Shown here piece after piece: positions 1-64,000 of a DNA stretch of 64,000 bases. Position 1 is the first letter of the stretch. Every line of letters begins with the position of its first letter. Both the position numbers and the translations under genes were made by a program. The stretch spans positions 124,001 to 188,000 of IMG/VR virus record IMGVR_UViG_3300004151_000006, one strand, 5' to 3'. Below the pieces are notes generated by a model. It worked only from the letters and a program-made list of their open reading frames with translations. It was not told the origin of the DNA and did no database searches.

Positions 1-275
1 ATGTATACCCACAATGCACCATGCTTACAGAAGAAAGGTATCCACCATCCAGCATTGAGATTACCCTCTATCATCACAATAGATTGATAACATTGCATGA
101 TAGAGAGAAACATTACACTGACCACCATAAAGTGCATATACTTATTATTCTCTTTATTTTGAGTCTTAAATTTAGTAGAGATCCAAATAGATATTCCGAC
201 ACAAAAAACTGATGATGCTAAGAGATAAAAATATCCAATCTTAATCAGATTGACTTCCATTGATGTGAATTGCAT
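1..275 (-). CDS. Multi-pass membrane protein (partial, runs off window start); holin candidate
   Basis: Not in the ORF track. GGGAGG RBS then ATG at 275; the open frame MQFTSMEVNLIKIGYFYLLASSVFCVGISIWIST...MHFMVVSVMFLSIMQCY...GWWIPFF has 2-3 hydrophobic segments. Divergent from the endolysin. Confidence 0.6.
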   Translation of the reverse strand, partial: MQFTSMEVNLIKIGYFYLLASSVFCVGISIWISTKFKTQNKENNKYMHFMVVSVMFLSIMQCYQSIVMIEGNLNAGWWIPFFCKHGALWVY

Positions 276-310
276 TACACCTCCCATGTGAAACACATTC
301 TTGCCCCAAC

Positions 311-343
311 TCATAAGATATTTTTTAAAGACCTATCGTATGA
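311..343. promoter_or_regulatory. Back-to-back putative late promoters (membrane protein / endolysin)
   Basis: ATCTTATGA on - (311-319) and ATCGTATGA on + (335-343); phiKZ late promoters carry TATG at the start site. Confidence 0.5.
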
Positions 344-371
344 GTAAATATTTTAAGGAGGGATATATCCC

Positions 372-1118
372 ATGACTACAAATTTTCAAGCTGCTAAAGC
401 AGAATTGGGTGATATTGAGGGATTCTATTCTAATGATTCAAAAGATAGGGGTGGTGAAACTCTTTATGGTTGGGCAAGAAATTATCATCCTGAGATTGAA
501 TTTTGGTCTAAACTTGACCAATATAAAAAACAGTATGGTGGTTGGAATGATAAGTGTGCTGCTGCAGTAAAGGCTGATCCATATTTTAAAGAAGTATCTG
601 ATAGAGAATATAAGAAGCAATATTGGGATTTCTTTGATGGTGATAATATACCCTATTCATTATCCCTTGAAATTTTTGAGGTTTGTGTCAATCTTGGCGT
701 TGGTGGAGGAGTGAGATTGCTTCAAGCCGTGCTCAATGGTCACAATTATGAAAATAAATTTGGTATTGATTTGAAGATGCCTTATGATGGGGTGTTTGGT
801 GATAATACACGAAAAATGTTCAAAGCTATGTTAGCTGCTGGGTATGCTGAATCTATTCAATATGGGATAAATGCTGAGCAGGGACATTATTATCGGACAA
901 GGACTGAAGAAAATATAGATAAACGAAAGTATTATCGGGGTTGGTTACGTACTCGGTGTAAAGCATCTTTTAAACAAAATCCTGGAGACATTGTTGTAAC
1001 AAATACTGCACCTGTGATAGTTGAATCTAATTCAACCAATCTATTTACAGAAGATGATATTAATAATATTAAGATGTTGACTGAAACGTTACAATCAATC
1101 TTAAAGAAAGTGATGTAA
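372..1118 (+). CDS. Endolysin, glycoside hydrolase family 108
   Basis: IEGFYSNDSKDRGGETLYG GH108 signature; YKKQYWD and VNLGVG motifs; DGVFGDNT and YYRGWLRTR resemble a peptidoglycan-binding domain; AAGGAGG RBS. Confidence 0.85.
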   Translation: MTTNFQAAKAELGDIEGFYSNDSKDRGGETLYGWARNYHPEIEFWSKLDQYKKQYGGWNDKCAAAVKADPYFKEVSDREYKKQYWDFFDGDNIPYSLSLEIFEVCVNLGVGGGVRLLQAVLNGHNYENKFGIDLKMPYDGVFGDNTRKMFKAMLAAGYAESIQYGINAEQGHYYRTRTEENIDKRKYYRGWLRTRCKASFKQNPGDIVVTNTAPVIVESNSTNLFTEDDINNIKMLTETLQSILKKVM

Positions 1119-1190
1119 ATTTTATTATAGTAGTGAAATTATAGTTGTTATCTTGATAAAGTTAGCTATTAAATTGTAAATGACAATATC

Positions 1191-1223
1191 ATAGCTCTGG
1201 GTGCACAGTGCACCCAGAGCTAT
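1191..1223. terminator. Perfect palindrome after the endolysin
   Basis: ATAGCTCTGGGTGCAC-A-GTGCACCCAGAGCTAT. Confidence 0.6.
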
Positions 1224-1238
1224 ATTCATCAATATTTT

Positions 1239-1251
1239 AAACATATATTAC
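1239..1251 (+). promoter_or_regulatory. Putative early promoter
   Basis: AAACATATATTAC, containing the phiKZ early motif TATATTAC. Confidence 0.65.
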
Positions 1252-1270
1252 ACAATAAGGAGGATAATAA

Positions 1271-1810
1271 ATGATCAAATATAAACACGGTGACATAGTT
1301 GAAGCACTGATTAAAACTACAGATATAGATGTATGTTTTCACCAAGCAAATTGTTTCTGCAATCTTGGAGCGGGCATAGCTAAACAATTAGCAGCTGTAT
1401 TTCCAGCATTGGTGGATGTAGATGATACTACTTCTGTAGGTGATAAAAATAAATTAGGTACATTTACGTATGCTGAATTTTATCAATCACATCAATTTAG
1501 AATCTACAATTTATATGGTCAATGGGCATTTAGATATGGTCTTATCTATAAATGGATAGATGGAGTAAAACATCAATTTACAATACCTGAAGAATATGAT
1601 GAAAATGGTCTTAAGCCCATGACTTCACTCCCGCATCTAAGACAGGCTATCGAAGGTATGATCAATCATGTCTGTGGTGTCAAACATGACTTAAGATTTG
1701 CTACAGTGAAGATTGGTGCTGGTCGTGGTGGTGCTGATTGGAATAGTCAAGTATATCCCATGCTAGAGGAATTGTTTGATGGTTTGGATTTGACAGTATA
1801 TAGATTTTAA
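1271..1810 (+). CDS. Macrodomain (ADP-ribose binding/hydrolase) protein
   Basis: GDI, HQANC..LGAGIAKQL, YNLYGQ and KIGAGRGGADW macrodomain motifs. Confidence 0.85.
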   Translation: MIKYKHGDIVEALIKTTDIDVCFHQANCFCNLGAGIAKQLAAVFPALVDVDDTTSVGDKNKLGTFTYAEFYQSHQFRIYNLYGQWAFRYGLIYKWIDGVKHQFTIPEEYDENGLKPMTSLPHLRQAIEGMINHVCGVKHDLRFATVKIGAGRGGADWNSQVYPMLEELFDGLDLTVYRF

Positions 1811-1861
1811 ATCAAGTATAAAGGAGAGCCTACTTATGAAGATTTTCATTGAGATTTTAAA

Positions 1862-2047
1862 ATGAAGAAAGATTATTTTTATTATAAACAGTTAGGATAT
1901 TGCACACAAGAACATTATTTCATGCGAGAATTGTTAATTATCAAAAATAAAGAATTTGAAAAATCACTGATATTTAATTTAATTGTATTGGGTTTAATAA
2001 TAATACTGATATGGTGTACAATTGATCTATTTATTTTAAAAAATTAA
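1862..2047 (+). CDS. Small membrane protein
   Basis: C-terminal hydrophobic helix LIFNLIVLGLIIILIWCTI. Confidence 0.4.
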   Translation: MKKDYFYYKQLGYCTQEHYFMRELLIIKNKEFEKSLIFNLIVLGLIIILIWCTIDLFILKN

Positions 2048-2149
2048 TAGTTTATCGGTTTTAAATCAACCATAAGAGGGAAAGTTAATAAAGGTGATCT
2101 ATAATAATTTAAGATTTTCATTGTGGAAATCCTGAATTGATCTAATGTA

Positions 2150-2184
2150 CCTATGATATGGGGGTTACACCCCCATATCATAGG
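2150..2184. terminator. Perfect hairpin overlapping the lipoprotein RBS
   Basis: CCTATGATATGGGGG-TTACA-CCCCCATATCATAGG. Confidence 0.55.
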
Positions 2185-2192
2185 AGGTCCAC

Positions 2193-2345
2193 ATGCGTTA
2201 TCTTCTTTTCATGTTGTTGGCCATGTTGATTAGCTGTCAAAAAGTCTCTATAGGTAAATTTGATTTGAAGTATGGTACTGGATCAGATACTTGGGAAAGT
2301 AATGAACGTGGAGATAGAGTCAAAAGACAAGATCATTGGCACTGA
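2193..2345 (+). CDS. Small lipoprotein (50 aa)
   Basis: Not in the ORF track. AGGAGG RBS; MRYLLFMLLAMLIS-CQKVSIGKFDLKYGTGSDTWESNERGDRVKRQDHWH with lipobox-like LISC. Confidence 0.6.
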   Translation: MRYLLFMLLAMLISCQKVSIGKFDLKYGTGSDTWESNERGDRVKRQDHWH

Positions 2346-2360
2346 TATTCATTTTATCTA

Positions 2361-2373
2361 GAATATATATTAT
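2361..2373 (+). promoter_or_regulatory. Putative early promoter
   Basis: GAATATATATTAT. Confidence 0.55.
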
Positions 2374-2416
2374 TCTTTCGAGAACTCAAGAATGTGATCC
2401 ACCACTATGATGTGAC

Positions 2417-2677
2417 TTGGGTAACCCTGTAACACCAATCGACATCAATGGAGTATTTGATATGTTTAAAAGTAAATTCTCTACTGGTCTTTATAATAAA
2501 ATAAATACAGTATATTTTTGGAGAAAGTGTCAAGTGTTGGGTTATGGAAAACCCATTCCTGCACGATTTTTAATGGTCCATGCTTCCATTGAAAATCCAC
2601 ATGTAATGGCTTATGTGGAATGGGAAGATGGGTCTGTCATGGAGTATCAGTTTGATCAAATCAAATTTGATAAATAG
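2417..2677 (+). CDS. Hypothetical protein
   Basis: ORF downstream of an early-promoter motif; start uncertain. Confidence 0.45.
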   Translation: MGNPVTPIDINGVFDMFKSKFSTGLYNKINTVYFWRKCQVLGYGKPIPARFLMVHASIENPHVMAYVEWEDGSVMEYQFDQIKFDK

Positions 2678-2712
2678 TTGTAACATTTAACAGTATTGGG
2701 GAGGGCAATTCC

Positions 2713-2991
2713 ATGAATAAACTTAAGTCTAATACCATTACCATAGATACTTCCAATTATAATCAGTTCAATCAGCTGTATTTTCATCATCCGGTAGAAG
2801 TACATTACACTGAAGTGATAATGGATACATCAAAGGGATATCCTGAACCAAAAAGTGTGCCCACTAGTGTAGTTAAAAAAGGAAAGATTCTTTATACCAC
2901 CAATGGTATTTGTGTCACAGTGCTTCTTGACAGTGGTGATATTGAAAACGTGTATAACAGTAACCTCAAATTACTCCCCAAGGAGGAATAG
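2713..2991 (+). CDS. Hypothetical protein
   Basis: GGGAGGG RBS; tightly coupled to the next gene. Confidence 0.6.
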   Translation: MNKLKSNTITIDTSNYNQFNQLYFHHPVEVHYTEVIMDTSKGYPEPKSVPTSVVKKGKILYTTNGICVTVLLDSGDIENVYNSNLKLLPKEE

Positions 2992-2993
2992 CC

Positions 2994-3383
2994 ATGCGCT
3001 ACATCTTTATGATCATCCTCATGCTGTGTACCACACAGCTGTATGCCCAGACCAGGACCCAGTCTGTGCAAGGCAAAGTGGTTCCCAACTTTAGCAACAA
3101 TTCTGTGGACATCTATACTCGTAGTGGCCAAAAGCAGACCGTCCCTCTCTATGGGGTGACTGTGGATCCCAAGAAGGCTGCTGCCGCTAACAAGACCTTC
3201 ATCGATAAACACAAGTCCCAGGACTATTCTAATGTCCGTATGTACACGGACAAATACGGCCAAAGCCGTGTTGAAGTAAATGGTCAAGATATTGGCCGTT
3301 CATTAACTTCAAAAAAATATGCTGTCCCCGATAGCCAATGTATTTCCAATCCCGGAAATCCATACTGTGCCAGATTGAAATAA
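2994..3383 (+). CDS. Secreted protein with degenerate thermonuclease (SNase)-like fold
   Basis: Signal peptide MRYIFMIILMLCTTQLYA; VPLYGV, TDKYGQ and VNGQDIGRSL..KKYAV echo SNase motifs VRLYGID/DRYGR/G.NVN..LV..G.A, but catalytic residues look absent. Confidence 0.5.
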   Translation: MRYIFMIILMLCTTQLYAQTRTQSVQGKVVPNFSNNSVDIYTRSGQKQTVPLYGVTVDPKKAAAANKTFIDKHKSQDYSNVRMYTDKYGQSRVEVNGQDIGRSLTSKKYAVPDSQCISNPGNPYCARLK

Positions 3384-3394
3384 TATTGATATAT

Positions 3395-3426
3395 GAGACA
3401 GTGGTACCAACAGGTACCACTGTCTC
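3395..3426. terminator. Perfect hairpin
   Basis: GAGACAGTGGTACC-AACA-GGTACCACTGTCTC. Confidence 0.55.
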
Positions 3427-3440
3427 TAAGGAGAATAAAT

Positions 3441-3638
3441 ATGATACACAGAAATGTTATTTGGTATCTGATTTATCTTTTTATATTGTTTGGGTGTTTC
3501 TTTGGTATAGCTTATAATACACAGATTGAACTTATTGGTGGTTCTGGAGTATTCTTAATTATCGGTGTTGGATTTTGTAGTCTTGAAATAGTGTCAGTAA
3601 TCATAAATTATATTTACAAGAAATTCAACCATGATTAA
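3441..3638 (+). CDS. Small two-TM membrane protein
   Basis: AAGGAG RBS before ATG 3441; two hydrophobic helices. Confidence 0.55.
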   Translation: MIHRNVIWYLIYLFILFGCFFGIAYNTQIELIGGSGVFLIIGVGFCSLEIVSVIINYIYKKFNHD

Positions 3639-4104
3639 ACTTAAATTTCCTTTGAGAGATCCAGTTTTAAGAGTCAATCCACAATATAATTACGTCTCAT
3701 ACAATATGGCAGATGCAATATTGTGTGATAATGATTTATTCAAAAGGAGTGTTGATATGGATGACTTCACATCAGAATATTCTATTGGATACTGGAAACA
3801 GTTTAAAGATGAAGATGTTGATTTACCTTGGCCAACAATAAATCCTGAATTGACAGATGAAATTAGAATGGATTATTTACGTTTACTTGATTTAGCTGAA
3901 AAAGATAAAGCTACTGCACATGAAAATTACAGAGGATGGTCTATGTGTCGATTGTGTAGAAAAGCGAATGGGATTGGTGAATTTGAAATGGTGATAGATG
4001 GTGTGTTGTATACCTGGCCTGATGGTTATCGACACTATATTGAAGATCATAAATGTGATATTGACTATAAATTTTATGAAGTGTTAAAAAAGAAATTTAG
4101 TTGA
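3631..4104 (+). CDS. Hypothetical protein with CxxC/His motif
   Basis: YRGWSMCRLC...YTWPDGYRHYIEDH; start overlaps the upstream stop. Confidence 0.65.
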   Translation: MIKLKFPLRDPVLRVNPQYNYVSYNMADAILCDNDLFKRSVDMDDFTSEYSIGYWKQFKDEDVDLPWPTINPELTDEIRMDYLRLLDLAEKDKATAHENYRGWSMCRLCRKANGIGEFEMVIDGVLYTWPDGYRHYIEDHKCDIDYKFYEVLKKKFS

Positions 4105-4109
4105 TTATC

Positions 4110-4141
4110 TAGCTAGGGTAGCCCATGGGCTACCCTAGCTA
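4110..4141. terminator. Loopless palindrome between convergent genes
   Basis: TAGCTAGGGTAGCCCATGGGCTACCCTAGCTA. Confidence 0.65.
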
Positions 4142-4687
4142 TCACTGATATGGGTGTGTATATTTTTTTCTATAGTCCCACCGATCTTTATATTTTTTAG
4201 CCACCTCTTCACTATAAATGAATATCACATTTTCACTATTTCGAGTACGTGCAGCGAATGACATATTGTAACTTCCAGTGAGTACTATTTTTTCATCGAA
4301 TATCATTACCTTATCGTGGGCTATAACGTACTTCGTATCTGAATATGTGGGGATACCCGCATGTTGTACTTCATCTGCCTGGGTACGATAGTGATCAGTT
4401 TGCCCGCCATCAATAATGAGTTGTACGTTCACACCACGTTTATGTGCCCGAATAAGTGCATTAGCTATATCTCTATCTGTAAATGAATATACTAATATAT
4501 AAATGGAAGTGTTGCTTTCATCAATGCGTTTAAGGATTTGTGTTATTACATCATCTTCTGGACTAAAATAAATCCACATTGGTGCAGTGATTATCTCACC
4601 ATGACTATATACTGGTGATACACACAACATCAATAACCACACACATATAATAAAGAGATTGAACAATATTCGTTCCATAAGTTTCAT
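4142..4687 (-). CDS. Phospholipase D-family (Nuc-like) endonuclease with N-terminal signal/TM segment
   Basis: Single HKD motif HDKVMIFDEKIVLTGSYN...NSEN; IYFSP; YSFT; GGAGG RBS before MKLMERILF; hydrophobic leader. Confidence 0.85.
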   Translation of the reverse strand: MKLMERILFNLFIICVWLLMLCVSPVYSHGEIITAPMWIYFSPEDDVITQILKRIDESNTSIYILVYSFTDRDIANALIRAHKRGVNVQLIIDGGQTDHYRTQADEVQHAGIPTYSDTKYVIAHDKVMIFDEKIVLTGSYNMSFAARTRNSENVIFIYSEEVAKKYKDRWDYRKKYTHPYQ

Positions 4688-4766
4688 TCTGTCCTCCAAA
4701 TTATATGTTAAAAGAATAACTCCACCCATACATATAGTCTTTAACATTTAAAAAGGAGTATCCATC

Positions 4767-5075
4767 ATGAATATGATCATGGTCAAGTTGGTCAATGGGC
4801 AGATCTGCATTGGGTCTCATGATGAATTGGAGAAATGTATCGTAGCTCCAGCTGAAGTCATGGGTACACCTACACAATCAGGCTATGTTTTTGGCATTGT
4901 TTTGATGGGCTTTCCCTTTGAACAAGAGATCAATCGTGAAGCAAAGATCCCAATGGATAAAGTCATCTATCAATATAAAGAAGTCCCAAAGGGATTGTCT
5001 GATCAGTATACAGAAAAACTCACAGGTATCAAGTTAGCAAATCCGAACCAAATTCTTAGTCTTGTAAAGAAATGA
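4767..5075 (+). CDS. Hypothetical protein (possible Sm-like fold)
   Basis: AAGGAG RBS; N-terminal MVKLVNGQICIG pattern. Confidence 0.55.
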   Translation: MNMIMVKLVNGQICIGSHDELEKCIVAPAEVMGTPTQSGYVFGIVLMGFPFEQEINREAKIPMDKVIYQYKEVPKGLSDQYTEKLTGIKLANPNQILSLVKK

Positions 5076-5100
5076 GTTGGGGTGTATTCCATTAAGTTTT

Positions 5101-5113
5101 AAATATATATTAC
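5101..5113 (+). promoter_or_regulatory. Putative early promoter
   Basis: AAATATATATTAC. Confidence 0.7.
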
Positions 5114-5180
5114 TAATATGATCTTGTATTTGAAATCGTTCTTAACCTTTTCTAACCTTTAACCTAAAGGAGTATTCCGC

Positions 5181-5666
5181 ATGGAATTTACTTGCAATGA
5201 TCCGATCCGTGGTGACAAGATCGCCCAGCTCAGTGAGCGACTGGCCCTTGTACTCTACAAGCAGGAAGACGATGCCTATTTCCTCATTTCCGGCATCGTG
5301 ATCGGCAAGGCTGTCCAGCTTCGCTATGATGATGGGCCCGATGGCCATAATCGCATGTCGGTTAGTGTGGAGGATGATTCGATCATCCTCCATCGGTCCT
5401 CTGTCGAGTTTGAGGAATGTCGGCCCAATGTGAAAGGGGATAAGCGTCTGGCCAATATCCCCAAGCTGCTGCAGGGTACCACTGTCTGTGATCTCTTCGA
5501 TGAGGTCGATCAGGCCGTGGCGGAATATGTTCCTTTGATCAAAAACTCCGTGTGTTATAACAACAGCCAGGCATATCCTTACCTTCGGCCCATGGGCTTT
5601 CGTCCGGATTATTCCCAGCAAATGGGCGGTGGTGGTTTTCAGCATCGGCCCACCAGGCGCGGATAG
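5181..5666 (+). CDS. GC-rich early hypothetical protein
   Basis: Early promoter at 5101, AAGGAG RBS, hairpin at 5689; C/G-ending codons. Confidence 0.7.
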   Translation: MEFTCNDPIRGDKIAQLSERLALVLYKQEDDAYFLISGIVIGKAVQLRYDDGPDGHNRMSVSVEDDSIILHRSSVEFEECRPNVKGDKRLANIPKLLQGTTVCDLFDEVDQAVAEYVPLIKNSVCYNNSQAYPYLRPMGFRPDYSQQMGGGGFQHRPTRRG

Positions 5667-5688
5667 ACCATCCATTTAGCCTGCATAT

Positions 5689-5721
5689 CTGGAGCACACC
5701 CCATCATGGGGTGTGCTCCAG
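5689..5721. terminator. Palindrome between convergent genes
   Basis: CTGGAGCACACCCCAT-C-ATGGGGTGTGCTCCAG. Confidence 0.65.
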
Positions 5722-5743
5722 TATACGGTATCTATCTTCATTT

Positions 5744-8305
5744 TTATACAATATCTACATGTTCATTGACCATACCTGCTAATACTACATCATCAGTCTT
5801 TAAAGCAATGGTGTCTACATCTGACATGGAATTACTATAAATGGAATTGTGATTAATAATAAACATCTGATTCACCATCTTTCTATCTTGTAGAGATTTG
5901 AGTAATTCAAGTAATGCAATCTGATGTGTTGGATCAAAGCTAGCTCCAATTTCATCTAAGAATAGTGGGTATTGATTGAGCATCTTTTTTTGAAGGAGTA
6001 TAGCTAAGGTAGTGGCTATAGTGACCATTTCAGATTGGCCTTTAGATAATCTAGATATATCAGGTACTCTCACATGTTCTACCATGACTTCAAAAGAAAA
6101 GTCTATTGGTGTATTGGTATCAATAGGTACTAATTTTAGGGGATAACTAAATACCTGTGCAATGAAATAATTGGTGTTGTGTATGATAGTATTGATAAAC
6201 TCTACTAAGTATCTATGAGGTAATCCATTATTTGGAGATAACTCTTTTTCAATACCTTGATATTTGATCTTTTCTTTTTCTATGATAGTGATTTGTTTCA
6301 TTACTTCTTCTTCATATCTAGCATATAGAGTATCTTGCTCTTTAATGAGAATATCGATTTGACGGAGATCTTCATCTATCTTGTTTTTTACAGCATTGCA
6401 AGACTCTATATATTTTTTATAAAAGATAGTAGTTTCGTAAGCTATTTGCTTATTAGCTAAACGATAGAACGTCTCTGACTTTACTTTAATATCATTTTTA
6501 AGTTCAATATATCTTTCATAAGTAGTATTTTTTTCTAGGTATTGTTTTCTTTTCTCATAATTGAGATTTAATGAATAAAGTAAGTTCTTATGAAGTTGTT
6601 CTTTTTCTAAGATAAGTTTTTCTAAGAACTCTTTAGAAGTAGCATGAGCTTTGATGTGAGCATCTATTTCAGTCTCTAAGAGATGTTGTTTTTCTAATAG
6701 CTGATCTCTGTGTCTAATAAGTTTACTGTTTTCAAGAATATGATCTAATATCATCAGTAGATCAGTAGGATTTTTGTTGAGATAATGAAGCAATTTATAC
6801 TTGAGGGTTACACTACTCAGTAGTCCAGTACTGTACCATATATTAGAGATATCATAAGCTAATTTAGTATAGGGTTCTCTATCCTTATATAAATCATAAA
6901 GTTTACTGTGTACTTTAAGATAATGATCAATACTTGTTTGTATGACTTTAAGATCTCTATTGAGAGTGATTTCTTTTTGATCTGCTTGATCTTTCTTATC
7001 TAGATACTTTTCTTTTAAACCACAGTTATTGAAATTACAAACATCTGGTACAAAGAGATTGTATTTATTTTTTTCTTGATTGATCAAATGGAGTTCTTGT
7101 TCTATACCACGTTTCTTATCTTGAAGATATTTGATATGTGTAATTAAATGATTAAGCTTTTTTTCTACCATCAACAATACTTGATTACTCCAAATATTGA
7201 CATGACTATATTTGTTATCTAAAAACTCTAATTTTGGTTTAAGAGTTTCTATATATTTTAAGAATATAGATTCTTGATCTATAGTCAAGACTATCCCAGT
7301 ATTCAGATCTATATTTTTATTGAGTTCATTGATGGTGGACTTGAGAGATATAATTTCACTCTCTATTACTGTAGTGGGTTTCTTATTTTGTTGTTGGATA
7401 TGTGTATTGTATTCATTGATTTCTTTTGTAAGTTGTTCCAATTGTTGTTGATATGTTTGTATTTCATTTTCACAAATATGTAAAGCATTATCATTTTCTC
7501 TATAGTCTTGAAGATATGTTTCTCTATTAATGAAACTGAGTTTAGGAAAATCTATTCTAAGTCTTTTGAGATAGTTCGAAGCATTTTGAATAAAAGTATT
7601 ATCTGAACTATAAGTTCTATCTATTTCATATTCTTGATATATTTGATTGACATGTTCTTGGAGTAAATAGATAGTTTTATCTATGAGATTTTTATCTTTC
7701 TCCAATTGTTCTTTATGTTTTTTAGTTTCTTCTAATACAGTAATATCTAAGAGTCTTGATTCTATTTCTTCTTTACGACGATAAAGATGTGTAAGTGTAT
7801 TTTTATATTCTTTGATTTGAGATAAACACTTTTTATGTAAATTTAAGATGAGTGTAAAGTCAGTTGGACTGATAGTTAGAAATAGATTTTTACGTTCAGA
7901 TTTACCCAATCTACAAAGATCAATTTCCATACGAAGTAATTTATCATCTAAAGATGTGTATCCAAGATATTTTTCAATGAGTTCTTCTTGCACCCCAGTA
8001 GTACCGCTGTGATTGAATTCTACATTATTTAAGACAAAAGAATGTGGTGAAGCTTTATTAGTAAAATCAGATACTAAGATATATTTATCATTTTCATGAG
8101 TAATATGAAGTTCTTTATATCCTTCTTTATTAAAATCGGATCTACTTGGGGGCAATGGAGATAACATTCTAAATAGTGTAGACTTTCCACTACCATTTGT
8201 ACCCACTACTACTGTGGTTGGTGATACGAAATCTATAGTGAGTTCTTTGATGTTAGAAAATTGAAATGGGATATAGTGTTTTAACACTATTGAGTTTAAA
8301 TACAT
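5744..8305 (-). CDS. sbcC: SbcC/Rad50-like SMC ATPase
   Basis: Walker A GTNGSGKST, long coiled coil with central CxxxxC, signature LSKGQ, Walker B LFLDE, H-loop INH. Confidence 0.9.
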   Translation of the reverse strand: MYLNSIVLKHYIPFQFSNIKELTIDFVSPTTVVVGTNGSGKSTLFRMLSPLPPSRSDFNKEGYKELHITHENDKYILVSDFTNKASPHSFVLNNVEFNHSGTTGVQEELIEKYLGYTSLDDKLLRMEIDLCRLGKSERKNLFLTISPTDFTLILNLHKKCLSQIKEYKNTLTHLYRRKEEIESRLLDITVLEETKKHKEQLEKDKNLIDKTIYLLQEHVNQIYQEYEIDRTYSSDNTFIQNASNYLKRLRIDFPKLSFINRETYLQDYRENDNALHICENEIQTYQQQLEQLTKEINEYNTHIQQQNKKPTTVIESEIISLKSTINELNKNIDLNTGIVLTIDQESIFLKYIETLKPKLEFLDNKYSHVNIWSNQVLLMVEKKLNHLITHIKYLQDKKRGIEQELHLINQEKNKYNLFVPDVCNFNNCGLKEKYLDKKDQADQKEITLNRDLKVIQTSIDHYLKVHSKLYDLYKDREPYTKLAYDISNIWYSTGLLSSVTLKYKLLHYLNKNPTDLLMILDHILENSKLIRHRDQLLEKQHLLETEIDAHIKAHATSKEFLEKLILEKEQLHKNLLYSLNLNYEKRKQYLEKNTTYERYIELKNDIKVKSETFYRLANKQIAYETTIFYKKYIESCNAVKNKIDEDLRQIDILIKEQDTLYARYEEEVMKQITIIEKEKIKYQGIEKELSPNNGLPHRYLVEFINTIIHNTNYFIAQVFSYPLKLVPIDTNTPIDFSFEVMVEHVRVPDISRLSKGQSEMVTIATTLAILLQKKMLNQYPLFLDEIGASFDPTHQIALLELLKSLQDRKMVNQMFIINHNSIYSNSMSDVDTIALKTDDVVLAGMVNEHVDIV

Positions 8306-8436
8306 CAGGGAACTCCTTTATATTGATCCATATTATGGAAAGTTTTAGTATAAATAGACAATGTAACTAGATCCTTTTATGTATGGTTAAGATTGACGAT
8401 ACTATAGTCCTATCTACTTCAAAGGAGCATATCGCT

Positions 8437-8766
8437 ATGCGAGCAGATATAACGACCATCTCTCAGACTATCCGTGCAAAGCTGGACCCGCATTTGGCTG
8501 CATTAGCACAGTTAGCACAATCTGAGATTGAGGCTATGCGATTAGCTGATCTCAGTCGTGAAGAAGTATTGCTTAGATTACAAAATTCCATTATTAAAAA
8601 TAACAATATGATATTGAAGACTATGGATATTTTGATAGATTTAAGACCAGATCTTATTGATGTGATGTCTTTAGTATCTGGATTGGAAGCTGCAGTAGAG
8701 AATTATAGTCAACGTATCACTGATATGGAACAGCGTATTTCAATATTAGAACAAACTAGTACTTGA
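8437..8766 (+). CDS. Coiled-coil hypothetical protein
   Basis: AAGGAG RBS before ATG 8437; heptad-like C-terminus. Confidence 0.6.
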   Translation: MRADITTISQTIRAKLDPHLAALAQLAQSEIEAMRLADLSREEVLLRLQNSIIKNNNMILKTMDILIDLRPDLIDVMSLVSGLEAAVENYSQRITDMEQRISILEQTST

Positions 8767-8800
8767 TAGATAGGGATGGGCAAATGCCCATCCCTATCTA
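8767..8800. terminator. Perfect hairpin
   Basis: TAGATAGGGATGGGCA-AA-TGCCCATCCCTATCTA. Confidence 0.6.
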
Positions 8801-8810
8801 CTTTCTTCTG

Positions 8811-8822
8811 ATATATAATTAC
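8811..8822 (+). promoter_or_regulatory. Putative early promoter (variant)
   Basis: ATATATAATTAC. Confidence 0.4.
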
Positions 8823-8886
8823 TTATGATGATAATTACATAGGTACTTCACTTACATACATCCTCCAACTTTATTGGAGCTGGCAT

Positions 8887-9702
8887 ATGGTCTCAGATTC
8901 TACACTTGATGGTATCGTGCATGATGTGCGATATAAATTCTCCAATACTGGAGAAGTCATTTCTACATTAGTACTCAATAGACCTGGTCACAATGTACCA
9001 TATTTTTGTGAGATCAAATGTCTTCAATCTGTAAATACACAAATAGCACGTGGTGATCATGTTCGTATCTCTATTTCCACAAATAATACCACTAATGAAA
9101 TAACTATTCTTAAAAGAAATACTGATACTAATTGTTATCCTACATTTATGATTGGATACCCATATTGTCCTTATTGTGGTACTAAGCTTCATTACAATAT
9201 GTTGTATGGTGAATGTCATACCAAGATTTGTCCAGCACAGATATCAAATAATATCCAAATCTTTGCTCAAGGTATTGGTTTATTCTTCCATGGTTCAAAT
9301 AAACTTATATTTAATAATTTACTTACTCGTGGGGTATTTCGGGATTATATTGACATTTTTAATACTACTATAAATACAATACTTGATCTAGATAATATTG
9401 CTATTTCAAATGGAGATATGAATTTATATATCAATACTATTAATTCATTTAAAGGTACTATAAATCTTTTTCAGATACTTAATGGATTTAATATTCCATA
9501 TCTCACTGTACAAGGTATTGATCAGATTATTCAAACACACACATATACCACATTACTTAAAGCAATTCCCTTTAATAAATATCTTTATGTAGATGGTAAT
9601 GCAGATACTTGTTTAAAAGCATTTTTTTCTAATCCATGTAATACAAACTCTTATGCTAAATTAGCTAGTGTGGCTACAGATGGTGTATTTGTCATGGGGT
9701 AA
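8887..9702 (+). CDS. NAD-dependent DNA ligase-like C-terminal fragment (OB-fold, C4 Zn finger, HhH) without adenylation domain
   Basis: VHDVRYKFSNTG (OB), CPYCG...C....CPAQ (LigA Zn finger), LLTRGVFRDYIDIF and LFQILNGFNIPYL (HhH-like); no KxDG. Confidence 0.65.
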   Translation: MVSDSTLDGIVHDVRYKFSNTGEVISTLVLNRPGHNVPYFCEIKCLQSVNTQIARGDHVRISISTNNTTNEITILKRNTDTNCYPTFMIGYPYCPYCGTKLHYNMLYGECHTKICPAQISNNIQIFAQGIGLFFHGSNKLIFNNLLTRGVFRDYIDIFNTTINTILDLDNIAISNGDMNLYINTINSFKGTINLFQILNGFNIPYLTVQGIDQIIQTHTYTTLLKAIPFNKYLYVDGNADTCLKAFFSNPCNTNSYAKLASVATDGVFVMG

Positions 9703-9720
9703 TAGATCCAAAGGTATTTG

Positions 9721-9733
9721 AAATATATATTAT
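9721..9733 (+). promoter_or_regulatory. Putative early promoter
   Basis: AAATATATATTAT. Confidence 0.65.
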
Positions 9734-9909
9734 TAAAATGGAATTACGATATAATTCCAAATATTTATAATGAATTTAAAATCACAAAATAGAATATAGT
9801 GACATTTGAGATTTATAAAAATATATCAATACAAGCCATTCTTTAGGTATTTATACCTACACTGGACTTTGGCTATTCCACCTAACTTTTCATTGGAGGA
9901 GCATCCCTC

Positions 9910-10431
9910 ATGTCGAAGGAAAAAGTTGAAAAGAAAGCCGATGATACACTCATCGTCTCTGCCATGACCTTTCTTATGGACAAAGCTACCTTGGCCGGCG
10001 AAAACATCTACACCGTCAAGGGCTCCGACCTGGAGCGCTTTTACAAGGACAACGGCGTGCCCGTTGAGATCCAGCATCGCACCATGGCGCTCAACGACGC
10101 CGTCCTGGCTGCAGCTATCGATTTCAACGGTGAAAAGCTCAAGGCCCAGATCGAGGCTCTCAAGAAGAGCAATGAAGATCCCGAAGGCGCTGAGAATACC
10201 ATCAAGCTGAACTACTCCGAAGCCACGACTGAAGTCAGCATGGTGCCCCATGTGGCTCGCAAGATCCCGACTCATCTGCCCGGCTGCGCCAATCGTGCTG
10301 ATTCCGGCGATGGCATGTCTCACCACTACGGTGTCACCCAGGTCCGTATCCGCACCAAGGGCCGGGTCACCCGCCGTGACGAACAGCTCACCGATTGGGC
10401 TGATACGATCAAAGAAGCTCTCGGCGTCTAG
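9910..10431 (+). CDS. GC-rich early hypothetical protein
   Basis: Early promoter at 9721, long leader, GGAGGAG RBS, hairpin at 10460. Confidence 0.75.
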   Translation: MSKEKVEKKADDTLIVSAMTFLMDKATLAGENIYTVKGSDLERFYKDNGVPVEIQHRTMALNDAVLAAAIDFNGEKLKAQIEALKKSNEDPEGAENTIKLNYSEATTEVSMVPHVARKIPTHLPGCANRADSGDGMSHHYGVTQVRIRTKGRVTRRDEQLTDWADTIKEALGV

Positions 10432-10459
10432 TATCTCCTTGTCTACCAGCTCTCTTTAT

Positions 10460-10497
10460 CATACAGTGGGTGTGGCCGATGCCACACCCACTGTATG
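10460..10497. terminator. Perfect hairpin
   Basis: CATACAGTGGGTGTGGC-CGAT-GCCACACCCACTGTATG. Confidence 0.6.
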
Positions 10498-10549
10498 GTA
10501 TTTATTTAAAGCTTTTTAAGAATACTAGATATGCAGATCATTTCATTAC

Positions 10550-10562
10550 AAATATATATCAT
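10550..10562 (+). promoter_or_regulatory. Putative early promoter
   Basis: AAATATATATCAT. Confidence 0.65.
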
Positions 10563-10619
10563 AAAAATGTATTTAGGAAACTAATCCCAATTAAACCATA
10601 TAGGTCCAAGGAGGACACC

Positions 10620-12014
10620 ATGTCTACTGCTACCAACACCGCTATGGCTGATGATACCATCACCCTGTCCAAGTCCTATTTTAAGGATGCCTTTGGTGCT
10701 CATGTGGAGTACCTCACGGACATCAGTTTGGAAAATTTCGCATTCTACAAGGACAACAAGACCCAGTCCTTTAAAGGTCATGTTTGTGTTGTGGATGGGA
10801 ATCAGTTCCCTGACAACATTGTTGACATTACCATGATCAAGGCACGCCTGGTCATCATCCAGAACTGCCAGACAGTCACCATCGGCCGTATCGATGCTGG
10901 TGATATTCTGATTGGTTCTTGTGGTCAGGTGACGGTTGCTGAGATCAAGACGGACACACTCTGCGCACTCACCATGAATCAGCTTGGCATTGGTGAGATT
11001 CACTGTGATAAGTTCGTGGGTTTCATCAACATGGGGCTCATTAAGAAAGGTATGATCTCGGATATGGCCATTTGTGCCACCGGACTGCAGTATGACTGCC
11101 GTGTTCTGGATCCCCAGATCTACACCCACCACTTCACCCTCTTTGGTGAAAACACTTTCAACTCGGAGAAGCTCGAGTTCTTCATGAACACCAAGAGCCT
11201 TTCCAAGCTGGATCGTTGGTTGTTCAATCACGATCCTGAAGATGCGGAATATTCCATCCGAAATGAAGTCTTGACAGGTTTCGTTTTTGAGTACACCATA
11301 TGCGGGGATTTCCCTGTGCAGTGGCTCATGGATCCTGGAAACATCCCGCATTTTACCTCTCTCATGGACAAGTATGATTACTTGACCAAGACCACTGAAT
11401 CCCAACGCCGTAAGGCCATTGATGCCATCAAGATCGAAGATGGTGTCTTTGACTTTATCGGAGATATCTGGGGTGGGGTCTGTGAGACAGTCGGCGACAT
11501 CACGGACACCGTCGGTGATTTCGTCTTTGGTGCACGTGATACTGGGGAAAAGAAAGACCCCGTGGTGGAGGAAGCTAAGGCCATTCTTGAAGAGGCTTTC
11601 TCTGATGAAGAGGAAGAAAAAGTTGAAGACCCCGATGCACCCGATACACCCTGGATGGATCCCAACATCATGCATGTGCGTCCTTCTGGGACATACAAGG
11701 AACGTGATATCACCGAAGCTGACATCAAGGAGATGATGGATGCTGGGATTATCCCCCCCACTGCAACAGTCCAACCCCAACCACAAGCATCTACTGTCGA
11801 TGTGGACATGGATCCGATGACAGCAGATCCGGCATCGACTCCGACCTTTGTGCCCCACATCATTGGTGGTACTCCGGCTGCGGCACCCATGGTGGGAATG
11901 GGTATTACCCCAATCATGGAAGATCCCATGGCCAATGAGATCATGGGGGATCTTCGTGTCAAGACCAGTGAGGAGTCGACTGCTCCCACCCCCAATGGCA
12001 AGAAAAAGAAGTAA
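10620..12014 (+). CDS. Early protein with beta-solenoid-like N-terminus and acidic/Pro-rich disordered C-terminus
   Basis: AAGGAGG RBS before ATG 10620; repeating short beta-strand pattern; promoter at 10550. Confidence 0.7.
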   Translation: MSTATNTAMADDTITLSKSYFKDAFGAHVEYLTDISLENFAFYKDNKTQSFKGHVCVVDGNQFPDNIVDITMIKARLVIIQNCQTVTIGRIDAGDILIGSCGQVTVAEIKTDTLCALTMNQLGIGEIHCDKFVGFINMGLIKKGMISDMAICATGLQYDCRVLDPQIYTHHFTLFGENTFNSEKLEFFMNTKSLSKLDRWLFNHDPEDAEYSIRNEVLTGFVFEYTICGDFPVQWLMDPGNIPHFTSLMDKYDYLTKTTESQRRKAIDAIKIEDGVFDFIGDIWGGVCETVGDITDTVGDFVFGARDTGEKKDPVVEEAKAILEEAFSDEEEEKVEDPDAPDTPWMDPNIMHVRPSGTYKERDITEADIKEMMDAGIIPPTATVQPQPQASTVDVDMDPMTADPASTPTFVPHIIGGTPAAAPMVGMGITPIMEDPMANEIMGDLRVKTSEESTAPTPNGKKKK

Positions 12015-12021
12015 CAGTATA

Positions 12022-12049
12022 GGGGTAGGGGCCACATGGCCCCTACCCC
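12022..12049. terminator. Hairpin between convergent genes
   Basis: GGGGTAGGGGCCA-CA-TGGCCCCTACCCC. Confidence 0.65.
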
Positions 12050-12053
12050 ATGC

Positions 12054-12611
12054 TTATCCGAGACATAATCCTTTTTTGACAAAAGCATATCCTACAGCGA
12101 TAGCATCTGCTTCATGTTCTACCATTTTATCAAAAGCTATTTGTTTAGCAGCTTTAAATGAGATTTGTGGATTATTTAAGATAGCATCTTGGATAGTGAG
12201 TTTATCTGCATGTCCATTGCCGGTGACTATGGATTTGATACCACAGGGTGAGATTTTAAATAAACCTAACTTATAATCCATTACAATGCGTGCAATTGTA
12301 TTGATACATAATTTTAATGCAATATAGGGATGTACACCACGTCTTGGATTATAAAAGGCATCTTCAGATACTACATACTGAGGACTATATGTCTCCATTA
12401 ATTCACGCACCACATCTTCAATAAGAAACAGTGACATAAGCTGTCTAGTATAGACGACGCATTCTTCTTTTAATTTTTTTGCATTATCACTGGGTTTGAC
12501 ATTACCAAATTTGATGACTTGAAATTTATCAGTATCAAATTGATATTGTGATACCGCCCAACCAAGACAGGTGGTCCCAGGATCAAATGACAAGATACGT
12601 GTATGTCTCAT
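12054..12611 (-). CDS. ruvC: RuvC-like Holliday junction resolvase
   Basis: ILSFDPGTT, VSED, GHADK, HEADAIAV catalytic motifs. Confidence 0.9.
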   Translation of the reverse strand: MRHTRILSFDPGTTCLGWAVSQYQFDTDKFQVIKFGNVKPSDNAKKLKEECVVYTRQLMSLFLIEDVVRELMETYSPQYVVSEDAFYNPRRGVHPYIALKLCINTIARIVMDYKLGLFKISPCGIKSIVTGNGHADKLTIQDAILNNPQISFKAAKQIAFDKMVEHEADAIAVGYAFVKKGLCLG

Positions 12612-12736
12612 GACAGTATATTCCTTGAGCTATGTGATTATCCCAATATGGGAGAATGGTTTGTTCTTTGGACTAATGATACAAAAAGCCCACTAAATTA
12701 TAATACATAAAAATCTATGGATATTTTTACAGTGCT

Positions 12737-12768
12737 AGATGAGATGGGGATTTCTCCCCATCTCATCT
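12737..12768. terminator. Hairpin after the DNA polymerase subunit
   Basis: AGATGAGATGGGGA-TTTC-TCCCCATCTCATCT. Confidence 0.6.
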
Positions 12769-14420
12769 CATTGCTCCATATATTCTGCTCGCCATTCTGC
12801 AGTGATACGTTCATAGATCAATTTTTGCATCTCTTGATAATTTGGTAATCCAAAATATTTATTACCGATGTATACAGCATTTTCTTTAGGTGCAGTCACA
12901 TTACTAAAATAATCTTCAGTATGAGTTTGACCGAATCCTTCTATCCTGACTCCAGTAAATAACTTAGTCTCTTTAGCTATGTTGAATGCTTGGAGTGCAC
13001 TGGGATATTCAGCTTCTACATCTTCATCATTGACCATGATAGTAACTTGTGTTTCATGATCAGATTCTTCTACTGCACGGATACCAATGTTAATAGCTTT
13101 ACTTGGTGGAAGTACTGTACCACCCAACTTAGGTATCATATCATCAAATGGTGTACCCATGATCATACCAGAAGTAGCAATGATTTTTCCTTGAGATTTA
13201 TTATAAAAATACATAGAATTCTTACCCATAGTAGTTTGTTTACTAAAATCACTCAAAAGAGAAGCATCAGTGAGTGCCATCATGGAGACACAATCATTAG
13301 TTTGTTTATGCATGAGTGGGATCAAGATACTATCTTTAATGTTATATGCAACATATCTTAAGAAATTATACATTTGTTCCATATAGTGGTTAGTGATCTT
13401 ACCTAAGCTGATCTTTCCCATACCAAGTATTTTATTAGCAATAGCATTAAGGGTATAATCTGATTCTCTTCCTTTTACTTTACGTAGACGTGCATAGAGA
13501 CACATGCTATCGATAAATTGAGTATATCCAGTACAATTTACCCAATGCCATTTATCTGCAAAATGTTCACAATCTCTATTGTCCACTTTATATTTAAAAT
13601 ATTGATATTTCTTAGGTACATCAGGATGACAAAAGATAGTAGCAGGATCTACACCCATGGATTCTAATCTCTCTAAGATACGTGAGATATCATAATTCAT
13701 ATTCCAAACACCAACAAAATCTGTCTTGTGTTCATGGATGCGATCAAATACCCATTTGATAAGATCAAGTTCAGTATTAGATTCATGTATCACTATTTCA
13801 AATCCATATGTGGATATCTCATCTTTTAATTCTTCATTAATGACTGACCACAATTCTTCTTGAGTAGCAGGTATCCTATTTCTATGTTGATCTACTTTCA
13901 TGAGATATTCTTTCAAATAAGCACAATAGATATATTTTCCAACATTGAAAGAAAAGACATTGATACGTTTTTCACCACGCACTTCGTTTTCAATGTCCAT
14001 ACTACCCACAGATAGTTGAGGTAACATACCTACAGTTTTATCATTATAGCTCTTCCTGATGAGTACCCCAGTATCAATATCTGCTCCATATACATAAGGA
14101 GAATTACACAACTCCCGTAACTGGGTACGTCTACTGTATATATCTAAACTCTTCTTTAGTTTTTCTATCATTTCACTATCTCGCACTGTATATTTTTCTA
14201 GATTCTTTTCATATTCAAATTCCTTTTTATATTTGTGTGATCTGAATCCAGGTTTAGTGATCCAAAATGGTCTACGTGGATCATTGATGATACGGAGATT
14301 GTCTTTCCATGTTTTATTGCCAGCATCATCTATCACTAATACTTTTTCCTTGATGACAAATGCATTAGCATCAGGGCGTTTACAATGAGTAGCATGTATC
14401 CAAAAAGGTATGGTTTGCAT
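12768..14420 (-). CDS. Split family-B DNA polymerase, exonuclease plus motif A subunit (phiKZ gp82-like)
   Basis: ExoI SMDIE, ExoII WNMNYD, ExoIII YNIKD, motif A DVEAEYPS; later polymerase motifs absent. Confidence 0.8.
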   Translation of the reverse strand: MQTIPFWIHATHCKRPDANAFVIKEKVLVIDDAGNKTWKDNLRIINDPRRPFWITKPGFRSHKYKKEFEYEKNLEKYTVRDSEMIEKLKKSLDIYSRRTQLRELCNSPYVYGADIDTGVLIRKSYNDKTVGMLPQLSVGSMDIENEVRGEKRINVFSFNVGKYIYCAYLKEYLMKVDQHRNRIPATQEELWSVINEELKDEISTYGFEIVIHESNTELDLIKWVFDRIHEHKTDFVGVWNMNYDISRILERLESMGVDPATIFCHPDVPKKYQYFKYKVDNRDCEHFADKWHWVNCTGYTQFIDSMCLYARLRKVKGRESDYTLNAIANKILGMGKISLGKITNHYMEQMYNFLRYVAYNIKDSILIPLMHKQTNDCVSMMALTDASLLSDFSKQTTMGKNSMYFYNKSQGKIIATSGMIMGTPFDDMIPKLGGTVLPPSKAINIGIRAVEESDHETQVTIMVNDEDVEAEYPSALQAFNIAKETKLFTGVRIEGFGQTHTEDYFSNVTAPKENAVYIGNKYFGLPNYQEMQKLIYERITAEWRAEYMEQ

Positions 14421-14492
14421 AGATATCGTTACCCCCAGATGTCGTTCAAACTATGACCACTTTAGTTAAAATATCTCATATGAAAAGGAATA

Positions 14493-14526
14493 GGTACACC
14501 AGGCCCCAAAGGGGGCCTGGTGTACC
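14493..14526. terminator. Hairpin after MCP
   Basis: GGTACACCAGGCCCC-AAAG-GGGGCCTGGTGTACC. Confidence 0.65.
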
Positions 14527-14578
14527 GTATCCTAGTGACCTAAGGGAGTGCTGAGGTCAGAGACTGTTGGTGTCGCGA

Positions 14579-16885
14579 TTAAGGATTGGTGGGCAACGGA
14601 AGCGGAGTCTCCGTGGGGACCAGGGAGATCTTCGCGTACAGGTCGATCAGCTTGCTGATGTTGACCACGTTGAGGTAGATGCCGATCGGGTTGGTGATGA
14701 GCGGGAGCTCACGGGCGTTGGCAAAGACGCGCTTGTTGACGCCGCCACCGATCTGCGGGTTGTAGTGGGCAAGATAGGTACCGAAGTCCCAATTGTGCCC
14801 AAAGTTCAAGATAGATTCGGGATCACCTTCACGGTACGGGAGGATGAGGATCTTTTCCCGCATGGTGTTGTAGGTGCACGAGACACACTCGAGGATGACG
14901 CCGTTGGGCAGGATCCGACGGTACTCGACGACTTCACCATCGAAAGCCATGTTCGTATTCCCTTCCATGTGATTATGGATATGGGGAATATTAAACAGGT
15001 TTTCGAGGATGATGTTCGACGTGATCAGCTTGTAGACCGGCTTTTCGCCGCTATTGAGCTGCGTCTTGTAGTAGGAGTTCTGGTGGATCAAGCTGAAGAT
15101 GTTGATCAGCTGGAGTTCCACGTACTGGCGGATATCGCCGAGGATATCCGAAGACCGGATGGAGTCGACGTTCGAGCAGTCGATGGTCGACACGATGACG
15201 TAGGGGTTGACCAGCTGCGAGGCCACGTACTCGAAGCCGACCCGATCCTCGAAGGAGCGGAATTCCGGATTCGGATTCTCGGCCTTGATACGGTCATAGA
15301 CCTGACGCAGGGTCGTGCTGACCAGCTTGAGCATACGATCGTCCTGGCCCAGGCTGATGGCCTCGGTGACGTTGCTCATGACATACTCAGGCAGGGCCTG
15401 CTGCAGAGCATAGTCGACGATGTAGTTACGACCAACCGGGATTTCCCAGGTCTGGGTCTTGTAGTGCGAACGGACGGCCACGTTCGATTTCCGAAGGTTC
15501 TCTTCAGAGAACTTGGAGTCGAGCTTATACGCGATGACTTCGGTCTTGATGTCGGCCATGACCGCAGCCACGGGCGCCGGGACAGCATCGCTATCCGGAT
15601 GATACGCAGTCGGGTAGGCACTGCCGGTGCAACGGGTATCCGCCCACTGCAGAGACAGATAAGGAGACGCATCGATCATGCAGGTGATGGCTTCCCGCGG
15701 AGTGAGATTGGCAAAGATCTCGGTGTCGGTGCCGGCCATGGTCTTGAGGCTCTTGTCCAGCAGGAAGGTCTGGGTGAAGTTCGCCCGACGATCACCGGAG
15801 TAGCGGTTGTTGTTGTGCATGATCAGGCGGGAGCCGTAGTACGGCGAGGTGTCGAACTCGATGTCCTCGGTCTTGCCGCCAGAGATGAAGCGCACGACCA
15901 CGGACTCGAGGATCGCACCATCAGCGATCAAGTCCGTGTAGTCGGTCATGGTAAAGCCGTAGACGTTGGGCAGGCGAGACAGGTCCATCATGTTGGCAGT
16001 CTTGCCGCAACGGATGTAGTTGTCCGCCAGCAGGACGTCGTCGTCGTCGTTGTCCTTCAGGACTTCGATACGCCGCAGGGTGTTGGAGACCATGGAGGGG
16101 TCGCCGTAGAGATGGATAAAGGGCTTGCGATGTTCCTGGGACTGCCGTTCCTTGGAGGTGGGCGCCATGGACTTGTTGAGGTCATAGACTTCGGCCCAGG
16201 GGATCACGTAGTTGATCACGGTCTGGGGAGAGGTCCGACGATGCATCACACGGTTGATCAGCCCACGGTGGAACTTGAGCAACGTGACGGTCATGGCAAT
16301 GCGGATGTCTGGCAGGACGCGGTCGGTATCGGCACCGAAGGCTTCCATACCCGGAGTGAACGAAGTCAAGAACTCGGCATGCAGCGATTCCGGGATGACC
16401 TGATGCAGATCCAGCAGATTCTGCTTCTGATCCGGAAGCGTATCGCTGGTAGCGAAGTGTCGAGACTGCGCCATAGCGCCATTGCCACGGTTGTTGTAGA
16501 GCAGCTGGCCAAGTGCCGGGATAGCCATGGCCTTGATGCGATCATTTTTCAGATCGCAGGAATCGCACAGCACGCCCAGGCTTTCCGGGCTCATGAAGGC
16601 GTCGGTGAACGACATCGTGCTGTTGAAGGCTTCACAGGAAGCGGTGACCTGACCAAAGGCTTCAGCATTGACCAGGCTATCAGAGACCGGGCTGCCGCCG
16701 TTGCCGAGGTTGTTCATGTTGATGAAGTCGGTGACGTTCTTCCAGATCTTGGTGATGAGCTTGCGTTCAGCAGCAGAGACATGGCCACTGTTATTTTTGG
16801 CATATCCCATGGATTCACAGGCAGCCAGAAAACCCTGGTAACCAGCGAGATCACCTGAAGCAGAAGGCATATTGTTGTTAAACAT
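14579..16885 (-). CDS. Major capsid protein (phiKZ gp120-like)
   Basis: About 770 aa, strongly codon-biased, two genes from DnaB as in phiKZ; N-terminal propeptide with G/A/S-x-E sites (PGMEAFG); GGGAG RBS before ATG 16885. Confidence 0.8.
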   Translation of the reverse strand: MFNNNMPSASGDLAGYQGFLAACESMGYAKNNSGHVSAAERKLITKIWKNVTDFINMNNLGNGGSPVSDSLVNAEAFGQVTASCEAFNSTMSFTDAFMSPESLGVLCDSCDLKNDRIKAMAIPALGQLLYNNRGNGAMAQSRHFATSDTLPDQKQNLLDLHQVIPESLHAEFLTSFTPGMEAFGADTDRVLPDIRIAMTVTLLKFHRGLINRVMHRRTSPQTVINYVIPWAEVYDLNKSMAPTSKERQSQEHRKPFIHLYGDPSMVSNTLRRIEVLKDNDDDDVLLADNYIRCGKTANMMDLSRLPNVYGFTMTDYTDLIADGAILESVVVRFISGGKTEDIEFDTSPYYGSRLIMHNNNRYSGDRRANFTQTFLLDKSLKTMAGTDTEIFANLTPREAITCMIDASPYLSLQWADTRCTGSAYPTAYHPDSDAVPAPVAAVMADIKTEVIAYKLDSKFSEENLRKSNVAVRSHYKTQTWEIPVGRNYIVDYALQQALPEYVMSNVTEAISLGQDDRMLKLVSTTLRQVYDRIKAENPNPEFRSFEDRVGFEYVASQLVNPYVIVSTIDCSNVDSIRSSDILGDIRQYVELQLINIFSLIHQNSYYKTQLNSGEKPVYKLITSNIILENLFNIPHIHNHMEGNTNMAFDGEVVEYRRILPNGVILECVSCTYNTMREKILILPYREGDPESILNFGHNWDFGTYLAHYNPQIGGGVNKRVFANARELPLITNPIGIYLNVVNISKLIDLYAKISLVPTETPLPLPTNP

Positions 16886-16978
16886 GGACGTGGCACTCCC
16901 ATTAGGTGTGGTAGTAGGTGTCAAAACACGCTAGGTGAGTTGGGGCGTGTTGAAACAGAACAATATAGATCTTTAGAC

Positions 16979-16987
16979 CTATAAGAT
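16979..16987 (-). promoter_or_regulatory. Putative late promoter of MCP
   Basis: ATCTTATAG on -. Confidence 0.45.
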
Positions 16988-17027
16988 AGAACCCATGTAA
17001 TTGGACCTATATAATTAAGGTGTTATT

Positions 17028-18527
17028 TTAGATAGATTTATGTGTGAGTTCAAGATCATTTAATCTAAATGACAATCGAGATAGAAAATCTTTGATAGAA
17101 TTGACACTGACAAGATTGATCCAATGTGTGAGCCATTTCTTTAACAACAACACTTCTTTAATTGGAAGATCTTTTGGAGTATTATTAAGGAGATTACGGA
17201 TACGTGAACATACTAATTTTTTATAAATTACATCTGCAAATGTTTCTTCTGGACTGGCTAATTCTAATAAAAGTTTCACTGGATCTCTGGGAGGAGGAGT
17301 ACCATCCCCTATTGGAATATTATCATCTGGAAAAGCTGCAGCATCTGGATCTTCTGGGATAGGATCTTCTCCTTCTTCAGGAGGAAGATCATCACTGCCC
17401 AGATCATCGGGAGGTGTATCTTCCATAGCTTCAGTACCTTTTTTATAGATAGGGAGTTCTAACATTTTATCTACAATAAACTTTGAAATAACACTATTTC
17501 GAAATGCTAAAGCTTCATTAGCTGTAATGAGATTAGTTGGTTTAGCGAGGTAGGCCGATACATCCCGATCTACTTCACATTTACTGACAAAGATTGAGAA
17601 TACTCGCGTATCCTCTAAATTTCCTATACGATGATAGTCTTTTAAAACAGTGAGCATTTTAAATAATGAATGTGTGGGCAGAGGAATGAGTTTCCCATCC
17701 ATGGTATTATTACCAGTGATAGTATCTGAGATAACTGAGAATAGATTATTATACACTGTATTAATAGAAGCATAGATACCTTTTTCCATACCAAAGGTTG
17801 ATAAAATACCAAAGATAGCATCAAGATCCTGAGAAGCAAAATTAAATCCAGAAAGATATTCAAAGAAGTCCAACTTTATATTTGTTTGATAGTTTTTGAG
17901 TTTTCTGATTAAATTAAAATCATAATCTGGAAGTGTGATCACATCAAATACAATAGTCATATATGGTAGTATATTCTTTCTATTTTCAGAAGATACATGG
18001 AGTCTGTTGGGATTTTGATTATTAATTGGTTGACTTCTACATTCAGCACTAGGTACTATTGTTAAACTTGGAATATATATACATGCACTGGGTTTTTTAC
18101 CTTCCATATATACATCAGTTGGATAACCATATCCCAATGCAGAAAGTAATGGGAGATAAAAATCTCTATGGGGGACCATATGTTTTAGTTGATCATTGAA
18201 ACATGGATATGAGAGTGCTTCATCAATCGTTTTCCAAGTGATAGTTCCAGGTTTACCATGAGTGAGAATATAATAAATAGAATCATAAATAGCTTTTTCA
18301 CTTTGATAAAGAGAGGGTTGTGGTTTAAGTGTTTTTACCAAATAAGCAACACTTTCAATATATTCAGTAATCAACGGGGTAGTTTCATGATTAAACATAT
18401 GAATATAACAAGCATAAATGGATTGATATAATACATATTGAATATAATCCAGATCATTTTTAAATTCCAAATCGATAAATGCCTGATCTGGTGTAGCAAA
18501 TTTGATGATGGGATTCGCTGGCTGCAT
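17028..18527 (-). CDS. Probable virion head-associated protein (phiKZ gp119 position)
   Basis: Lies between MCP and DnaB; GTEA processing-like site before an acidic Pro-rich linker. Confidence 0.5.
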   Translation of the reverse strand: MQPANPIIKFATPDQAFIDLEFKNDLDYIQYVLYQSIYACYIHMFNHETTPLITEYIESVAYLVKTLKPQPSLYQSEKAIYDSIYYILTHGKPGTITWKTIDEALSYPCFNDQLKHMVPHRDFYLPLLSALGYGYPTDVYMEGKKPSACIYIPSLTIVPSAECRSQPINNQNPNRLHVSSENRKNILPYMTIVFDVITLPDYDFNLIRKLKNYQTNIKLDFFEYLSGFNFASQDLDAIFGILSTFGMEKGIYASINTVYNNLFSVISDTITGNNTMDGKLIPLPTHSLFKMLTVLKDYHRIGNLEDTRVFSIFVSKCEVDRDVSAYLAKPTNLITANEALAFRNSVISKFIVDKMLELPIYKKGTEAMEDTPPDDLGSDDLPPEEGEDPIPEDPDAAAFPDDNIPIGDGTPPPRDPVKLLLELASPEETFADVIYKKLVCSRIRNLLNNTPKDLPIKEVLLLKKWLTHWINLVSVNSIKDFLSRLSFRLNDLELTHKSI

Positions 18528-18672
18528 CTGTATCCTCCTTAGGATATAAAAAACTAAGTCTACGGACTATCTTCTGTGTACATAGACCATCAGCTCAAAA
18601 TGTATGAAGATTCCTATACTATCCTTCGGGGACATCTATAATTTGGCTTTAGGAGAAAGGAGGTCAAATTTC

Positions 18673-20217
18673 ATGTTTGTAAATGCAGAGATATTTTTAG
18701 AGATGTTGATGCTTCTTGGATGCAATGGTAATCCAATCATTAGATCTATCATTCGTGATTTTATGGAGATCTATGAAAAAGAATCTAAAAATGATCTCCA
18801 TATGGGAGAAAATGAACATATCAAATTTTATGCTACTATTATTAAAGAACTCTTAGAGACTGAACTCAATGAACAAGATTTTCGTATAATGCTTGCTAAA
18901 ATGAAGACTATGCCTTTTATTCAACACCACCGTGATATCTACGATAGTGTTGAGACTATGCTTTTTCCAAAGGAACCTCTCACTGATCAACAAAAAAATA
19001 TGTTGATCAAACATGTCCAGAATTACTTACTTTGGTACTATGCTCAAGATTATACACGGAAAATGTTTGGTAAATTATCAGCTGTCAATTATACTGCAAA
19101 AGATGATAAGAAAGAAAAACTCTTAGAAGAAGTTAATAATATATCTGGTCAAATCAGTGATAAATTTCATATGATCAGATCTGCTCGAGTAGTACCAACC
19201 AACATCATCAATTTCAGTGATAAAGAATCTATTGCTAGAGGTGTCAAGAAACACAAATTGGCTAAAGTAGCTGGTGTCTTTAAGACTGGATGGCATGGTC
19301 TCAATCGAATGTTTGGTGAACGTGGTGGACCTGCACGTGGTGAGTCTATAGTCTTTGCAGCACTCTCACATAACTGTAAATCGCTGATGCTCATGAATAT
19401 GGCAAAATGGATCATCAATTATAATACACCCATAGCTGAAGCTGGTAAAGGCAAACCCACTATCTTATTTATTAGTTTAGAAAATGAAGCATCTGATAAT
19501 CTGATGAGTATGTATCGTTCTATCTATGAATCACTCACTCAAAATAGTGGTCTCAATAGACCTGATGAAGAAGTAGTTGAATTCATCTACGAATACTTTA
19601 ATCGCCGTGGTTGGACACTCATCATGGAACGTAGGGTCGGTGATGATTTTGGATATGAAGATTATAAAGGTATGTATGAAGCATATACAAAACTTGGACA
19701 TTGTATCATCAGTGTCATTGTGGATTATGTGAATAAGATGAAAAAGTCTTTCAGTGGGAAAGATGGAAACTATCTTGCATTACAAACTTTATTTGACAAT
19801 ATGATTAATTTTACTACAGAAAAAGGATCTACCTTTTTTACAGCACATCAACTCAATAGTGATGCTGCAAGACTCGCATCATCAGGTATCACTAATGTAG
19901 TACGCAAGTTCAATTTTGAGCATTTAGAGGATGGTAAAGCTCCCTTTAAAGTACCGGATGTAGTGATCTTTTGTCACATTGAATCAAATACCTATGGTAT
20001 CAAATATCTAACTATGTCTATCAAAAAGCATAGACATGTCACCACCACACCAGAGAGACATAAAAATACAGCATATAGATTCACACCATTCGGTATCACA
20101 GATGACATTGAAGGTGAAGATCAATCTGTAAAAGATATCTATGCAGATGCTTATGATCTCCCACCAGGTACAGATCTTGGCCCTGCAGCAGTGACTATAG
20201 AAGATGGATTCTTTTAG
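18673..20217 (+). CDS. dnaB: DnaB-like replicative helicase
   Basis: KTGWHGLNRMFG, divergent Walker A AALSHNCKS, FISLEN, IVDY, TAHQLN, KKHRH; GGAGG RBS before 18673. Confidence 0.85.
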   Translation: MFVNAEIFLEMLMLLGCNGNPIIRSIIRDFMEIYEKESKNDLHMGENEHIKFYATIIKELLETELNEQDFRIMLAKMKTMPFIQHHRDIYDSVETMLFPKEPLTDQQKNMLIKHVQNYLLWYYAQDYTRKMFGKLSAVNYTAKDDKKEKLLEEVNNISGQISDKFHMIRSARVVPTNIINFSDKESIARGVKKHKLAKVAGVFKTGWHGLNRMFGERGGPARGESIVFAALSHNCKSLMLMNMAKWIINYNTPIAEAGKGKPTILFISLENEASDNLMSMYRSIYESLTQNSGLNRPDEEVVEFIYEYFNRRGWTLIMERRVGDDFGYEDYKGMYEAYTKLGHCIISVIVDYVNKMKKSFSGKDGNYLALQTLFDNMINFTTEKGSTFFTAHQLNSDAARLASSGITNVVRKFNFEHLEDGKAPFKVPDVVIFCHIESNTYGIKYLTMSIKKHRHVTTTPERHKNTAYRFTPFGITDDIEGEDQSVKDIYADAYDLPPGTDLGPAAVTIEDGFF

Positions 20218-20229
20218 ATCTTCTACATA

Positions 20230-20266
20230 CATAGATAGGTGGGTCATTTAGACCCACCTATCTATG
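20230..20266. terminator. Hairpin after DnaB
   Basis: CATAGATAGGTGGGTC-ATTTA-GACCCACCTATCTATG. Confidence 0.6.
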
Positions 20267-20269
20267 GGC

Positions 20270-20278
20270 ATCGTATGA
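20270..20278 (+). promoter_or_regulatory. Putative late promoter
   Basis: ATCGTATGA. Confidence 0.5.
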
Positions 20279-20323
20279 CTTTATTGATAGTACACCTCCA
20301 TATTTGGAGATAGGGAGATACAC

Positions 20324-22891
20324 ATGACGAATGCTACATTTGAAGAAGTCACTACTGAATTGGTGACTACTGAGAAATTGTCTTTAGGTGGCCACACTGG
20401 TGTCACTGGTATCAGTGATGACTATACTGAAAACAGTACTATCAAATTACCTACATCACAAGCACTTTTTAATGGGTTAAGAAAGATACAGTCTCAAGTA
20501 GATATCCTCAATAATGTTGGACTTGGTATTGATAATTTAGTCATTTCTACTCCTTTAGTATCTCCAGTGTTTAATGATACTGGATACAATTACCTTGGTT
20601 GGGAGTTATACAACAATGTAGCTATTTATACTGGTGACACAGTTAACAACTATATTCAGTTGCCACACAATCTCTTTTCTGAAAATCATCACTATATCTT
20701 TAATATTAAAGTGCATATCCTTCAAAGTGGAAGATTGGAATTAAGAGATCAAGATGGTGATATCATTGAAGTCATGTCTGCTATTGGTGATTATTATTTT
20801 GAAATGACTGCTGGTGCTGCAGCTACTTTTAAACTCATTGCTAAAGACGTAGAAGTTGGTAAGACTATCACCATTTCATATTTAGCTATCCATCAAGTCT
20901 CTGATCAATTTTATAATTATCTTACTAGTAAAATTAGAGAATTGTCTAGTGTGGATGGTCAAGGATATGTAGATAAAGTATTATTTGAAACTCGTATGGA
21001 TGCAATTGAATTAGAATTTCAAACTGCAATCAGTGCTATGAGTGATAAAATAGATAATCATTTACTTGATAAAGAAAATCCACATGAAGTTACTTATCAG
21101 CAGATTGGTGCTGCTCCTGTGGTACATCAGCATGATGAAGAATATTATGTTAAAGAAGAGATCAATGCTTTGATTTCAGCTGCTATTGCTACCCGTGCAT
21201 TAACTAGTCATACACACATTAACTATGTTACTGAAAGTGATGTACAAGTTAGTATTGGTATTGCTTTAGATAATGCACTTAAAAGTGTACACACTGTTTC
21301 ACCATTATCCATTTTAGAAGGTCCAACTGGATTACTTCCTGAACTCTATACACACTGTGGTATTACACCCCCATCACAATTACTCATTACTAACACATTT
21401 AATCATGTCAGTGAAGGACCATATGACGTAGTATCCGGATATGCTTCTACTAATATTTCACCTGAAGAAGGATCAAAGATCGAAGATGCTTTTATGCGAT
21501 ACAATCTTTATCAAAAATGTGCTACATTTAATCACGATGTATCTGTGGAAAGAGTAGTCATCCATTATCAATTTCATAGAGTGAGAAAATTACTTGGATA
21601 TGTGATCCGTGGATTAGAGACTGGATATATCTCCAAATGGTCACTTTATACTAATTTCAATACTTTTGTACATTCAGTTACCAATGCCAGTTATACTGCC
21701 GGTGGATATGAGGTGTTATTACCAGTGAGTCAAGTTTGTACATCATTTGCTATTGAAGTGATAGAGACTTCAGCTCTCCGATTTGGTATTCATATTGAAC
21801 CCATCTTTGATGATATCACTACTGGGCATATTGGTGTATCAGAAGATCCAATGTTGTTATCTATTCCTAGATCTGGAAATAATTTGATCTTTACTTTAGA
21901 TTTGGATGTGATCAATGATATTACACCCACTTTACGTATTGAAGGTCTTCCTCTTTATGCATATGTGGAAGTGGGTACTCTTGGAAATGAACAACTCAAA
22001 TATACTTATATTCCACCTGAATTTGGTACTATTCGAAATGGTGTTAGTGTGTTTAAAGATAAATTTGAGATAGGTGTGGATATACAATCAGTATCTTACG
22101 ATCCCATGAAATACATTCCACATAAAGTCTTTGGTACTCTCAAACTTAAAGATGTGGATACCCCAACAATACCTTTGATCAATGTATATACTGGATTGGA
22201 TCCTTGGAGTATCAATACTAATGAAGCCACTATTGAACATACATTTATTACTCCAACATATATGGTAGGTTATGATCTTGAATGGGATACTGATAAAAAA
22301 GATAAATTGCCTACCACTTGGACACTTAAACTCTATGTAGTTAATGAATCCAATGAAGAAGAGCTTATAGTAGTGGATTCTGTTAATATATATGGTGGAA
22401 AACTCAATTATAATAAATCATCTATCCTTTATTGTAAAGATTTTAAGAAAGCTTATCTTGTAAAAAGATATGAACTTTATCTCAATAATGAAAATACTAC
22501 TGGATTACATATCTCTAATTTCAGACCTATGATCTCTCAAGATTTTTATCATGTACCTAAAAACACTATGTATTGTGGTGATACTCCAGTATCAAAGATT
22601 TATCTTGGTACTGCTACTTATTTAGATGGTGATTTTATTGTCATTTCTCAAAATGTAATTGGTACTACTTGTCATCTCCCGATTAATAATCTCGTGACTA
22701 CCGAGCATGGATATGAATATCAAATACTCAACCCATTCCACACTACGGATGTAAGTTGTAGTGTCCGATATGTGGATGGCGATACAGCATTTGCACCAAC
22801 TTGTAGTGTGGTGGATATGCAAGATGACGTGATCACAGTATTGGCATTTAGTGAACACCAATTTTTACTTACCATTGTACGTAACTGGTAA
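20324..22891 (+). CDS. Virion structural protein (tail/baseplate-associated)
   Basis: HLLDKENPHEVTYQQIGAAPVVHQH fibre-type motif; beta-rich domains; late-type promoter at 20270. Confidence 0.6.
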   Translation: MTNATFEEVTTELVTTEKLSLGGHTGVTGISDDYTENSTIKLPTSQALFNGLRKIQSQVDILNNVGLGIDNLVISTPLVSPVFNDTGYNYLGWELYNNVAIYTGDTVNNYIQLPHNLFSENHHYIFNIKVHILQSGRLELRDQDGDIIEVMSAIGDYYFEMTAGAAATFKLIAKDVEVGKTITISYLAIHQVSDQFYNYLTSKIRELSSVDGQGYVDKVLFETRMDAIELEFQTAISAMSDKIDNHLLDKENPHEVTYQQIGAAPVVHQHDEEYYVKEEINALISAAIATRALTSHTHINYVTESDVQVSIGIALDNALKSVHTVSPLSILEGPTGLLPELYTHCGITPPSQLLITNTFNHVSEGPYDVVSGYASTNISPEEGSKIEDAFMRYNLYQKCATFNHDVSVERVVIHYQFHRVRKLLGYVIRGLETGYISKWSLYTNFNTFVHSVTNASYTAGGYEVLLPVSQVCTSFAIEVIETSALRFGIHIEPIFDDITTGHIGVSEDPMLLSIPRSGNNLIFTLDLDVINDITPTLRIEGLPLYAYVEVGTLGNEQLKYTYIPPEFGTIRNGVSVFKDKFEIGVDIQSVSYDPMKYIPHKVFGTLKLKDVDTPTIPLINVYTGLDPWSINTNEATIEHTFITPTYMVGYDLEWDTDKKDKLPTTWTLKLYVVNESNEEELIVVDSVNIYGGKLNYNKSSILYCKDFKKAYLVKRYELYLNNENTTGLHISNFRPMISQDFYHVPKNTMYCGDTPVSKIYLGTATYLDGDFIVISQNVIGTTCHLPINNLVTTEHGYEYQILNPFHTTDVSCSVRYVDGDTAFAPTCSVVDMQDDVITVLAFSEHQFLLTIVRNW

Positions 22892-22990
22892 TCCACATTT
22901 CATATACATAAATATCTAGAGTCATCATCTTTTACACAGATACCTTGGATTGCATAAAGGTCACGTACCCCGTGTAGTCCAAGGTATCTT

Positions 22991-23003
22991 GAATATATAT
23001 TAC
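22991..23003 (+). promoter_or_regulatory. Putative early promoter
   Basis: GAATATATATTAC. Confidence 0.7.
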
Positions 23004-23076
23004 TTTATTGATGTCTGGAGTAAAAGTTACTTTAGACCATGTCATCCACTTCAACTTAAGTAAGGAGCTTTCTCAC

Positions 23077-24249
23077 ATGTACAGTGCTAACTTTGCTACC
23101 CCTGCTGCTCGTGAAGAATCCAATGTCAATACCAACGCTGCTCGTGGACCCCGGTACAACATGCCTGCCATCGGCGCCCGTGCGGCCCTGGATTTCCTGA
23201 AGAAGCATTTCCAGGCCCTCAAAGAGGGCACTGAAGATTTTATTCCGACGACGCCCGACGGCGAGTACACCATCGAGACGGCCCTGTCCGGCCATCGCTA
23301 TGCCAACGGCCAGACCGGCATGTGGGAGTGTGGTGGCAGCATGGGAGCCTACGGCGCCTGCAACGTCATTGCCGGCCCCGATGCCCAGCCGCTCAATCCC
23401 TTGCACCAGCACCATGTCAACCCCGAGCATGCCTGCGACAAGCATGTGCTCCTGCCCGTCAAGGAAGGATATATCATGGCGCATGCTGCCTTCGCTGAAG
23501 GCAACGTCCTGATCACCGCTTGGCGCTGCGAGACCCTGGCCTTTGATGCCGGTGACAACCCGGAACGTGGCGGTGTCACCCGCGCCACCTTCAAGCTCAT
23601 CTATGCGGCCGACGGCATCGATGCCTTGCCCCTCTTCCTCGCCGAGGAAGAAGAAGCGACCCCCGACAACCAGATGTTCCAGGCCTTTCTCAAGGCGGCG
23701 TGGACCAAGGCCAACATGTTCCGCTGCCAGTCCCAGGTGTGGGCCTATCCCTGGGCGCCCTGGATCGTCAAGAAGGGGGGTCGTGAGTGGGACCTGCCTG
23801 AAATCGTGGCTGCCCAGGAAGGCATCATCGAAGCCCTGACCGGCGTCGGCCTCTCCGACCCCGATCCCAAATCGGTCGTCACCGACTACAACACCATGGT
23901 CGCCGAAATCGAAGATGCGGCGTCCAAGGCCATCTACAAGTTCCGCAACGCCAGCAGCAACCCCCGTGGACCCCGTGTCCATGTCCTGCAGTACTTTACG
24001 CAGGAAGAAAACAGCTCGAAAGTGCGCGTGACCAACTTCGTGCTGCTGCACAACATCAAGACCCCGAAGATCTTGGCCACCAGGATCTACTACGCGGATC
24101 CCAACACCACCATGCAAAGCGAGCGCCCCGAACCGGCCTACTACCTCAACAATCGCCGGTTCATGCGCTGGGATCTCATCAAGTCCAAATTCGCGGACGA
24201 GGCCACCGGCGGCGAATGCAAGTTCGTCTACGAGTACACCGGCTGCTAG
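23077..24249 (+). CDS. Very GC-rich early hypothetical protein
   Basis: Early promoter at 22991, TAAGGAG RBS, hairpin at 24276. Confidence 0.75.
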   Translation: MYSANFATPAAREESNVNTNAARGPRYNMPAIGARAALDFLKKHFQALKEGTEDFIPTTPDGEYTIETALSGHRYANGQTGMWECGGSMGAYGACNVIAGPDAQPLNPLHQHHVNPEHACDKHVLLPVKEGYIMAHAAFAEGNVLITAWRCETLAFDAGDNPERGGVTRATFKLIYAADGIDALPLFLAEEEEATPDNQMFQAFLKAAWTKANMFRCQSQVWAYPWAPWIVKKGGREWDLPEIVAAQEGIIEALTGVGLSDPDPKSVVTDYNTMVAEIEDAASKAIYKFRNASSNPRGPRVHVLQYFTQEENSSKVRVTNFVLLHNIKTPKILATRIYYADPNTTMQSERPEPAYYLNNRRFMRWDLIKSKFADEATGGECKFVYEYTGC

Positions 24250-24275
24250 CCGGCATTTCCTGATCACATTCTGAC

Positions 24276-24309
24276 ACTAGAGGGTATCCCATGTGGGATA
24301 CCCTCTAGT
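24276..24309. terminator. Perfect hairpin
   Basis: ACTAGAGGGTATCCCA-TG-TGGGATACCCTCTAGT. Confidence 0.6.
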
Positions 24310-24399
24310 CAATAAGGATCTTCTTTCTTTTTTTTTTATAAACACTTATCTGGAGAGATTCTCCATGTTATAGGTCATAACCTATTTTTATGGGAGTAA

Positions 24400-25323
24400 A
24401 TGCACATGGTTTATCGAGGAAGTTTTTTTATTGACCACAATATCTCCATTCCAAGAGATAGTGTTGTGTCAATGGAAGATATTAATAGTGTCATCAATAA
24501 CCAACTCATCATACTCAATAATACTGATTTAGAAATTGCTAATGAAGGATTTTTACAAAATCTGTTTGTCGCTATAGCTGATACTATTTTTCACATTGGT
24601 AATAACTTTAAGACACTCTTTAAAATTTATAGAGATTTTAAACGATCTGAATTAAGATATTATTTGGAATCTAATGTATTACGTACATCAATCTTATTAT
24701 CTACTGACTTTAATATTATTAGAACATTGATGATACCTATTCCAAGGGGCATGACTACTACTTATATAGAAGCATGTTGCGCAGTAGATGATTGTTTAAA
24801 ACGTATGGATATGTTATCTAAAGCTGATCTTGCATTAGAATATTCAGATGTACTTTATGAACAATGTAGTAATGGTGACATTGATCATCTTGAGAAGAGT
24901 ATCAAATCCAATTCAATACACTTTACCGATAAAGAATTGAATAAATACTTTGATAAAGTCAACAAAGTTTTTGCTAATAAATCTACTGGAGAAGTGAAAT
25001 TGAATAGTGTATATGCCAATATACAAGATATCACCAGTGTGAATGAAAAACTCCTCAATATGGAAGATCATTTAATCAGCGTATCTAAAGTTTATTATAG
25101 ATTAGAACACATCACTAATAAAATTGACCTCATTTTAAAAGAATTTAAAGAAAAACCTGAATTACAAAAAAGATTAACCAATAGTTTATTGATAAAATTA
25201 GGTGAATCCATTCGTAATGTAGCTGTAGTATTTGAGAAATATGGTATCCTCATCAATGATGTCAATACTCTCACACACAATCAAGTAGAAGTACTTGAAA
25301 AGATCAGAAAATATGTCAAGTGA
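24400..25323 (+). CDS. Probable virion head protein
   Basis: N-terminal IANEGF, an A-x-E site of the type cut by phiKZ-like head protease; helical. Confidence 0.5.
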   Translation: MHMVYRGSFFIDHNISIPRDSVVSMEDINSVINNQLIILNNTDLEIANEGFLQNLFVAIADTIFHIGNNFKTLFKIYRDFKRSELRYYLESNVLRTSILLSTDFNIIRTLMIPIPRGMTTTYIEACCAVDDCLKRMDMLSKADLALEYSDVLYEQCSNGDIDHLEKSIKSNSIHFTDKELNKYFDKVNKVFANKSTGEVKLNSVYANIQDITSVNEKLLNMEDHLISVSKVYYRLEHITNKIDLILKEFKEKPELQKRLTNSLLIKLGESIRNVAVVFEKYGILINDVNTLTHNQVEVLEKIRKYVK

Positions 25324-25324
25324 G

Positions 25325-25352
25325 GATAGGGGACCCCACGGGGTCCCCTATC
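25325..25352. terminator. Hairpin between convergent genes
   Basis: GATAGGGGACCCC-AC-GGGGTCCCCTATC. Confidence 0.65.
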
Positions 25353-25356
25353 TATA

Positions 25357-26424
25357 TCATGAAATCTCTTCAAGATCACTGGCATTAATTGTGTTACCCA
25401 CTATTAGCCCATTTAAAAAATCATTGATTTCAGTAATCTCAGTAGTTTGGGTAGTGTCTACAGTCACATTCTGTAATATCTTAATAGCTTGATCTTTAGC
25501 GAAATTGAGTACATCAAGGTGTGTATTAGGTACTTCATGGCTATTGATGAAATTATTATAAATAGTGTTGATTTCACTGACAGTGGTTGCATTCGCCATG
25601 ATAATACAAACATCCCAATATTGATTTATATTATCTTCAAGAGTATTTAATTGTGTATTTATGGTATTGACTGTATTGACTATCTCTGGATCAATATCTA
25701 CATTACCCTGACTACCTTTAGTAAAACCAAGTATCTTAACATCTTCTTTACATTTAATCATATCAAATTCCAATTTGAGTAATTTTGTGATAAGAGAAAT
25801 ATTCATCTTAGTATTTCTAGAAACAATCAATAATAATTCATTGACCTGATCTTCTAATTCAGATTTAGAAGCTTTCATCGTTTCAAGATTATCTATACGC
25901 ATAGAGAGTTTAGGTAATTTCATCCTAACATCATGGAGCTGTTTATAAGTAAGTGCATCTACTTTAATAAGTCTAGCTAGTGTTTTAAAAATATGATCAA
26001 TGCGATGATTAAGTTGATATTTCAAGATCTTCCAATCCCTAGAAGCAATAGCTTTCCAATTTTCCACATTAAGTACACGATTGGAGACTTTGAGTACATT
26101 AGTTTGAAGTTCGGCTATAGCCATACGAATAGCTGACATTTCATCAAAAGCTTCTTCACCAATAGGATTTAAAATATATTCACTTGGAATAGCCGTAGCC
26201 CTGATCCAATTTTGAAATCGTGGTCTAGTCTTCACATCATTAATTAAACCACCAAGATAAAAAAATGCTTTAGTGTCTGGAGTAGCATCTACACCAACAG
26301 CAGTACAACACATCTCTAATGCAGTATTACAAATAGATCTTACTTTATATTGTTCATCTGGAGTACCAACTTTATGCCAATCAAAATCTTCTAACACATA
26401 TCTGATTGGTGAGACTTGTCCCAT
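25357..26424 (-). CDS. Hypothetical coiled-coil protein
   Basis: 355 aa ORF at the end of the minus-strand operon. Confidence 0.65.
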   Translation of the reverse strand: MGQVSPIRYVLEDFDWHKVGTPDEQYKVRSICNTALEMCCTAVGVDATPDTKAFFYLGGLINDVKTRPRFQNWIRATAIPSEYILNPIGEEAFDEMSAIRMAIAELQTNVLKVSNRVLNVENWKAIASRDWKILKYQLNHRIDHIFKTLARLIKVDALTYKQLHDVRMKLPKLSMRIDNLETMKASKSELEDQVNELLLIVSRNTKMNISLITKLLKLEFDMIKCKEDVKILGFTKGSQGNVDIDPEIVNTVNTINTQLNTLEDNINQYWDVCIIMANATTVSEINTIYNNFINSHEVPNTHLDVLNFAKDQAIKILQNVTVDTTQTTEITEINDFLNGLIVGNTINASDLEEIS

Positions 26425-26430
26425 AATGTG

Positions 26431-28185
26431 CTACTCCCCTACCAAGAAGGTAATGTTGTCTTCTGATAATGTTTCTCTATAATAAACATAAGATGCAAAA
26501 TACCCATCAAATGGTTTAGTACCATTTTGATGACCAATATCCAAATACTGAATATTTGATTTTTTAGTCAAGATAGTGGATACCTTCTTACCAGTATTAC
26601 CTGTGATACCCATCAAGAAATTAACTCGATCATAGCTAAATGACATCTGTATCTTTTTCCTATTGGTGGCTAAGAGAGGATAATCAAATACTTCTACATT
26701 TTCTTCATCATATATTCTAACAAAGAAGATATTGTTAGTACCATAATTTCCAGTCATACCAGGTTCGGTTTCATCTCTAAAGTTATATAAAGTACGCTCT
26801 ATATTTGTATTAAGTGTACAAGGGTTGATAAATTCAAAAGCAAATCCACCCTCTTCAGAATTATACCAATCCAATGTTGGGATAGTGAGTCTGATACCAT
26901 GTCTGGTTTTTGTTTCACCTTCAGTATAAATAAAGGGTGAACACCCAATAATATCACCATATTCACATTGGTAATTATCAATGATACATACATCTTCACC
27001 AAGACCAGCATATTTAAGTGCACCAATGCTCTGATGGTATGGGATATGTTGAATCTCAATTTCACCAGCAAGGGAATGAATGATAGAATATTCAATATGA
27101 AAATATCCTTCAGCTATCTTAATCATACGTACTGACATGATGTTGTTGAGTTCAGTCACTGATACAGTATTGTTCTCAAAATTAAGTATGGACATCTTGG
27201 ATACACCAAAGATCTTGTGGAGTACTCTGATACAAAGATATTTACATTTGATGGGTTTGATATCAAAGGAAATATTAGTGATTTTATTAGCTTCTACTGG
27301 TGTATGGAGATATGATAAAATATGTTCAGTAGATAAAATATCTACAGACTCTCTAAAGAGTGTAGCACCTTTCAAATTGTCTATCTTGTTGATAGATGGG
27401 AGATTTTGATTATATCCAAAGTCTAAATTTGTAGTATTCCAAGTATCTGTTTGACTAAAATCTCTACTATATTTACATTCATTAGTACGATCACCAAAGA
27501 TAGCTAACATGGGTTTACCAAATAAATAATCAGTAGGAAGATAATCAGTAGCAGCTAAATGGCGATATCCATCTCTTCCAATATATGTATATTTATCACC
27601 CCTATTAGTTTGATGTGTACCACCAACCCCATAAAGAGACATGATAGCTGCAGCTGGTTCTACTGTAGGAGGTACACCGGGAAACATCTTTTTAAAGAGG
27701 GCTGCATGTGCAGTTTCACTATCATCATGTTCTTTGATATATTTAGCAGTGAGTTTGACAGTAGTGAGAAGTTTTGGATTGGTACCATCATAAATATCAT
27801 CTAAACCAGCAATTTGATAGTCTTCAAATAATATAGTGAGGAATGAATCATACGGGGCTACACCACCACGATTAGTGTATTCTTTGTATAACAAATGTAG
27901 TATATCAGTAGCAAATTGAGAAAGATCCGTTTGATGTGGATTATTGAAATCTCTAGCATGAACAGTAACCAATTTAAAGAGTCTATCAATAGTGGTCTTA
28001 TTGCAAAGTTTTTTAATCTCACGTAATTGATCTAAGATCTCCTGAGAAGTAATTGGAATGACTTTCTTAGGAGTGTGAAGATTGTTTGAACGTGTATGAA
28101 ATCCACCATCCCACCCAGAGATGATAGCGGTGGCTTCACGTTCCAATTCATCATACGGTGTTTCAGATTGTACTGGAGAAGTCAT
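26431..28185 (-). CDS. Virion structural protein (fibre/baseplate-associated, LamG-like C-terminus)
   Basis: HARDFNNPH and HDDSETAH motifs; RTNECKYSRDF; C-terminal LDIGHQNGTKPFDGY...YY. Confidence 0.6.
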   Translation of the reverse strand: MTSPVQSETPYDELEREATAIISGWDGGFHTRSNNLHTPKKVIPITSQEILDQLREIKKLCNKTTIDRLFKLVTVHARDFNNPHQTDLSQFATDILHLLYKEYTNRGGVAPYDSFLTILFEDYQIAGLDDIYDGTNPKLLTTVKLTAKYIKEHDDSETAHAALFKKMFPGVPPTVEPAAAIMSLYGVGGTHQTNRGDKYTYIGRDGYRHLAATDYLPTDYLFGKPMLAIFGDRTNECKYSRDFSQTDTWNTTNLDFGYNQNLPSINKIDNLKGATLFRESVDILSTEHILSYLHTPVEANKITNISFDIKPIKCKYLCIRVLHKIFGVSKMSILNFENNTVSVTELNNIMSVRMIKIAEGYFHIEYSIIHSLAGEIEIQHIPYHQSIGALKYAGLGEDVCIIDNYQCEYGDIIGCSPFIYTEGETKTRHGIRLTIPTLDWYNSEEGGFAFEFINPCTLNTNIERTLYNFRDETEPGMTGNYGTNNIFFVRIYDEENVEVFDYPLLATNRKKIQMSFSYDRVNFLMGITGNTGKKVSTILTKKSNIQYLDIGHQNGTKPFDGYFASYVYYRETLSEDNITFLVGE

Positions 28186-28196
28186 ATATCTTCCTC

Positions 28197-29198
28197 CTAG
28201 GATAAGATAGATGTGAGCATAGCACCCGATGTAATAGTTTGATTATAATACCAAAAGGATTTTAAAGTGGATTTAAGCATATCTTTTTCTTTCCATGGTG
28301 CATAAAAATGGATATGTATTGGATCAAGATATATATTGGGTATTTCTAATATTGTAGTATCTTGACTAAGGATACTCTTAAAATATATATGTTTAGTATC
28401 ATAACTTAAAGTAAATCCATATGTAAAATCTGTATAATCAATTGAATCAATATGGATCAGTGTCTTTGGTGTAGATGGATCAGTTAAATAAACTGTGAGA
28501 CCAAGTAAAGGTTCCACATAACAATCAAGGCTGGTGATTCCATTAGTAATGGACAAAAGTTTAGTTGGTGTAATTGGTTGTACATAATGCATACCAACCA
28601 CCACACAACCTTGGGTGGGACACCAATCTTCTTTAATGATATATGTGGTGTAACTGTTATTACCAGCTTCAGTGGTTTCTAAGATACGTGAAGTAGCAAA
28701 ATGTTTCAATGAAATGACTGGAGTATAAGGACAAGCATTTTTATCTAAGAATTGGCTAAACAATCCATGATGAGAATTGACATCCAATTCATGTTCATCA
28801 GTCAAATATCTAAATCCAGGTACATGGAGAGCTTTAGTAGATTCTTGTTTACCTTTGATCTCTGCCCAAGTGGCTAATTCAAGATCATAAAACATTCGTC
28901 TATACATTTCTTCTTTATCAGTGACATATCCAAGCATACGATATTTGATATAGAGATTTTCCAATAATTGAGCAGCAAACTGTTCTATCCTCATTTGATG
29001 TGGATCAGTATCTTCACTCAAGTGAAAATTGATAGCTCTCATACATTCAACTAATTTAGCTATTTCACCTTTGGTTCGGAGTTGATTAATGATCAAAGCT
29101 GCATCTTCAATGAATGGTGCTGTGGGTGTAGAATTGGGCCCAGCATTGGAGATCACCTGCCACCCAGCTATAGTACCATGTTCAACTTCTTTTGTCAT
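28197..29198 (-). CDS. Virion structural protein, paralog of the 26431..28185 N-terminus
   Basis: Shared pattern HLSEDTDPHQ..QFA..LL..LY..Y and HELDVNSHHGLF. Confidence 0.6.
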   Translation of the reverse strand: MTKEVEHGTIAGWQVISNAGPNSTPTAPFIEDAALIINQLRTKGEIAKLVECMRAINFHLSEDTDPHQMRIEQFAAQLLENLYIKYRMLGYVTDKEEMYRRMFYDLELATWAEIKGKQESTKALHVPGFRYLTDEHELDVNSHHGLFSQFLDKNACPYTPVISLKHFATSRILETTEAGNNSYTTYIIKEDWCPTQGCVVVGMHYVQPITPTKLLSITNGITSLDCYVEPLLGLTVYLTDPSTPKTLIHIDSIDYTDFTYGFTLSYDTKHIYFKSILSQDTTILEIPNIYLDPIHIHFYAPWKEKDMLKSTLKSFWYYNQTITSGAMLTSILS

Positions 29199-29247
29199 GT
29201 GGTATGCTCCAATAAAGTGTCTTTTAAATGAATACCTTCGGGATCTA

Positions 29248-29255
29248 CATAAGAT
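29248..29255 (-). promoter_or_regulatory. Putative late promoter
   Basis: ATCTTATG on -. Confidence 0.5.
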
Positions 29256-29277
29256 GCCCATTTTATTGATCCACAGT

Positions 29278-29309
29278 GATACAGTAGGACCTTATGGTCC
29301 TACTGTATC
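29278..29309. terminator. Hairpin after UvsX
   Basis: GATACAGTAGGACC-TTAT-GGTCCTACTGTATC. Confidence 0.6.
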
Positions 29310-29323
29310 TGTGATAATTTCAT

Positions 29324-30727
29324 TTATTTCTTCGTATCCACTACTTTAGGTTTGGATTTAAGTTCACTCAACTTAGATAAAATATCTACAGTAGACATAT
29401 ATGGTCTATCATCTTTAGAGGTAGTCCAATATCCACGGGTATTTAAAATGTCTTTAGCAATAGCTTTATCACCAGTGAGCCTATCTGCTACTTCTAAAAT
29501 AGGCATATTCATAGAAGGATCCATGTTAGCAGTGAACCAATAGTTTTGAATGAAAGCTATCTGAGTCGTGAGTTCTAAAGCTCTACGAAACATATAATCT
29601 TCATCACCCATCTTTCGAATATTTTGTCTAGTTACACTTTTTTCAGGATAGAGCATAAGTTTTGGTGATCTACTATTGGGATCAAGTAATCCATATCCTT
29701 TCATTTGTTTGAGATAATGATAATTTGTGACTTCATTGAGGATACCTTGATACTGCGAAACAATAAATGGTAAAGTAGCACCACCAGCATTATTTTTCAC
29801 TTTAACAAATGTGGTAGAGACTTCATTGACTTCGGTATCAGGTGCATTTCCATGTGGCGCAGGATATTCAGATTTTTTATTACCATCTAAAAGTACTGTG
29901 GCTTTCTTATTTTGCAATAATGTAGAAGCTAAAAATTCAAAGCTCCCACCTACATTTTTAAAAGTCTGATCAGCTTTCATAAATTGCATATCTTTAGTGG
30001 GATGTGCCATAGCACTCATATTCTTTTTCTCATCAATGTGTGCAGTACAAATAAAATAGAGTCCATATTTTGCAGCTAATGTGGGAATGGTTCTATTAAT
30101 ACGTGTCTTAACTAATCCTTCTTTCATGAAGATTGTATTCATATCTGAACTATCAGTTTTAATCTTATTGTCTTCATATCTATCAGACACTGATGTAACT
30201 GTAGCATTAGACCAACTATCAGTATATGCAATAGTTGGTTTCCACATGAGATAGGGTTTCATAGTCTTTAAATTGAGAAAAGGTGATTCAATTAAATAAT
30301 CTTTTTTATGTAATTCACGTTCTTTACAATACGGTAAGATCACCTTATCATAAAATTCATCTAATGTCATTTGTGCACTGCTGATAAATAGGATCCTATC
30401 ACTAACAGGTTTTTCATATATTGGTACAAAATCATCATAACGAGTAGCCGATGTAATAGTTTGTTCTGATTCAAAGACTATACCTTCAGCTTCTTTATAA
30501 ATAGCTAAAATACGTGCTAAGATAGATCCTGCTGCACCAGACTTATAAAGTCCTGTTTGACCACCAATGACAGTAGAACAATGGATACCACCATTGAGAT
30601 ACATGTGATCACCAAGACCATGTACAAATTTACCAGTAGCAAGATCGACCATAGTACCAGTGTTGAGATATGGAATAAATGACATATCATCATCAACGAT
30701 ATCCCGAAACTTGTCAATGAGTCCCAT
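29324..30727 (-). CDS. uvsX: UvsX/RecA-like recombinase
   Basis: LNTGTMVDLATG, P-loop GQTGLYKS, YTDSW, CTAH; phiKZ-type size. Confidence 0.8.
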   Translation of the reverse strand: MGLIDKFRDIVDDDMSFIPYLNTGTMVDLATGKFVHGLGDHMYLNGGIHCSTVIGGQTGLYKSGAAGSILARILAIYKEAEGIVFESEQTITSATRYDDFVPIYEKPVSDRILFISSAQMTLDEFYDKVILPYCKERELHKKDYLIESPFLNLKTMKPYLMWKPTIAYTDSWSNATVTSVSDRYEDNKIKTDSSDMNTIFMKEGLVKTRINRTIPTLAAKYGLYFICTAHIDEKKNMSAMAHPTKDMQFMKADQTFKNVGGSFEFLASTLLQNKKATVLLDGNKKSEYPAPHGNAPDTEVNEVSTTFVKVKNNAGGATLPFIVSQYQGILNEVTNYHYLKQMKGYGLLDPNSRSPKLMLYPEKSVTRQNIRKMGDEDYMFRRALELTTQIAFIQNYWFTANMDPSMNMPILEVADRLTGDKAIAKDILNTRGYWTTSKDDRPYMSTVDILSKLSELKSKPKVVDTKK

Positions 30728-30739
30728 ACTTAACCTACC

Positions 30740-31129
30740 TTAAGATTTATCCGGATCCACAAGATAATACACTGGTTTATCTGGTCCCATGGGGTGTTTC
30801 GCATAATTTATTTCGCTACGAGTGGATTCACCAATATATCCACCAAGATTGACTACAAATACAAAATCAGCTAAATCAATTTTCCCTTTATGTAAAATAT
30901 CAAGATTCTTTTTTTGTTCTTCAGTATATTCCATTTTATCGGCATGATTATATCCAACTACAGTTAGCACTATATATCCCATCAAACCAAAAGCAATTTC
31001 AGCTTCTTGAAATTCTAATTTGAATTTAGTGGAACCACAAAGACAAACTATTTTAGGAATACGGTCGATATGTGAATCCATTGGATGGGGTGGGAAAGGA
31101 TCGGGGTATTTACTCAGATCAATCTGCAT
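30740..31129 (-). CDS. DUF4406-like / nucleoside deoxyribosyltransferase-fold protein
   Basis: IVCLCGS.KF, HKGKIDLAD.VFVVN.GGYIGEST.SEI.YA. Confidence 0.65.
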   Translation of the reverse strand: MQIDLSKYPDPFPPHPMDSHIDRIPKIVCLCGSTKFKLEFQEAEIAFGLMGYIVLTVVGYNHADKMEYTEEQKKNLDILHKGKIDLADFVFVVNLGGYIGESTRSEINYAKHPMGPDKPVYYLVDPDKS

Positions 31130-31212
31130 TGTGATTCTCCTTTTGATTTATATTTTAGAGTCAAATGATAGACATTTTTTATAAATCATCACATTGAATT
31201 GTATCATTTACC

Positions 31213-31221
31213 ATCTTATGA
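31213..31221 (+). promoter_or_regulatory. Putative late promoter of the fibre gene
   Basis: ATCTTATGA. Confidence 0.5.
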
Positions 31222-31278
31222 TCCTACAGATCATTGTGGGAAATATATGACACCATCTCCAAAGTGAGGGATACCCAT

Positions 31279-33258
31279 ATGGCAGATAGTAAAGTCATCC
31301 AGGATATCATGGATAATCTCCAAGATACCTCTGAAACTTTGATGAAAGTAGCTGCAGATGTAGCTGCCCAGGCTGAAGCCCTGGCTGAACATAACACTGC
31401 TTCAGGTTCACATCCTTATATTTTACAGAAAATTGAAGATCTGGATTCTGTCTCTATGGCAGATCTCAATGACGCTATCACCACACATTCAAACAATACA
31501 AGTGCACATGCTAATATTATTACTCAAATCACGCAGACCACTGGTACTAACACCACCAGTGCTATAGGTACTCACAATACTTCTCAAAGTGCACATCCTG
31601 ATCTTCGCAACACTATCAATACTCTCAATACTGAAATGGCTACAGTGAGAAATTATCGGGTGTACATTGAACAATTGGATGATCTCTTTGGTGGTGGAGG
31701 TGGGACTATCTCTCTTCCTGCTATCCAAGGTATGGAGACACGTCTCACTACTGCAGAATACACTATTAATACCATCAATACACGTGTTGGTGATCTTACT
31801 CCTCGTGTGACTACCTTAGAGACTTCACAAACTCAACAAAATCAGAGATTAGATACTATTGAAACTCAAGTATCTCAACATACTGCAGATATCAGTGAAT
31901 TGAAAATACGTATGGATATTGCTGAAACTAAAATCAGCTCATTCTCAGGTAGTTCTCCTGATATGGTAAATCTGATTCATAATGTACCGGCTTATGTAAA
32001 GGCTAATACGCAATACAATGTAACATTCAGCGGTGTTGAGTTTGATGCTGGACAGACTTTAGCATTTTCTATTGAATCACCAACATCAGGTATTTCATTT
32101 TCAAAGACTGTTGGTATTACACAAAGTGAAACTATTGTGATGACTATTGCTGCAGGTGTGGCACCCAATACAGTATTGCAATTTGTATTACGTGGTACAC
32201 TTTCTCCAAGTAATGATACTAATGCTATTACTATTATCACTCGTGTGGCAGTACTCCCAGATATGACTAGTTTTACTGTATCTGGTATTGGTGAAACTTC
32301 TATTGCTGGTGTGGCATATGCTTATAGTTTTACTCCGGCTATTGATTCTCAAGGTAATACCATCACATATGGTGTGGCATCTTGTTCTTCTGGTACTTGT
32401 ACTCTTGATAATGCAACTAAACAGGGTGTCTTCACTCCTGCTGCAAATACTCCAAGTGGTACTGTGGTGAATATTGTATTCCGTGCTACTACTGTAAATG
32501 GATATAGTGATAAAACTATCACTACAAATATTGCTGCATCTGTGAATATTACTGGGCTCAGCTCTACTCATCCCCTTATTTCAAAACCCAATAACTATAT
32601 CAGTTTTAGTTTAAATGGTGCTACTTCTTCTGCTGGTGGTATCCGGTATAGTGTCGCTCCAAAATCAGGTAGTGTCATCGCTTTTACACCCAATACTGGA
32701 ATTTCAAACAATGATCCCATTACTATGATTGTGCCCACCAATGCTTCCCGTGGTACTGATCAAACATTTGTTGTCACTGTGACTGATGCTGTCGGTGCTA
32801 CTGCTATTAAAGAATTTGTTGTAAAGATAAATTCACTTCCAGTGTCTAGTGGTATTGTTATTAACGGTATTAGCGGTGCTGTAAACTCTGGATCGACTTT
32901 AAATGTATCCTTTAGTAATGGAACTGATGCTGATAATCAAACTCTTAAATATGGTATATATAATCAAACACGCAGTAATGTACTTTTTAGTAAGAAAAAT
33001 GATATCACTGCAAATGAAACGATAAACATTACCCTGGATTATATCACTGAAAATACAACATTTATGTTTGATGTACAAGTAACTGATACTTTAGGTGAAA
33101 TTAGTACAGATCTTAAAACTATATATATTGAAATGCTTCCAGTATATATTGCACAGACACCTGAAATCACTTATCCCACCGATAATGCAGTACTCTCTTC
33201 AGATGCAGTGACATTTGCATTCAGTGAACTGGTAGTCACTACTGCCACTGGTGCATAA
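31279..33258 (+). CDS. Tail fibre-like protein (His-motif repeats, coiled coil, Ig-like domains)
   Basis: HNTASGSHP, HSNNTSAHA, HNTSQSAHP; coiled coil; Thr/Ser-rich beta-sandwich repeats (TDADNQTLKY, VTDTLG). Confidence 0.7.
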   Translation: MADSKVIQDIMDNLQDTSETLMKVAADVAAQAEALAEHNTASGSHPYILQKIEDLDSVSMADLNDAITTHSNNTSAHANIITQITQTTGTNTTSAIGTHNTSQSAHPDLRNTINTLNTEMATVRNYRVYIEQLDDLFGGGGGTISLPAIQGMETRLTTAEYTINTINTRVGDLTPRVTTLETSQTQQNQRLDTIETQVSQHTADISELKIRMDIAETKISSFSGSSPDMVNLIHNVPAYVKANTQYNVTFSGVEFDAGQTLAFSIESPTSGISFSKTVGITQSETIVMTIAAGVAPNTVLQFVLRGTLSPSNDTNAITIITRVAVLPDMTSFTVSGIGETSIAGVAYAYSFTPAIDSQGNTITYGVASCSSGTCTLDNATKQGVFTPAANTPSGTVVNIVFRATTVNGYSDKTITTNIAASVNITGLSSTHPLISKPNNYISFSLNGATSSAGGIRYSVAPKSGSVIAFTPNTGISNNDPITMIVPTNASRGTDQTFVVTVTDAVGATAIKEFVVKINSLPVSSGIVINGISGAVNSGSTLNVSFSNGTDADNQTLKYGIYNQTRSNVLFSKKNDITANETINITLDYITENTTFMFDVQVTDTLGEISTDLKTIYIEMLPVYIAQTPEITYPTDNAVLSSDAVTFAFSELVVTTATGA

Positions 33259-33260
33259 AA

Positions 33261-33300
33261 TATATCCATGGGTGGGGAGCAATCCCCACCCATGGATATA
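33261..33300. terminator. Hairpin after the fibre gene
   Basis: TATATCCATGGGTGGGGA-GCAA-TCCCCACCCATGGATATA. Confidence 0.6.
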
Positions 33301-33358
33301 TAAAAATGTATCTAATATGTATCTCTTATGATTTCAAATACTACAGGAGGAAATCATT

Positions 33359-34066
33359 ATGAGTAAATATCTACTCCTTATCTCTAAATCCAATGAACAT
33401 ATGCACCATATGTGTTCTATTGATGAATGGAATAATCTCTCTCCAGAAGATCATGAAAATTATACTAAAGTCACTGTAGAGAATGATCCACCCCAATATG
33501 ATGTATTTAATGAAATGGCTATCGTTGGTGATATCAAGGAACTTATTTTAAATATCAACACTGAAACGAATAGTGTGAAAGCTGATTGGAAGATCATCCC
33601 AGTTCAATCTCATGTAAAAATTGAACGTATCAATCAATACAATCACATCATGATAAAAAATTATTCAGATGCATTTATCAAATTTCTTAACCAACAGAGA
33701 AATACATATTTATACACTACGAGATCTAAAGTAGGTGATAAACATTATGAATTACTTATGGATCTTGAAATGATTTACAATGAATTTCAGAATAGAAATT
33801 TAAGATATCCATTTGTATTTCCAGTCAATGAACTCATCAAGATGGAATCACCAGATATTATTGATCCCATTGAACCAGATAAACAACAGTTTATGCGTAT
33901 ACCTGGATACATTGAATTTGATGGATTTGCTATGCAACAATTGATGTTTGAATATAAAAAGAAAATCAAAGAAGCTTATGCGGATTTTGGTAAACGTATC
34001 AAAGAAGACCATATTTCAAATTATGCTGATTTGATACGACATTATAAAGTGAATACTCAACAATAA
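33359..34066 (+). CDS. Hypothetical protein (possible fibre chaperone)
   Basis: AGGAGG RBS; follows the fibre gene; late-type motif variant at 33323. Confidence 0.55.
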   Translation: MSKYLLLISKSNEHMHHMCSIDEWNNLSPEDHENYTKVTVENDPPQYDVFNEMAIVGDIKELILNINTETNSVKADWKIIPVQSHVKIERINQYNHIMIKNYSDAFIKFLNQQRNTYLYTTRSKVGDKHYELLMDLEMIYNEFQNRNLRYPFVFPVNELIKMESPDIIDPIEPDKQQFMRIPGYIEFDGFAMQQLMFEYKKKIKEAYADFGKRIKEDHISNYADLIRHYKVNTQQ

Positions 34067-34069
34067 CAT

Positions 34070-34099
34070 GATAGGGATGCCCCATGGGGCATCCCTATC
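34070..34099. terminator. Loopless palindrome between convergent genes
   Basis: GATAGGGATGCCCCATGGGGCATCCCTATC. Confidence 0.65.
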
Positions 34100-34104
34100 T
34101 AGCA

Positions 34105-34605
34105 TCAAGGAAAGTAAGTGTGAGGTGTAATACACAAATCAATATCTTTCTCTTTTCTACGTAAAAATACTTCAGTATTGATTGCATCATTTAACTGAAT
34201 TGGTGTATACCACCGATCTTGTACATATTTAAAATTTGATCTCAAGGCATGTAAACAAAACTCAGTACAGAACCATCTGTAAGTACTATTAGCTAAAGCA
34301 ATGAATGGGCCCAATAACAAAGCTATCCAATCATATTTACACCCTTCTTCATGTTTGCATATTTCCATGATAAGTTGTTCTTCTTCTTTAGTGATCCATT
34401 CAAGATTGTGCACTCTCCACTTTTCTCTATTATCGAGATCTTTAATAGTAGTGAATCTTGTACCACCATCACTGGGTGATGCACCAAATACCATATTGTT
34501 ACTAAAGACCAATTCACAGTGATAGCATTTATCACGGGTAACAAATTTGATCAGACGATCAATATAATCCTCTGGATCCCCGATCCTAAATGCTATACGC
34601 ATCAT
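34105..34605 (-). CDS. Permuted NlpC/P60 (YiiX-like) protein
   Basis: YHCELVF, GCKYDW, RWFCTEF (His before Cys). Confidence 0.7.
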   Translation of the reverse strand: MMRIAFRIGDPEDYIDRLIKFVTRDKCYHCELVFSNNMVFGASPSDGGTRFTTIKDLDNREKWRVHNLEWITKEEEQLIMEICKHEEGCKYDWIALLLGPFIALANSTYRWFCTEFCLHALRSNFKYVQDRWYTPIQLNDAINTEVFLRRKEKDIDLCITPHTYFP

Positions 34606-34820
34606 GACGTGGCTGCTGAAATGGAGATATCTGCCATATGATTGCATTTTGAACAATAAGTGTTAGCTACTAAAGTAGATCCATTTTTATTGATAAAAGT
34701 TTTTCCACCAACGACCAATTTACTACCACAAATAGGACAATAGTTGAGCATTGGAGGTTTGATAGCTTTAGCTGTAACAGCTTTAGCATCTGCATCAGTG
34801 ATAGTGATCTCAGGACACAT
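34602..34820 (-). CDS. Small zinc-ribbon protein
   Basis: YCPICG...YCSKC; GGAGG RBS before ATG 34820. Confidence 0.6.
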   Translation of the reverse strand: MCPEITITDADAKAVTAKAIKPPMLNYCPICGSKLVVGGKTFINKNGSTLVANTYCSKCNHMADISISAATS

Positions 34821-35376
34821 ATTCAAATTCCTCCATGACTTGAGCAATAGCAGCAGCTTTAAGTGCAGCAGCTGATTGATAATCGAGTGCAATAGCAGCA
34901 GCTAGATCATTTTTATTTTCCATCTTAGCAGCTAACCATGCACTTTGAAGACCCTGTAAGATAGGCGTGAATTCATCTTCGATTGCTTTGAGTCTAAGGG
35001 CTAATGCAGTCTCTGGATCAGTGGGATCTTGTGGATCCAATACATCCAATCTACTTTTGAGCTCAGTCACTTTTGTATTTACATCAGCGATAGCAGTCAA
35101 GAGACTGGGGTGTGCAGTGCTGATCCCATCATGTGTACTGACCATTTGAGTCATCATCGTAGTGGCATCATTGACTAAAATAAATCCAGTAGCATCGACT
35201 ACATCTGTAATCAAATCACGGATATCAGGGTGTGCTTCTTCTGAAGATTCATGGTCCATCAATGATTGTTTTACATTATCAAGTTTTGTACAAGCAGTTT
35301 GTAATTCAGCTATAGCAGCATTAACTGCATTAAGTAACCCCTGTTCAGATAACTTATCGCCAATGGTATCGCCCAT
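34810..35376 (-). CDS. Fibre-associated coiled-coil protein
   Basis: HESSEEAHPDIR and HDGISTAHP motifs shared with the fibre at 31279. Confidence 0.6.
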   Translation of the reverse strand: MGDTIGDKLSEQGLLNAVNAAIAELQTACTKLDNVKQSLMDHESSEEAHPDIRDLITDVVDATGFILVNDATTMMTQMVSTHDGISTAHPSLLTAIADVNTKVTELKSRLDVLDPQDPTDPETALALRLKAIEDEFTPILQGLQSAWLAAKMENKNDLAAAIALDYQSAAALKAAAIAQVMEEFEYVS

Positions 35377-35389
35377 GACATTTACTCCT

Positions 35390-37084
35390 TTAAGGATTCT
35401 GTGCTACTGGAATTTCCAGTGCAGTGATACGGCTTTGCATATCAGTCAATGTATTGGTAAGTGTAGCTACAGCATTTTGTAATCGGAGAACTATGTTCGC
35501 AGTAACATCTTCAGTACGTACACGTGTAACGATATATGGGATCAGTTGATCGGAAATATTAAAGGGGATAGTTGGGATGTAATATTGATTCCTGAGATGT
35601 GTAAAGAGTTGTACATCTTTAAGACCAATGGTCCCAGTACCAGTCCAATCAACAATAGTAAATCTATATTTACTCATAATGACACTATCTGACACTACAG
35701 CCAATTTAAACTTCCCATAGGTCTCAGTATTTATATCAAAGGTTTTATCGTGGAGTGTATGCCACTGTGTTCCATCATAACCTTCTACCAACCAATGAAT
35801 GGGTCTAACACCATCAGGCTTAGGATAAATAGTATATGCTGATATGATATTATTCAATCCAGTCACTTCAAAATATTCAGCTACAGCAGCGTTATCAGTC
35901 TGATCACTATTCCAAGAGATAGTGTTGTTTACATTAGCAATAGAGTGTGGATCTGGAGTAGTCACTACTACACCAGTCAAGTCATCTATTTTGTCATATT
36001 CATATTGGATGAGTCCATATAAATCGGGTTCAATATATACATTCAAGAGTCTACCATCTACTGGCACTCTATTGATAGGGGTCACTTTTGTATCTCTTGT
36101 CATGTAAATGATATCACCGATCTCTTCATGCTTCATTCCAATACCAAGATCTTTAAAAGGGACCACATAGACAAACCCCTTAGGAGCTTCGATATTGGGC
36201 ATCATGAGACTGTTTTTATTGCGTCCATAGAGATAGAGTCTTTTGAGACCAGGAGTGAGTGTAGCATCTTCAGTCATATACCATTGAGAAAAAGTAAATT
36301 TGATATGTTTGACTTCAGTAGGAGTGGGAGTATCATAGCTACGATCTTCACCAGTCTGCCATTTAGGCTCATCAGTGATAGTCTCTATCTCATACCAAGT
36401 GATACCATCTAAAGATCCTTCGAGTGTCCATTGTTTGGGTGAAGGAGCATCCATGAATGGTGCACTGACATGACCTAATCGAGAGATGATATCATATCCA
36501 TCTAAGATATAAGTATCAAGTCCTTTGAATTCGATAGTGAGTGTACAAGTAGTGGTACCAGCATCTGTGATCCATTGATCTGTGACCCAATGAACATTTT
36601 CTACATCTATTGGTTTATTGAATATATTCCAAGCATAGAGATTTTCATCGACACTACTGGCAGTCACTTGGACGATAGTCATATCACCATCTGTGATGAC
36701 TGGATTGATACGGACACTCTCACTATAGACTTCTTCCAGACTAAGAGCTATATCACCAGTGACTATTTGACCTTCTAATGGAATAAGTTCTGGGTAAATA
36801 GATAAAGCTTTCCTTTGGATGAGTCTTGGCATAGTCCGATACCACTTCTCATCAAATCCACCCATATGTTCATGACCTACACCACTATATTGATTGGGAT
36901 GTCTATGTGGGGGAGTGAGATCAAATGTCTGACCACACCCAATTTTAAACTCTTGTGTCGTAGTATTGTAGACTGGTACACCAGGTGGGATGGGCTTTGT
37001 CATAGCCCTCAAATTAGCATCAGTATCCGCAGGTACGTTAGTCAGTAACGTAGCTGTGTTTTTCTTTGTCTTACTACCAGCCAT
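35390..37084 (-). CDS. Tail protein with two discoidin/F5-8-like domains
   Basis: PKQWTLEGSLDGITW and PIHWLVEGYDGTQW; YNTTTQEFKIG; tail-collar-like segments. Confidence 0.65.
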   Translation of the reverse strand: MAGSKTKKNTATLLTNVPADTDANLRAMTKPIPPGVPVYNTTTQEFKIGCGQTFDLTPPHRHPNQYSGVGHEHMGGFDEKWYRTMPRLIQRKALSIYPELIPLEGQIVTGDIALSLEEVYSESVRINPVITDGDMTIVQVTASSVDENLYAWNIFNKPIDVENVHWVTDQWITDAGTTTCTLTIEFKGLDTYILDGYDIISRLGHVSAPFMDAPSPKQWTLEGSLDGITWYEIETITDEPKWQTGEDRSYDTPTPTEVKHIKFTFSQWYMTEDATLTPGLKRLYLYGRNKNSLMMPNIEAPKGFVYVVPFKDLGIGMKHEEIGDIIYMTRDTKVTPINRVPVDGRLLNVYIEPDLYGLIQYEYDKIDDLTGVVVTTPDPHSIANVNNTISWNSDQTDNAAVAEYFEVTGLNNIISAYTIYPKPDGVRPIHWLVEGYDGTQWHTLHDKTFDINTETYGKFKLAVVSDSVIMSKYRFTIVDWTGTGTIGLKDVQLFTHLRNQYYIPTIPFNISDQLIPYIVTRVRTEDVTANIVLRLQNAVATLTNTLTDMQSRITALEIPVAQNP

Positions 37085-37110
37085 GTGATGGATCTCCTTT
37101 TAAAAAAGAT

Positions 37111-37338
37111 TTATTGACTATCGGATTCGAAAGCAGTCTGACACTGGATACAACGTGTAGTGTGTGGTACAGCGATCACACGTTTAGCTGGGATGATCCC
37201 ACCACAGTCTTCACAATACCTCTCACCATTGATATCTGTATATTTAATGGATTGAGATTTGAGCATGGCCTGATGTGCTTGTATACACATCTGATCATGA
37301 TGACTCGACTGTTCATATGCCAAATCGCATGCATCCAT
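37111..37338 (-). CDS. traR: TraR/DksA-family C4 zinc finger protein
   Basis: N-terminal DACDLA (DxxDxA) and CEDCG..IP..R....P...RCIQCQ. Confidence 0.9.
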   Translation of the reverse strand: MDACDLAYEQSSHHDQMCIQAHQAMLKSQSIKYTDINGERYCEDCGGIIPAKRVIAVPHTTRCIQCQTAFESDSQ

Positions 37339-37377
37339 GTATGAGATCCTTTTGATGTCATATGGTGTAGTAAAAAC

Positions 37378-37386
37378 CTATAAGAT
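37378..37386 (-). promoter_or_regulatory. Putative late promoter of the traR-tail operon
   Basis: ATCTTATAG on -. Confidence 0.45.
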
Positions 37387-37422
37387 GCTTTAAAATCTAC
37401 TCTTGTTTTTCATTAGATGTTG

Positions 37423-37435
37423 AAATATATATCAT
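37423..37435 (+). promoter_or_regulatory. Putative early promoter
   Basis: AAATATATATCAT. Confidence 0.65.
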
Positions 37436-37456
37436 ATTTTTGGAGGTAAACAATAT

Positions 37457-38272
37457 ATGCATTTTCATCAGCCATACACACCTACCATACGTTTTGCTAC
37501 AAGTTGTCCCAGCACATATAAATTCAATTTTAATATTGGGCTCATACGGAATCTTGAATTAGATTTTACATCACCAATATTTGTTAGTGTAGAATACAAT
37601 GAAATACACACACTCTTACGATTTACATTTACTAACGATATCACATCTATTCAACATGCAAATCGATCCACTGTCTTAAAGACGTGTATGGAAATACGTA
37701 ATACATATGTATTTGATTGGCTCTTTTCTACATTTACAAAAGATATGATACATAATCAAAGATACAAACTCCTTGCAGATGGAAAAAATATATTCATATT
37801 AAATATCAATAAAAATGATATACTATTATTTTTGGAATATGATAATTTAACTTGGACACATTTTAAATCAAATGCTAGCAATTTATCCAATGCTGTCATT
37901 TCGATACATGAAATCTCTACACGTACTGATATTAATACACCACATAATATTCGATTAGCCAATTGGACAAATGTTACTGCAAATATATTGGATCTCCCTA
38001 TTCTAAAGAGTGCTACATTTGACTATGATACTGATCTCAATAAATATGTCATTGTATTTAATAGAAAGTTTGATTATCACAAAATCAGATATGAACCTAC
38101 ACGTCAACAATACACTATGGGCATACCAGTATTTATCTATGTTAAATTAAGGACACATTTTCATATCACTGATAAAAATAAGACACATAAATTTCATCTC
38201 ATTAAACACCCCACACGTACAAATACTGCTATTATAAATGCACATATTTTATCTAAAGCAGAATTGATCTAG
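37457..38272 (+). CDS. Early hypothetical protein
   Basis: Early promoter at 37423, GGAGG RBS. Confidence 0.65.
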   Translation: MHFHQPYTPTIRFATSCPSTYKFNFNIGLIRNLELDFTSPIFVSVEYNEIHTLLRFTFTNDITSIQHANRSTVLKTCMEIRNTYVFDWLFSTFTKDMIHNQRYKLLADGKNIFILNINKNDILLFLEYDNLTWTHFKSNASNLSNAVISIHEISTRTDINTPHNIRLANWTNVTANILDLPILKSATFDYDTDLNKYVIVFNRKFDYHKIRYEPTRQQYTMGIPVFIYVKLRTHFHITDKNKTHKFHLIKHPTRTNTAIINAHILSKAELI

Positions 38273-38308
38273 GATACATTGATCTAGATATACTGATAGG
38301 AGCTACTC

Positions 38309-38686
38309 ATGCTCTTTACTTCATATTTTGCTAGGAGTAGAGACTTTCCATCTACTGCTAGGCAGATAGCCATCTGTAGGTATCCACCCAAATGGTACAC
38401 TGGATATGTCTATCCACAACTAGCACCTACAGCTTCTCTCTTAGAGAGATACAAAGCAAAGGAGATCACTGAAGAACAATATAAAGATATCTATTGGTCA
38501 GAGACTCTCTCACTGTTTGTACCAGAGCATCTCTATCCATATCTGGACACTGGTCCACTCACTTTCATCTTGTGTCATGAGGAATCTACCGTGTTCTGTC
38601 ATAGACATCTGGTAGCACAATGGATCAATCTCTCTTATGGGGAGACTCTTGTCACTGAGTATACTGGATCAAAAGGAGATAGATAG
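38309..38686 (+). CDS. DUF488-family protein
   Basis: FTSYFA, ICRYPPKW, LAPT, LCHE...FCHRHLVA. Confidence 0.75.
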   Translation: MLFTSYFARSRDFPSTARQIAICRYPPKWYTGYVYPQLAPTASLLERYKAKEITEEQYKDIYWSETLSLFVPEHLYPYLDTGPLTFILCHEESTVFCHRHLVAQWINLSYGETLVTEYTGSKGDR

Positions 38687-39391
38687 ATGATAGCACCAAT
38701 ACAACATAAGGTAGAATGGAAAGTACCAAAAGACGTCAGAGAGCTGACAAAGATCACTACCTATATATCTAAACCCACCCATGATAATGTCCCAATCTAT
38801 CTGAAATACAATATCAATGAAAAGTATACTGGTGCATATAGTGGTTATATCTTTCGTACACACACAGCTATGATGAATGTCCTCAACCGTGTACACTACT
38901 ATCGGATGCAAGCCAGGACTGCTACTACATTTGGACTCAAAGATGTCACAGATCATCCTTTCTCACAGCCTGGAGCATATGGTACATATATCGATACGAT
39001 CTATCAAAAGAGTGTGTGTGAGGATGGTGTAGTCTATCCATTCATCTTCTATGATCTCCATCTCTGTAGTGCAGATGCTCTTCATAGTGAAGATATAGAT
39101 GAGATCCATACATCGATCCATGATGACTATGAAGCTACAGTAGAAGAGTATATTAGATATAAAGATAAATTGGTAGATGGATTTTCATTGGTGACTCTCC
39201 TTCGATTTGATAAGTTCGAGATCATCGTAGCGTCTAAGATGGGTACACATGTAGATAGTCTGGAGGTATTTGAAGTGAAAGATGATACCACCCCAATGGA
39301 AAATAGAGTATATGTAGCACTAGGACATTGTCATCTCAACAGACCTACTATCCCACCTCTACGTGTCAAGAAAGATAGGAGCAATACATGA
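38687..39391 (+). CDS. Hypothetical protein, tandem paralog A
   Basis: Shares LKY, VLNR.HYY, PGA and RFDKFEI..ASKMG.H with the next ORF. Confidence 0.7.
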   Translation: MIAPIQHKVEWKVPKDVRELTKITTYISKPTHDNVPIYLKYNINEKYTGAYSGYIFRTHTAMMNVLNRVHYYRMQARTATTFGLKDVTDHPFSQPGAYGTYIDTIYQKSVCEDGVVYPFIFYDLHLCSADALHSEDIDEIHTSIHDDYEATVEEYIRYKDKLVDGFSLVTLLRFDKFEIIVASKMGTHVDSLEVFEVKDDTTPMENRVYVALGHCHLNRPTIPPLRVKKDRSNT

Positions 39392-40125
39392 TAGAGCCCA
39401 CACCAACAGAGACACTCATCCCATCTACAGATACTGTCTGGTATGTACCAGACACTGTCAGTGATCATTGTAAAGTGAATATCTACGCATCTGTAGAAGT
39501 ATGTAAAGCCTATCCTCATGCACTCAAATATGATGTACATGGAAAATCCACTGATCGTCACATTGATCTACAGATCAAATCGTTATCTATGGCCATGATT
39601 GTACTCAATCGTATCAGATATTATCATGCACAAAATGCACTCCTCACACAATGTGGTATCACAGATCTCATAGATAATGCATATACTAGACCTGGTGCAT
39701 TCAGACATTTTATCACTACTGAGATGTGTAAGGTGATGACTAGTAAGACATTCCCATTACCATATTGTTATGCGGATACACATATCATGCAGAATACAGC
39801 TCTATATCAAGAAGATTTAAATATAGTGCGTAAGATGGAACATGAAGATTATGATGCAGTAGTAGCAGCATATCAAAGGTATGGTAATAAAGAAGATGAT
39901 GGTTTTACTCTCACACTCCTCAATAGATTTGATAAATTTGAGATAGTGATAGCTGCAAAGATGGGGAGTCATGCTACTAAAATCGAGCACTATACCTATG
40001 CTGAGGATGAAGTAGATACTACTCCATCTGAAGAAAAGATCCACACTACGATAGGTGCATTCGCTCTGATCTACTATCATCCCAGACCACTCATCGGGAT
40101 GAGCACTCCCTTGGATGAAATGTAA
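39388..40125 (+). CDS. Hypothetical protein, tandem paralog B
   Basis: See previous feature; ATGA-type overlap. Confidence 0.7.
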   Translation: MIEPTPTETLIPSTDTVWYVPDTVSDHCKVNIYASVEVCKAYPHALKYDVHGKSTDRHIDLQIKSLSMAMIVLNRIRYYHAQNALLTQCGITDLIDNAYTRPGAFRHFITTEMCKVMTSKTFPLPYCYADTHIMQNTALYQEDLNIVRKMEHEDYDAVVAAYQRYGNKEDDGFTLTLLNRFDKFEIVIAAKMGSHATKIEHYTYAEDEVDTTPSEEKIHTTIGAFALIYYHPRPLIGMSTPLDEM

Positions 40126-40140
40126 GGAATAACAAGATTG

Positions 40141-40167
40141 TAGGGTAGCCCATTATGGGCTACCCTA
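40141..40167. terminator. Palindrome, near-copy of the 4110 element
   Basis: TAGGGTAGCCCAT-T-ATGGGCTACCCTA. Confidence 0.6.
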
Positions 40168-40348
40168 TTTATCATGATGTATTATATCTTTTTTCTTATT
40201 TGTCTCTACTCTTTATATAGTACTAAATCCAACACACACTACCTCTCTACCACCAGGTAGGGGAGGCCCCATCAGACTCCGTCTATACTGTCTATGTGAC
40301 CTATTCATTATCTATAGTGTAGAGTCTTTACCTTCAGTCTTTTATCAT

Positions 40349-40377
40349 GAGAGTAGAGGGTGATACCCTCTACTCTC
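40349..40377. repeat. Perfect hairpin inside a long intergenic region
   Basis: GAGAGTAGAGGGT-GAT-ACCCTCTACTCTC. Confidence 0.6.
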
Positions 40378-40464
40378 TATCTAGAGTCATTACCCTAGTT
40401 CTTTATATAGACTATTGATTTAGTCTTGATATAGATAGCATGATTAGAGGAGGAGTATACCCTC

Positions 40465-42132
40465 ATGCCTATATTACCATGTCCACTCACAGAGTACACT
40501 ACACATATATTTGATCCACTCTTCCAAAACATGGTCAATAGACTGATATACACCATGGGATATAAAGATATCTTTAAGGATAACATTTATATCAACTCTA
40601 GCTATGCGCGTACATCAGATACTACTGATGGTGATAACAACGCTATGATACGTAGTGATAAGTTTATAGCTGATGTGACCATGCAGATGCAACCCGATAG
40701 TACCAAATGGAATACATTCAATTTCAATCACACTGCTGCATATGGTATCAATTCTAATAGTATAAAGAATAATCATTTACTCTTTTTAGATAGTGGGGCT
40801 AAAGTGAGTCTTTGGGAACAATCTTCTCCTTGTAGTGTGATACTCAATTGTCGTATGGTATTTCTTAATAAGATGCATGCATATCAGACTCCACATATAT
40901 TACTCAATAGATTCTTATCTGGGTCAGTACTGGAGGTAGCAGATCTGTTTTATGATTATCAGTTACCCACGAGTGCACTTTATGCATTCTCTGAGATACA
41001 CTCTAGGAGAGGACTTGATCTTGACTATTATCAATACTTGAGAGTGGGGAGTGATGGTCAAATTGGTCTAGTAAAGAATATCCATGGTGATAGACCTGAA
41101 TATGTGGTGAAGAAGAGTCAGATACGATGTCTTTATACTGTAGAGTATAGTGATGAACAGCCTAGTGATGAAAAGACCAATGCTGCACCCAACTCCTTTG
41201 TGATACCTTTTACGTATACAATTCAATTTGCTTTACCCAATCTCTTGTTTTTGGAATACCCCATCATGATCAATAATCAATTACTCCCTCAAGAATGTAT
41301 CCCTACTCATATCTACAATACTGCTCCTGGATTCACTGGAGACTTTACTTTTAAAACTATGAGTGATTACTATCATGAGTATTACAAGAATCAACCTACA
41401 AGTTGTTTTATTTCTCCTTTCTGGGAAGATTGGGCACCACCATCGAATGCTATGCCAAGACGTTATAGCCATGAACCTTTCTTCATTGGTACTCTCACTA
41501 TCGATGATCCCAATGAAAAGATGATGATAGATCTATCTGGTGATCTTGGAGATGGATTTAGATTCAATCCTATCTTGTTGGATATCTTAAGAGAGCAAGG
41601 TGAAGGAGCATTCAAATTTGAATCATTATTTAATATCTCAGTATATAAAGATAATCAGTTACTTGATAGAAGTGAGCTCAGTCTCAGTGATGAATTACAG
41701 CTTTCATTTTCAGCTAAAGAGCCTTTGGCTATCTATAGACTGGTGATCTCTCAAATGCAATATCTCTTCAATTTGAGGATAGAATATTGGGACTTGGCAT
41801 TTAAGTATAGATTCTTTTTAGGTAATGCAAATACTATCAAAGAGTTCTTTCATAAACGGGTGCCATATTGGAAGAATTATACTCAATTCTATTTTGACAA
41901 TCGTACAAAGAGTTATTATGATAAGACCACTAAAGCATTTGTATTTGCAGTCGATAAAGATGGTAGAATGTATAGATGGATAGATGGTATCTATGGATCA
42001 CCTAAAAAAGAGTATTTTGATGATCTCACCTATCTCCCAGAAGGAGTGAAAAAATATGGGTCTTTTACCACGTTCAGGATCCTTGACACCGACATCACAA
42101 CAGCAGGTGGAACCACACCAGACACTCCCTAA
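40465..42132 (+). CDS. Probable virion structural protein
   Basis: GAGGAGG RBS; 555 aa; first gene of a block resembling phiKZ gp98-101 (recalled synteny). Confidence 0.5.
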   Translation: MPILPCPLTEYTTHIFDPLFQNMVNRLIYTMGYKDIFKDNIYINSSYARTSDTTDGDNNAMIRSDKFIADVTMQMQPDSTKWNTFNFNHTAAYGINSNSIKNNHLLFLDSGAKVSLWEQSSPCSVILNCRMVFLNKMHAYQTPHILLNRFLSGSVLEVADLFYDYQLPTSALYAFSEIHSRRGLDLDYYQYLRVGSDGQIGLVKNIHGDRPEYVVKKSQIRCLYTVEYSDEQPSDEKTNAAPNSFVIPFTYTIQFALPNLLFLEYPIMINNQLLPQECIPTHIYNTAPGFTGDFTFKTMSDYYHEYYKNQPTSCFISPFWEDWAPPSNAMPRRYSHEPFFIGTLTIDDPNEKMMIDLSGDLGDGFRFNPILLDILREQGEGAFKFESLFNISVYKDNQLLDRSELSLSDELQLSFSAKEPLAIYRLVISQMQYLFNLRIEYWDLAFKYRFFLGNANTIKEFFHKRVPYWKNYTQFYFDNRTKSYYDKTTKAFVFAVDKDGRMYRWIDGIYGSPKKEYFDDLTYLPEGVKKYGSFTTFRILDTDITTAGGTTPDTP

Positions 42133-43366
42133 TACCACTGTGCTTTTAGATGGTGGACGATATCATCTTCCTAATGATGGAAATCTCTCTAATGAAAAGA
42201 TAGTCAAAGATACACTCCAGACACAGACTGCTTGGAATGTGGATCGATATGCAAGTAGTCTTTCTCTCATGGCAGGATATGCTGATGGATTTCCTCTCAG
42301 TGTAACCTATTTTAATCAAGAGACTAGACCTGGATACAAGTCTACTCCTATTGATATTGTGATGTCAAATACTGAACATGTAGTACATAAAAACATCATC
42401 AAGATCCTTAATTTTGAGGTACGATTATCTGGACCACTAGATTTTCAAAATGACAAAGAAGAGACATTCATGACTGCCGTAGGTCAAATGACCACACCAG
42501 CTGGATTCAAACCTGCTATAGGTGATTTCTTTTATATGTTACAGCAAGATGGTAAATGGGGTATAGTGGCTATCCGAGATATAGATAGATTATCATTGAG
42601 CCAGAATACTTTCATCAAATGTGATATTGAATTAGTAGCATTCTTGACTGTAGATCAAAGAGAGTTCATTGAACAGTGTGTGACTAATACTTATTACTTT
42701 GATAAACAGAAATATCACATTAACAATATGACATTACTTAAAGAGACTTCATATATCCAAATGAATATTGTGACACAGATACGTAAAGAGATGATCTCTT
42801 ATTACTACGAACAGTTTTACAATAAAGTGATTAATAGTGTGGTGTTGCCAGATGGTACGTATGATCCCTATGTAGTAGAATTTTTACATAAGAAAGTGAG
42901 TGTGGTGGATTTCCCTAAAAGACCTCAACAATTATTACCTGAACTTTATGATTATAACAATAGTATCTGGGCTTGTTTCACTGAGAAAAATAGATCCAAT
43001 GATCCACGTACTGTAGATAATGCTATCCATTTAAAACGTAGAGAGAATAACTATTGGCAAACTGGTATTACACTTCTTGTAGATAGAGAATATATTGCTT
43101 TAGGTAAAGCTAAGACTAATTGGAAATTTGGTGAAAAAGAAATAATGACACCTTATGTATTTTCGATTGAGTTTTATTTGTGCAACACAAAAGATATGAC
43201 AGGACCCGAATTATTAGTTTATGAGACACTCAGTCAATCTATCAATATTGAACGTATCATTGAGTTTATGCAGACCTATAGAAATTGGGAAAAAGAATAT
43301 GCATTTTATTGGATACCTATCTCATTGTGGCTCATGGATATAGCTTACGCCAATATCACAGATTGA
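42056..43366 (+). CDS. Probable virion structural protein
   Basis: 436 aa; PAIGDFF and YDPYVVEFL; same block. Confidence 0.5.
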   Translation: MGLLPRSGSLTPTSQQQVEPHQTLPNTTVLLDGGRYHLPNDGNLSNEKIVKDTLQTQTAWNVDRYASSLSLMAGYADGFPLSVTYFNQETRPGYKSTPIDIVMSNTEHVVHKNIIKILNFEVRLSGPLDFQNDKEETFMTAVGQMTTPAGFKPAIGDFFYMLQQDGKWGIVAIRDIDRLSLSQNTFIKCDIELVAFLTVDQREFIEQCVTNTYYFDKQKYHINNMTLLKETSYIQMNIVTQIRKEMISYYYEQFYNKVINSVVLPDGTYDPYVVEFLHKKVSVVDFPKRPQQLLPELYDYNNSIWACFTEKNRSNDPRTVDNAIHLKRRENNYWQTGITLLVDREYIALGKAKTNWKFGEKEIMTPYVFSIEFYLCNTKDMTGPELLVYETLSQSINIERIIEFMQTYRNWEKEYAFYWIPISLWLMDIAYANITD

Positions 43367-43371
43367 TCTCA

Positions 43372-43400
43372 TAGAGGAGGAGGCTATGCCTCCTCCTCTA
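43372..43400. terminator. Perfect hairpin
   Basis: TAGAGGAGGAGGC-TAT-GCCTCCTCCTCTA. Confidence 0.6.
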
Positions 43401-43422
43401 GATATGCTGATCATTTCATTTT

Positions 43423-43435
43423 AAATATATATCAT
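43423..43435 (+). promoter_or_regulatory. Putative early promoter
   Basis: AAATATATATCAT. Confidence 0.65.
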
Positions 43436-43495
43436 TTAAATGAATCTGGATATCAAACCTTAGATAAAAACATTCAACTTAAGGAGACTACCTAG

Positions 43496-43672
43496 GTGCC
43501 CCATTATCTCAATGATCGTATGATCCGGTTGCAGGCCATCTTTGAAACCATCAACTCCCAGTTCGAGGAACAGCAGAAGCAAGGAATGACTTACATCCCC
43601 ACCTTGCCCGGCATGGGTGATCATGAGGCGGCTTACCGTCTCCTTAACGGCAGGGGCATCGCCTGTCAGTGA
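43496..43672 (+). CDS. Small GC-rich early protein (58 aa)
   Basis: Not in the ORF track. Promoter at 43423, AAGGAG RBS, GTG start, MPHYLNDRMIRLQAIFETINSQFEEQQKQGMTYIPTLPGMGDHEAAYRLLNGRGIACQ, hairpin at 43681. Confidence 0.7.
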   Translation: MPHYLNDRMIRLQAIFETINSQFEEQQKQGMTYIPTLPGMGDHEAAYRLLNGRGIACQ

Positions 43673-43680
43673 CCTGTACA

Positions 43681-43708
43681 GTGGAGGGTCCCCATGGGGA
43701 CCCTCCAC
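43681..43708. terminator. Loopless palindrome
   Basis: GTGGAGGGTCCCCATGGGGACCCTCCAC. Confidence 0.6.
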
Positions 43709-43753
43709 CACATCAGTGGTCTTTATATTTTTTGTATATGATCCATAAAAACG

Positions 43754-43762
43754 ATCTTATAG
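43754..43762 (+). promoter_or_regulatory. Putative late promoter
   Basis: ATCTTATAG. Confidence 0.45.
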
Positions 43763-43784
43763 TCTTTTATCTTGGAGGAATATC

Positions 43785-44243
43785 ATGGCTAAGACACAAT
43801 ATGTAGATATAGTTGATCATATTAATAAATATCCATATAGAGTATTAGCACCTGCCAAATATACACCTATAGCCGATTATGATAAACTTTTTAATTTTGA
43901 TCCACTCTATCAACCAACTGATCCTGATATGGTCTGTACTCATGCACTCACTATAGTCAATCTCATTGACATGCATGCTAACAATATAGAATTTAGAGTA
44001 GTGAAAAATGAAGATGTATTTGATATTTATCATAAACTTTATTCATATATGGAGATACTCCATAGCAATAGAAAAAGAAATGTAGATCAAGAAGTCTTCT
44101 ATCAAAAGGCTATGACATTTTTACAACTCTGTGCTAAGAAATGTAGATTAGCACATAAGCGACTTGATTTAGATAGAGAAGTAAAACCTGGTACATTATC
44201 AGCAGTTCTTACTAAGATTAATAGAGCACTTCAAGGGAGGTAA
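43785..44243 (+). CDS. Hypothetical protein
   Basis: GGAGG RBS; late-type motif at 43754. Confidence 0.65.
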   Translation: MAKTQYVDIVDHINKYPYRVLAPAKYTPIADYDKLFNFDPLYQPTDPDMVCTHALTIVNLIDMHANNIEFRVVKNEDVFDIYHKLYSYMEILHSNRKRNVDQEVFYQKAMTFLQLCAKKCRLAHKRLDLDREVKPGTLSAVLTKINRALQGR

Positions 44244-44249
44244 TTTATT

Positions 44250-45596
44250 ATGGGTATGAATATCAGACCCAGTGAACAATTAGACAATGCTATTTTTTCT
44301 GCTTTAGATAAACGCATTCAATGTACCTATCGATTAGAGTGTACTATCTCCAATGCTGAGACTGGATTTGAATTGGAAGTATATTATTTTACTGGTATGG
44401 GTATCAATCAAAGTTTCACTGAAAATTATACAGACTTGATCAGTGTGTCTATTGAACTCAGACCTAGTGACTTCCTCACAGTACTCACCAATTATAATAA
44501 TCTTAATTGTACTATTATTCTCACTACAGTGGATGCACATACGTTTTATGATGTAGATGATCTCGATCCTATCATCTTTACGGGTAGAGTCATCATCAAT
44601 AATCCCCAAGACATTATGAAGAAATATAATTTTAGACAACTCATAGAAGAAGAAGATGACCCGAATAGTGAAGAGTCTAAAAAGGCAGTCAAGTTACCAC
44701 TCAGCTTTCAGATGATGCGACAAGAGACTTATGATTTGAAACGTAAAGAAGTTAACGCTATGTTCACTGATACTACGTTGGATAAAGTCATGTCCTTTGT
44801 AGCAGATCAGTTTGGTATCACCGCTACTAATATGAAGTTACCAGATAATATGGATAAGATCAAGAATCTAGTGATACCACCAGGTCAAGATCTTTCATCA
44901 GTATTCCACTACTTGCAAGAGAGATTTGGTGTATTTGGAAACGGTATGAGTGCCTATATATCAGATAAAATATTACATATTTATCCACCCAATGATACTG
45001 AAGCTAAAGATTATAAAACAACTATGCATGTCATTAAAGCACCAGCCAATTATATCCCAGGTGAACAAGGATATCATACAGTAGAAAATGGTGAACTCAT
45101 CGTGGTATCCACTGGTGGTGGTGATATAGCTAACATGACTGAAGCTGGAGTAGAACAAGCAGGTAACACTCAAGTGTCAGTACAATCGGATCGTATGATA
45201 GATTTTACTACTACAATGAAAGAAGATGGTGAAGTCAAAATGAATGAAAATACACAGACTTTATCTTTAGATACGAAGAATCAAGCACAAGAAAATGCAA
45301 TCAATGCACGTTACTCTGGTGAAACAGTCAACTCATTTAATCAACTTTCTAATATGGGACAATATGATTGTATTATGGCTACTCTCAATTGGGTGTCAGC
45401 TAGACCAATGTTGCTTAATCCAGGTCAAAAGCTCACATTACATTATGATGATGAAAATGGAGTATACACTACAGCATCTGGTGTATTGGAAGGTATCTCA
45501 TTTACAAGTTCTAAATTAGATAAGTATATTGGTCAACCTTTTTATATATTTGGTAGTCAAATAGTAGCTCGATTGAAATCTAATAAGAGGGACTAA
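44250..45596 (+). CDS. Probable virion structural (baseplate hub-like) protein
   Basis: IPPGQDL..VFHYLQERFGVF.NG; C-terminal W..ARP.LL.PG. Confidence 0.55.
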   Translation: MGMNIRPSEQLDNAIFSALDKRIQCTYRLECTISNAETGFELEVYYFTGMGINQSFTENYTDLISVSIELRPSDFLTVLTNYNNLNCTIILTTVDAHTFYDVDDLDPIIFTGRVIINNPQDIMKKYNFRQLIEEEDDPNSEESKKAVKLPLSFQMMRQETYDLKRKEVNAMFTDTTLDKVMSFVADQFGITATNMKLPDNMDKIKNLVIPPGQDLSSVFHYLQERFGVFGNGMSAYISDKILHIYPPNDTEAKDYKTTMHVIKAPANYIPGEQGYHTVENGELIVVSTGGGDIANMTEAGVEQAGNTQVSVQSDRMIDFTTTMKEDGEVKMNENTQTLSLDTKNQAQENAINARYSGETVNSFNQLSNMGQYDCIMATLNWVSARPMLLNPGQKLTLHYDDENGVYTTASGVLEGISFTSSKLDKYIGQPFYIFGSQIVARLKSNKRD

Positions 45597-45602
45597 CTTT
45601 AA

Positions 45603-45926
45603 GTGGGAGTATTTGACATGGTAGTAAAGTACGACTATTTTTTTAAAGATAAACCAATTCGAATATTACAAAATCTAGATAATGAGTCTGTTGGGGCACA
45701 CGTTAATAAATTAGGTAAACATGATTATGTTGCTTATGCTTGTTTTCATAGACCATGTCCAGATATTTGGTTTGGTAGACTCTTAGCTTTTCCTATATGT
45801 AAATTTGATTGGTTAGATGATTTTGTAAAATGCATTCCTATGGATCTATTTATGTATAATAAAAAGAAAGGTCTATGTTCTTTTTATGTAGATGATATGT
45901 GTATCTTCTCACCATATGCACCCTAG
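45603..45926 (+). CDS. Hypothetical protein
   Basis: ORF following the structural block. Confidence 0.5.
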   Translation: MGVFDMVVKYDYFFKDKPIRILQNLDNESVGAHVNKLGKHDYVAYACFHRPCPDIWFGRLLAFPICKFDWLDDFVKCIPMDLFMYNKKKGLCSFYVDDMCIFSPYAP

Positions 45927-45943
45927 TAAATCAATAAATACTC

Positions 45944-45956
45944 AAGCATATATTAT
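45944..45956 (+). promoter_or_regulatory. Putative early promoter
   Basis: AAGCATATATTAT. Confidence 0.6.
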
Positions 45957-46010
45957 TTATGAGCTAGAGTGTATCACAAATGAATAAATCCCATTAGGAG
46001 GAAAGATCAG

Positions 46011-46331
46011 ATGGTAGTAGATCTGCAAGAAGAAGTGATCATGGATAGTATCATCAATGATGCTAAAACCATTTCTAATGAAACAATGAATTTGGTAAAT
46101 AACACTAAACTTCTCATGGATCAAGTGGTGAGTTTGCGTGAACTTATCTTTATGTATTTTGAAGCTAAAGATTGGTATGATCAGGTACTTGGTGGTTTAG
46201 AACATTATCATTTGGATACTCAGGATACACGTGATAGTTTTGATTTGATCTTTGAAAATGCCACTCAAGAATATTACAGTGCTTGTACTCTTCTTCGTAG
46301 ACTTGGTGTCATCACCCAGGAGGATATGTAA
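46011..46331 (+). CDS. Early hypothetical protein
   Basis: Promoter at 45944, AGGAGG RBS. Confidence 0.6.
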   Translation: MVVDLQEEVIMDSIINDAKTISNETMNLVNNTKLLMDQVVSLRELIFMYFEAKDWYDQVLGGLEHYHLDTQDTRDSFDLIFENATQEYYSACTLLRRLGVITQEDM

Positions 46332-46332
46332 T

Positions 46333-46737
46333 ATGTTGGAATTGGTGTTGATCCGTGGTCTTCCTGGGAGTGGGAAGACCACTATGGCTAAGGAACAGTT
46401 CCCTGATCACATTCATTGTGAAGCTGATCAATATTTTACAGATGAACATGGTAATTTTAATTTTGATCCTAAGTTTATTGAAGTGGCACATGAAGCATGT
46501 TTCAATAAAGCAAATGATGCATTGGGTATTGGAAAAAGTGTGGTGGTATCAAATCAATTTCGTCTGTTAAAGGAGATGAAATCTTACGTAACTTTGGCAG
46601 ATTGTTATGGTGCAGAACTCAAAGTGTATGAATGTACTGGTTTTTATGGAAGTAAAGCTACTGATCCTGATTATTTGCAATTTGCTAAGTCTACCTGGGA
46701 ACCCCTCATATCGGAATCTAAAGAAGGAGTGAATTAA
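46333..46737 (+). CDS. P-loop kinase/AAA_33-like protein
   Basis: LIRGLPGSGKTT, CEADQYF, VVVSN; AGGAGG RBS before ATG 46333. Confidence 0.8.
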   Translation: MLELVLIRGLPGSGKTTMAKEQFPDHIHCEADQYFTDEHGNFNFDPKFIEVAHEACFNKANDALGIGKSVVVSNQFRLLKEMKSYVTLADCYGAELKVYECTGFYGSKATDPDYLQFAKSTWEPLISESKEGVN

Positions 46738-46738
46738 T

Positions 46739-47155
46739 ATGCATCTTCAGAATTATGTCAATAATATCACTACATATTTCAATGCTCTCATTCCTAAAGA
46801 AAAATACAATGAACTTTTTGTGTGTATCCAAAAATATGTTGCATATGCAGTGACAAATAAAAAGAATCTGGAATTTATTCTTCAACTTACAAGAAATGAT
46901 CTTGCTATCATCATTCCAGATGGATCAATTGACGGTCGTGTGACACATGGTGTGGATGTTTATCTTACAAAGATTGATATGTCATTCTTTCATAGATTTC
47001 TTTCTTCAGGTACTGGATTTGAATTTCCTTTTGAAGATAAAAAGGTTATCATTGATTTTGATATGGAAAGTGATCTTCCTGTATCTTATACTGATATGAT
47101 GAATAGTAAAAGGAGTTATCGTGGAATGATGCGTATCCTTTACACCATGAATTGA
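46739..47155 (+). CDS. Hypothetical protein
   Basis: Coupled to the upstream kinase; AAGGAG RBS. Confidence 0.6.
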   Translation: MHLQNYVNNITTYFNALIPKEKYNELFVCIQKYVAYAVTNKKNLEFILQLTRNDLAIIIPDGSIDGRVTHGVDVYLTKIDMSFFHRFLSSGTGFEFPFEDKKVIIDFDMESDLPVSYTDMMNSKRSYRGMMRILYTMN

Positions 47156-47186
47156 TGTTTTGGATATAAAAAAAGACAACAATCGT

Positions 47187-47220
47187 GCATAGTAGGAGGG
47201 AGATCTCCCTCCTACTATGC
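47187..47220. terminator. Loopless palindrome
   Basis: GCATAGTAGGAGGGAGATCTCCCTCCTACTATGC. Confidence 0.6.
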
Positions 47221-47247
47221 ACATTACCCATTTCATTTGGAGGAAAA

Positions 47248-48102
47248 ATGGAGGCTATATCTGGCGGAGTGTCTCTCTTTGTGAAGGTCGATAACATCTT
47301 AAATAAGATCCATTTTGCTATGGGAGGTTTTAATCAGATATTGGATTACACTGATACTGATAAAGGATATCTTTCTGGTGGTATCCAAATCTTAGAAGAG
47401 ATTTATGGTGAGCTGACAACTATAAAAAATGAATTGAAATCAAAACAGGATGTAGTAAATGATATTGTTCCAATGGAGATTATAAAAGAAGAGATACCAA
47501 CAGTTCGTGTGATTAAACCTGCTGAATTAAAATCTATAAATACACAATCTTTAGATACATTATCCAATACAAATAAAACCAATGTAAACATGAAACATCT
47601 CAATCTTCCGAACATTATTGATACAAGTAAATCTAATACTAGACCGGCATTCCCTATACCAGATACACCACGTGGATTTAATACTATCCCTGGTTTGGAT
47701 AAATTGACATTACCTAAACCAAACATCATGTCACAGGATAAATCAAAGTCAGATATTCAACCTGTTAATGTTGATATTGTATCTAATCAAATTGATCCAC
47801 CAATGGCTTCTGGATATAAGCTTTCACCTGAAGAGGCTACCATCTCTAATGTTGAGAGTGATATTTTACAATATTTAATGGATCAGAATGATGTTTGGTC
47901 AAACATTAGTCAAATTTGTAAAGGTGTGAATAAAGTAAGAGCTACAGTTAATAAATATATTAAAATGTTATCAGAAAAAGGATTTGTGATTCATGATGTG
48001 GTGACGAATCGTAAGACAAATACCACTACTTGGAAATTAGATAGAAAATATTCTAATGATATTGATAGATTGAAATTTATCATTACCTTATCTAAAAAAT
48101 AG
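47248..48102 (+). CDS. Protein with C-terminal winged helix-turn-helix
   Basis: ILQYL....WSNISQICKGVNKVRATVNKYIKMLSEKGFV; GGAGG RBS before 47248. Confidence 0.65.
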   Translation: MEAISGGVSLFVKVDNILNKIHFAMGGFNQILDYTDTDKGYLSGGIQILEEIYGELTTIKNELKSKQDVVNDIVPMEIIKEEIPTVRVIKPAELKSINTQSLDTLSNTNKTNVNMKHLNLPNIIDTSKSNTRPAFPIPDTPRGFNTIPGLDKLTLPKPNIMSQDKSKSDIQPVNVDIVSNQIDPPMASGYKLSPEEATISNVESDILQYLMDQNDVWSNISQICKGVNKVRATVNKYIKMLSEKGFVIHDVVTNRKTNTTTWKLDRKYSNDIDRLKFIITLSKK

Positions 48103-48124
48103 TATTAGATATAATATACAGGAA

Positions 48125-48149
48125 GTGGAGGGGACAATGTCCCCTCCAC
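48125..48149. terminator. Palindrome between convergent genes
   Basis: GTGGAGGGGACA-A-TGTCCCCTCCAC. Confidence 0.65.
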
Positions 48150-48155
48150 CAACTA

Positions 48156-49316
48156 TTACCCGTTATATATTTTTTCATGTAAAGATAAGATACGTATCTC
48201 GATATAATCTCTGAGTTCATGGTGTTTACAGTTTGTCCAGGGTCTATTGTTTTTAAGCCTATTGATGATACGTTTGTATTCCACTAAGATAGTTTTAAAT
48301 AAAGTATTTTTAGGATTTAGTTTTAAAATATTAAAAATGAGTTCAAAGATATCAATCTCTTTTAAGATAGTGAGAAACATATATGGTCGTTTATGATCAG
48401 TATACCAACGTGTTTGACTGGATATCAAGAGATCTCTCAATGATCCGGAAAATAATAGATCCGTATTGAGAAGATTAATAGCTCTTGTATTATTGTGTTT
48501 AATGAGATCGAATTCTTTAAATAAAGATAGCATTCCATCGGTGTAAGTAGTAGTTATCTTACCATATTGATTTTCTACTTCTATTTCATCATAAGTCCTA
48601 GTAGATACAGTATCTAATGTATCAATATTGATCAACCATCGTAATTGTTTCATGAGCCAAATATTGGTGAGATCTGATTGAAAAGTATTATAAATGAAAT
48701 TCTTATAAAAGAATAAATTAGCTGAAGTGATATCTGGATATTGCATTATACCTTCTTTCTTAAATTTATACCATTTAAATATTAATGCTATTGGATCAAT
48801 CAAAAATATACATTGACTGGGTAATTGGTCATAAAAACGTATCCTACTTCCATTGAGATTAAGACTGAATTCATCACTATCATGCCACCAGACTTTCATG
48901 ACAGATATGTCTTTCCAAATATCCCATCCACTATTAAATGGTAAATATTGTAACGTATCAAGATCTTCATTCGATATGACAAATTCTTTTGTATAGCTCC
49001 CAGAGATATAATAGCGTCTAAAGATACTGCCTGTGTGGGTAGTGTCATATTTACTTATAAGTTCATTTCTTAAATCTGATATATAAAACATATATCGATC
49101 TACATCATTGGAGAATTTATTCATGTATTTCAAATCTACCATATGACAAAGAATATCGAGTAATCGCATACCATGTGGATAACTATTACTGTTACCATTT
49201 AAGTATTGATTGGTTTTATTGTTAGTATAGATTCTCATTCGTTCAAGGTAGTATTTATATTTAGGTATGGACCTTGGTGCACCTGGAGGAATATGATCTA
49301 AGAGATAATTCAGCAC
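48156..49316 (-). CDS. Hypothetical protein
   Basis: 386 aa, AAGGAG RBS, divergent from the putative chimallin gene. Confidence 0.6.
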   Translation of the reverse strand: MLNYLLDHIPPGAPRSIPKYKYYLERMRIYTNNKTNQYLNGNSNSYPHGMRLLDILCHMVDLKYMNKFSNDVDRYMFYISDLRNELISKYDTTHTGSIFRRYYISGSYTKEFVISNEDLDTLQYLPFNSGWDIWKDISVMKVWWHDSDEFSLNLNGSRIRFYDQLPSQCIFLIDPIALIFKWYKFKKEGIMQYPDITSANLFFYKNFIYNTFQSDLTNIWLMKQLRWLINIDTLDTVSTRTYDEIEVENQYGKITTTYTDGMLSLFKEFDLIKHNNTRAINLLNTDLLFSGSLRDLLISSQTRWYTDHKRPYMFLTILKEIDIFELIFNILKLNPKNTLFKTILVEYKRIINRLKNNRPWTNCKHHELRDYIEIRILSLHEKIYNG

Positions 49317-49396
49317 ATGAAATTCTCCTTATATTGTCATACTTTTAAACTATAGGATTGTAAAAACTTATAGGGTCTAATATCCAAAATAACTTG

Positions 49397-49409
49397 AGAT
49401 ATATATTAT
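49397..49409 (+). promoter_or_regulatory. Putative early promoter of chimallin
   Basis: AGATATATATTAT. Confidence 0.65.
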
Positions 49410-49536
49410 CATAGTGGTGATACAATATAAAGATAGATTTTGGCACGACGGTGACCATCATAGTCTGTCCGAACATAGCGTATCACTACGCGTCTGGACG
49501 CATCATTCACCCTTACCTCCATGGAGGAGAACATTC

Positions 49537-51288
49537 ATGGCTCTTACCACTTCGACGACTGGTTCGACTGCTCCCAATGCTCAACCGCAGGGTGCACCCA
49601 CCATGCAGCCCACTGCATCAGCTGCTACCGCTACTGCAGTGTCACCTGATCCGACCATGATCACCACCCCCATCAATACCACTACGGCTCCTCGTCCGGA
49701 AGAGGGTGCTATTCCCAATAAGAAAGATCGCGGCAATATCCGTGACTTGCTCCATAAAGCCCCTATCCCGATGGCCATGAGTGAAGGTGCTACCAAGTAC
49801 ATTGAAGGTCTTAAGAAGTACTACGCTGAACATCAAAATATCGAATACCGAAATATCCGTGTCAATGCTCTGGCCCAGTTGCCCGGCGTCTTCATGGTTG
49901 AATACAATGATCGTGTGGCTCCTCTGATCATGCATGAGATGGTCGGCAGCATGATTGCAGACAACTCTCCTGACACCGTCGTCATGCGTCAGGCTGCCCA
50001 GGTCTATGCCCAGTACGTTCGGGGAAACATCGAAGCTCGGTTTACGCTGCTGCCGGCTGTGGTAATTCATCCTTCGGATTACCACAAGGTCGAGATCATG
50101 GGCAGCATCTTGTCCAACACCCTGTCCAATATCTCCGGACAGGAGTCTATCAATTCAGCAGTTCTCAAAAATGAACCGTTGATCATCTCGATCAACCAGT
50201 CGGAAGTCATGCCGTTCATTGATCGGCTGTCTCCGCATGGCATCCCTGGTCGGCACGACATCGGCTTCAAGCTGAGCCTGGCTCCCCAGAACATGAACTA
50301 CCAGTCCCGCAACGAGATGTTCGGCAACTGGAAAAATGAGATCGAGGATATCGCCGCTGTCACGGCATATACCGAGATTATCACTGGTCCGATTGATCCC
50401 ATGACTGGTATCCCCAAGTTCGTCCCGGTGGTTCATATCACCGACGTTCTGTCGCGTATCCAGGATATCAGGATGTACGTTATCCTGGTTTCCCTGGCTG
50501 CCGAGATCTTCATTCGTCAGGGCCTCTGGGAACACCAGTTCGCCCGTTTTAACAAGGATGAGCCCAACCTTGGATATCTGGTCAATGACCCCAATACCAA
50601 GGACCTCATGTTCATCGATAGTGCTCCGGCACTCAAGAGCTTCATCTATACCTACATGACTCCTCCGGTCCTGGTCGTCGACACCCTGGACGGACGGTCA
50701 CGTATCCCGGATACCGAGTTGACGGTCCTCTCGGCATCTGCGGATCTCAATGCCTACAAGCGGCAGGTCCTGACTAACTGCTTCAAAGAGCTCTGCACCA
50801 CGTTGAGCCTTGATCAGGCCAATGCTCTGGTGCCATTCCAGCCGTATTCTTACGAGAATACCGGATTGGCTTCCATCGGCGGCAGTCTCACGGACACTCG
50901 CGAGATCGACTACCTGCGTCTGGCTACCAACTGGAAGTCTGAAGTCGGCACCGCAGCCCTGCTCATGCAGCGTGCAGCTGGTGCCAAGCCGTCAGATCGT
51001 TTCGATCTGCAGAAGCGCTTCTACAGCGATGCTGTGGCGCTTTACAACAACAACATCATCCGTGTCGATCTGTCTTCCATCGCTGCCATCCAGTCCGAGA
51101 TCAGCCGTAACATCACGTTGGATCGTACGTCCTGGTCTCCCAGCATGGCCAACATCGACCTCACCGGCGCCATCGACGATACCCGCAAGTTCCTCAGTGG
51201 AGCTGGCAGTCTGGGTGTCAATGGCGGAGCCTTCGTCAATATGTCGACCATGTCCATCTATGGTGGGCCTGGTTACTACGGTCGTTAG
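49537..51288 (+). CDS. chmA: Chimallin, phage nuclear shell protein (phiKZ gp54-like)
   Basis: About 583 aa; disordered Thr/Ala/Pro N-terminus and Gly/Tyr C-terminal tail; strong codon bias; early promoter; directly upstream of nvRNAP beta'-N as in phiKZ; LTDTREIDYL. Confidence 0.75.
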   Translation: MALTTSTTGSTAPNAQPQGAPTMQPTASAATATAVSPDPTMITTPINTTTAPRPEEGAIPNKKDRGNIRDLLHKAPIPMAMSEGATKYIEGLKKYYAEHQNIEYRNIRVNALAQLPGVFMVEYNDRVAPLIMHEMVGSMIADNSPDTVVMRQAAQVYAQYVRGNIEARFTLLPAVVIHPSDYHKVEIMGSILSNTLSNISGQESINSAVLKNEPLIISINQSEVMPFIDRLSPHGIPGRHDIGFKLSLAPQNMNYQSRNEMFGNWKNEIEDIAAVTAYTEIITGPIDPMTGIPKFVPVVHITDVLSRIQDIRMYVILVSLAAEIFIRQGLWEHQFARFNKDEPNLGYLVNDPNTKDLMFIDSAPALKSFIYTYMTPPVLVVDTLDGRSRIPDTELTVLSASADLNAYKRQVLTNCFKELCTTLSLDQANALVPFQPYSYENTGLASIGGSLTDTREIDYLRLATNWKSEVGTAALLMQRAAGAKPSDRFDLQKRFYSDAVALYNNNIIRVDLSSIAAIQSEISRNITLDRTSWSPSMANIDLTGAIDDTRKFLSGAGSLGVNGGAFVNMSTMSIYGGPGYYGR

Positions 51289-51306
51289 ACCATCCATCTA
51301 TGGTGG

Positions 51307-51332
51307 GATGCCCCTGCACATGCAGGGGCATC
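51307..51332. terminator. Hairpin after chimallin
   Basis: GATGCCCCTGCA-CA-TGCAGGGGCATC. Confidence 0.6.
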
Positions 51333-51397
51333 TCCCATATATAAATATGCTCTATAAATTTTTATGAATTTATACCCATACTAATCATGTTGTAGGA

Positions 51398-51410
51398 AAA
51401 TATATATCAT
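51398..51410 (+). promoter_or_regulatory. Putative early promoter of nvRNAP beta'-N
   Basis: AAATATATATCAT. Confidence 0.65.
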
Positions 51411-51464
51411 AATGTTGAAGACACAGATAGTCTTTTATATAAATAAAAAGACAGGAGGTCTGAT

Positions 51465-53057
51465 TTGACAGTACCACATTATGCAGATATAAGCAAGGTA
51501 CCTAGTATTTATCATCATCTTAATCTTACTGAATTTGATCTAGATCCTCATGATGGTATCATGGATCGGATTCTTGATCTTGCACGTATTCTCACTCCTA
51601 TTGATTTTGAAAAACTATTTCAACAATCGCATAATGCGGGGATTATCAATCAGGGTCATCTGGTGGTAAAAAAGTTATCTGATGAATTCACTCGTGGTAT
51701 CTTTGCTGAATCAGATCAAGATGTACCATATCAACCACACTGTGAATGTAAAAAATTAAAAGGTCAGATGCACATAAATATGGTATGCCCCATTTGTAAT
51801 ACTAAAGTTTCCAATGAGTTTGTAGATCATTTATCACATGTAGCATGGTTGGGTATCCCCGATGGGCTTCCAAAAATGTTACATCCCGTTTGGTATCTAG
51901 TACTTAGAGATTGGCTTGGTGGTAAGAAAGGTGAATCATCTATCATTGATGCTATCTTAAATCCAGAATTGGAACTACCTAAAGATCTTAAAGCTATCAT
52001 CCCTGAACAAAGTTATATGTATTTTTATAATCATGCTGATGAAATTATGCAGGTATTGATGAATTTATATGAACCAACTAAACGAAAGAAATATACACCA
52101 TGGATTAAACGAATGTATCATGAATTTAAAGATATCATGTTTACCTCTAAGTTTCCAATTTTACACAATAGTTTACATCCATTTATGTCTGGTAGTTCCA
52201 CATTAAAATATGTAGATAAACCTTGTAAAGAGATCCTCAATGCTATCTTTGATCTTTCTGCTATTACATTTAGTTATCATACTCAATGGAAAGATAGATT
52301 GCTTACTGAAAAGAGAAAGAAAGAAATCAATAAAACACTTTATGATATTTACCGTAATGTTGTTGCATATTACATTGTGTTGATCAATGAGAAAGTTGGT
52401 AAGAAATCAGCTATCATGCGTAAACATAATTTTGGTACTCGAATGCATTTCACTATCAGATCAGTCGTAGTACCAATTACGGGTGCACATGATCCAGATG
52501 AAATTTATTTACCTTGGAAGTGTATAGTCAATGCCTATAAGTTGGAAATAATCGGAAGATTGGTAGATGATTATGGAATAGAAGCACCAAAAGCATATGT
52601 AAAACATCTTAATGCACTAGTGCATTATGATCCAATGATCCATGATATCATGCTCAAATTGATGAAGGAATGTCCATTTAAAGGTCTTCCTTTTCTCATA
52701 GGTAGAAATCCCACATTACGTTTATTTTCTATCATGCAATTGTTTTGTACTAAAATCAAAACAGATCTTCATGATCAGACTATTTCAATTTCTCCTCTGA
52801 TCCTTAAAGGAAGTAATACTGATTTTGATGGTGATGAATTAAATGGTGTCAATATCAAAGAAATGGCAGGTGTAATAGATATGGATACTATGCATCCAAG
52901 AGAAGCAGTACTGGATACGAATTCACCAAATGTATCCACATTGGTCATGCCATCAAATCAAGCATTACAAAATGCACACAGATTTGTACATCAAAATCCA
53001 GATATTGGTTATATCATTATGGGTGGTGGAAATACAGTCGGAGGTATGGCAGCATGA
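51465..53057 (+). CDS. Non-virion multisubunit RNA polymerase beta'-N subunit (phiKZ gp55-like), uninterrupted
   Basis: Zn finger CEC...CPIC, RKHNFGTRMHFTIRSVV, GRNPTL, catalytic NTDFDGDELN. Confidence 0.9.
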   Translation: MTVPHYADISKVPSIYHHLNLTEFDLDPHDGIMDRILDLARILTPIDFEKLFQQSHNAGIINQGHLVVKKLSDEFTRGIFAESDQDVPYQPHCECKKLKGQMHINMVCPICNTKVSNEFVDHLSHVAWLGIPDGLPKMLHPVWYLVLRDWLGGKKGESSIIDAILNPELELPKDLKAIIPEQSYMYFYNHADEIMQVLMNLYEPTKRKKYTPWIKRMYHEFKDIMFTSKFPILHNSLHPFMSGSSTLKYVDKPCKEILNAIFDLSAITFSYHTQWKDRLLTEKRKKEINKTLYDIYRNVVAYYIVLINEKVGKKSAIMRKHNFGTRMHFTIRSVVVPITGAHDPDEIYLPWKCIVNAYKLEIIGRLVDDYGIEAPKAYVKHLNALVHYDPMIHDIMLKLMKECPFKGLPFLIGRNPTLRLFSIMQLFCTKIKTDLHDQTISISPLILKGSNTDFDGDELNGVNIKEMAGVIDMDTMHPREAVLDTNSPNVSTLVMPSNQALQNAHRFVHQNPDIGYIIMGGGNTVGGMAA

Positions 53058-53707
53058 GTTATAGTTATACTCGCATTGAGCTTCCCAATAATGCTGCTAC
53101 CATTGGTCAACTCTTTGGAAATGTCTCTACATCAGATTGTTTGAAACAGATAGCTCAGAATTTTGGATATAATACTTCTTATTTTGGTAGTGATGCAGAT
53201 CCAACAAGAAATATGTATGCATATTTTCGTGAAGTCACATATGCACCATATCTTCAGACTGCTGAATGTTTTAAACAAGCAAATGCAATCATAGATAGAC
53301 AAGATGTATTTACACCAATCACTACAATAGAACAATTAAAAGAGGGTCCTCCCCCATGTATGTGGGTACCTATCTTGATGTATCCCCCAATGATGGAACT
53401 CCTTAAAGATGAAAAGATCTGTGGATATGGATATGATCCTAATAGTTTTCCTGAAGTAGATCCTGATCCTTATGGTAGATTGATCAACAATGGTACTATT
53501 CAATTGATCAATGATAATACAGTGTTTAATGATAAAAATGATCCCAATGCATTTTATGTTGAAGAAGTGTATACTACATACGATCCTAAAGTGACTGAGG
53601 ATGAACTCAATGCATTAGAGAAAACTAGGAAGTTTTTGGATATGTTCATGACTGCTGAAGATACCATGTATTTGGATCCAACGAATCCATTTGAGTTAAG
53701 GGGCTAA
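53054..53707 (+). CDS. Conserved jumbo-phage protein (possible phiKZ gp59/Imp3 position)
   Basis: Overlaps the RNAP stop; C-terminal DPT motif; assignment from synteny only. Confidence 0.5.
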   Translation: MSYSYTRIELPNNAATIGQLFGNVSTSDCLKQIAQNFGYNTSYFGSDADPTRNMYAYFREVTYAPYLQTAECFKQANAIIDRQDVFTPITTIEQLKEGPPPCMWVPILMYPPMMELLKDEKICGYGYDPNSFPEVDPDPYGRLINNGTIQLINDNTVFNDKNDPNAFYVEEVYTTYDPKVTEDELNALEKTRKFLDMFMTAEDTMYLDPTNPFELRG

Positions 53708-53711
53708 TGAA

Positions 53712-53737
53712 TGGGGAGCTAGATATCTAGCTCCCCA
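53712..53737. terminator. Loopless palindrome
   Basis: TGGGGAGCTAGATATCTAGCTCCCCA. Confidence 0.6.
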
Positions 53738-53773
53738 CTAATATAATCCACAACCACCATTGGAGGATATCTA

Positions 53774-55276
53774 ATGGATATCAAGCCTATAGACAATTCC
53801 ATCTCTAAAACACTTGATGCTTGTAGTGAAGAAGAATTGTCACATATGTCATCAAATTATCCTTTTATCATTAAAGCTGGTAAAATTCCAGACTGCTGTC
53901 TGAATTATAATAATTTACTTCCTATTTGGCTTTATCATTGTGGTACTGCACCCCTTGGCTATGTGACTGCACAAGAGATGATCTTTCAATGTAAATCTTG
54001 TGGAAGACATATTTTGGCTAAAATATTCTTTGCAGTCAATGGTACGTGTTATGTGACTCAAGAAAATTCACGTGAAGTATTGTTTAGAAATGATGCATTG
54101 AAAGATACTCTTAATCGTATGTGGTATATCTTTAAGATTCCGAATAGTCTTAATCAAAGTGAATTAATTCAGTATCATCAACTTGCTGAAAATAATAGAT
54201 TTGCTTTCAATCTCGGTAATGGTAAATTGATGACATATCTTGAAGATATATCTGCTTGTGATTCCAATATGAATACTATTTCTACTACTGAGACACTTCA
54301 GATCATTGAAGGATCCATTCCTCCAGTAGAACTCAAAGGTAATGAACCAGATATGTTGACTATAGATGAATTGCCCCCTATTTTGACACCAGAAGAATTA
54401 GTTGAACAGGGAAAAGAAGTGTTACCTAAATTGAAATGTGATGCTAATCTTTTAGATACGGATTCAATAATGAAATATGATACTGTTATTTTGACTACTG
54501 AAAATGGTGTAAAATGTATCGATTATCCGATTTCTGAAGAAACTATAAAAAATATGAAAGATATTCCAATGATCAATAAGTATCTTCAGAAGCTTAAGAC
54601 TGGTGAATCACTCACTGAAGAAGATTTGGTAGCTAAGAAAATACACGATCTTATTATTGAAGGTGGACCAGTAGCTAAGGCTAATTTTGATATCAAGGGA
54701 AAAGAGAAAACTCTATTGAAAGATACCTTCTGTTTTAGAATAGGTGGTGATGTTACTAAAAATGATAATTCTAATGTTGGTTACAAGAATAAAATAGAAT
54801 TTTATAATGTGTATTGTAAATCACTTTCTTTATTGCCAAATCGTGATGAGATACTTGATCAGGGTACTATACGATTAAAACATATGTATCTTCAAGATGT
54901 TGCAATAAATCAATCTAATACGAGTGAAACACCTAAACAAAAGATCAATTTGATACTTAGAAATGTAGTATATGAAAAGATTGATATCACATCTAAACAA
55001 ACTTATTATGAATATGTGGATAAACTTATTGTTGAACTTGATAGTGAAAAATCAAATGATCAAGTATGTATTAATATTCTTCTTAATATTGAAGCTGGAG
55101 AATGGACAATCAATTATATCAATATGGGTGAAACTGTAGTTGATGAAGATTTTAAATTTGATGAAGTGGTGGAAGATACTGATGGTGTCCATACCGAACT
55201 CTCATGTGGTAAAGAAGGATATAATGATTTGGATGGTGAGTGTGCTAGATGTAGAAATAGAGAATGTGATAGTTAA
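53774..55276 (+). CDS. Hypothetical protein with N- and C-terminal Cys clusters
   Basis: HCG...CKSC; C-terminal CGKEGY....ECARCRNREC. Confidence 0.65.
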   Translation: MDIKPIDNSISKTLDACSEEELSHMSSNYPFIIKAGKIPDCCLNYNNLLPIWLYHCGTAPLGYVTAQEMIFQCKSCGRHILAKIFFAVNGTCYVTQENSREVLFRNDALKDTLNRMWYIFKIPNSLNQSELIQYHQLAENNRFAFNLGNGKLMTYLEDISACDSNMNTISTTETLQIIEGSIPPVELKGNEPDMLTIDELPPILTPEELVEQGKEVLPKLKCDANLLDTDSIMKYDTVILTTENGVKCIDYPISEETIKNMKDIPMINKYLQKLKTGESLTEEDLVAKKIHDLIIEGGPVAKANFDIKGKEKTLLKDTFCFRIGGDVTKNDNSNVGYKNKIEFYNVYCKSLSLLPNRDEILDQGTIRLKHMYLQDVAINQSNTSETPKQKINLILRNVVYEKIDITSKQTYYEYVDKLIVELDSEKSNDQVCINILLNIEAGEWTINYINMGETVVDEDFKFDEVVEDTDGVHTELSCGKEGYNDLDGECARCRNRECDS

Positions 55277-55285
55277 CTATTAATG

Positions 55286-55317
55286 TGGATAGGGGACCCA
55301 TTTGGGTCCCCTATCCA
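55286..55317. terminator. Perfect hairpin, near-copy of the 25325 element
   Basis: TGGATAGGGGACCCA-TT-TGGGTCCCCTATCCA. Confidence 0.6.
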
Positions 55318-55386
55318 TACGTTTAAATATACGATTTATGGTCAAGATATAGGGATTTATATATTTTTTCAAGGAGATCACTATAT

Positions 55387-55830
55387 ATGTCTACTACACC
55401 AATTCGGATGTTGCCAGTACTTAGTAGTGTGACAGGTATTCTTACTGATATACATGAAATCACAGCTAGTATTATTAGATTTGTCATGTGCACACCTGGG
55501 ACCACATCTAGTTACGTAGAAGAAGAATTGGTTTCTTTTAGATATTTAGCTGGTAAAGTGGGATATGATAAAGATCAAATGTGTAAGATGTTAGAAGTTG
55601 GACTTACTGGTATTTTTCAAAGATATTTTCCAGACCACACACCAATTGTAGCAGTGACAAATGCACCATATGAAGGAAATGAATTGGAGTTTAGATATAC
55701 CATTACCATTGACGTCACTTATCGTACAAGTGATGGGGATATCATTTCTGGTATTGAAGCTGGTACTTTCTTAGTAGATTCAGATAACAGGATTACTCTT
55801 AAATTCAACAATAGTAGCACTACCATTTAA
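55387..55830 (+). CDS. Conserved hypothetical / possible virion protein
   Basis: AAGGAG RBS; within the core block. Confidence 0.55.
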   Translation: MSTTPIRMLPVLSSVTGILTDIHEITASIIRFVMCTPGTTSSYVEEELVSFRYLAGKVGYDKDQMCKMLEVGLTGIFQRYFPDHTPIVAVTNAPYEGNELEFRYTITIDVTYRTSDGDIISGIEAGTFLVDSDNRITLKFNNSSTTI

Positions 55831-55841
55831 GGAGAAACCAT

Positions 55842-56600
55842 ATGACAAAACCAGACTTTGGTGATCTTAGAGCACCACGTGGTAGAGAACGTGATTTGGA
55901 AAATATGGTAACACATTTCAGAAAATTACAAAATTCATTAATCATATTTACTGAATCTGAATTTAGTAAATACACACCAATTTATATGGCTGAATATAGA
56001 AAGGAAGTATCTGAATATACACCAAGTGAATTGGAATTTATTGCAAACTTATCTAAAGAGTTTCATTCTAGAATTGATCTTTATAAACCAACATATGTTG
56101 TGAGTGATCAATTAACACCTATCCAAAAAGAACTTCAACTCAGTAGAACAAACCATGAACAAATATTCACTGCTGGGGAAAAATTATATATCTATTTTGG
56201 AAATAACATACTTAGAGAAGTACTCTTTATTCTTCCAGAAATACAACAACCTTTTAGTTCACTTAAAACCACTGAAGCTAAAGAAGCTGTTGACATTTGT
56301 CAAAATATTACAGCTAATGCACATGATCAGCCATGGAAAGTCTCTGAAGCAGTGAATAATTTAGCGCACCATATGTTTGCTTCTCAAGATATGGATCAGA
56401 CCGTAATTAATGGTAAGAATTTTATGCAACATGTGATCAAGCTTCATAACTCAAAATATTTCAATACTAAGATCACTGCATCTGGAAAATTAGAATATAA
56501 ACAAGATAACTCTGTTATACCAACAATAAATCCTACAACTACTCCAATAGATAAAGTTGATAAAAAAGGAGATGTGTCATTAGACGATCTTTTTGATTAA
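55842..56600 (+). CDS. Hypothetical protein ending in DDLFD
   Basis: AAGGAG RBS; core block before SbcD. Confidence 0.65.
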   Translation: MTKPDFGDLRAPRGRERDLENMVTHFRKLQNSLIIFTESEFSKYTPIYMAEYRKEVSEYTPSELEFIANLSKEFHSRIDLYKPTYVVSDQLTPIQKELQLSRTNHEQIFTAGEKLYIYFGNNILREVLFILPEIQQPFSSLKTTEAKEAVDICQNITANAHDQPWKVSEAVNNLAHHMFASQDMDQTVINGKNFMQHVIKLHNSKYFNTKITASGKLEYKQDNSVIPTINPTTTPIDKVDKKGDVSLDDLFD

Positions 56601-56616
56601 GGAGGGTCAATATCTT

Positions 56617-57759
56617 GTGATTAAACAACTTTATATATCTGATCTTCATTTTGGAAAATCTAGGATAGATCCAATACGATTAAGAGAGACTTTATTAGAA
56701 GAAATAGCTAAAGAGATAGAGGATGTTCAAATCATATTTTTTTGTGGTGATATGTTTAATCAGATGTTATTTTTAGATCATCCTGCAGCATATCAAGCTA
56801 TATTGTTTATTACTGGAGTATTGCATTTAGCTAAACAACACAATGTGATAGTGAGATTTTTGCGTGGTACATATACCCATGACAGGGAACAACAGAGAAT
56901 TATTGATGGTCTCGGTATCCAGGGTGTAAACTATCGAGTCATCAATGAAATTTATGTGGAAACTATTAGTGATTGGAATAATAATGATACTGGTAAATTG
57001 AAAATACTCTATTTACCAGATTCATTACCATACAGAAACATTATTCAGATCTATAATAAAATTAAAGAGCTTTATACTTTAGTTGGTTGGGATAAATGTG
57101 ATTTGATCATTGGACATGGGGCATTTAGTCATTGTTTTCCTGAACATATAAAACTTCCACCGTGTGTTTATACAGTGAATGACATAAATCAATTTGTTAG
57201 TGGGTATGTGGTCATGGGGCATATACATACTCCCAGTAAAAAAGAAAATGTCATATATGTGGGTAGTTTTGAACGTATGTCCCATGGTGAAGAAGAAAAG
57301 AAAGGATATTTGATTGGTTATAAAGATCAAGATCATTGGAAATTTAAATTCAAAGAAAACAAACAGGCCACACTCTTTATCACCATGTATCCGAAAGAAC
57401 ATACAAAAGAAAATCTCCTTAATGAGGTCTATCAATTTATTGAAAATAAGTTTCCTAATCAGACTGGATATCTTCGTATTATACACCATGATCCAGAATT
57501 TAAATCTATCATTTTAAACATCTGTTATCAAAAATATCCAAACATTAAGATTACCTTTAAAAATGATACTACACATAAATCTGAAATGGAATTAGATGAA
57601 TGTGATATTGATGCTACTTTAGAAGTAGATACTTTATCAATAGAAAATATAGCAGCACATATAACTGATGTATTGGCTAAAGATAGTATTTATGGAACAT
57701 ATCACTATGGATATGATGAAATACGAAATACATTAGAAATATTATCTTTGAAAAAATAG
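56617..57759 (+). CDS. sbcD: SbcD/Mre11-like metallophosphoesterase nuclease
   Basis: SDLHFG, CGDMF, RGTYTHD, IGHG, MGHIH, YVGSF.R.SHGEE; GGAGG RBS before GTG 56617. Confidence 0.9.
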   Translation: MIKQLYISDLHFGKSRIDPIRLRETLLEEIAKEIEDVQIIFFCGDMFNQMLFLDHPAAYQAILFITGVLHLAKQHNVIVRFLRGTYTHDREQQRIIDGLGIQGVNYRVINEIYVETISDWNNNDTGKLKILYLPDSLPYRNIIQIYNKIKELYTLVGWDKCDLIIGHGAFSHCFPEHIKLPPCVYTVNDINQFVSGYVVMGHIHTPSKKENVIYVGSFERMSHGEEEKKGYLIGYKDQDHWKFKFKENKQATLFITMYPKEHTKENLLNEVYQFIENKFPNQTGYLRIIHHDPEFKSIILNICYQKYPNIKITFKNDTTHKSEMELDECDIDATLEVDTLSIENIAAHITDVLAKDSIYGTYHYGYDEIRNTLEILSLKK

Positions 57760-57769
57760 GAGATAGATT

Positions 57770-58615
57770 ATGGATTTAGAAAATATTAACAATGTTGCTG
57801 GGGATGGGAGCTTTGGATTAGCTCCCATCCTCAATATGTTTTCCACACATGCCAATAATAAAAATAGGCCAAAATGGGATCTTTATGTAGTCAACATGCT
57901 TACACTTATTAGAAATAATCAACAAAAAGGAAAACAACTATCGGTACTTATTAATAATACTATTAGAGATGCAGAGTTACTTATTACACATATTGAAAAT
58001 TATGTGGAGTTGGATAAATTAAGTCTTAGTCAACCGACACTTATTATTTATATACCTTTTTATCAAATACCACAATTATATGTGAAAAAGATTTCACCAT
58101 CTTTAGTTGAACAACAATTGGCTTGTGATAAAATACGGAATCAATTGAAACCAAGAGTCTATACTCAAGGTAGCCTTACCATCCATGTGGTGTATGTTGG
58201 TAGTAATAGATCTACTCCAAAATGTGAATTAATCAATTATATCAATGCACAGATATCCAATAGTTATAAGTTTAAACGCACTGCTATCATTTCACATATT
58301 GCTATGGATCTACATCTTTTTCAAGATATAGTTGAGATTATATTGATTGAATGCTTTACAGGTAAACTTAAAAAGAGTAATGTGTTTAATGAAAAAGTCT
58401 TTAATACAAAAGAACTTCCATTTCATCCTTACATACATTTACTATTGGGTGACAATACTTTTATTAAACGAACACTTAAGAAAAAACAATATGATGAATT
58501 ATTGGCTTTTGCAAAATCACATTCTTGGAAGTATCGACCTACCGTCCTCATAGAGAAGGATCTTCTCTCCATGAAGTTAGTGGAAGATAAGCACTTCTTT
58601 GAATATAAACTTTAA
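57770..58615 (+). CDS. Conserved jumbo-phage protein (phiKZ gp66 position)
   Basis: VNMLTLIRN, ISH...DL, LIECFTG, LLGD; synteny. Confidence 0.55.
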   Translation: MDLENINNVAGDGSFGLAPILNMFSTHANNKNRPKWDLYVVNMLTLIRNNQQKGKQLSVLINNTIRDAELLITHIENYVELDKLSLSQPTLIIYIPFYQIPQLYVKKISPSLVEQQLACDKIRNQLKPRVYTQGSLTIHVVYVGSNRSTPKCELINYINAQISNSYKFKRTAIISHIAMDLHLFQDIVEIILIECFTGKLKKSNVFNEKVFNTKELPFHPYIHLLLGDNTFIKRTLKKKQYDELLAFAKSHSWKYRPTVLIEKDLLSMKLVEDKHFFEYKL

Positions 58616-58638
58616 CACCCATACCGTGGGGAAGGAGC

Positions 58639-59256
58639 ATGATCTTTATGTCTGATGCACCCAATTATAATAATTTGTGGTCTACCACTTCACGTGAAAA
58701 GGATCAAAAGAATTCTAATCAGTTGTCATTTGGTGTATTTAATCGTATTGCTGGTTTTTCTGTCTTTATGGGTGATAGTCCTGGACGTCCGAAATTTAAA
58801 CACTCTCTCAATAATGAAAGTATTGTACTTCTGGAAGAATACATTGATACTTTGCTTAATGCTAAAGGTGAACATAAAGAATATTTGATTTCTACCAAAT
58901 ACAACATGGAAACTAAACAATCAGAAAAGATCTCTCAGATCACATTTATTCGTGATGAAAAAGGTATCTTTCATATCGAATGCTACAATAAAGAATTAGG
59001 TAGTCCGGTGATGTTCACTCTTCGATCTACGACTACATACACTACTGGTGGAGATGGTATCTCTGTTGCTAAAAAATCTGAACTTGCTATGAAGAGTCTT
59101 AAGAAAACCTTGCAGGATATCAATTTAGCTAAGTGGAATTCTCCTGCTATGGCACCCAATCGTAATGGTGGTGGTAAGTTTGGTGGAAACAATGGTAGTA
59201 ATAGTTCTGGTAGTGGTGGTAGTAAACCCAGTGGTGGTGATGATCTGTTCGATTGA
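58639..59256 (+). CDS. Conserved protein with Gly/Ser linker and acidic DDLFD tail (phiKZ gp67 position; SSB-like architecture)
   Basis: NGGGKFGGNNGSNSSGSGGSKPSGGDDLFD. Confidence 0.55.
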   Translation: MIFMSDAPNYNNLWSTTSREKDQKNSNQLSFGVFNRIAGFSVFMGDSPGRPKFKHSLNNESIVLLEEYIDTLLNAKGEHKEYLISTKYNMETKQSEKISQITFIRDEKGIFHIECYNKELGSPVMFTLRSTTTYTTGGDGISVAKKSELAMKSLKKTLQDINLAKWNSPAMAPNRNGGGKFGGNNGSNSSGSGGSKPSGGDDLFD

Positions 59257-59270
59257 TCATAGATCGGATG

Positions 59271-59297
59271 TAGAGGAGACCCAATGGGTCTCCTCTA
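59271..59297. terminator. Perfect hairpin
   Basis: TAGAGGAGACCCA-A-TGGGTCTCCTCTA. Confidence 0.6.
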
Positions 59298-59321
59298 TGT
59301 ACTGTGTTTCATCATGAGAAT

Positions 59322-59334
59322 AAATATATATTAC
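59322..59334 (+). promoter_or_regulatory. Putative early promoter
   Basis: AAATATATATTAC. Confidence 0.7.
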
Positions 59335-59384
59335 ATTTATGATGTGACTTGGATAAATGTCTATTTTAAACAGGAGGATGATGT

Positions 59385-60410
59385 GTGATGTCCGTCCCAC
59401 AAAGGAAATTGGGACAATTGCAGGATGAACCCCAATTTGAGAATTGTTTTGTTGAACACTTTTATACGAGTCAAAACATAGTACCATTGGGGTATGTCGT
59501 ACTGCGGTTGTTTGATGAAATGACCACATTAGCTAGTCTTTATCCACAGATACCTAAAATTATACGTAATGGTACAAATGCAAAATATCAAGAAGATTTT
59601 CTCTATCTTTGTGGAAAACGATCACGGAATGTGTTGGGTATTCAAAGTAAAATTTGTATAGTAGTTGCACCCTATGAAACAACATTACATGATGTACAGT
59701 GTGATTATTTACTGATCATTGGTGGAAAAAAGGTACATATTAAAAATAGTAATATTAATAGTTTATTCATTTATGGTACTGAACAGGTGATTGTAGAAAA
59801 TGTGACTATCATTGATACATTTATTGATATTTCAAATACTTTAGAGATGCGTGGAGATTATTTTCATTGTGATCTTAATTATATTACTGTAAAAAATCTC
59901 ATTACTAACAATATTGACATTGTTAAAGATGCATTTTATTTATTGGGGCTTACCAATGTGAACTTAAATAAAACAAGTCCAAAGATGTTAGAACAATTTC
60001 CAAATATGTATTTGTGTTCGATGGAATACTCAAATAAAATTGTAGTGTTTAAGTTATCACCCACTATGATACATCTTAGATTCATGTGGCTTATATGGGC
60101 AATGTGGAATGTAGATCATTTTGATATTGATATTACACAAAGCCATTTGACACTGTTGGAAAGTAAATCTATTAATAATAGTCCAAATTATCTTCGTATG
60201 TCCAGATATCTTCATGAACGTAATCCTTATTATCAATATTTTTATAACAAAATGGTTAGTATCAATATGCATCTTTCTGATAGTGAAATTAATATATTTG
60301 AAGAAAGTACTAATAGATGTAATACTACTTCATTTGATTTGGTACCCCAGATATTCACATCACGTGTAGATTCTAGTATTAAATCAAAGTATTTAATAAA
60401 ATCCGTATAA
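59385..60410 (+). CDS. Early protein with beta-solenoid-like region
   Basis: Promoter at 59322, AGGAGG RBS, hairpin at 60415. Confidence 0.6.
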   Translation: MMSVPQRKLGQLQDEPQFENCFVEHFYTSQNIVPLGYVVLRLFDEMTTLASLYPQIPKIIRNGTNAKYQEDFLYLCGKRSRNVLGIQSKICIVVAPYETTLHDVQCDYLLIIGGKKVHIKNSNINSLFIYGTEQVIVENVTIIDTFIDISNTLEMRGDYFHCDLNYITVKNLITNNIDIVKDAFYLLGLTNVNLNKTSPKMLEQFPNMYLCSMEYSNKIVVFKLSPTMIHLRFMWLIWAMWNVDHFDIDITQSHLTLLESKSINNSPNYLRMSRYLHERNPYYQYFYNKMVSINMHLSDSEINIFEESTNRCNTTSFDLVPQIFTSRVDSSIKSKYLIKSV

Positions 60411-60414
60411 TGTA

Positions 60415-60452
60415 GGATGCATACGGGAGCTCTAGAGCTCCCGTATGCATCC
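60415..60452. terminator. Loopless 38-bp palindrome
   Basis: GGATGCATACGGGAGCTCTAGAGCTCCCGTATGCATCC. Confidence 0.6.
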
Positions 60453-60463
60453 ATCATGGTTGA

Positions 60464-60476
60464 AAGTATATATTAT
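60464..60476 (+). promoter_or_regulatory. Putative early promoter of the gp68-like operon
   Basis: AAGTATATATTAT. Confidence 0.65.
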
Positions 60477-60556
60477 TTTTTTGTAGACCCAATGATATAT
60501 GGAAAAAAATAAATATCCATGTTACTATGTAATGAACTTAGGGAGGATATCACTTT

Positions 60557-62230
60557 ATGCAATTCGTTCGTCGCGACAACGAATTTGGTTTATCTTGCAT
60601 TTATTTGGATATGGAAGGTATTGAGCTTGGTATTCGAGATGTATATAAACCAGGATTTCATTCACTCACTGAAGATGAGTTTTTAAAATTGGCAGAGACT
60701 AGTGAACCATTTAAGATGTTTCGGGTAGATACTTATAATGTACTCAAACCCACCAATAGTTCATTTAATTGGGATTGTGTTTTTGGACCTGTTAATCATT
60801 TTCTTAAATCTATGACCAATGATGAATGTCGTACAATTGCAGAGACACTTATCTCTGTCCATCATGATATTGTTTCTGAGATGCAATATGGTGCTAGCTT
60901 ATCAAGTAATTTAATTGAGATCACTAAGAGTTTAGCTAATCAGTTGGATTGTATGGAACGTGAACTTAATCTTTGTGAAAGATTGGAAGTTTATGTAAAC
61001 AATCCACTCAATATGGATATTCCATTATTTGAAAATGCAGGTAAACGTGCTCAAGATAAAGCAGATATGACTTTTCATAGACCTGAAGTAGTATTACTCA
61101 CTGCTATCACAGTTCTTAATAAATTATTATCTCCCGTACTTGGTGTGTTTATTGAACATTGTAAAAAACAGTTAGACAATAGTTTAAAAGAACTCCATTG
61201 TGTAAATATGATTATGCCCATTTTGTATAGAAAATATCCAGACTTAGTACCAAAACTTAAATGGTATATCAGAAATATTATTAAACCAAATGTGAAGAAT
61301 ACTGTAGAATATGTGGCAAATGGATTTACGTTAGAATTAGAATCACAAAAGAGTTTTGCTAATATCTTAGTAAGAAAATTAGTCAGTGTCAATTTGTTTA
61401 AAGAAGGTGGAAATTTAATGACTTATATCACAGCATCTATTAAAGAGTCTACTCGTACACCTACATTTATGTCAGTTACAAGAAATGCAATCAAAGAAAT
61501 GGATAATCCTACTGAGAGTAGTAGTTCACCCTCTAGTGAAGAAGGTAATACTTCAGCGTTAGAATATGGATCTCGTTGTTCTGATCATACTGTGGATTTT
61601 CCAGTACTTACAAGTTTAGCTGCAAAATCACTTATTAAAAATATCATCAATGAAGAAGAAATTGATCCTGAACTTTTTGAAGAGTGTTTAGCATACTATC
61701 GAATAAATCTTATCACTATGACACCCATCAATTTATATTTGTTAGCTACGACATATGGATATAGCTTAGGTGGTGCTAAATCTATCTGGGCACTTAACAT
61801 GAAAGAGATAATTGAACTTGTCACAGTATTTCAATTCCAGTGTTTGAAACGTGGGTATCATGCTCTTATTCCAGCAGTATCTTTAGGTGAAGCTACCCAT
61901 TTGGGATTACCACCAATCAAATCTATTCAGACCCAATTTGATAGTCAACTAAAGACTGCATGGAATGCTTCATTCGAATATAAAAACTGTAAAGCAAGAT
62001 TTAATACAATAATCAGTACTTTAGAATGGGACACAGTAGTTAAAGAAATAGTAGAATTTCTTATTAATAATAATAAAGCTATTAATCTCCCATTTTATTT
62101 CTTAGAACAACTAAAGATTGATCATCTTAATCAAAAAGAATATCAGTATCCTGAAATTATTATCAAAACCATTTGTGGATATACATTGGATGTTACAACA
62201 GGCATCTATGAAGGAGCAATTGAAGCATGA
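60557..62230 (+). CDS. nvRNAP specificity subunit (phiKZ gp68-like)
   Basis: 557 aa; position in the core block; acidic linker SSEEGNTSALE; early promoter. Confidence 0.6.
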   Translation: MQFVRRDNEFGLSCIYLDMEGIELGIRDVYKPGFHSLTEDEFLKLAETSEPFKMFRVDTYNVLKPTNSSFNWDCVFGPVNHFLKSMTNDECRTIAETLISVHHDIVSEMQYGASLSSNLIEITKSLANQLDCMERELNLCERLEVYVNNPLNMDIPLFENAGKRAQDKADMTFHRPEVVLLTAITVLNKLLSPVLGVFIEHCKKQLDNSLKELHCVNMIMPILYRKYPDLVPKLKWYIRNIIKPNVKNTVEYVANGFTLELESQKSFANILVRKLVSVNLFKEGGNLMTYITASIKESTRTPTFMSVTRNAIKEMDNPTESSSSPSSEEGNTSALEYGSRCSDHTVDFPVLTSLAAKSLIKNIINEEEIDPELFEECLAYYRINLITMTPINLYLLATTYGYSLGGAKSIWALNMKEIIELVTVFQFQCLKRGYHALIPAVSLGEATHLGLPPIKSIQTQFDSQLKTAWNASFEYKNCKARFNTIISTLEWDTVVKEIVEFLINNNKAINLPFYFLEQLKIDHLNQKEYQYPEIIIKTICGYTLDVTTGIYEGAIEA

Positions 62231-63378
62231 TCATAGCCATTAAACCCAGTTCTTTTGAACCATGTATAAAATTTGTAGATAGTAGTACTACAAGAGTAAT
62301 TCGTGGTACCCATTGTGGTGAAAGTTATTATGGTATTGGTGGATATTTTCATGTCTCTGATAAAATCCAGAAATATAGAATCACTGAATATCATCAAGGT
62401 GTTTATATTGAAAGATATTTTGTTGGTCCTAAGGGATACTTATTTCATCCAAAATGGAGATCTGATAAATTGCTTTGTCAGATTATGATAAAGACCGTTG
62501 ATCCCAGAGTAAACATTTATCGGGGTGATATTACCCATGTACTCATTGATAGACGTGGTATTGAAAAGTGTTTAAAGCTTTATAATGATTTATCTGTCAA
62601 TACAAAGTTTCTCAGTAATATCTTTTATAAATGTGTAAAAGCTGAATGTGAAAATGATGCCTATTTAGGAGAAGCTTTTGATGATGCAGAATGTAGTATA
62701 GATCAATATCAACAACTTAGTTGGGTATTATCTAAACATTTAAATCATGGTAGAGAATTTATTCCACATTATCAACCTGAAGACATTATGAATATATTAC
62801 TTACAGATTTTCAAAGTATACAGCGTGGATATATACCTACAAGACAATTGTTATATTCAGTGGAAGATCTTTTTGTACCAGATGGGAGTCTTACATTTCC
62901 CAATAGATTCAGTGCACAAATACTCAAAAATCCAGGTACATCACAAGATGAAATCATGTCACATGTCGGTGGTGAAATAGGGAGAGATAGTGTATGTACA
63001 GATGATGTAGAATTTATGGATTTAGCAAAATATAGATATAAAATTAAACCAATCACCTATTATAATGAGGCTATCATGGATCTAATTGATGTGTGTAGTA
63101 CTATGGTCTATAGTGATCTTTATTTCGAATATATATCATTAAAATGTGGTAATATAAAATCTACTGTAAGATATGCTGGTGTAATATTAGATTCAGTTTA
63201 TTCAAATGATATATTGAGAAATATAGCTACCATTATCATAGATGATCTCATGCCTACCATTGGTGAGTTTAAGTTTTATAAAACATATGATCAAGAGATC
63301 TATATTGAAGCTAACAATGAACTTATTGTAATAGACATGGTTTTAGGTAATATTATTTCTTTAGCACTACATAGGTAA
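62227..63378 (+). CDS. Probable nuclear import factor PicA/Imp1 (phiKZ gp69-like)
   Basis: Translationally coupled after the gp68-like gene; 383 aa; assignment from synteny only. Confidence 0.5.
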   Translation: MIIAIKPSSFEPCIKFVDSSTTRVIRGTHCGESYYGIGGYFHVSDKIQKYRITEYHQGVYIERYFVGPKGYLFHPKWRSDKLLCQIMIKTVDPRVNIYRGDITHVLIDRRGIEKCLKLYNDLSVNTKFLSNIFYKCVKAECENDAYLGEAFDDAECSIDQYQQLSWVLSKHLNHGREFIPHYQPEDIMNILLTDFQSIQRGYIPTRQLLYSVEDLFVPDGSLTFPNRFSAQILKNPGTSQDEIMSHVGGEIGRDSVCTDDVEFMDLAKYRYKIKPITYYNEAIMDLIDVCSTMVYSDLYFEYISLKCGNIKSTVRYAGVILDSVYSNDILRNIATIIIDDLMPTIGEFKFYKTYDQEIYIEANNELIVIDMVLGNIISLALHR

Positions 63379-63433
63379 TAACAAATTTATCTTTGTATCT
63401 AAATTGATCCGAAAAGAGGAGGGCTATACATAT

Positions 63434-64000
63434 ATGATCCCCATTCTGCCCAATCAAGCATTGCCAAATTATATCAATGATGCAAATATGTTCATGCAGG
63501 GTAGTGCATTTTCTTCAAGATGTGCTACCTTGTATTTATTTACTCCAAAACATCTGTCGGATCAATTCCGCAGACCTCATGTATACAAATTTGAACAGCC
63601 CTTTATTTGGAATATCCAAAACACTATTGAACATAATAAAGTATCACAGCGTAACATCAATATGTCTTCATTCATGGTGGGTAATGCTGAAGCTAATACT
63701 TCCGTTATGCCAAATATGCATGGTATCCCCATTCAAACTAATCCACTTCGTATAATGTGGACATTTGTACTCATTGTTGACAATGATAAAGATCCTTCTA
63801 TTGGTATGTATCTTAAAGTGAATCAGAGAGCCATTTATTCTGGATATTGTACAGATGAACCTGTTAGTGTTGGTCTTAATGGTATGAATCCTCAACCTAA
63901 TCCACAGTGTTTCTTTGTAGTGACACATCGTACTTCTACTAATGTTGGAAATGTAATTAGTCAAACTGGTACTGTGCCACAAATGCATGTATCATCCAAT
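63434..64000 (+). CDS. Conserved protein (phiKZ gp70 position), partial
   Basis: Not in the ORF track. GAGGAGG RBS; open frame MIPILPNQALPNY...QFRRPHVYKF...RAIYSGYCTDEPV to the window end. Confidence 0.65.
   Translation, partial: MIPILPNQALPNYINDANMFMQGSAFSSRCATLYLFTPKHLSDQFRRPHVYKFEQPFIWNIQNTIEHNKVSQRNINMSSFMVGNAEANTSVMPNMHGIPIQTNPLRIMWTFVLIVDNDKDPSIGMYLKVNQRAIYSGYCTDEPVSVGLNGMNPQPNPQCFFVVTHRTSTNVGNVISQTGTVPQMHVSSN

What the first reader, a model, noticed from the sequence alone, without database searches (positions are those of the whole stretch)
49414..49536. Highly structured 5' leader of the putative chimallin mRNA with RBS-overlapping palindrome
Seen: just after the early promoter, GTGGTGATAC (49414-23) can pair with GTATCACTAC (49480-89). 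This encloses GATAGAT/GTCTGTC and TGGCAC-GACG-GTGACCA stems that use G-U pairs, which points to RNA-level structure. It is followed by GCGTC-TG-GACGC and by CCTCC-AT-GGAGG, which overlaps the Shine-Dalgarno sequence. Inference: a cis-regulatory RNA controlling translation or stability of the shell-protein mRNA, for example by autoregulation.
Basis: partly seen in the sequence, partly recalled or inferred. Interest (0 to 1): 0.6.

Follow-up and report, generated by a model that had tools for sequence, protein, structure and literature searches.

The report
Structured leader of chimallin mRNA
The roughly 120 bases before the phage-nucleus shell gene of a 287-kb freshwater giant phage very likely form a folded mRNA leader that starts with a long hairpin, and leaders of this gene across related phages are unexpectedly rich in perfect palindromes; what the leader does is untested.

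Summary
In detail: every stem is at the stated coordinates. The gene is chimallin by predicted fold (Foldseek E 4e-16 to 7e-13 against solved chimallins) and by its position beside the RNA polymerase beta-prime gene. The "early promoter" is real: it is one of 49 same-strand copies of a phiKZ/AR9-type virion-polymerase promoter. That consensus places the transcription start at G49416, so the long hairpin (49416-49487) begins at the first base of the mRNA.

The hairpin folds better than shuffles (z -3.7; -4.3 in the only alignable relative). It folds better on the sense strand than the antisense strand. It keeps its stability despite 18 of 76 differences in that relative, including compensatory changes. 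The leader is an outlier among this genome's early leaders: 121 nt and GC 0.46, against about 43 nt and 0.30.

The palindrome over the ribosome-binding site is real, but the site is hardly less accessible than in other early genes.

New here: in 17 chimallin leaders, zero-spacer palindromes of 10 nt or more occur 21 times against 1.4 expected, often over the ribosome-binding site or the AUG.

Most likely this is a cis-acting leader whose 5'-terminal stem-loop stabilises the mRNA. Autoregulation by ChmA has no support. No RNA data exist for this phage.

The parts
49378..49415 (+). Early promoter of the virion RNA polymerase type: tCCA box 49383-86, core GAGATATATATTAT 49396-49409, then 6 nt (49410-15).
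   Evidence: A position-weight-matrix scan of the 286,688-bp genome finds 49 plus-strand copies of tCAt-N10-tttaAAtATATAT(T/C)AY-N5-TGA. This copy scores 24 bits. It has the same architecture as the AR9 early consensus AAATATATATTAT-(6N)-G+1 and the promoters of phiKZ and phiR1-37 (PMC5312081; PMC7058600). It is invariant in L002.
49416..49416 (+). Predicted transcription start (+1, G).
   Evidence: By analogy only. The conserved G lies 6 nt after the AT-rich element, and that position is the mapped start in AR9, phiKZ and phiR1-37 (PMC5312081; 'centred at about -10', PMC7598289). No RNA data exist for this phage.
49416..49487 (+). 5'-terminal long imperfect hairpin. Outer stem 49416-23/49480-87; middle stem 49426-28/49475-77; inner stem 49432-39/49462-69 (two U-G pairs); apical stem 49441-46/49451-53 plus 49455-57; loop GACG 49447-50.
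   Evidence: Minimum-energy and centroid structures agree; -22.9 kcal/mol, z -3.7; the antisense strand is weaker. The probability that nt 1-4 are paired is 0.98. L002 keeps an equally stable hairpin despite 18 of 76 differences; 2-4% of mutated controls are as stable.
49427..49458 (+). 32-nt run identical in L002, covering the 5' side and apex of the hairpin, including its loop and bulge.
   Evidence: This is longer than any identical run in the 1.7-kb coding alignment (maximum 24). The coding sequence is 78% identical at nucleotide level and 58-63% at third codon positions. The chance of such a run is about 0.04 even at coding-level identity.
49490..49501 (+). Short GC hairpin GCGU-CUGG-ACGC.
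   Evidence: Predicted. It is invariant in L002, so there is no covariation information. No U-run follows, so it is not an intrinsic terminator.
49502..49515 (+). Unpaired C/A-rich spacer AUCAUUCACCCUUA.
   Evidence: Unpaired in all folds. It varies in L002, including a 1-nt insertion. Similar CAUCA(A/U)C strings appear in several other chmA leaders.
49516..49527 (+). Perfect 12-nt palindrome CCTCCATGGAGG; its right arm is the SD (GGAGGAG 49523-29).
   Evidence: It is the only palindrome of 10 nt or more in the leader, against about 0.11 expected. It sits inside a 23-nt run (49512-34) identical in L002. Opening the SD costs 6.8 kcal/mol, about 5th of 49 early genes.
49537..51288 (+). Chimallin (ChmA, phage-nucleus shell protein) gene, 583 aa, GC3 0.65.
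   Evidence: AlphaFold model with pLDDT 77. The nine best Foldseek PDB matches are all chimallin/PhuN chains, E 4e-16 to 7e-13, TM about 0.6. A 36%-identical relative carries PF25677 Chimallin_Phikzvirus. The next gene is an RNA polymerase beta-type subunit (phrog_2987), and the same gene order is seen in 12 named phages.
49350..49356 (-). CCTATAG motif (read on the minus strand), probably the late promoter of the divergent gene 48156-49316. It is not part of the leader but explains the conserved block upstream of the early promoter.
   Evidence: atCCTATAG, then about 35 nt, then SD and ATG, recurs before four other genes. It is conserved as CTATAGGAT or CTATAAGAT in L002, L007 and L009.

Best explanation
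49416-49536 is the 121-nt 5' untranslated leader of the early chimallin mRNA of a 287-kb freshwater phiKZ-like phage. The virion RNA polymerase makes this transcript. Transcription most likely starts at G49416.

The first 72 nt fold on themselves into a long imperfect hairpin whose base includes nucleotide +1. A 4-bp GC hairpin follows, then an unpaired C/A-rich spacer, then a strong Shine-Dalgarno sequence that is half of a 12-nt palindrome.

I think the leader acts in cis on the RNA. The 5'-terminal stem-loop hides the 5' end from 5'-end-dependent decay (RNase E / RppH-type). That would prolong the life of an mRNA whose product is needed in very large amounts within minutes of injection. The ribosome-binding site stays about as accessible as in other early genes. 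The invariant apex of the hairpin and the palindrome probably also serve as recognition sites for an unidentified factor.

Shown: the sequence features, folding statistics, conservation, the promoter family and the chimallin fold. Inferred: the start site, the existence of the fold in vivo and the stabilising function.
For: - Promoter and start site: there are 49 copies of the promoter. Its consensus matches the experimentally mapped AR9, phiKZ and phiR1-37 early promoters, where the start lies 6 nt downstream (PMC5312081; PMC7598289).
- Hairpin statistics: the 74-nt domain has z -3.7 in the window and -4.3 in L002, and sense folds better than antisense by 4-8 kcal/mol.
- Conservation: L002 (ChmA 77-78% identical) has 18 of 76 differences, mostly in the 3' arm, yet its energy is -27.2 against -25.9 kcal/mol. 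Random substitutions at the same sites give -21.5 +/- 2.9, and 3.6% are as stable. Random sites give 0.3%. One pair changes U:A to C:G, and a G-U becomes G-C.
- Outlier within its own genome: 121-122 nt against a median of about 43 nt; GC 0.46 against about 0.30; energy per nt second of 49.
- Paired 5' end: P = 0.98 here. It is at least 0.79 in 11 of 17 chmA leaders of other lineages, against 12 of 48 other early RNAs of this genome (binomial 6e-4, not corrected for relatedness).
- Not coding: L002 has two 1-nt indels and in-frame stops.
Against: - There are no RNA data of any kind. The start site rests on analogy.
- phiKZ gp54 also has a secondary, middle-class start (PMC8244752), so later transcripts may lack the hairpin.
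- Only one alignable relative exists, so no real covariation statistics are possible.
- The whole-leader z is only about -2.
- A quarter of other early RNAs also have paired 5' ends, and 6 of 17 chmA leaders do not.
- The host and its decay machinery are unknown.
- The family-wide excess of zero-spacer palindromes is not what selection for hairpins predicts.
Confidence: 0.5

Rival explanations
1. Translational operator. A phage protein (ChmA itself, or another early protein) binds the invariant apex of the hairpin and/or the SD palindrome and represses or times translation.
For: A 32-nt run (49427-58) and a 23-nt run around the SD are identical in L002, loops and bulge included. That is more than structure alone requires (chance about 0.04 or less). 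Palindromes over the SD or AUG recur in L009, Eowyn, PhiPA3, 201phi2-1 and P0011.
Against: No RNA-binding activity of ChmA is known in the papers searched. The intrinsic accessibility of the ribosome-binding site is ordinary. No candidate binder was identified. Two sequences cannot separate sequence constraint from low divergence.
Confidence: 0.2
2. DNA-level element. The zero-spacer palindromes are symmetric double-stranded DNA sites for a dimeric DNA-binding protein, or part of an internal middle/late promoter. They would control chmA transcription after the early phase.
For: Inverted repeats with arms of at least 5 nt and spacer 0: 15 observed against 0.96 expected in 11 leaders, and 6 against 0.48 in 6 further leaders. 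No shuffle out of 300 reached either count. Spacers 1-8 are only about twofold enriched in the first set. Controls are at baseline: own genome 0.17 per 100 nt, other early leaders 0.18, chmA-to-RNAP spacers 0.08, chmA coding sequence 0.14. Compensatory changes keep the symmetry perfect: RP12 GCTTTGCAAAGC against FLC4-3B GCTCTGCAGAGC; phiKZ TTCTTGATCAAGAA against PhiPA3 TACTTGATCAAGTA. phiKZ gp54 has a second, middle-class start.
Against: The palindromes differ in sequence within one leader and between phages, so a single factor is not obvious. The long hairpin of this window has G-U pairs and strand asymmetry, which points to RNA. The same compensatory changes also fit RNA stems.
Confidence: 0.15
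3. Chance or composition. A GC-richer stretch next to a GC3-rich gene folds well by itself, and the features have no function.
For: The whole-leader z is only -1.9 to -2.3. One palindrome in one leader is weak evidence. The features were noticed first and tested afterwards.
Against: Shuffles keep dinucleotide content, yet the hairpin domain gives z -3.7 and -4.3. The fold is kept through 18 differences. The leader is more conserved than the coding sequence. The palindrome excess was replicated on a second set chosen after the hypothesis was formed.
Confidence: 0.08
4. Capture by a host CsrA/RsmA-type regulator. There are two GGA motifs 27 nt apart, one at the loop of the GC hairpin (49496-98) and one in the SD (49523-25).
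For: The sequence shows this arrangement. L009 has two CAAGGA motifs 30 nt apart at the corresponding places. The typical layout of CsrA sites is from my own knowledge, not tested here.
Against: GGA is part of any strong SD. The upstream site lacks the usual A at -2. In L009 the GGA lies in a stem. The host is unknown. No statistical test was done.
Confidence: 0.04
5. The leader is coding (an N-terminal extension from GTG 49414 or a small upstream ORF), or it yields a small RNA by premature termination.
For: The frame from 49414 is open and in phase with the ATG at 49537. Small RNAs derived from 5' UTRs are reported in phiKZ and 201phi2-1 (PMC10914365; PMC11512511).
Against: GTG 49414 lies upstream of the predicted start. 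L002 has two frame-breaking indels and stops in that frame. A strong SD precedes ATG 49537. No U-run follows either hairpin, and no terminator was found there.
Confidence: 0.03

Closest known systems
5'-terminal stem-loop mRNA stabilisers (the E. coli ompA 5' UTR is the classic case; from my own knowledge)
   Same: A hairpin lies at or within a few nucleotides of the 5' end of a very abundant mRNA. It is followed by an unpaired stretch and a good ribosome-binding site, and it acts in cis.
   Different: There is no sequence relation. This hairpin is much longer (72 nt, four helical segments). The transcript is made by a phage virion polymerase. The host and its decay enzymes are unknown. The stabilising effect is untested.
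Phage translational operators (T4 gene 32, T4 regA targets, MS2 coat-protein hairpin; from my own knowledge)
   Same: A structured or palindromic element lies at the ribosome-binding site of an abundant structural or early gene, with sequence-level conservation beyond what pairing needs.
   Different: No binding protein is known. ChmA is not known to bind RNA. The intrinsic accessibility of the site is ordinary.
Structured 5' UTR elements and 5'-UTR-derived small RNAs of giant phages phiKZ and 201phi2-1 (PMC10914365; PMC11512511)
   Same: The same phage group, and conserved structured leaders upstream of key genes (for example the tail gene gp182/gp277).
   Different: Those arise by premature termination and were not reported for the chimallin gene. 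This leader has no terminator. The papers searched do not describe a chmA leader structure.
phiKZ/AR9-type early promoters of virion RNA polymerases (PMC5312081; PMC7598289; PMC8244752)
   Same: An AT-rich TATATATTAT core with G six bases downstream, dozens of copies on one strand, and one copy directly upstream of chmA, as for phiKZ gp54.
   Different: This concerns the promoter, not the leader. The upstream tCAt box and its spacing are specific to this clade.

Membership tests
Chimallin (ChmA, phage-nucleus shell protein) | Chimallin fold over the whole length | tested here: met
   AlphaFold model with pLDDT 77. The nine top Foldseek PDB hits are all chimallin/PhuN, E 4e-16 to 7e-13, TM 0.53-0.65, 540-579 aligned columns.
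Chimallin (ChmA, phage-nucleus shell protein) | Sequence match to Pfam PF25677 or to solved chimallins | tested here: not met
   No Pfam, PHROG or PDB sequence hit for the window's protein or for a 40-sequence profile. The link is only indirect: P0005 (36% identical) carries PF25677, and P0004 does so faintly.
Chimallin (ChmA, phage-nucleus shell protein) | Gene order: divergent gene of about 350-390 aa, then chmA, then the non-virion RNA polymerase beta-prime gene | tested here: met
   Window. The same order is seen in phiKZ, PhiPA3, Noxifer, RAY, Goslar, Eowyn, RP12 and others.
phiKZ/AR9-type virion-polymerase early promoter | AT-rich core TATATATTAY with a conserved G six bases downstream, in many copies on one strand | tested here: met
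   49 plus-strand copies; this copy is at 49396-49416. Consensus from PMC5312081.
phiKZ/AR9-type virion-polymerase early promoter | Transcription starting there early in infection | not testable with these tools
   No RNA run holds this sequence.
5'-terminal stem-loop stabiliser | Stem within about 0-4 nt of the mRNA 5' end | tested here: inconclusive
   Met if the start is G49416: the probability that nt 1-4 are paired is 0.98. The start site is inferred, not measured.
5'-terminal stem-loop stabiliser | The hairpin lengthens mRNA half-life | not testable with these tools
   Needs half-life measurements of wild-type and stem mutants.
SD-sequestering translational control element | The ribosome-binding site is markedly less accessible than in comparable genes | tested here: not met
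   Opening -18..+12 costs 9.5 kcal/mol against a median of 9.0 (19th of 49). The SD alone costs 6.8, about 5th of 49.
Any Rfam family (riboswitch, leader, sRNA) | Covariance-model match | tested here: not met
   Only two chance-level hits, to SCARNA15 and TCL6_3, with E of 3 or more.
Intrinsic terminator / attenuator | GC hairpin followed by a U-run | tested here: not met
   No terminator-like site in 49317-49536. Hairpin 2 is followed by AUCAUUCACCC.

The most novel reading that the evidence does not exclude
Across nucleus-forming giant phages, the chimallin leader carries zero-spacer palindromes (21 observed against 1.4 expected in 17 leaders), often centred on the ribosome-binding site or the AUG. 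These could be recognition sites for an as yet unknown symmetric (dimeric) factor, or RNA-RNA pairing sites. They would set the timing or amount of shell-protein synthesis: a conserved checkpoint of phage-nucleus assembly that no paper searched here describes.
Probability: 0.2. Interest if true: 0.75.

Novelty: new member of a known kind. Interest (0 to 1): 0.5.

Why it matters
Chimallin is the first protein a nucleus-forming phage must make in bulk. Blocking its synthesis aborts infection. How its expression is set is unknown. This work provides three things:
- A defined leader with a predicted start site.
- A hairpin with evidence of selection.
- A family-wide palindrome signature that is also present in phiKZ, 201phi2-1, PhiPA3, Goslar and RAY.

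The signature can be tested directly in genetically tractable phages. It also gives candidate parts for strong, stable expression in phage engineering. If the leader is only a stabiliser, it is an ordinary but useful annotation.

Tried and rejected
- **Sequence identification of the protein failed.** PHROGs, Pfam, PDB by sequence and by profile, and tblastn against phages all gave nothing. It was solved by fold.
- **Few relatives for covariation.** blastn of the leader against phages found nothing. Protein-based scans of viral contigs returned only the same phage. The metagenome scan returned the source contig and one 26%-identical locus, L005, which was not used. The genome-contig scan found none. 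Three exact-pattern scans of viral contigs returned only the same contig. L002 is therefore the only alignable relative, and no covariance model was built.
- **Sequencing runs.** Four freshwater DNA runs hold identical sequence with no variants. One run holds a 74-nt relative with 4 differences, but its letters are not shown.
- **Rfam:** nothing.
- **Rejected readings.** Coding extension from GTG 49414. Intrinsic terminator or attenuator. Strong SD sequestration.
- **Mapped starts in phiKZ.** The exact coordinates for gp54 could not be read: supplements are not held and Ceyssens 2014 is not held.
- **Not tested.** The CsrA idea and the CAUCA motif were seen by eye only.
- **Not run.** Complex prediction: no protein pair is claimed to bind.
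- **Genetic code.** No genetic code other than table 11 was used.

Full report
**1. What is there**

The window is bases 124001-188000 of a single 286,688-bp contig. The same sequence occurs in freshwater metagenomes: IMG/VR contig 3300004154_000368, a 300-kb JGI contig, and four freshwater runs.

The ORF behind the finding starts at ATG 49537, preceded by GGAGGAG at 49523-29. On its own it matches no PHROG, Pfam family or PDB sequence, and a 40-sequence profile does not either. Three lines of evidence still identify it as chimallin:
- An AlphaFold model built on that alignment (pLDDT 77) matches only chimallin/PhuN structures at the top. These are phiPA3, 201phi2-1 and Goslar, with E 4e-16 to 7e-13 and TM about 0.6 over the whole length.
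- A 36%-identical relative carries PF25677 Chimallin_Phikzvirus.
- The next gene is an RNA polymerase beta-type subunit, the gene order found in every named chimallivirus I fetched.

So "putative chimallin" is right.

**2. Promoter and start site**

The TATATATTAT before the leader is one of 49 plus-strand copies of a long motif, tCAt-N10-tttaAAtATATAT(T/C)AY-N5-TGA. This is the early-promoter class of phage virion RNA polymerases:
- AR9's mapped consensus is AAATATATATTAT-(6N)-G+1.
- phiKZ and phiR1-37 start 6 nt after the element (PMC5312081).
- The AT-rich block is centred near -10 (PMC7598289).
- phiKZ gp54 itself has an early-motif primary start (PMC8244752).

Applied here, +1 is G49416. 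This is inference; no RNA run holds the sequence. It cannot be excluded for later ones, because phiKZ gp54 also has a middle-class secondary start.

**3. The fold**

From G49416 the first 72 nt form a four-segment hairpin whose base includes nucleotide +1. A 4-bp GC hairpin follows (49490-501), then an unpaired C/A-rich spacer, then the SD palindrome.

- The hairpin domain scores z -3.7 in the window and z -4.3 in L002.
- The antisense strands are 4-8 kcal/mol weaker.
- Among the 49 early leaders of this genome, most are 14-60 nt, about 0.30 GC and unstructured. This one is 121-122 nt, GC 0.46, and second in energy per nucleotide.
- The sequence directly upstream (49317-49415) has GC 0.23.

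**4. Comparison with the one alignable relative**

L002 is a 2.5-kb metagenome contig whose ChmA is 77-78% identical.

- Its coding sequence is 78% identical at nucleotide level and 58-63% at third codon positions. The longest identical run in it is 24 nt.
- Its leader has identical runs of 32 nt (49427-58, the 5' side and apex of the hairpin) and 23 nt (49512-34, around the SD palindrome).
- By contrast, the 3' arm differs at 13 of 20 positions.
- The hairpin nevertheless stays as stable: -27.2 against -25.9 kcal/mol. Random substitutions at the same 18 sites give -21.5 +/- 2.9, and 3.6% are as stable. Permuting L002's letters gives 2.3%. Random sites give 0.3%.
- One pair changes on both sides (U:A to C:G), one G-U becomes G-C, and new pairs replace an internal loop.
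- Two 1-nt indels and in-frame stops in L002 rule out the open frame from GTG 49414 as coding.

This is suggestive evidence of selection for the fold. It is not a covariation test, because there are only two sequences.

**5. The ribosome-binding site**

CCTCCATGGAGG is a perfect palindrome, but a 2-nt loop is impossible. The real options are a 4-bp stem with a CAUG loop, or CCAUGGA pairing with UUCAUGG across the start codon.

Opening -18..+12 costs 9.5 kcal/mol against a median of 9.0 for the 49 early genes. Opening the SD alone costs 6.8, about 5th of 49. Several other early genes here also carry an anti-SD next to the SD. Strong intrinsic translational repression is therefore not supported.

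**6. Other chimallin leaders**

I fetched chmA upstream regions from these sources:
- Metagenomic relatives L007 (36%) and L009/L010 (34%).
- phiKZ, PhiPA3, 201phi2-1, Noxifer, RAY, Goslar, Eowyn and RP12.

Each of these eleven lineages (the window included) has the same promoter type with G six bases downstream. LucasX was also fetched but shows no such promoter and was left out of the leader counts. Leaders are 58-123 nt.

Two patterns emerged.

*(a) A paired 5' end.* The probability that nt 1-4 are paired is at least 0.79 in 11 of 17 lineages other than L002. The baseline is 12 of 48 other early RNAs of this genome. The binomial probability is 6e-4, not corrected for relatedness. The feature is enriched, not universal.

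*(b) Perfect palindromes.* In the first 11 leaders (1,012 nt), inverted repeats with arms of at least 5 nt and zero spacer occur 15 times against 0.96 expected from dinucleotide shuffles; none of 300 shuffles reached that. Spacers 1-8 together give 12 against about 6.4. Controls are at baseline:

| Control region | Palindromes per 100 nt |
|---|---|
| Own genome | 0.17 |
| The 48 other early leaders | 0.18 |
| Spacers between chmA and the polymerase gene | 0.08 |
| chmA coding sequences | 0.14 |
| 25 kb of phiKZ | 0.17 |

Because this was noticed after the fact, I tested six more leaders chosen afterwards: DT01, FLC4-3B, pEa_SNUABM_54, Psa21, P0010 and P0011. They gave 6 against 0.48 expected, again with no shuffle of 300 reaching it.

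Several palindromes sit on the SD or the AUG:
- SD: window; L009 GGAGATCTCC; Eowyn CCTTATAAGG.
- AUG: PhiPA3 AGACATGTCT; 201phi2-1 GAATCATGATTC; P0011 AGCCATGGCT.

Related phages keep the symmetry through double changes: RP12 GCTTTGCAAAGC against FLC4-3B GCTCTGCAGAGC, and phiKZ TTCTTGATCAAGAA against PhiPA3 TACTTGATCAAGTA.

A hairpin needs no self-complementary loop. The zero-spacer bias therefore points to symmetric recognition, either of double-stranded DNA by a dimer or of an RNA duplex, rather than to plain hairpin selection. I cannot decide between these.

**7. Interpretation**

- **Best reading (0.5):** a cis-acting leader whose 5'-terminal stem-loop protects an mRNA needed in bulk immediately after injection, with an ordinary, accessible ribosome-binding site.

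The invariant apex and the palindromes suggest a trans-acting partner in addition to any stabilising role, so these readings are not mutually exclusive.

**8. Novelty**

The papers searched describe early promoters, start-site maps and 5'-UTR-derived small RNAs in phiKZ and 201phi2-1. None describes a chimallin leader structure or a palindrome excess. As a structured 5' leader it is a new member of a known kind. The palindrome signature is the part a specialist might find unexpected.

**Limits**

- No transcript data.
- One alignable relative.
- Start sites in all metagenomic leaders are predicted by motif.
- The lineages compared are not independent.
- The host is unknown.

Noticed in passing
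window 49537-51288; 10620-12014; 23077-24249; 14.5-16.9 kb: A few genes are islands of high GC3 (0.54-0.78; chmA 0.65, its L002 and L009 homologues 0.79 and 0.67) in a genome whose other genes have GC3 of 0.20-0.26. For 14.5-16.9 kb the plus-strand ORF has GC1 of 0.77, so the real gene is probably 14579-16924 on the minus strand. None of the four matches a PHROG. This looks like strong codon or mRNA-level selection on very highly expressed genes.
   Followed up: partly
window 49350-49356 (minus strand); genome positions 213806, 286595, 270539(-), 86(-): atCCTATAG, followed after about 35 nt by an SD and ATG, recurs before several genes, including the divergent neighbour 48156-49316. It is conserved in L002, L007 and L009. 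It is a candidate late (non-virion polymerase) promoter, comparable to the TATG late motif of phiKZ.
   Followed up: partly
whole genome (G000), 49 sites; in the window e.g. 1244, 5106, 9726, 22996, 37428, 51403, 59327: All 49 good matches to the early-promoter motif lie on the plus strand. The single weak minus-strand match (17.5 bits) is doubtful.
   Followed up: yes
genome positions 225994, 249982, 283916 (outside the window): Three early promoters are followed by similar leader sequences (gaagac..gaaatgatgat..ctcgaggactcgacatgatca). The first is the most structured early leader in the genome (z -4.3). This may be a repeated leader element or a small RNA.
   Followed up: no
early-gene ribosome-binding sites across the genome, e.g. 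window 51403 and 95761-type sites: Many early genes carry a short anti-SD next to the SD (ATCCTTGGAGGAT, ATTCCTGGAGGAAT, GAGTATACTC). SD mini-hairpins are therefore a habit of this genome, not a speciality of chmA.
   Followed up: partly
window 49500-49509; L009 2472-2480; L011 14-21; L013 (201phi2-1); L019 (RP12); L021 (FLC4-3B) leaders: A C/A-rich string, CAUCA(A/U)C (GCAUCAAC in three unrelated leaders), recurs in the unpaired part of chmA leaders upstream of the SD. Seen by eye only; no statistics were run.
   Followed up: no
L009/L010 2281-2500 and window 49317-49536: The spacer between the divergent 386-aa gene and chmA is exactly 220 nt in both the window and a phage whose ChmA is only 34% identical. 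The neighbour is 386 aa in both.
   Followed up: no
L012 (PhiPA3) 853: The annotated start of PhiPA3 gp053 lies about 100 nt downstream of an ATG that has a good SD (AAAGGAAAAAGACATG) and sits in the position homologous to the phiKZ and 201phi2-1 starts. The annotated start is probably too far downstream.
   Followed up: no
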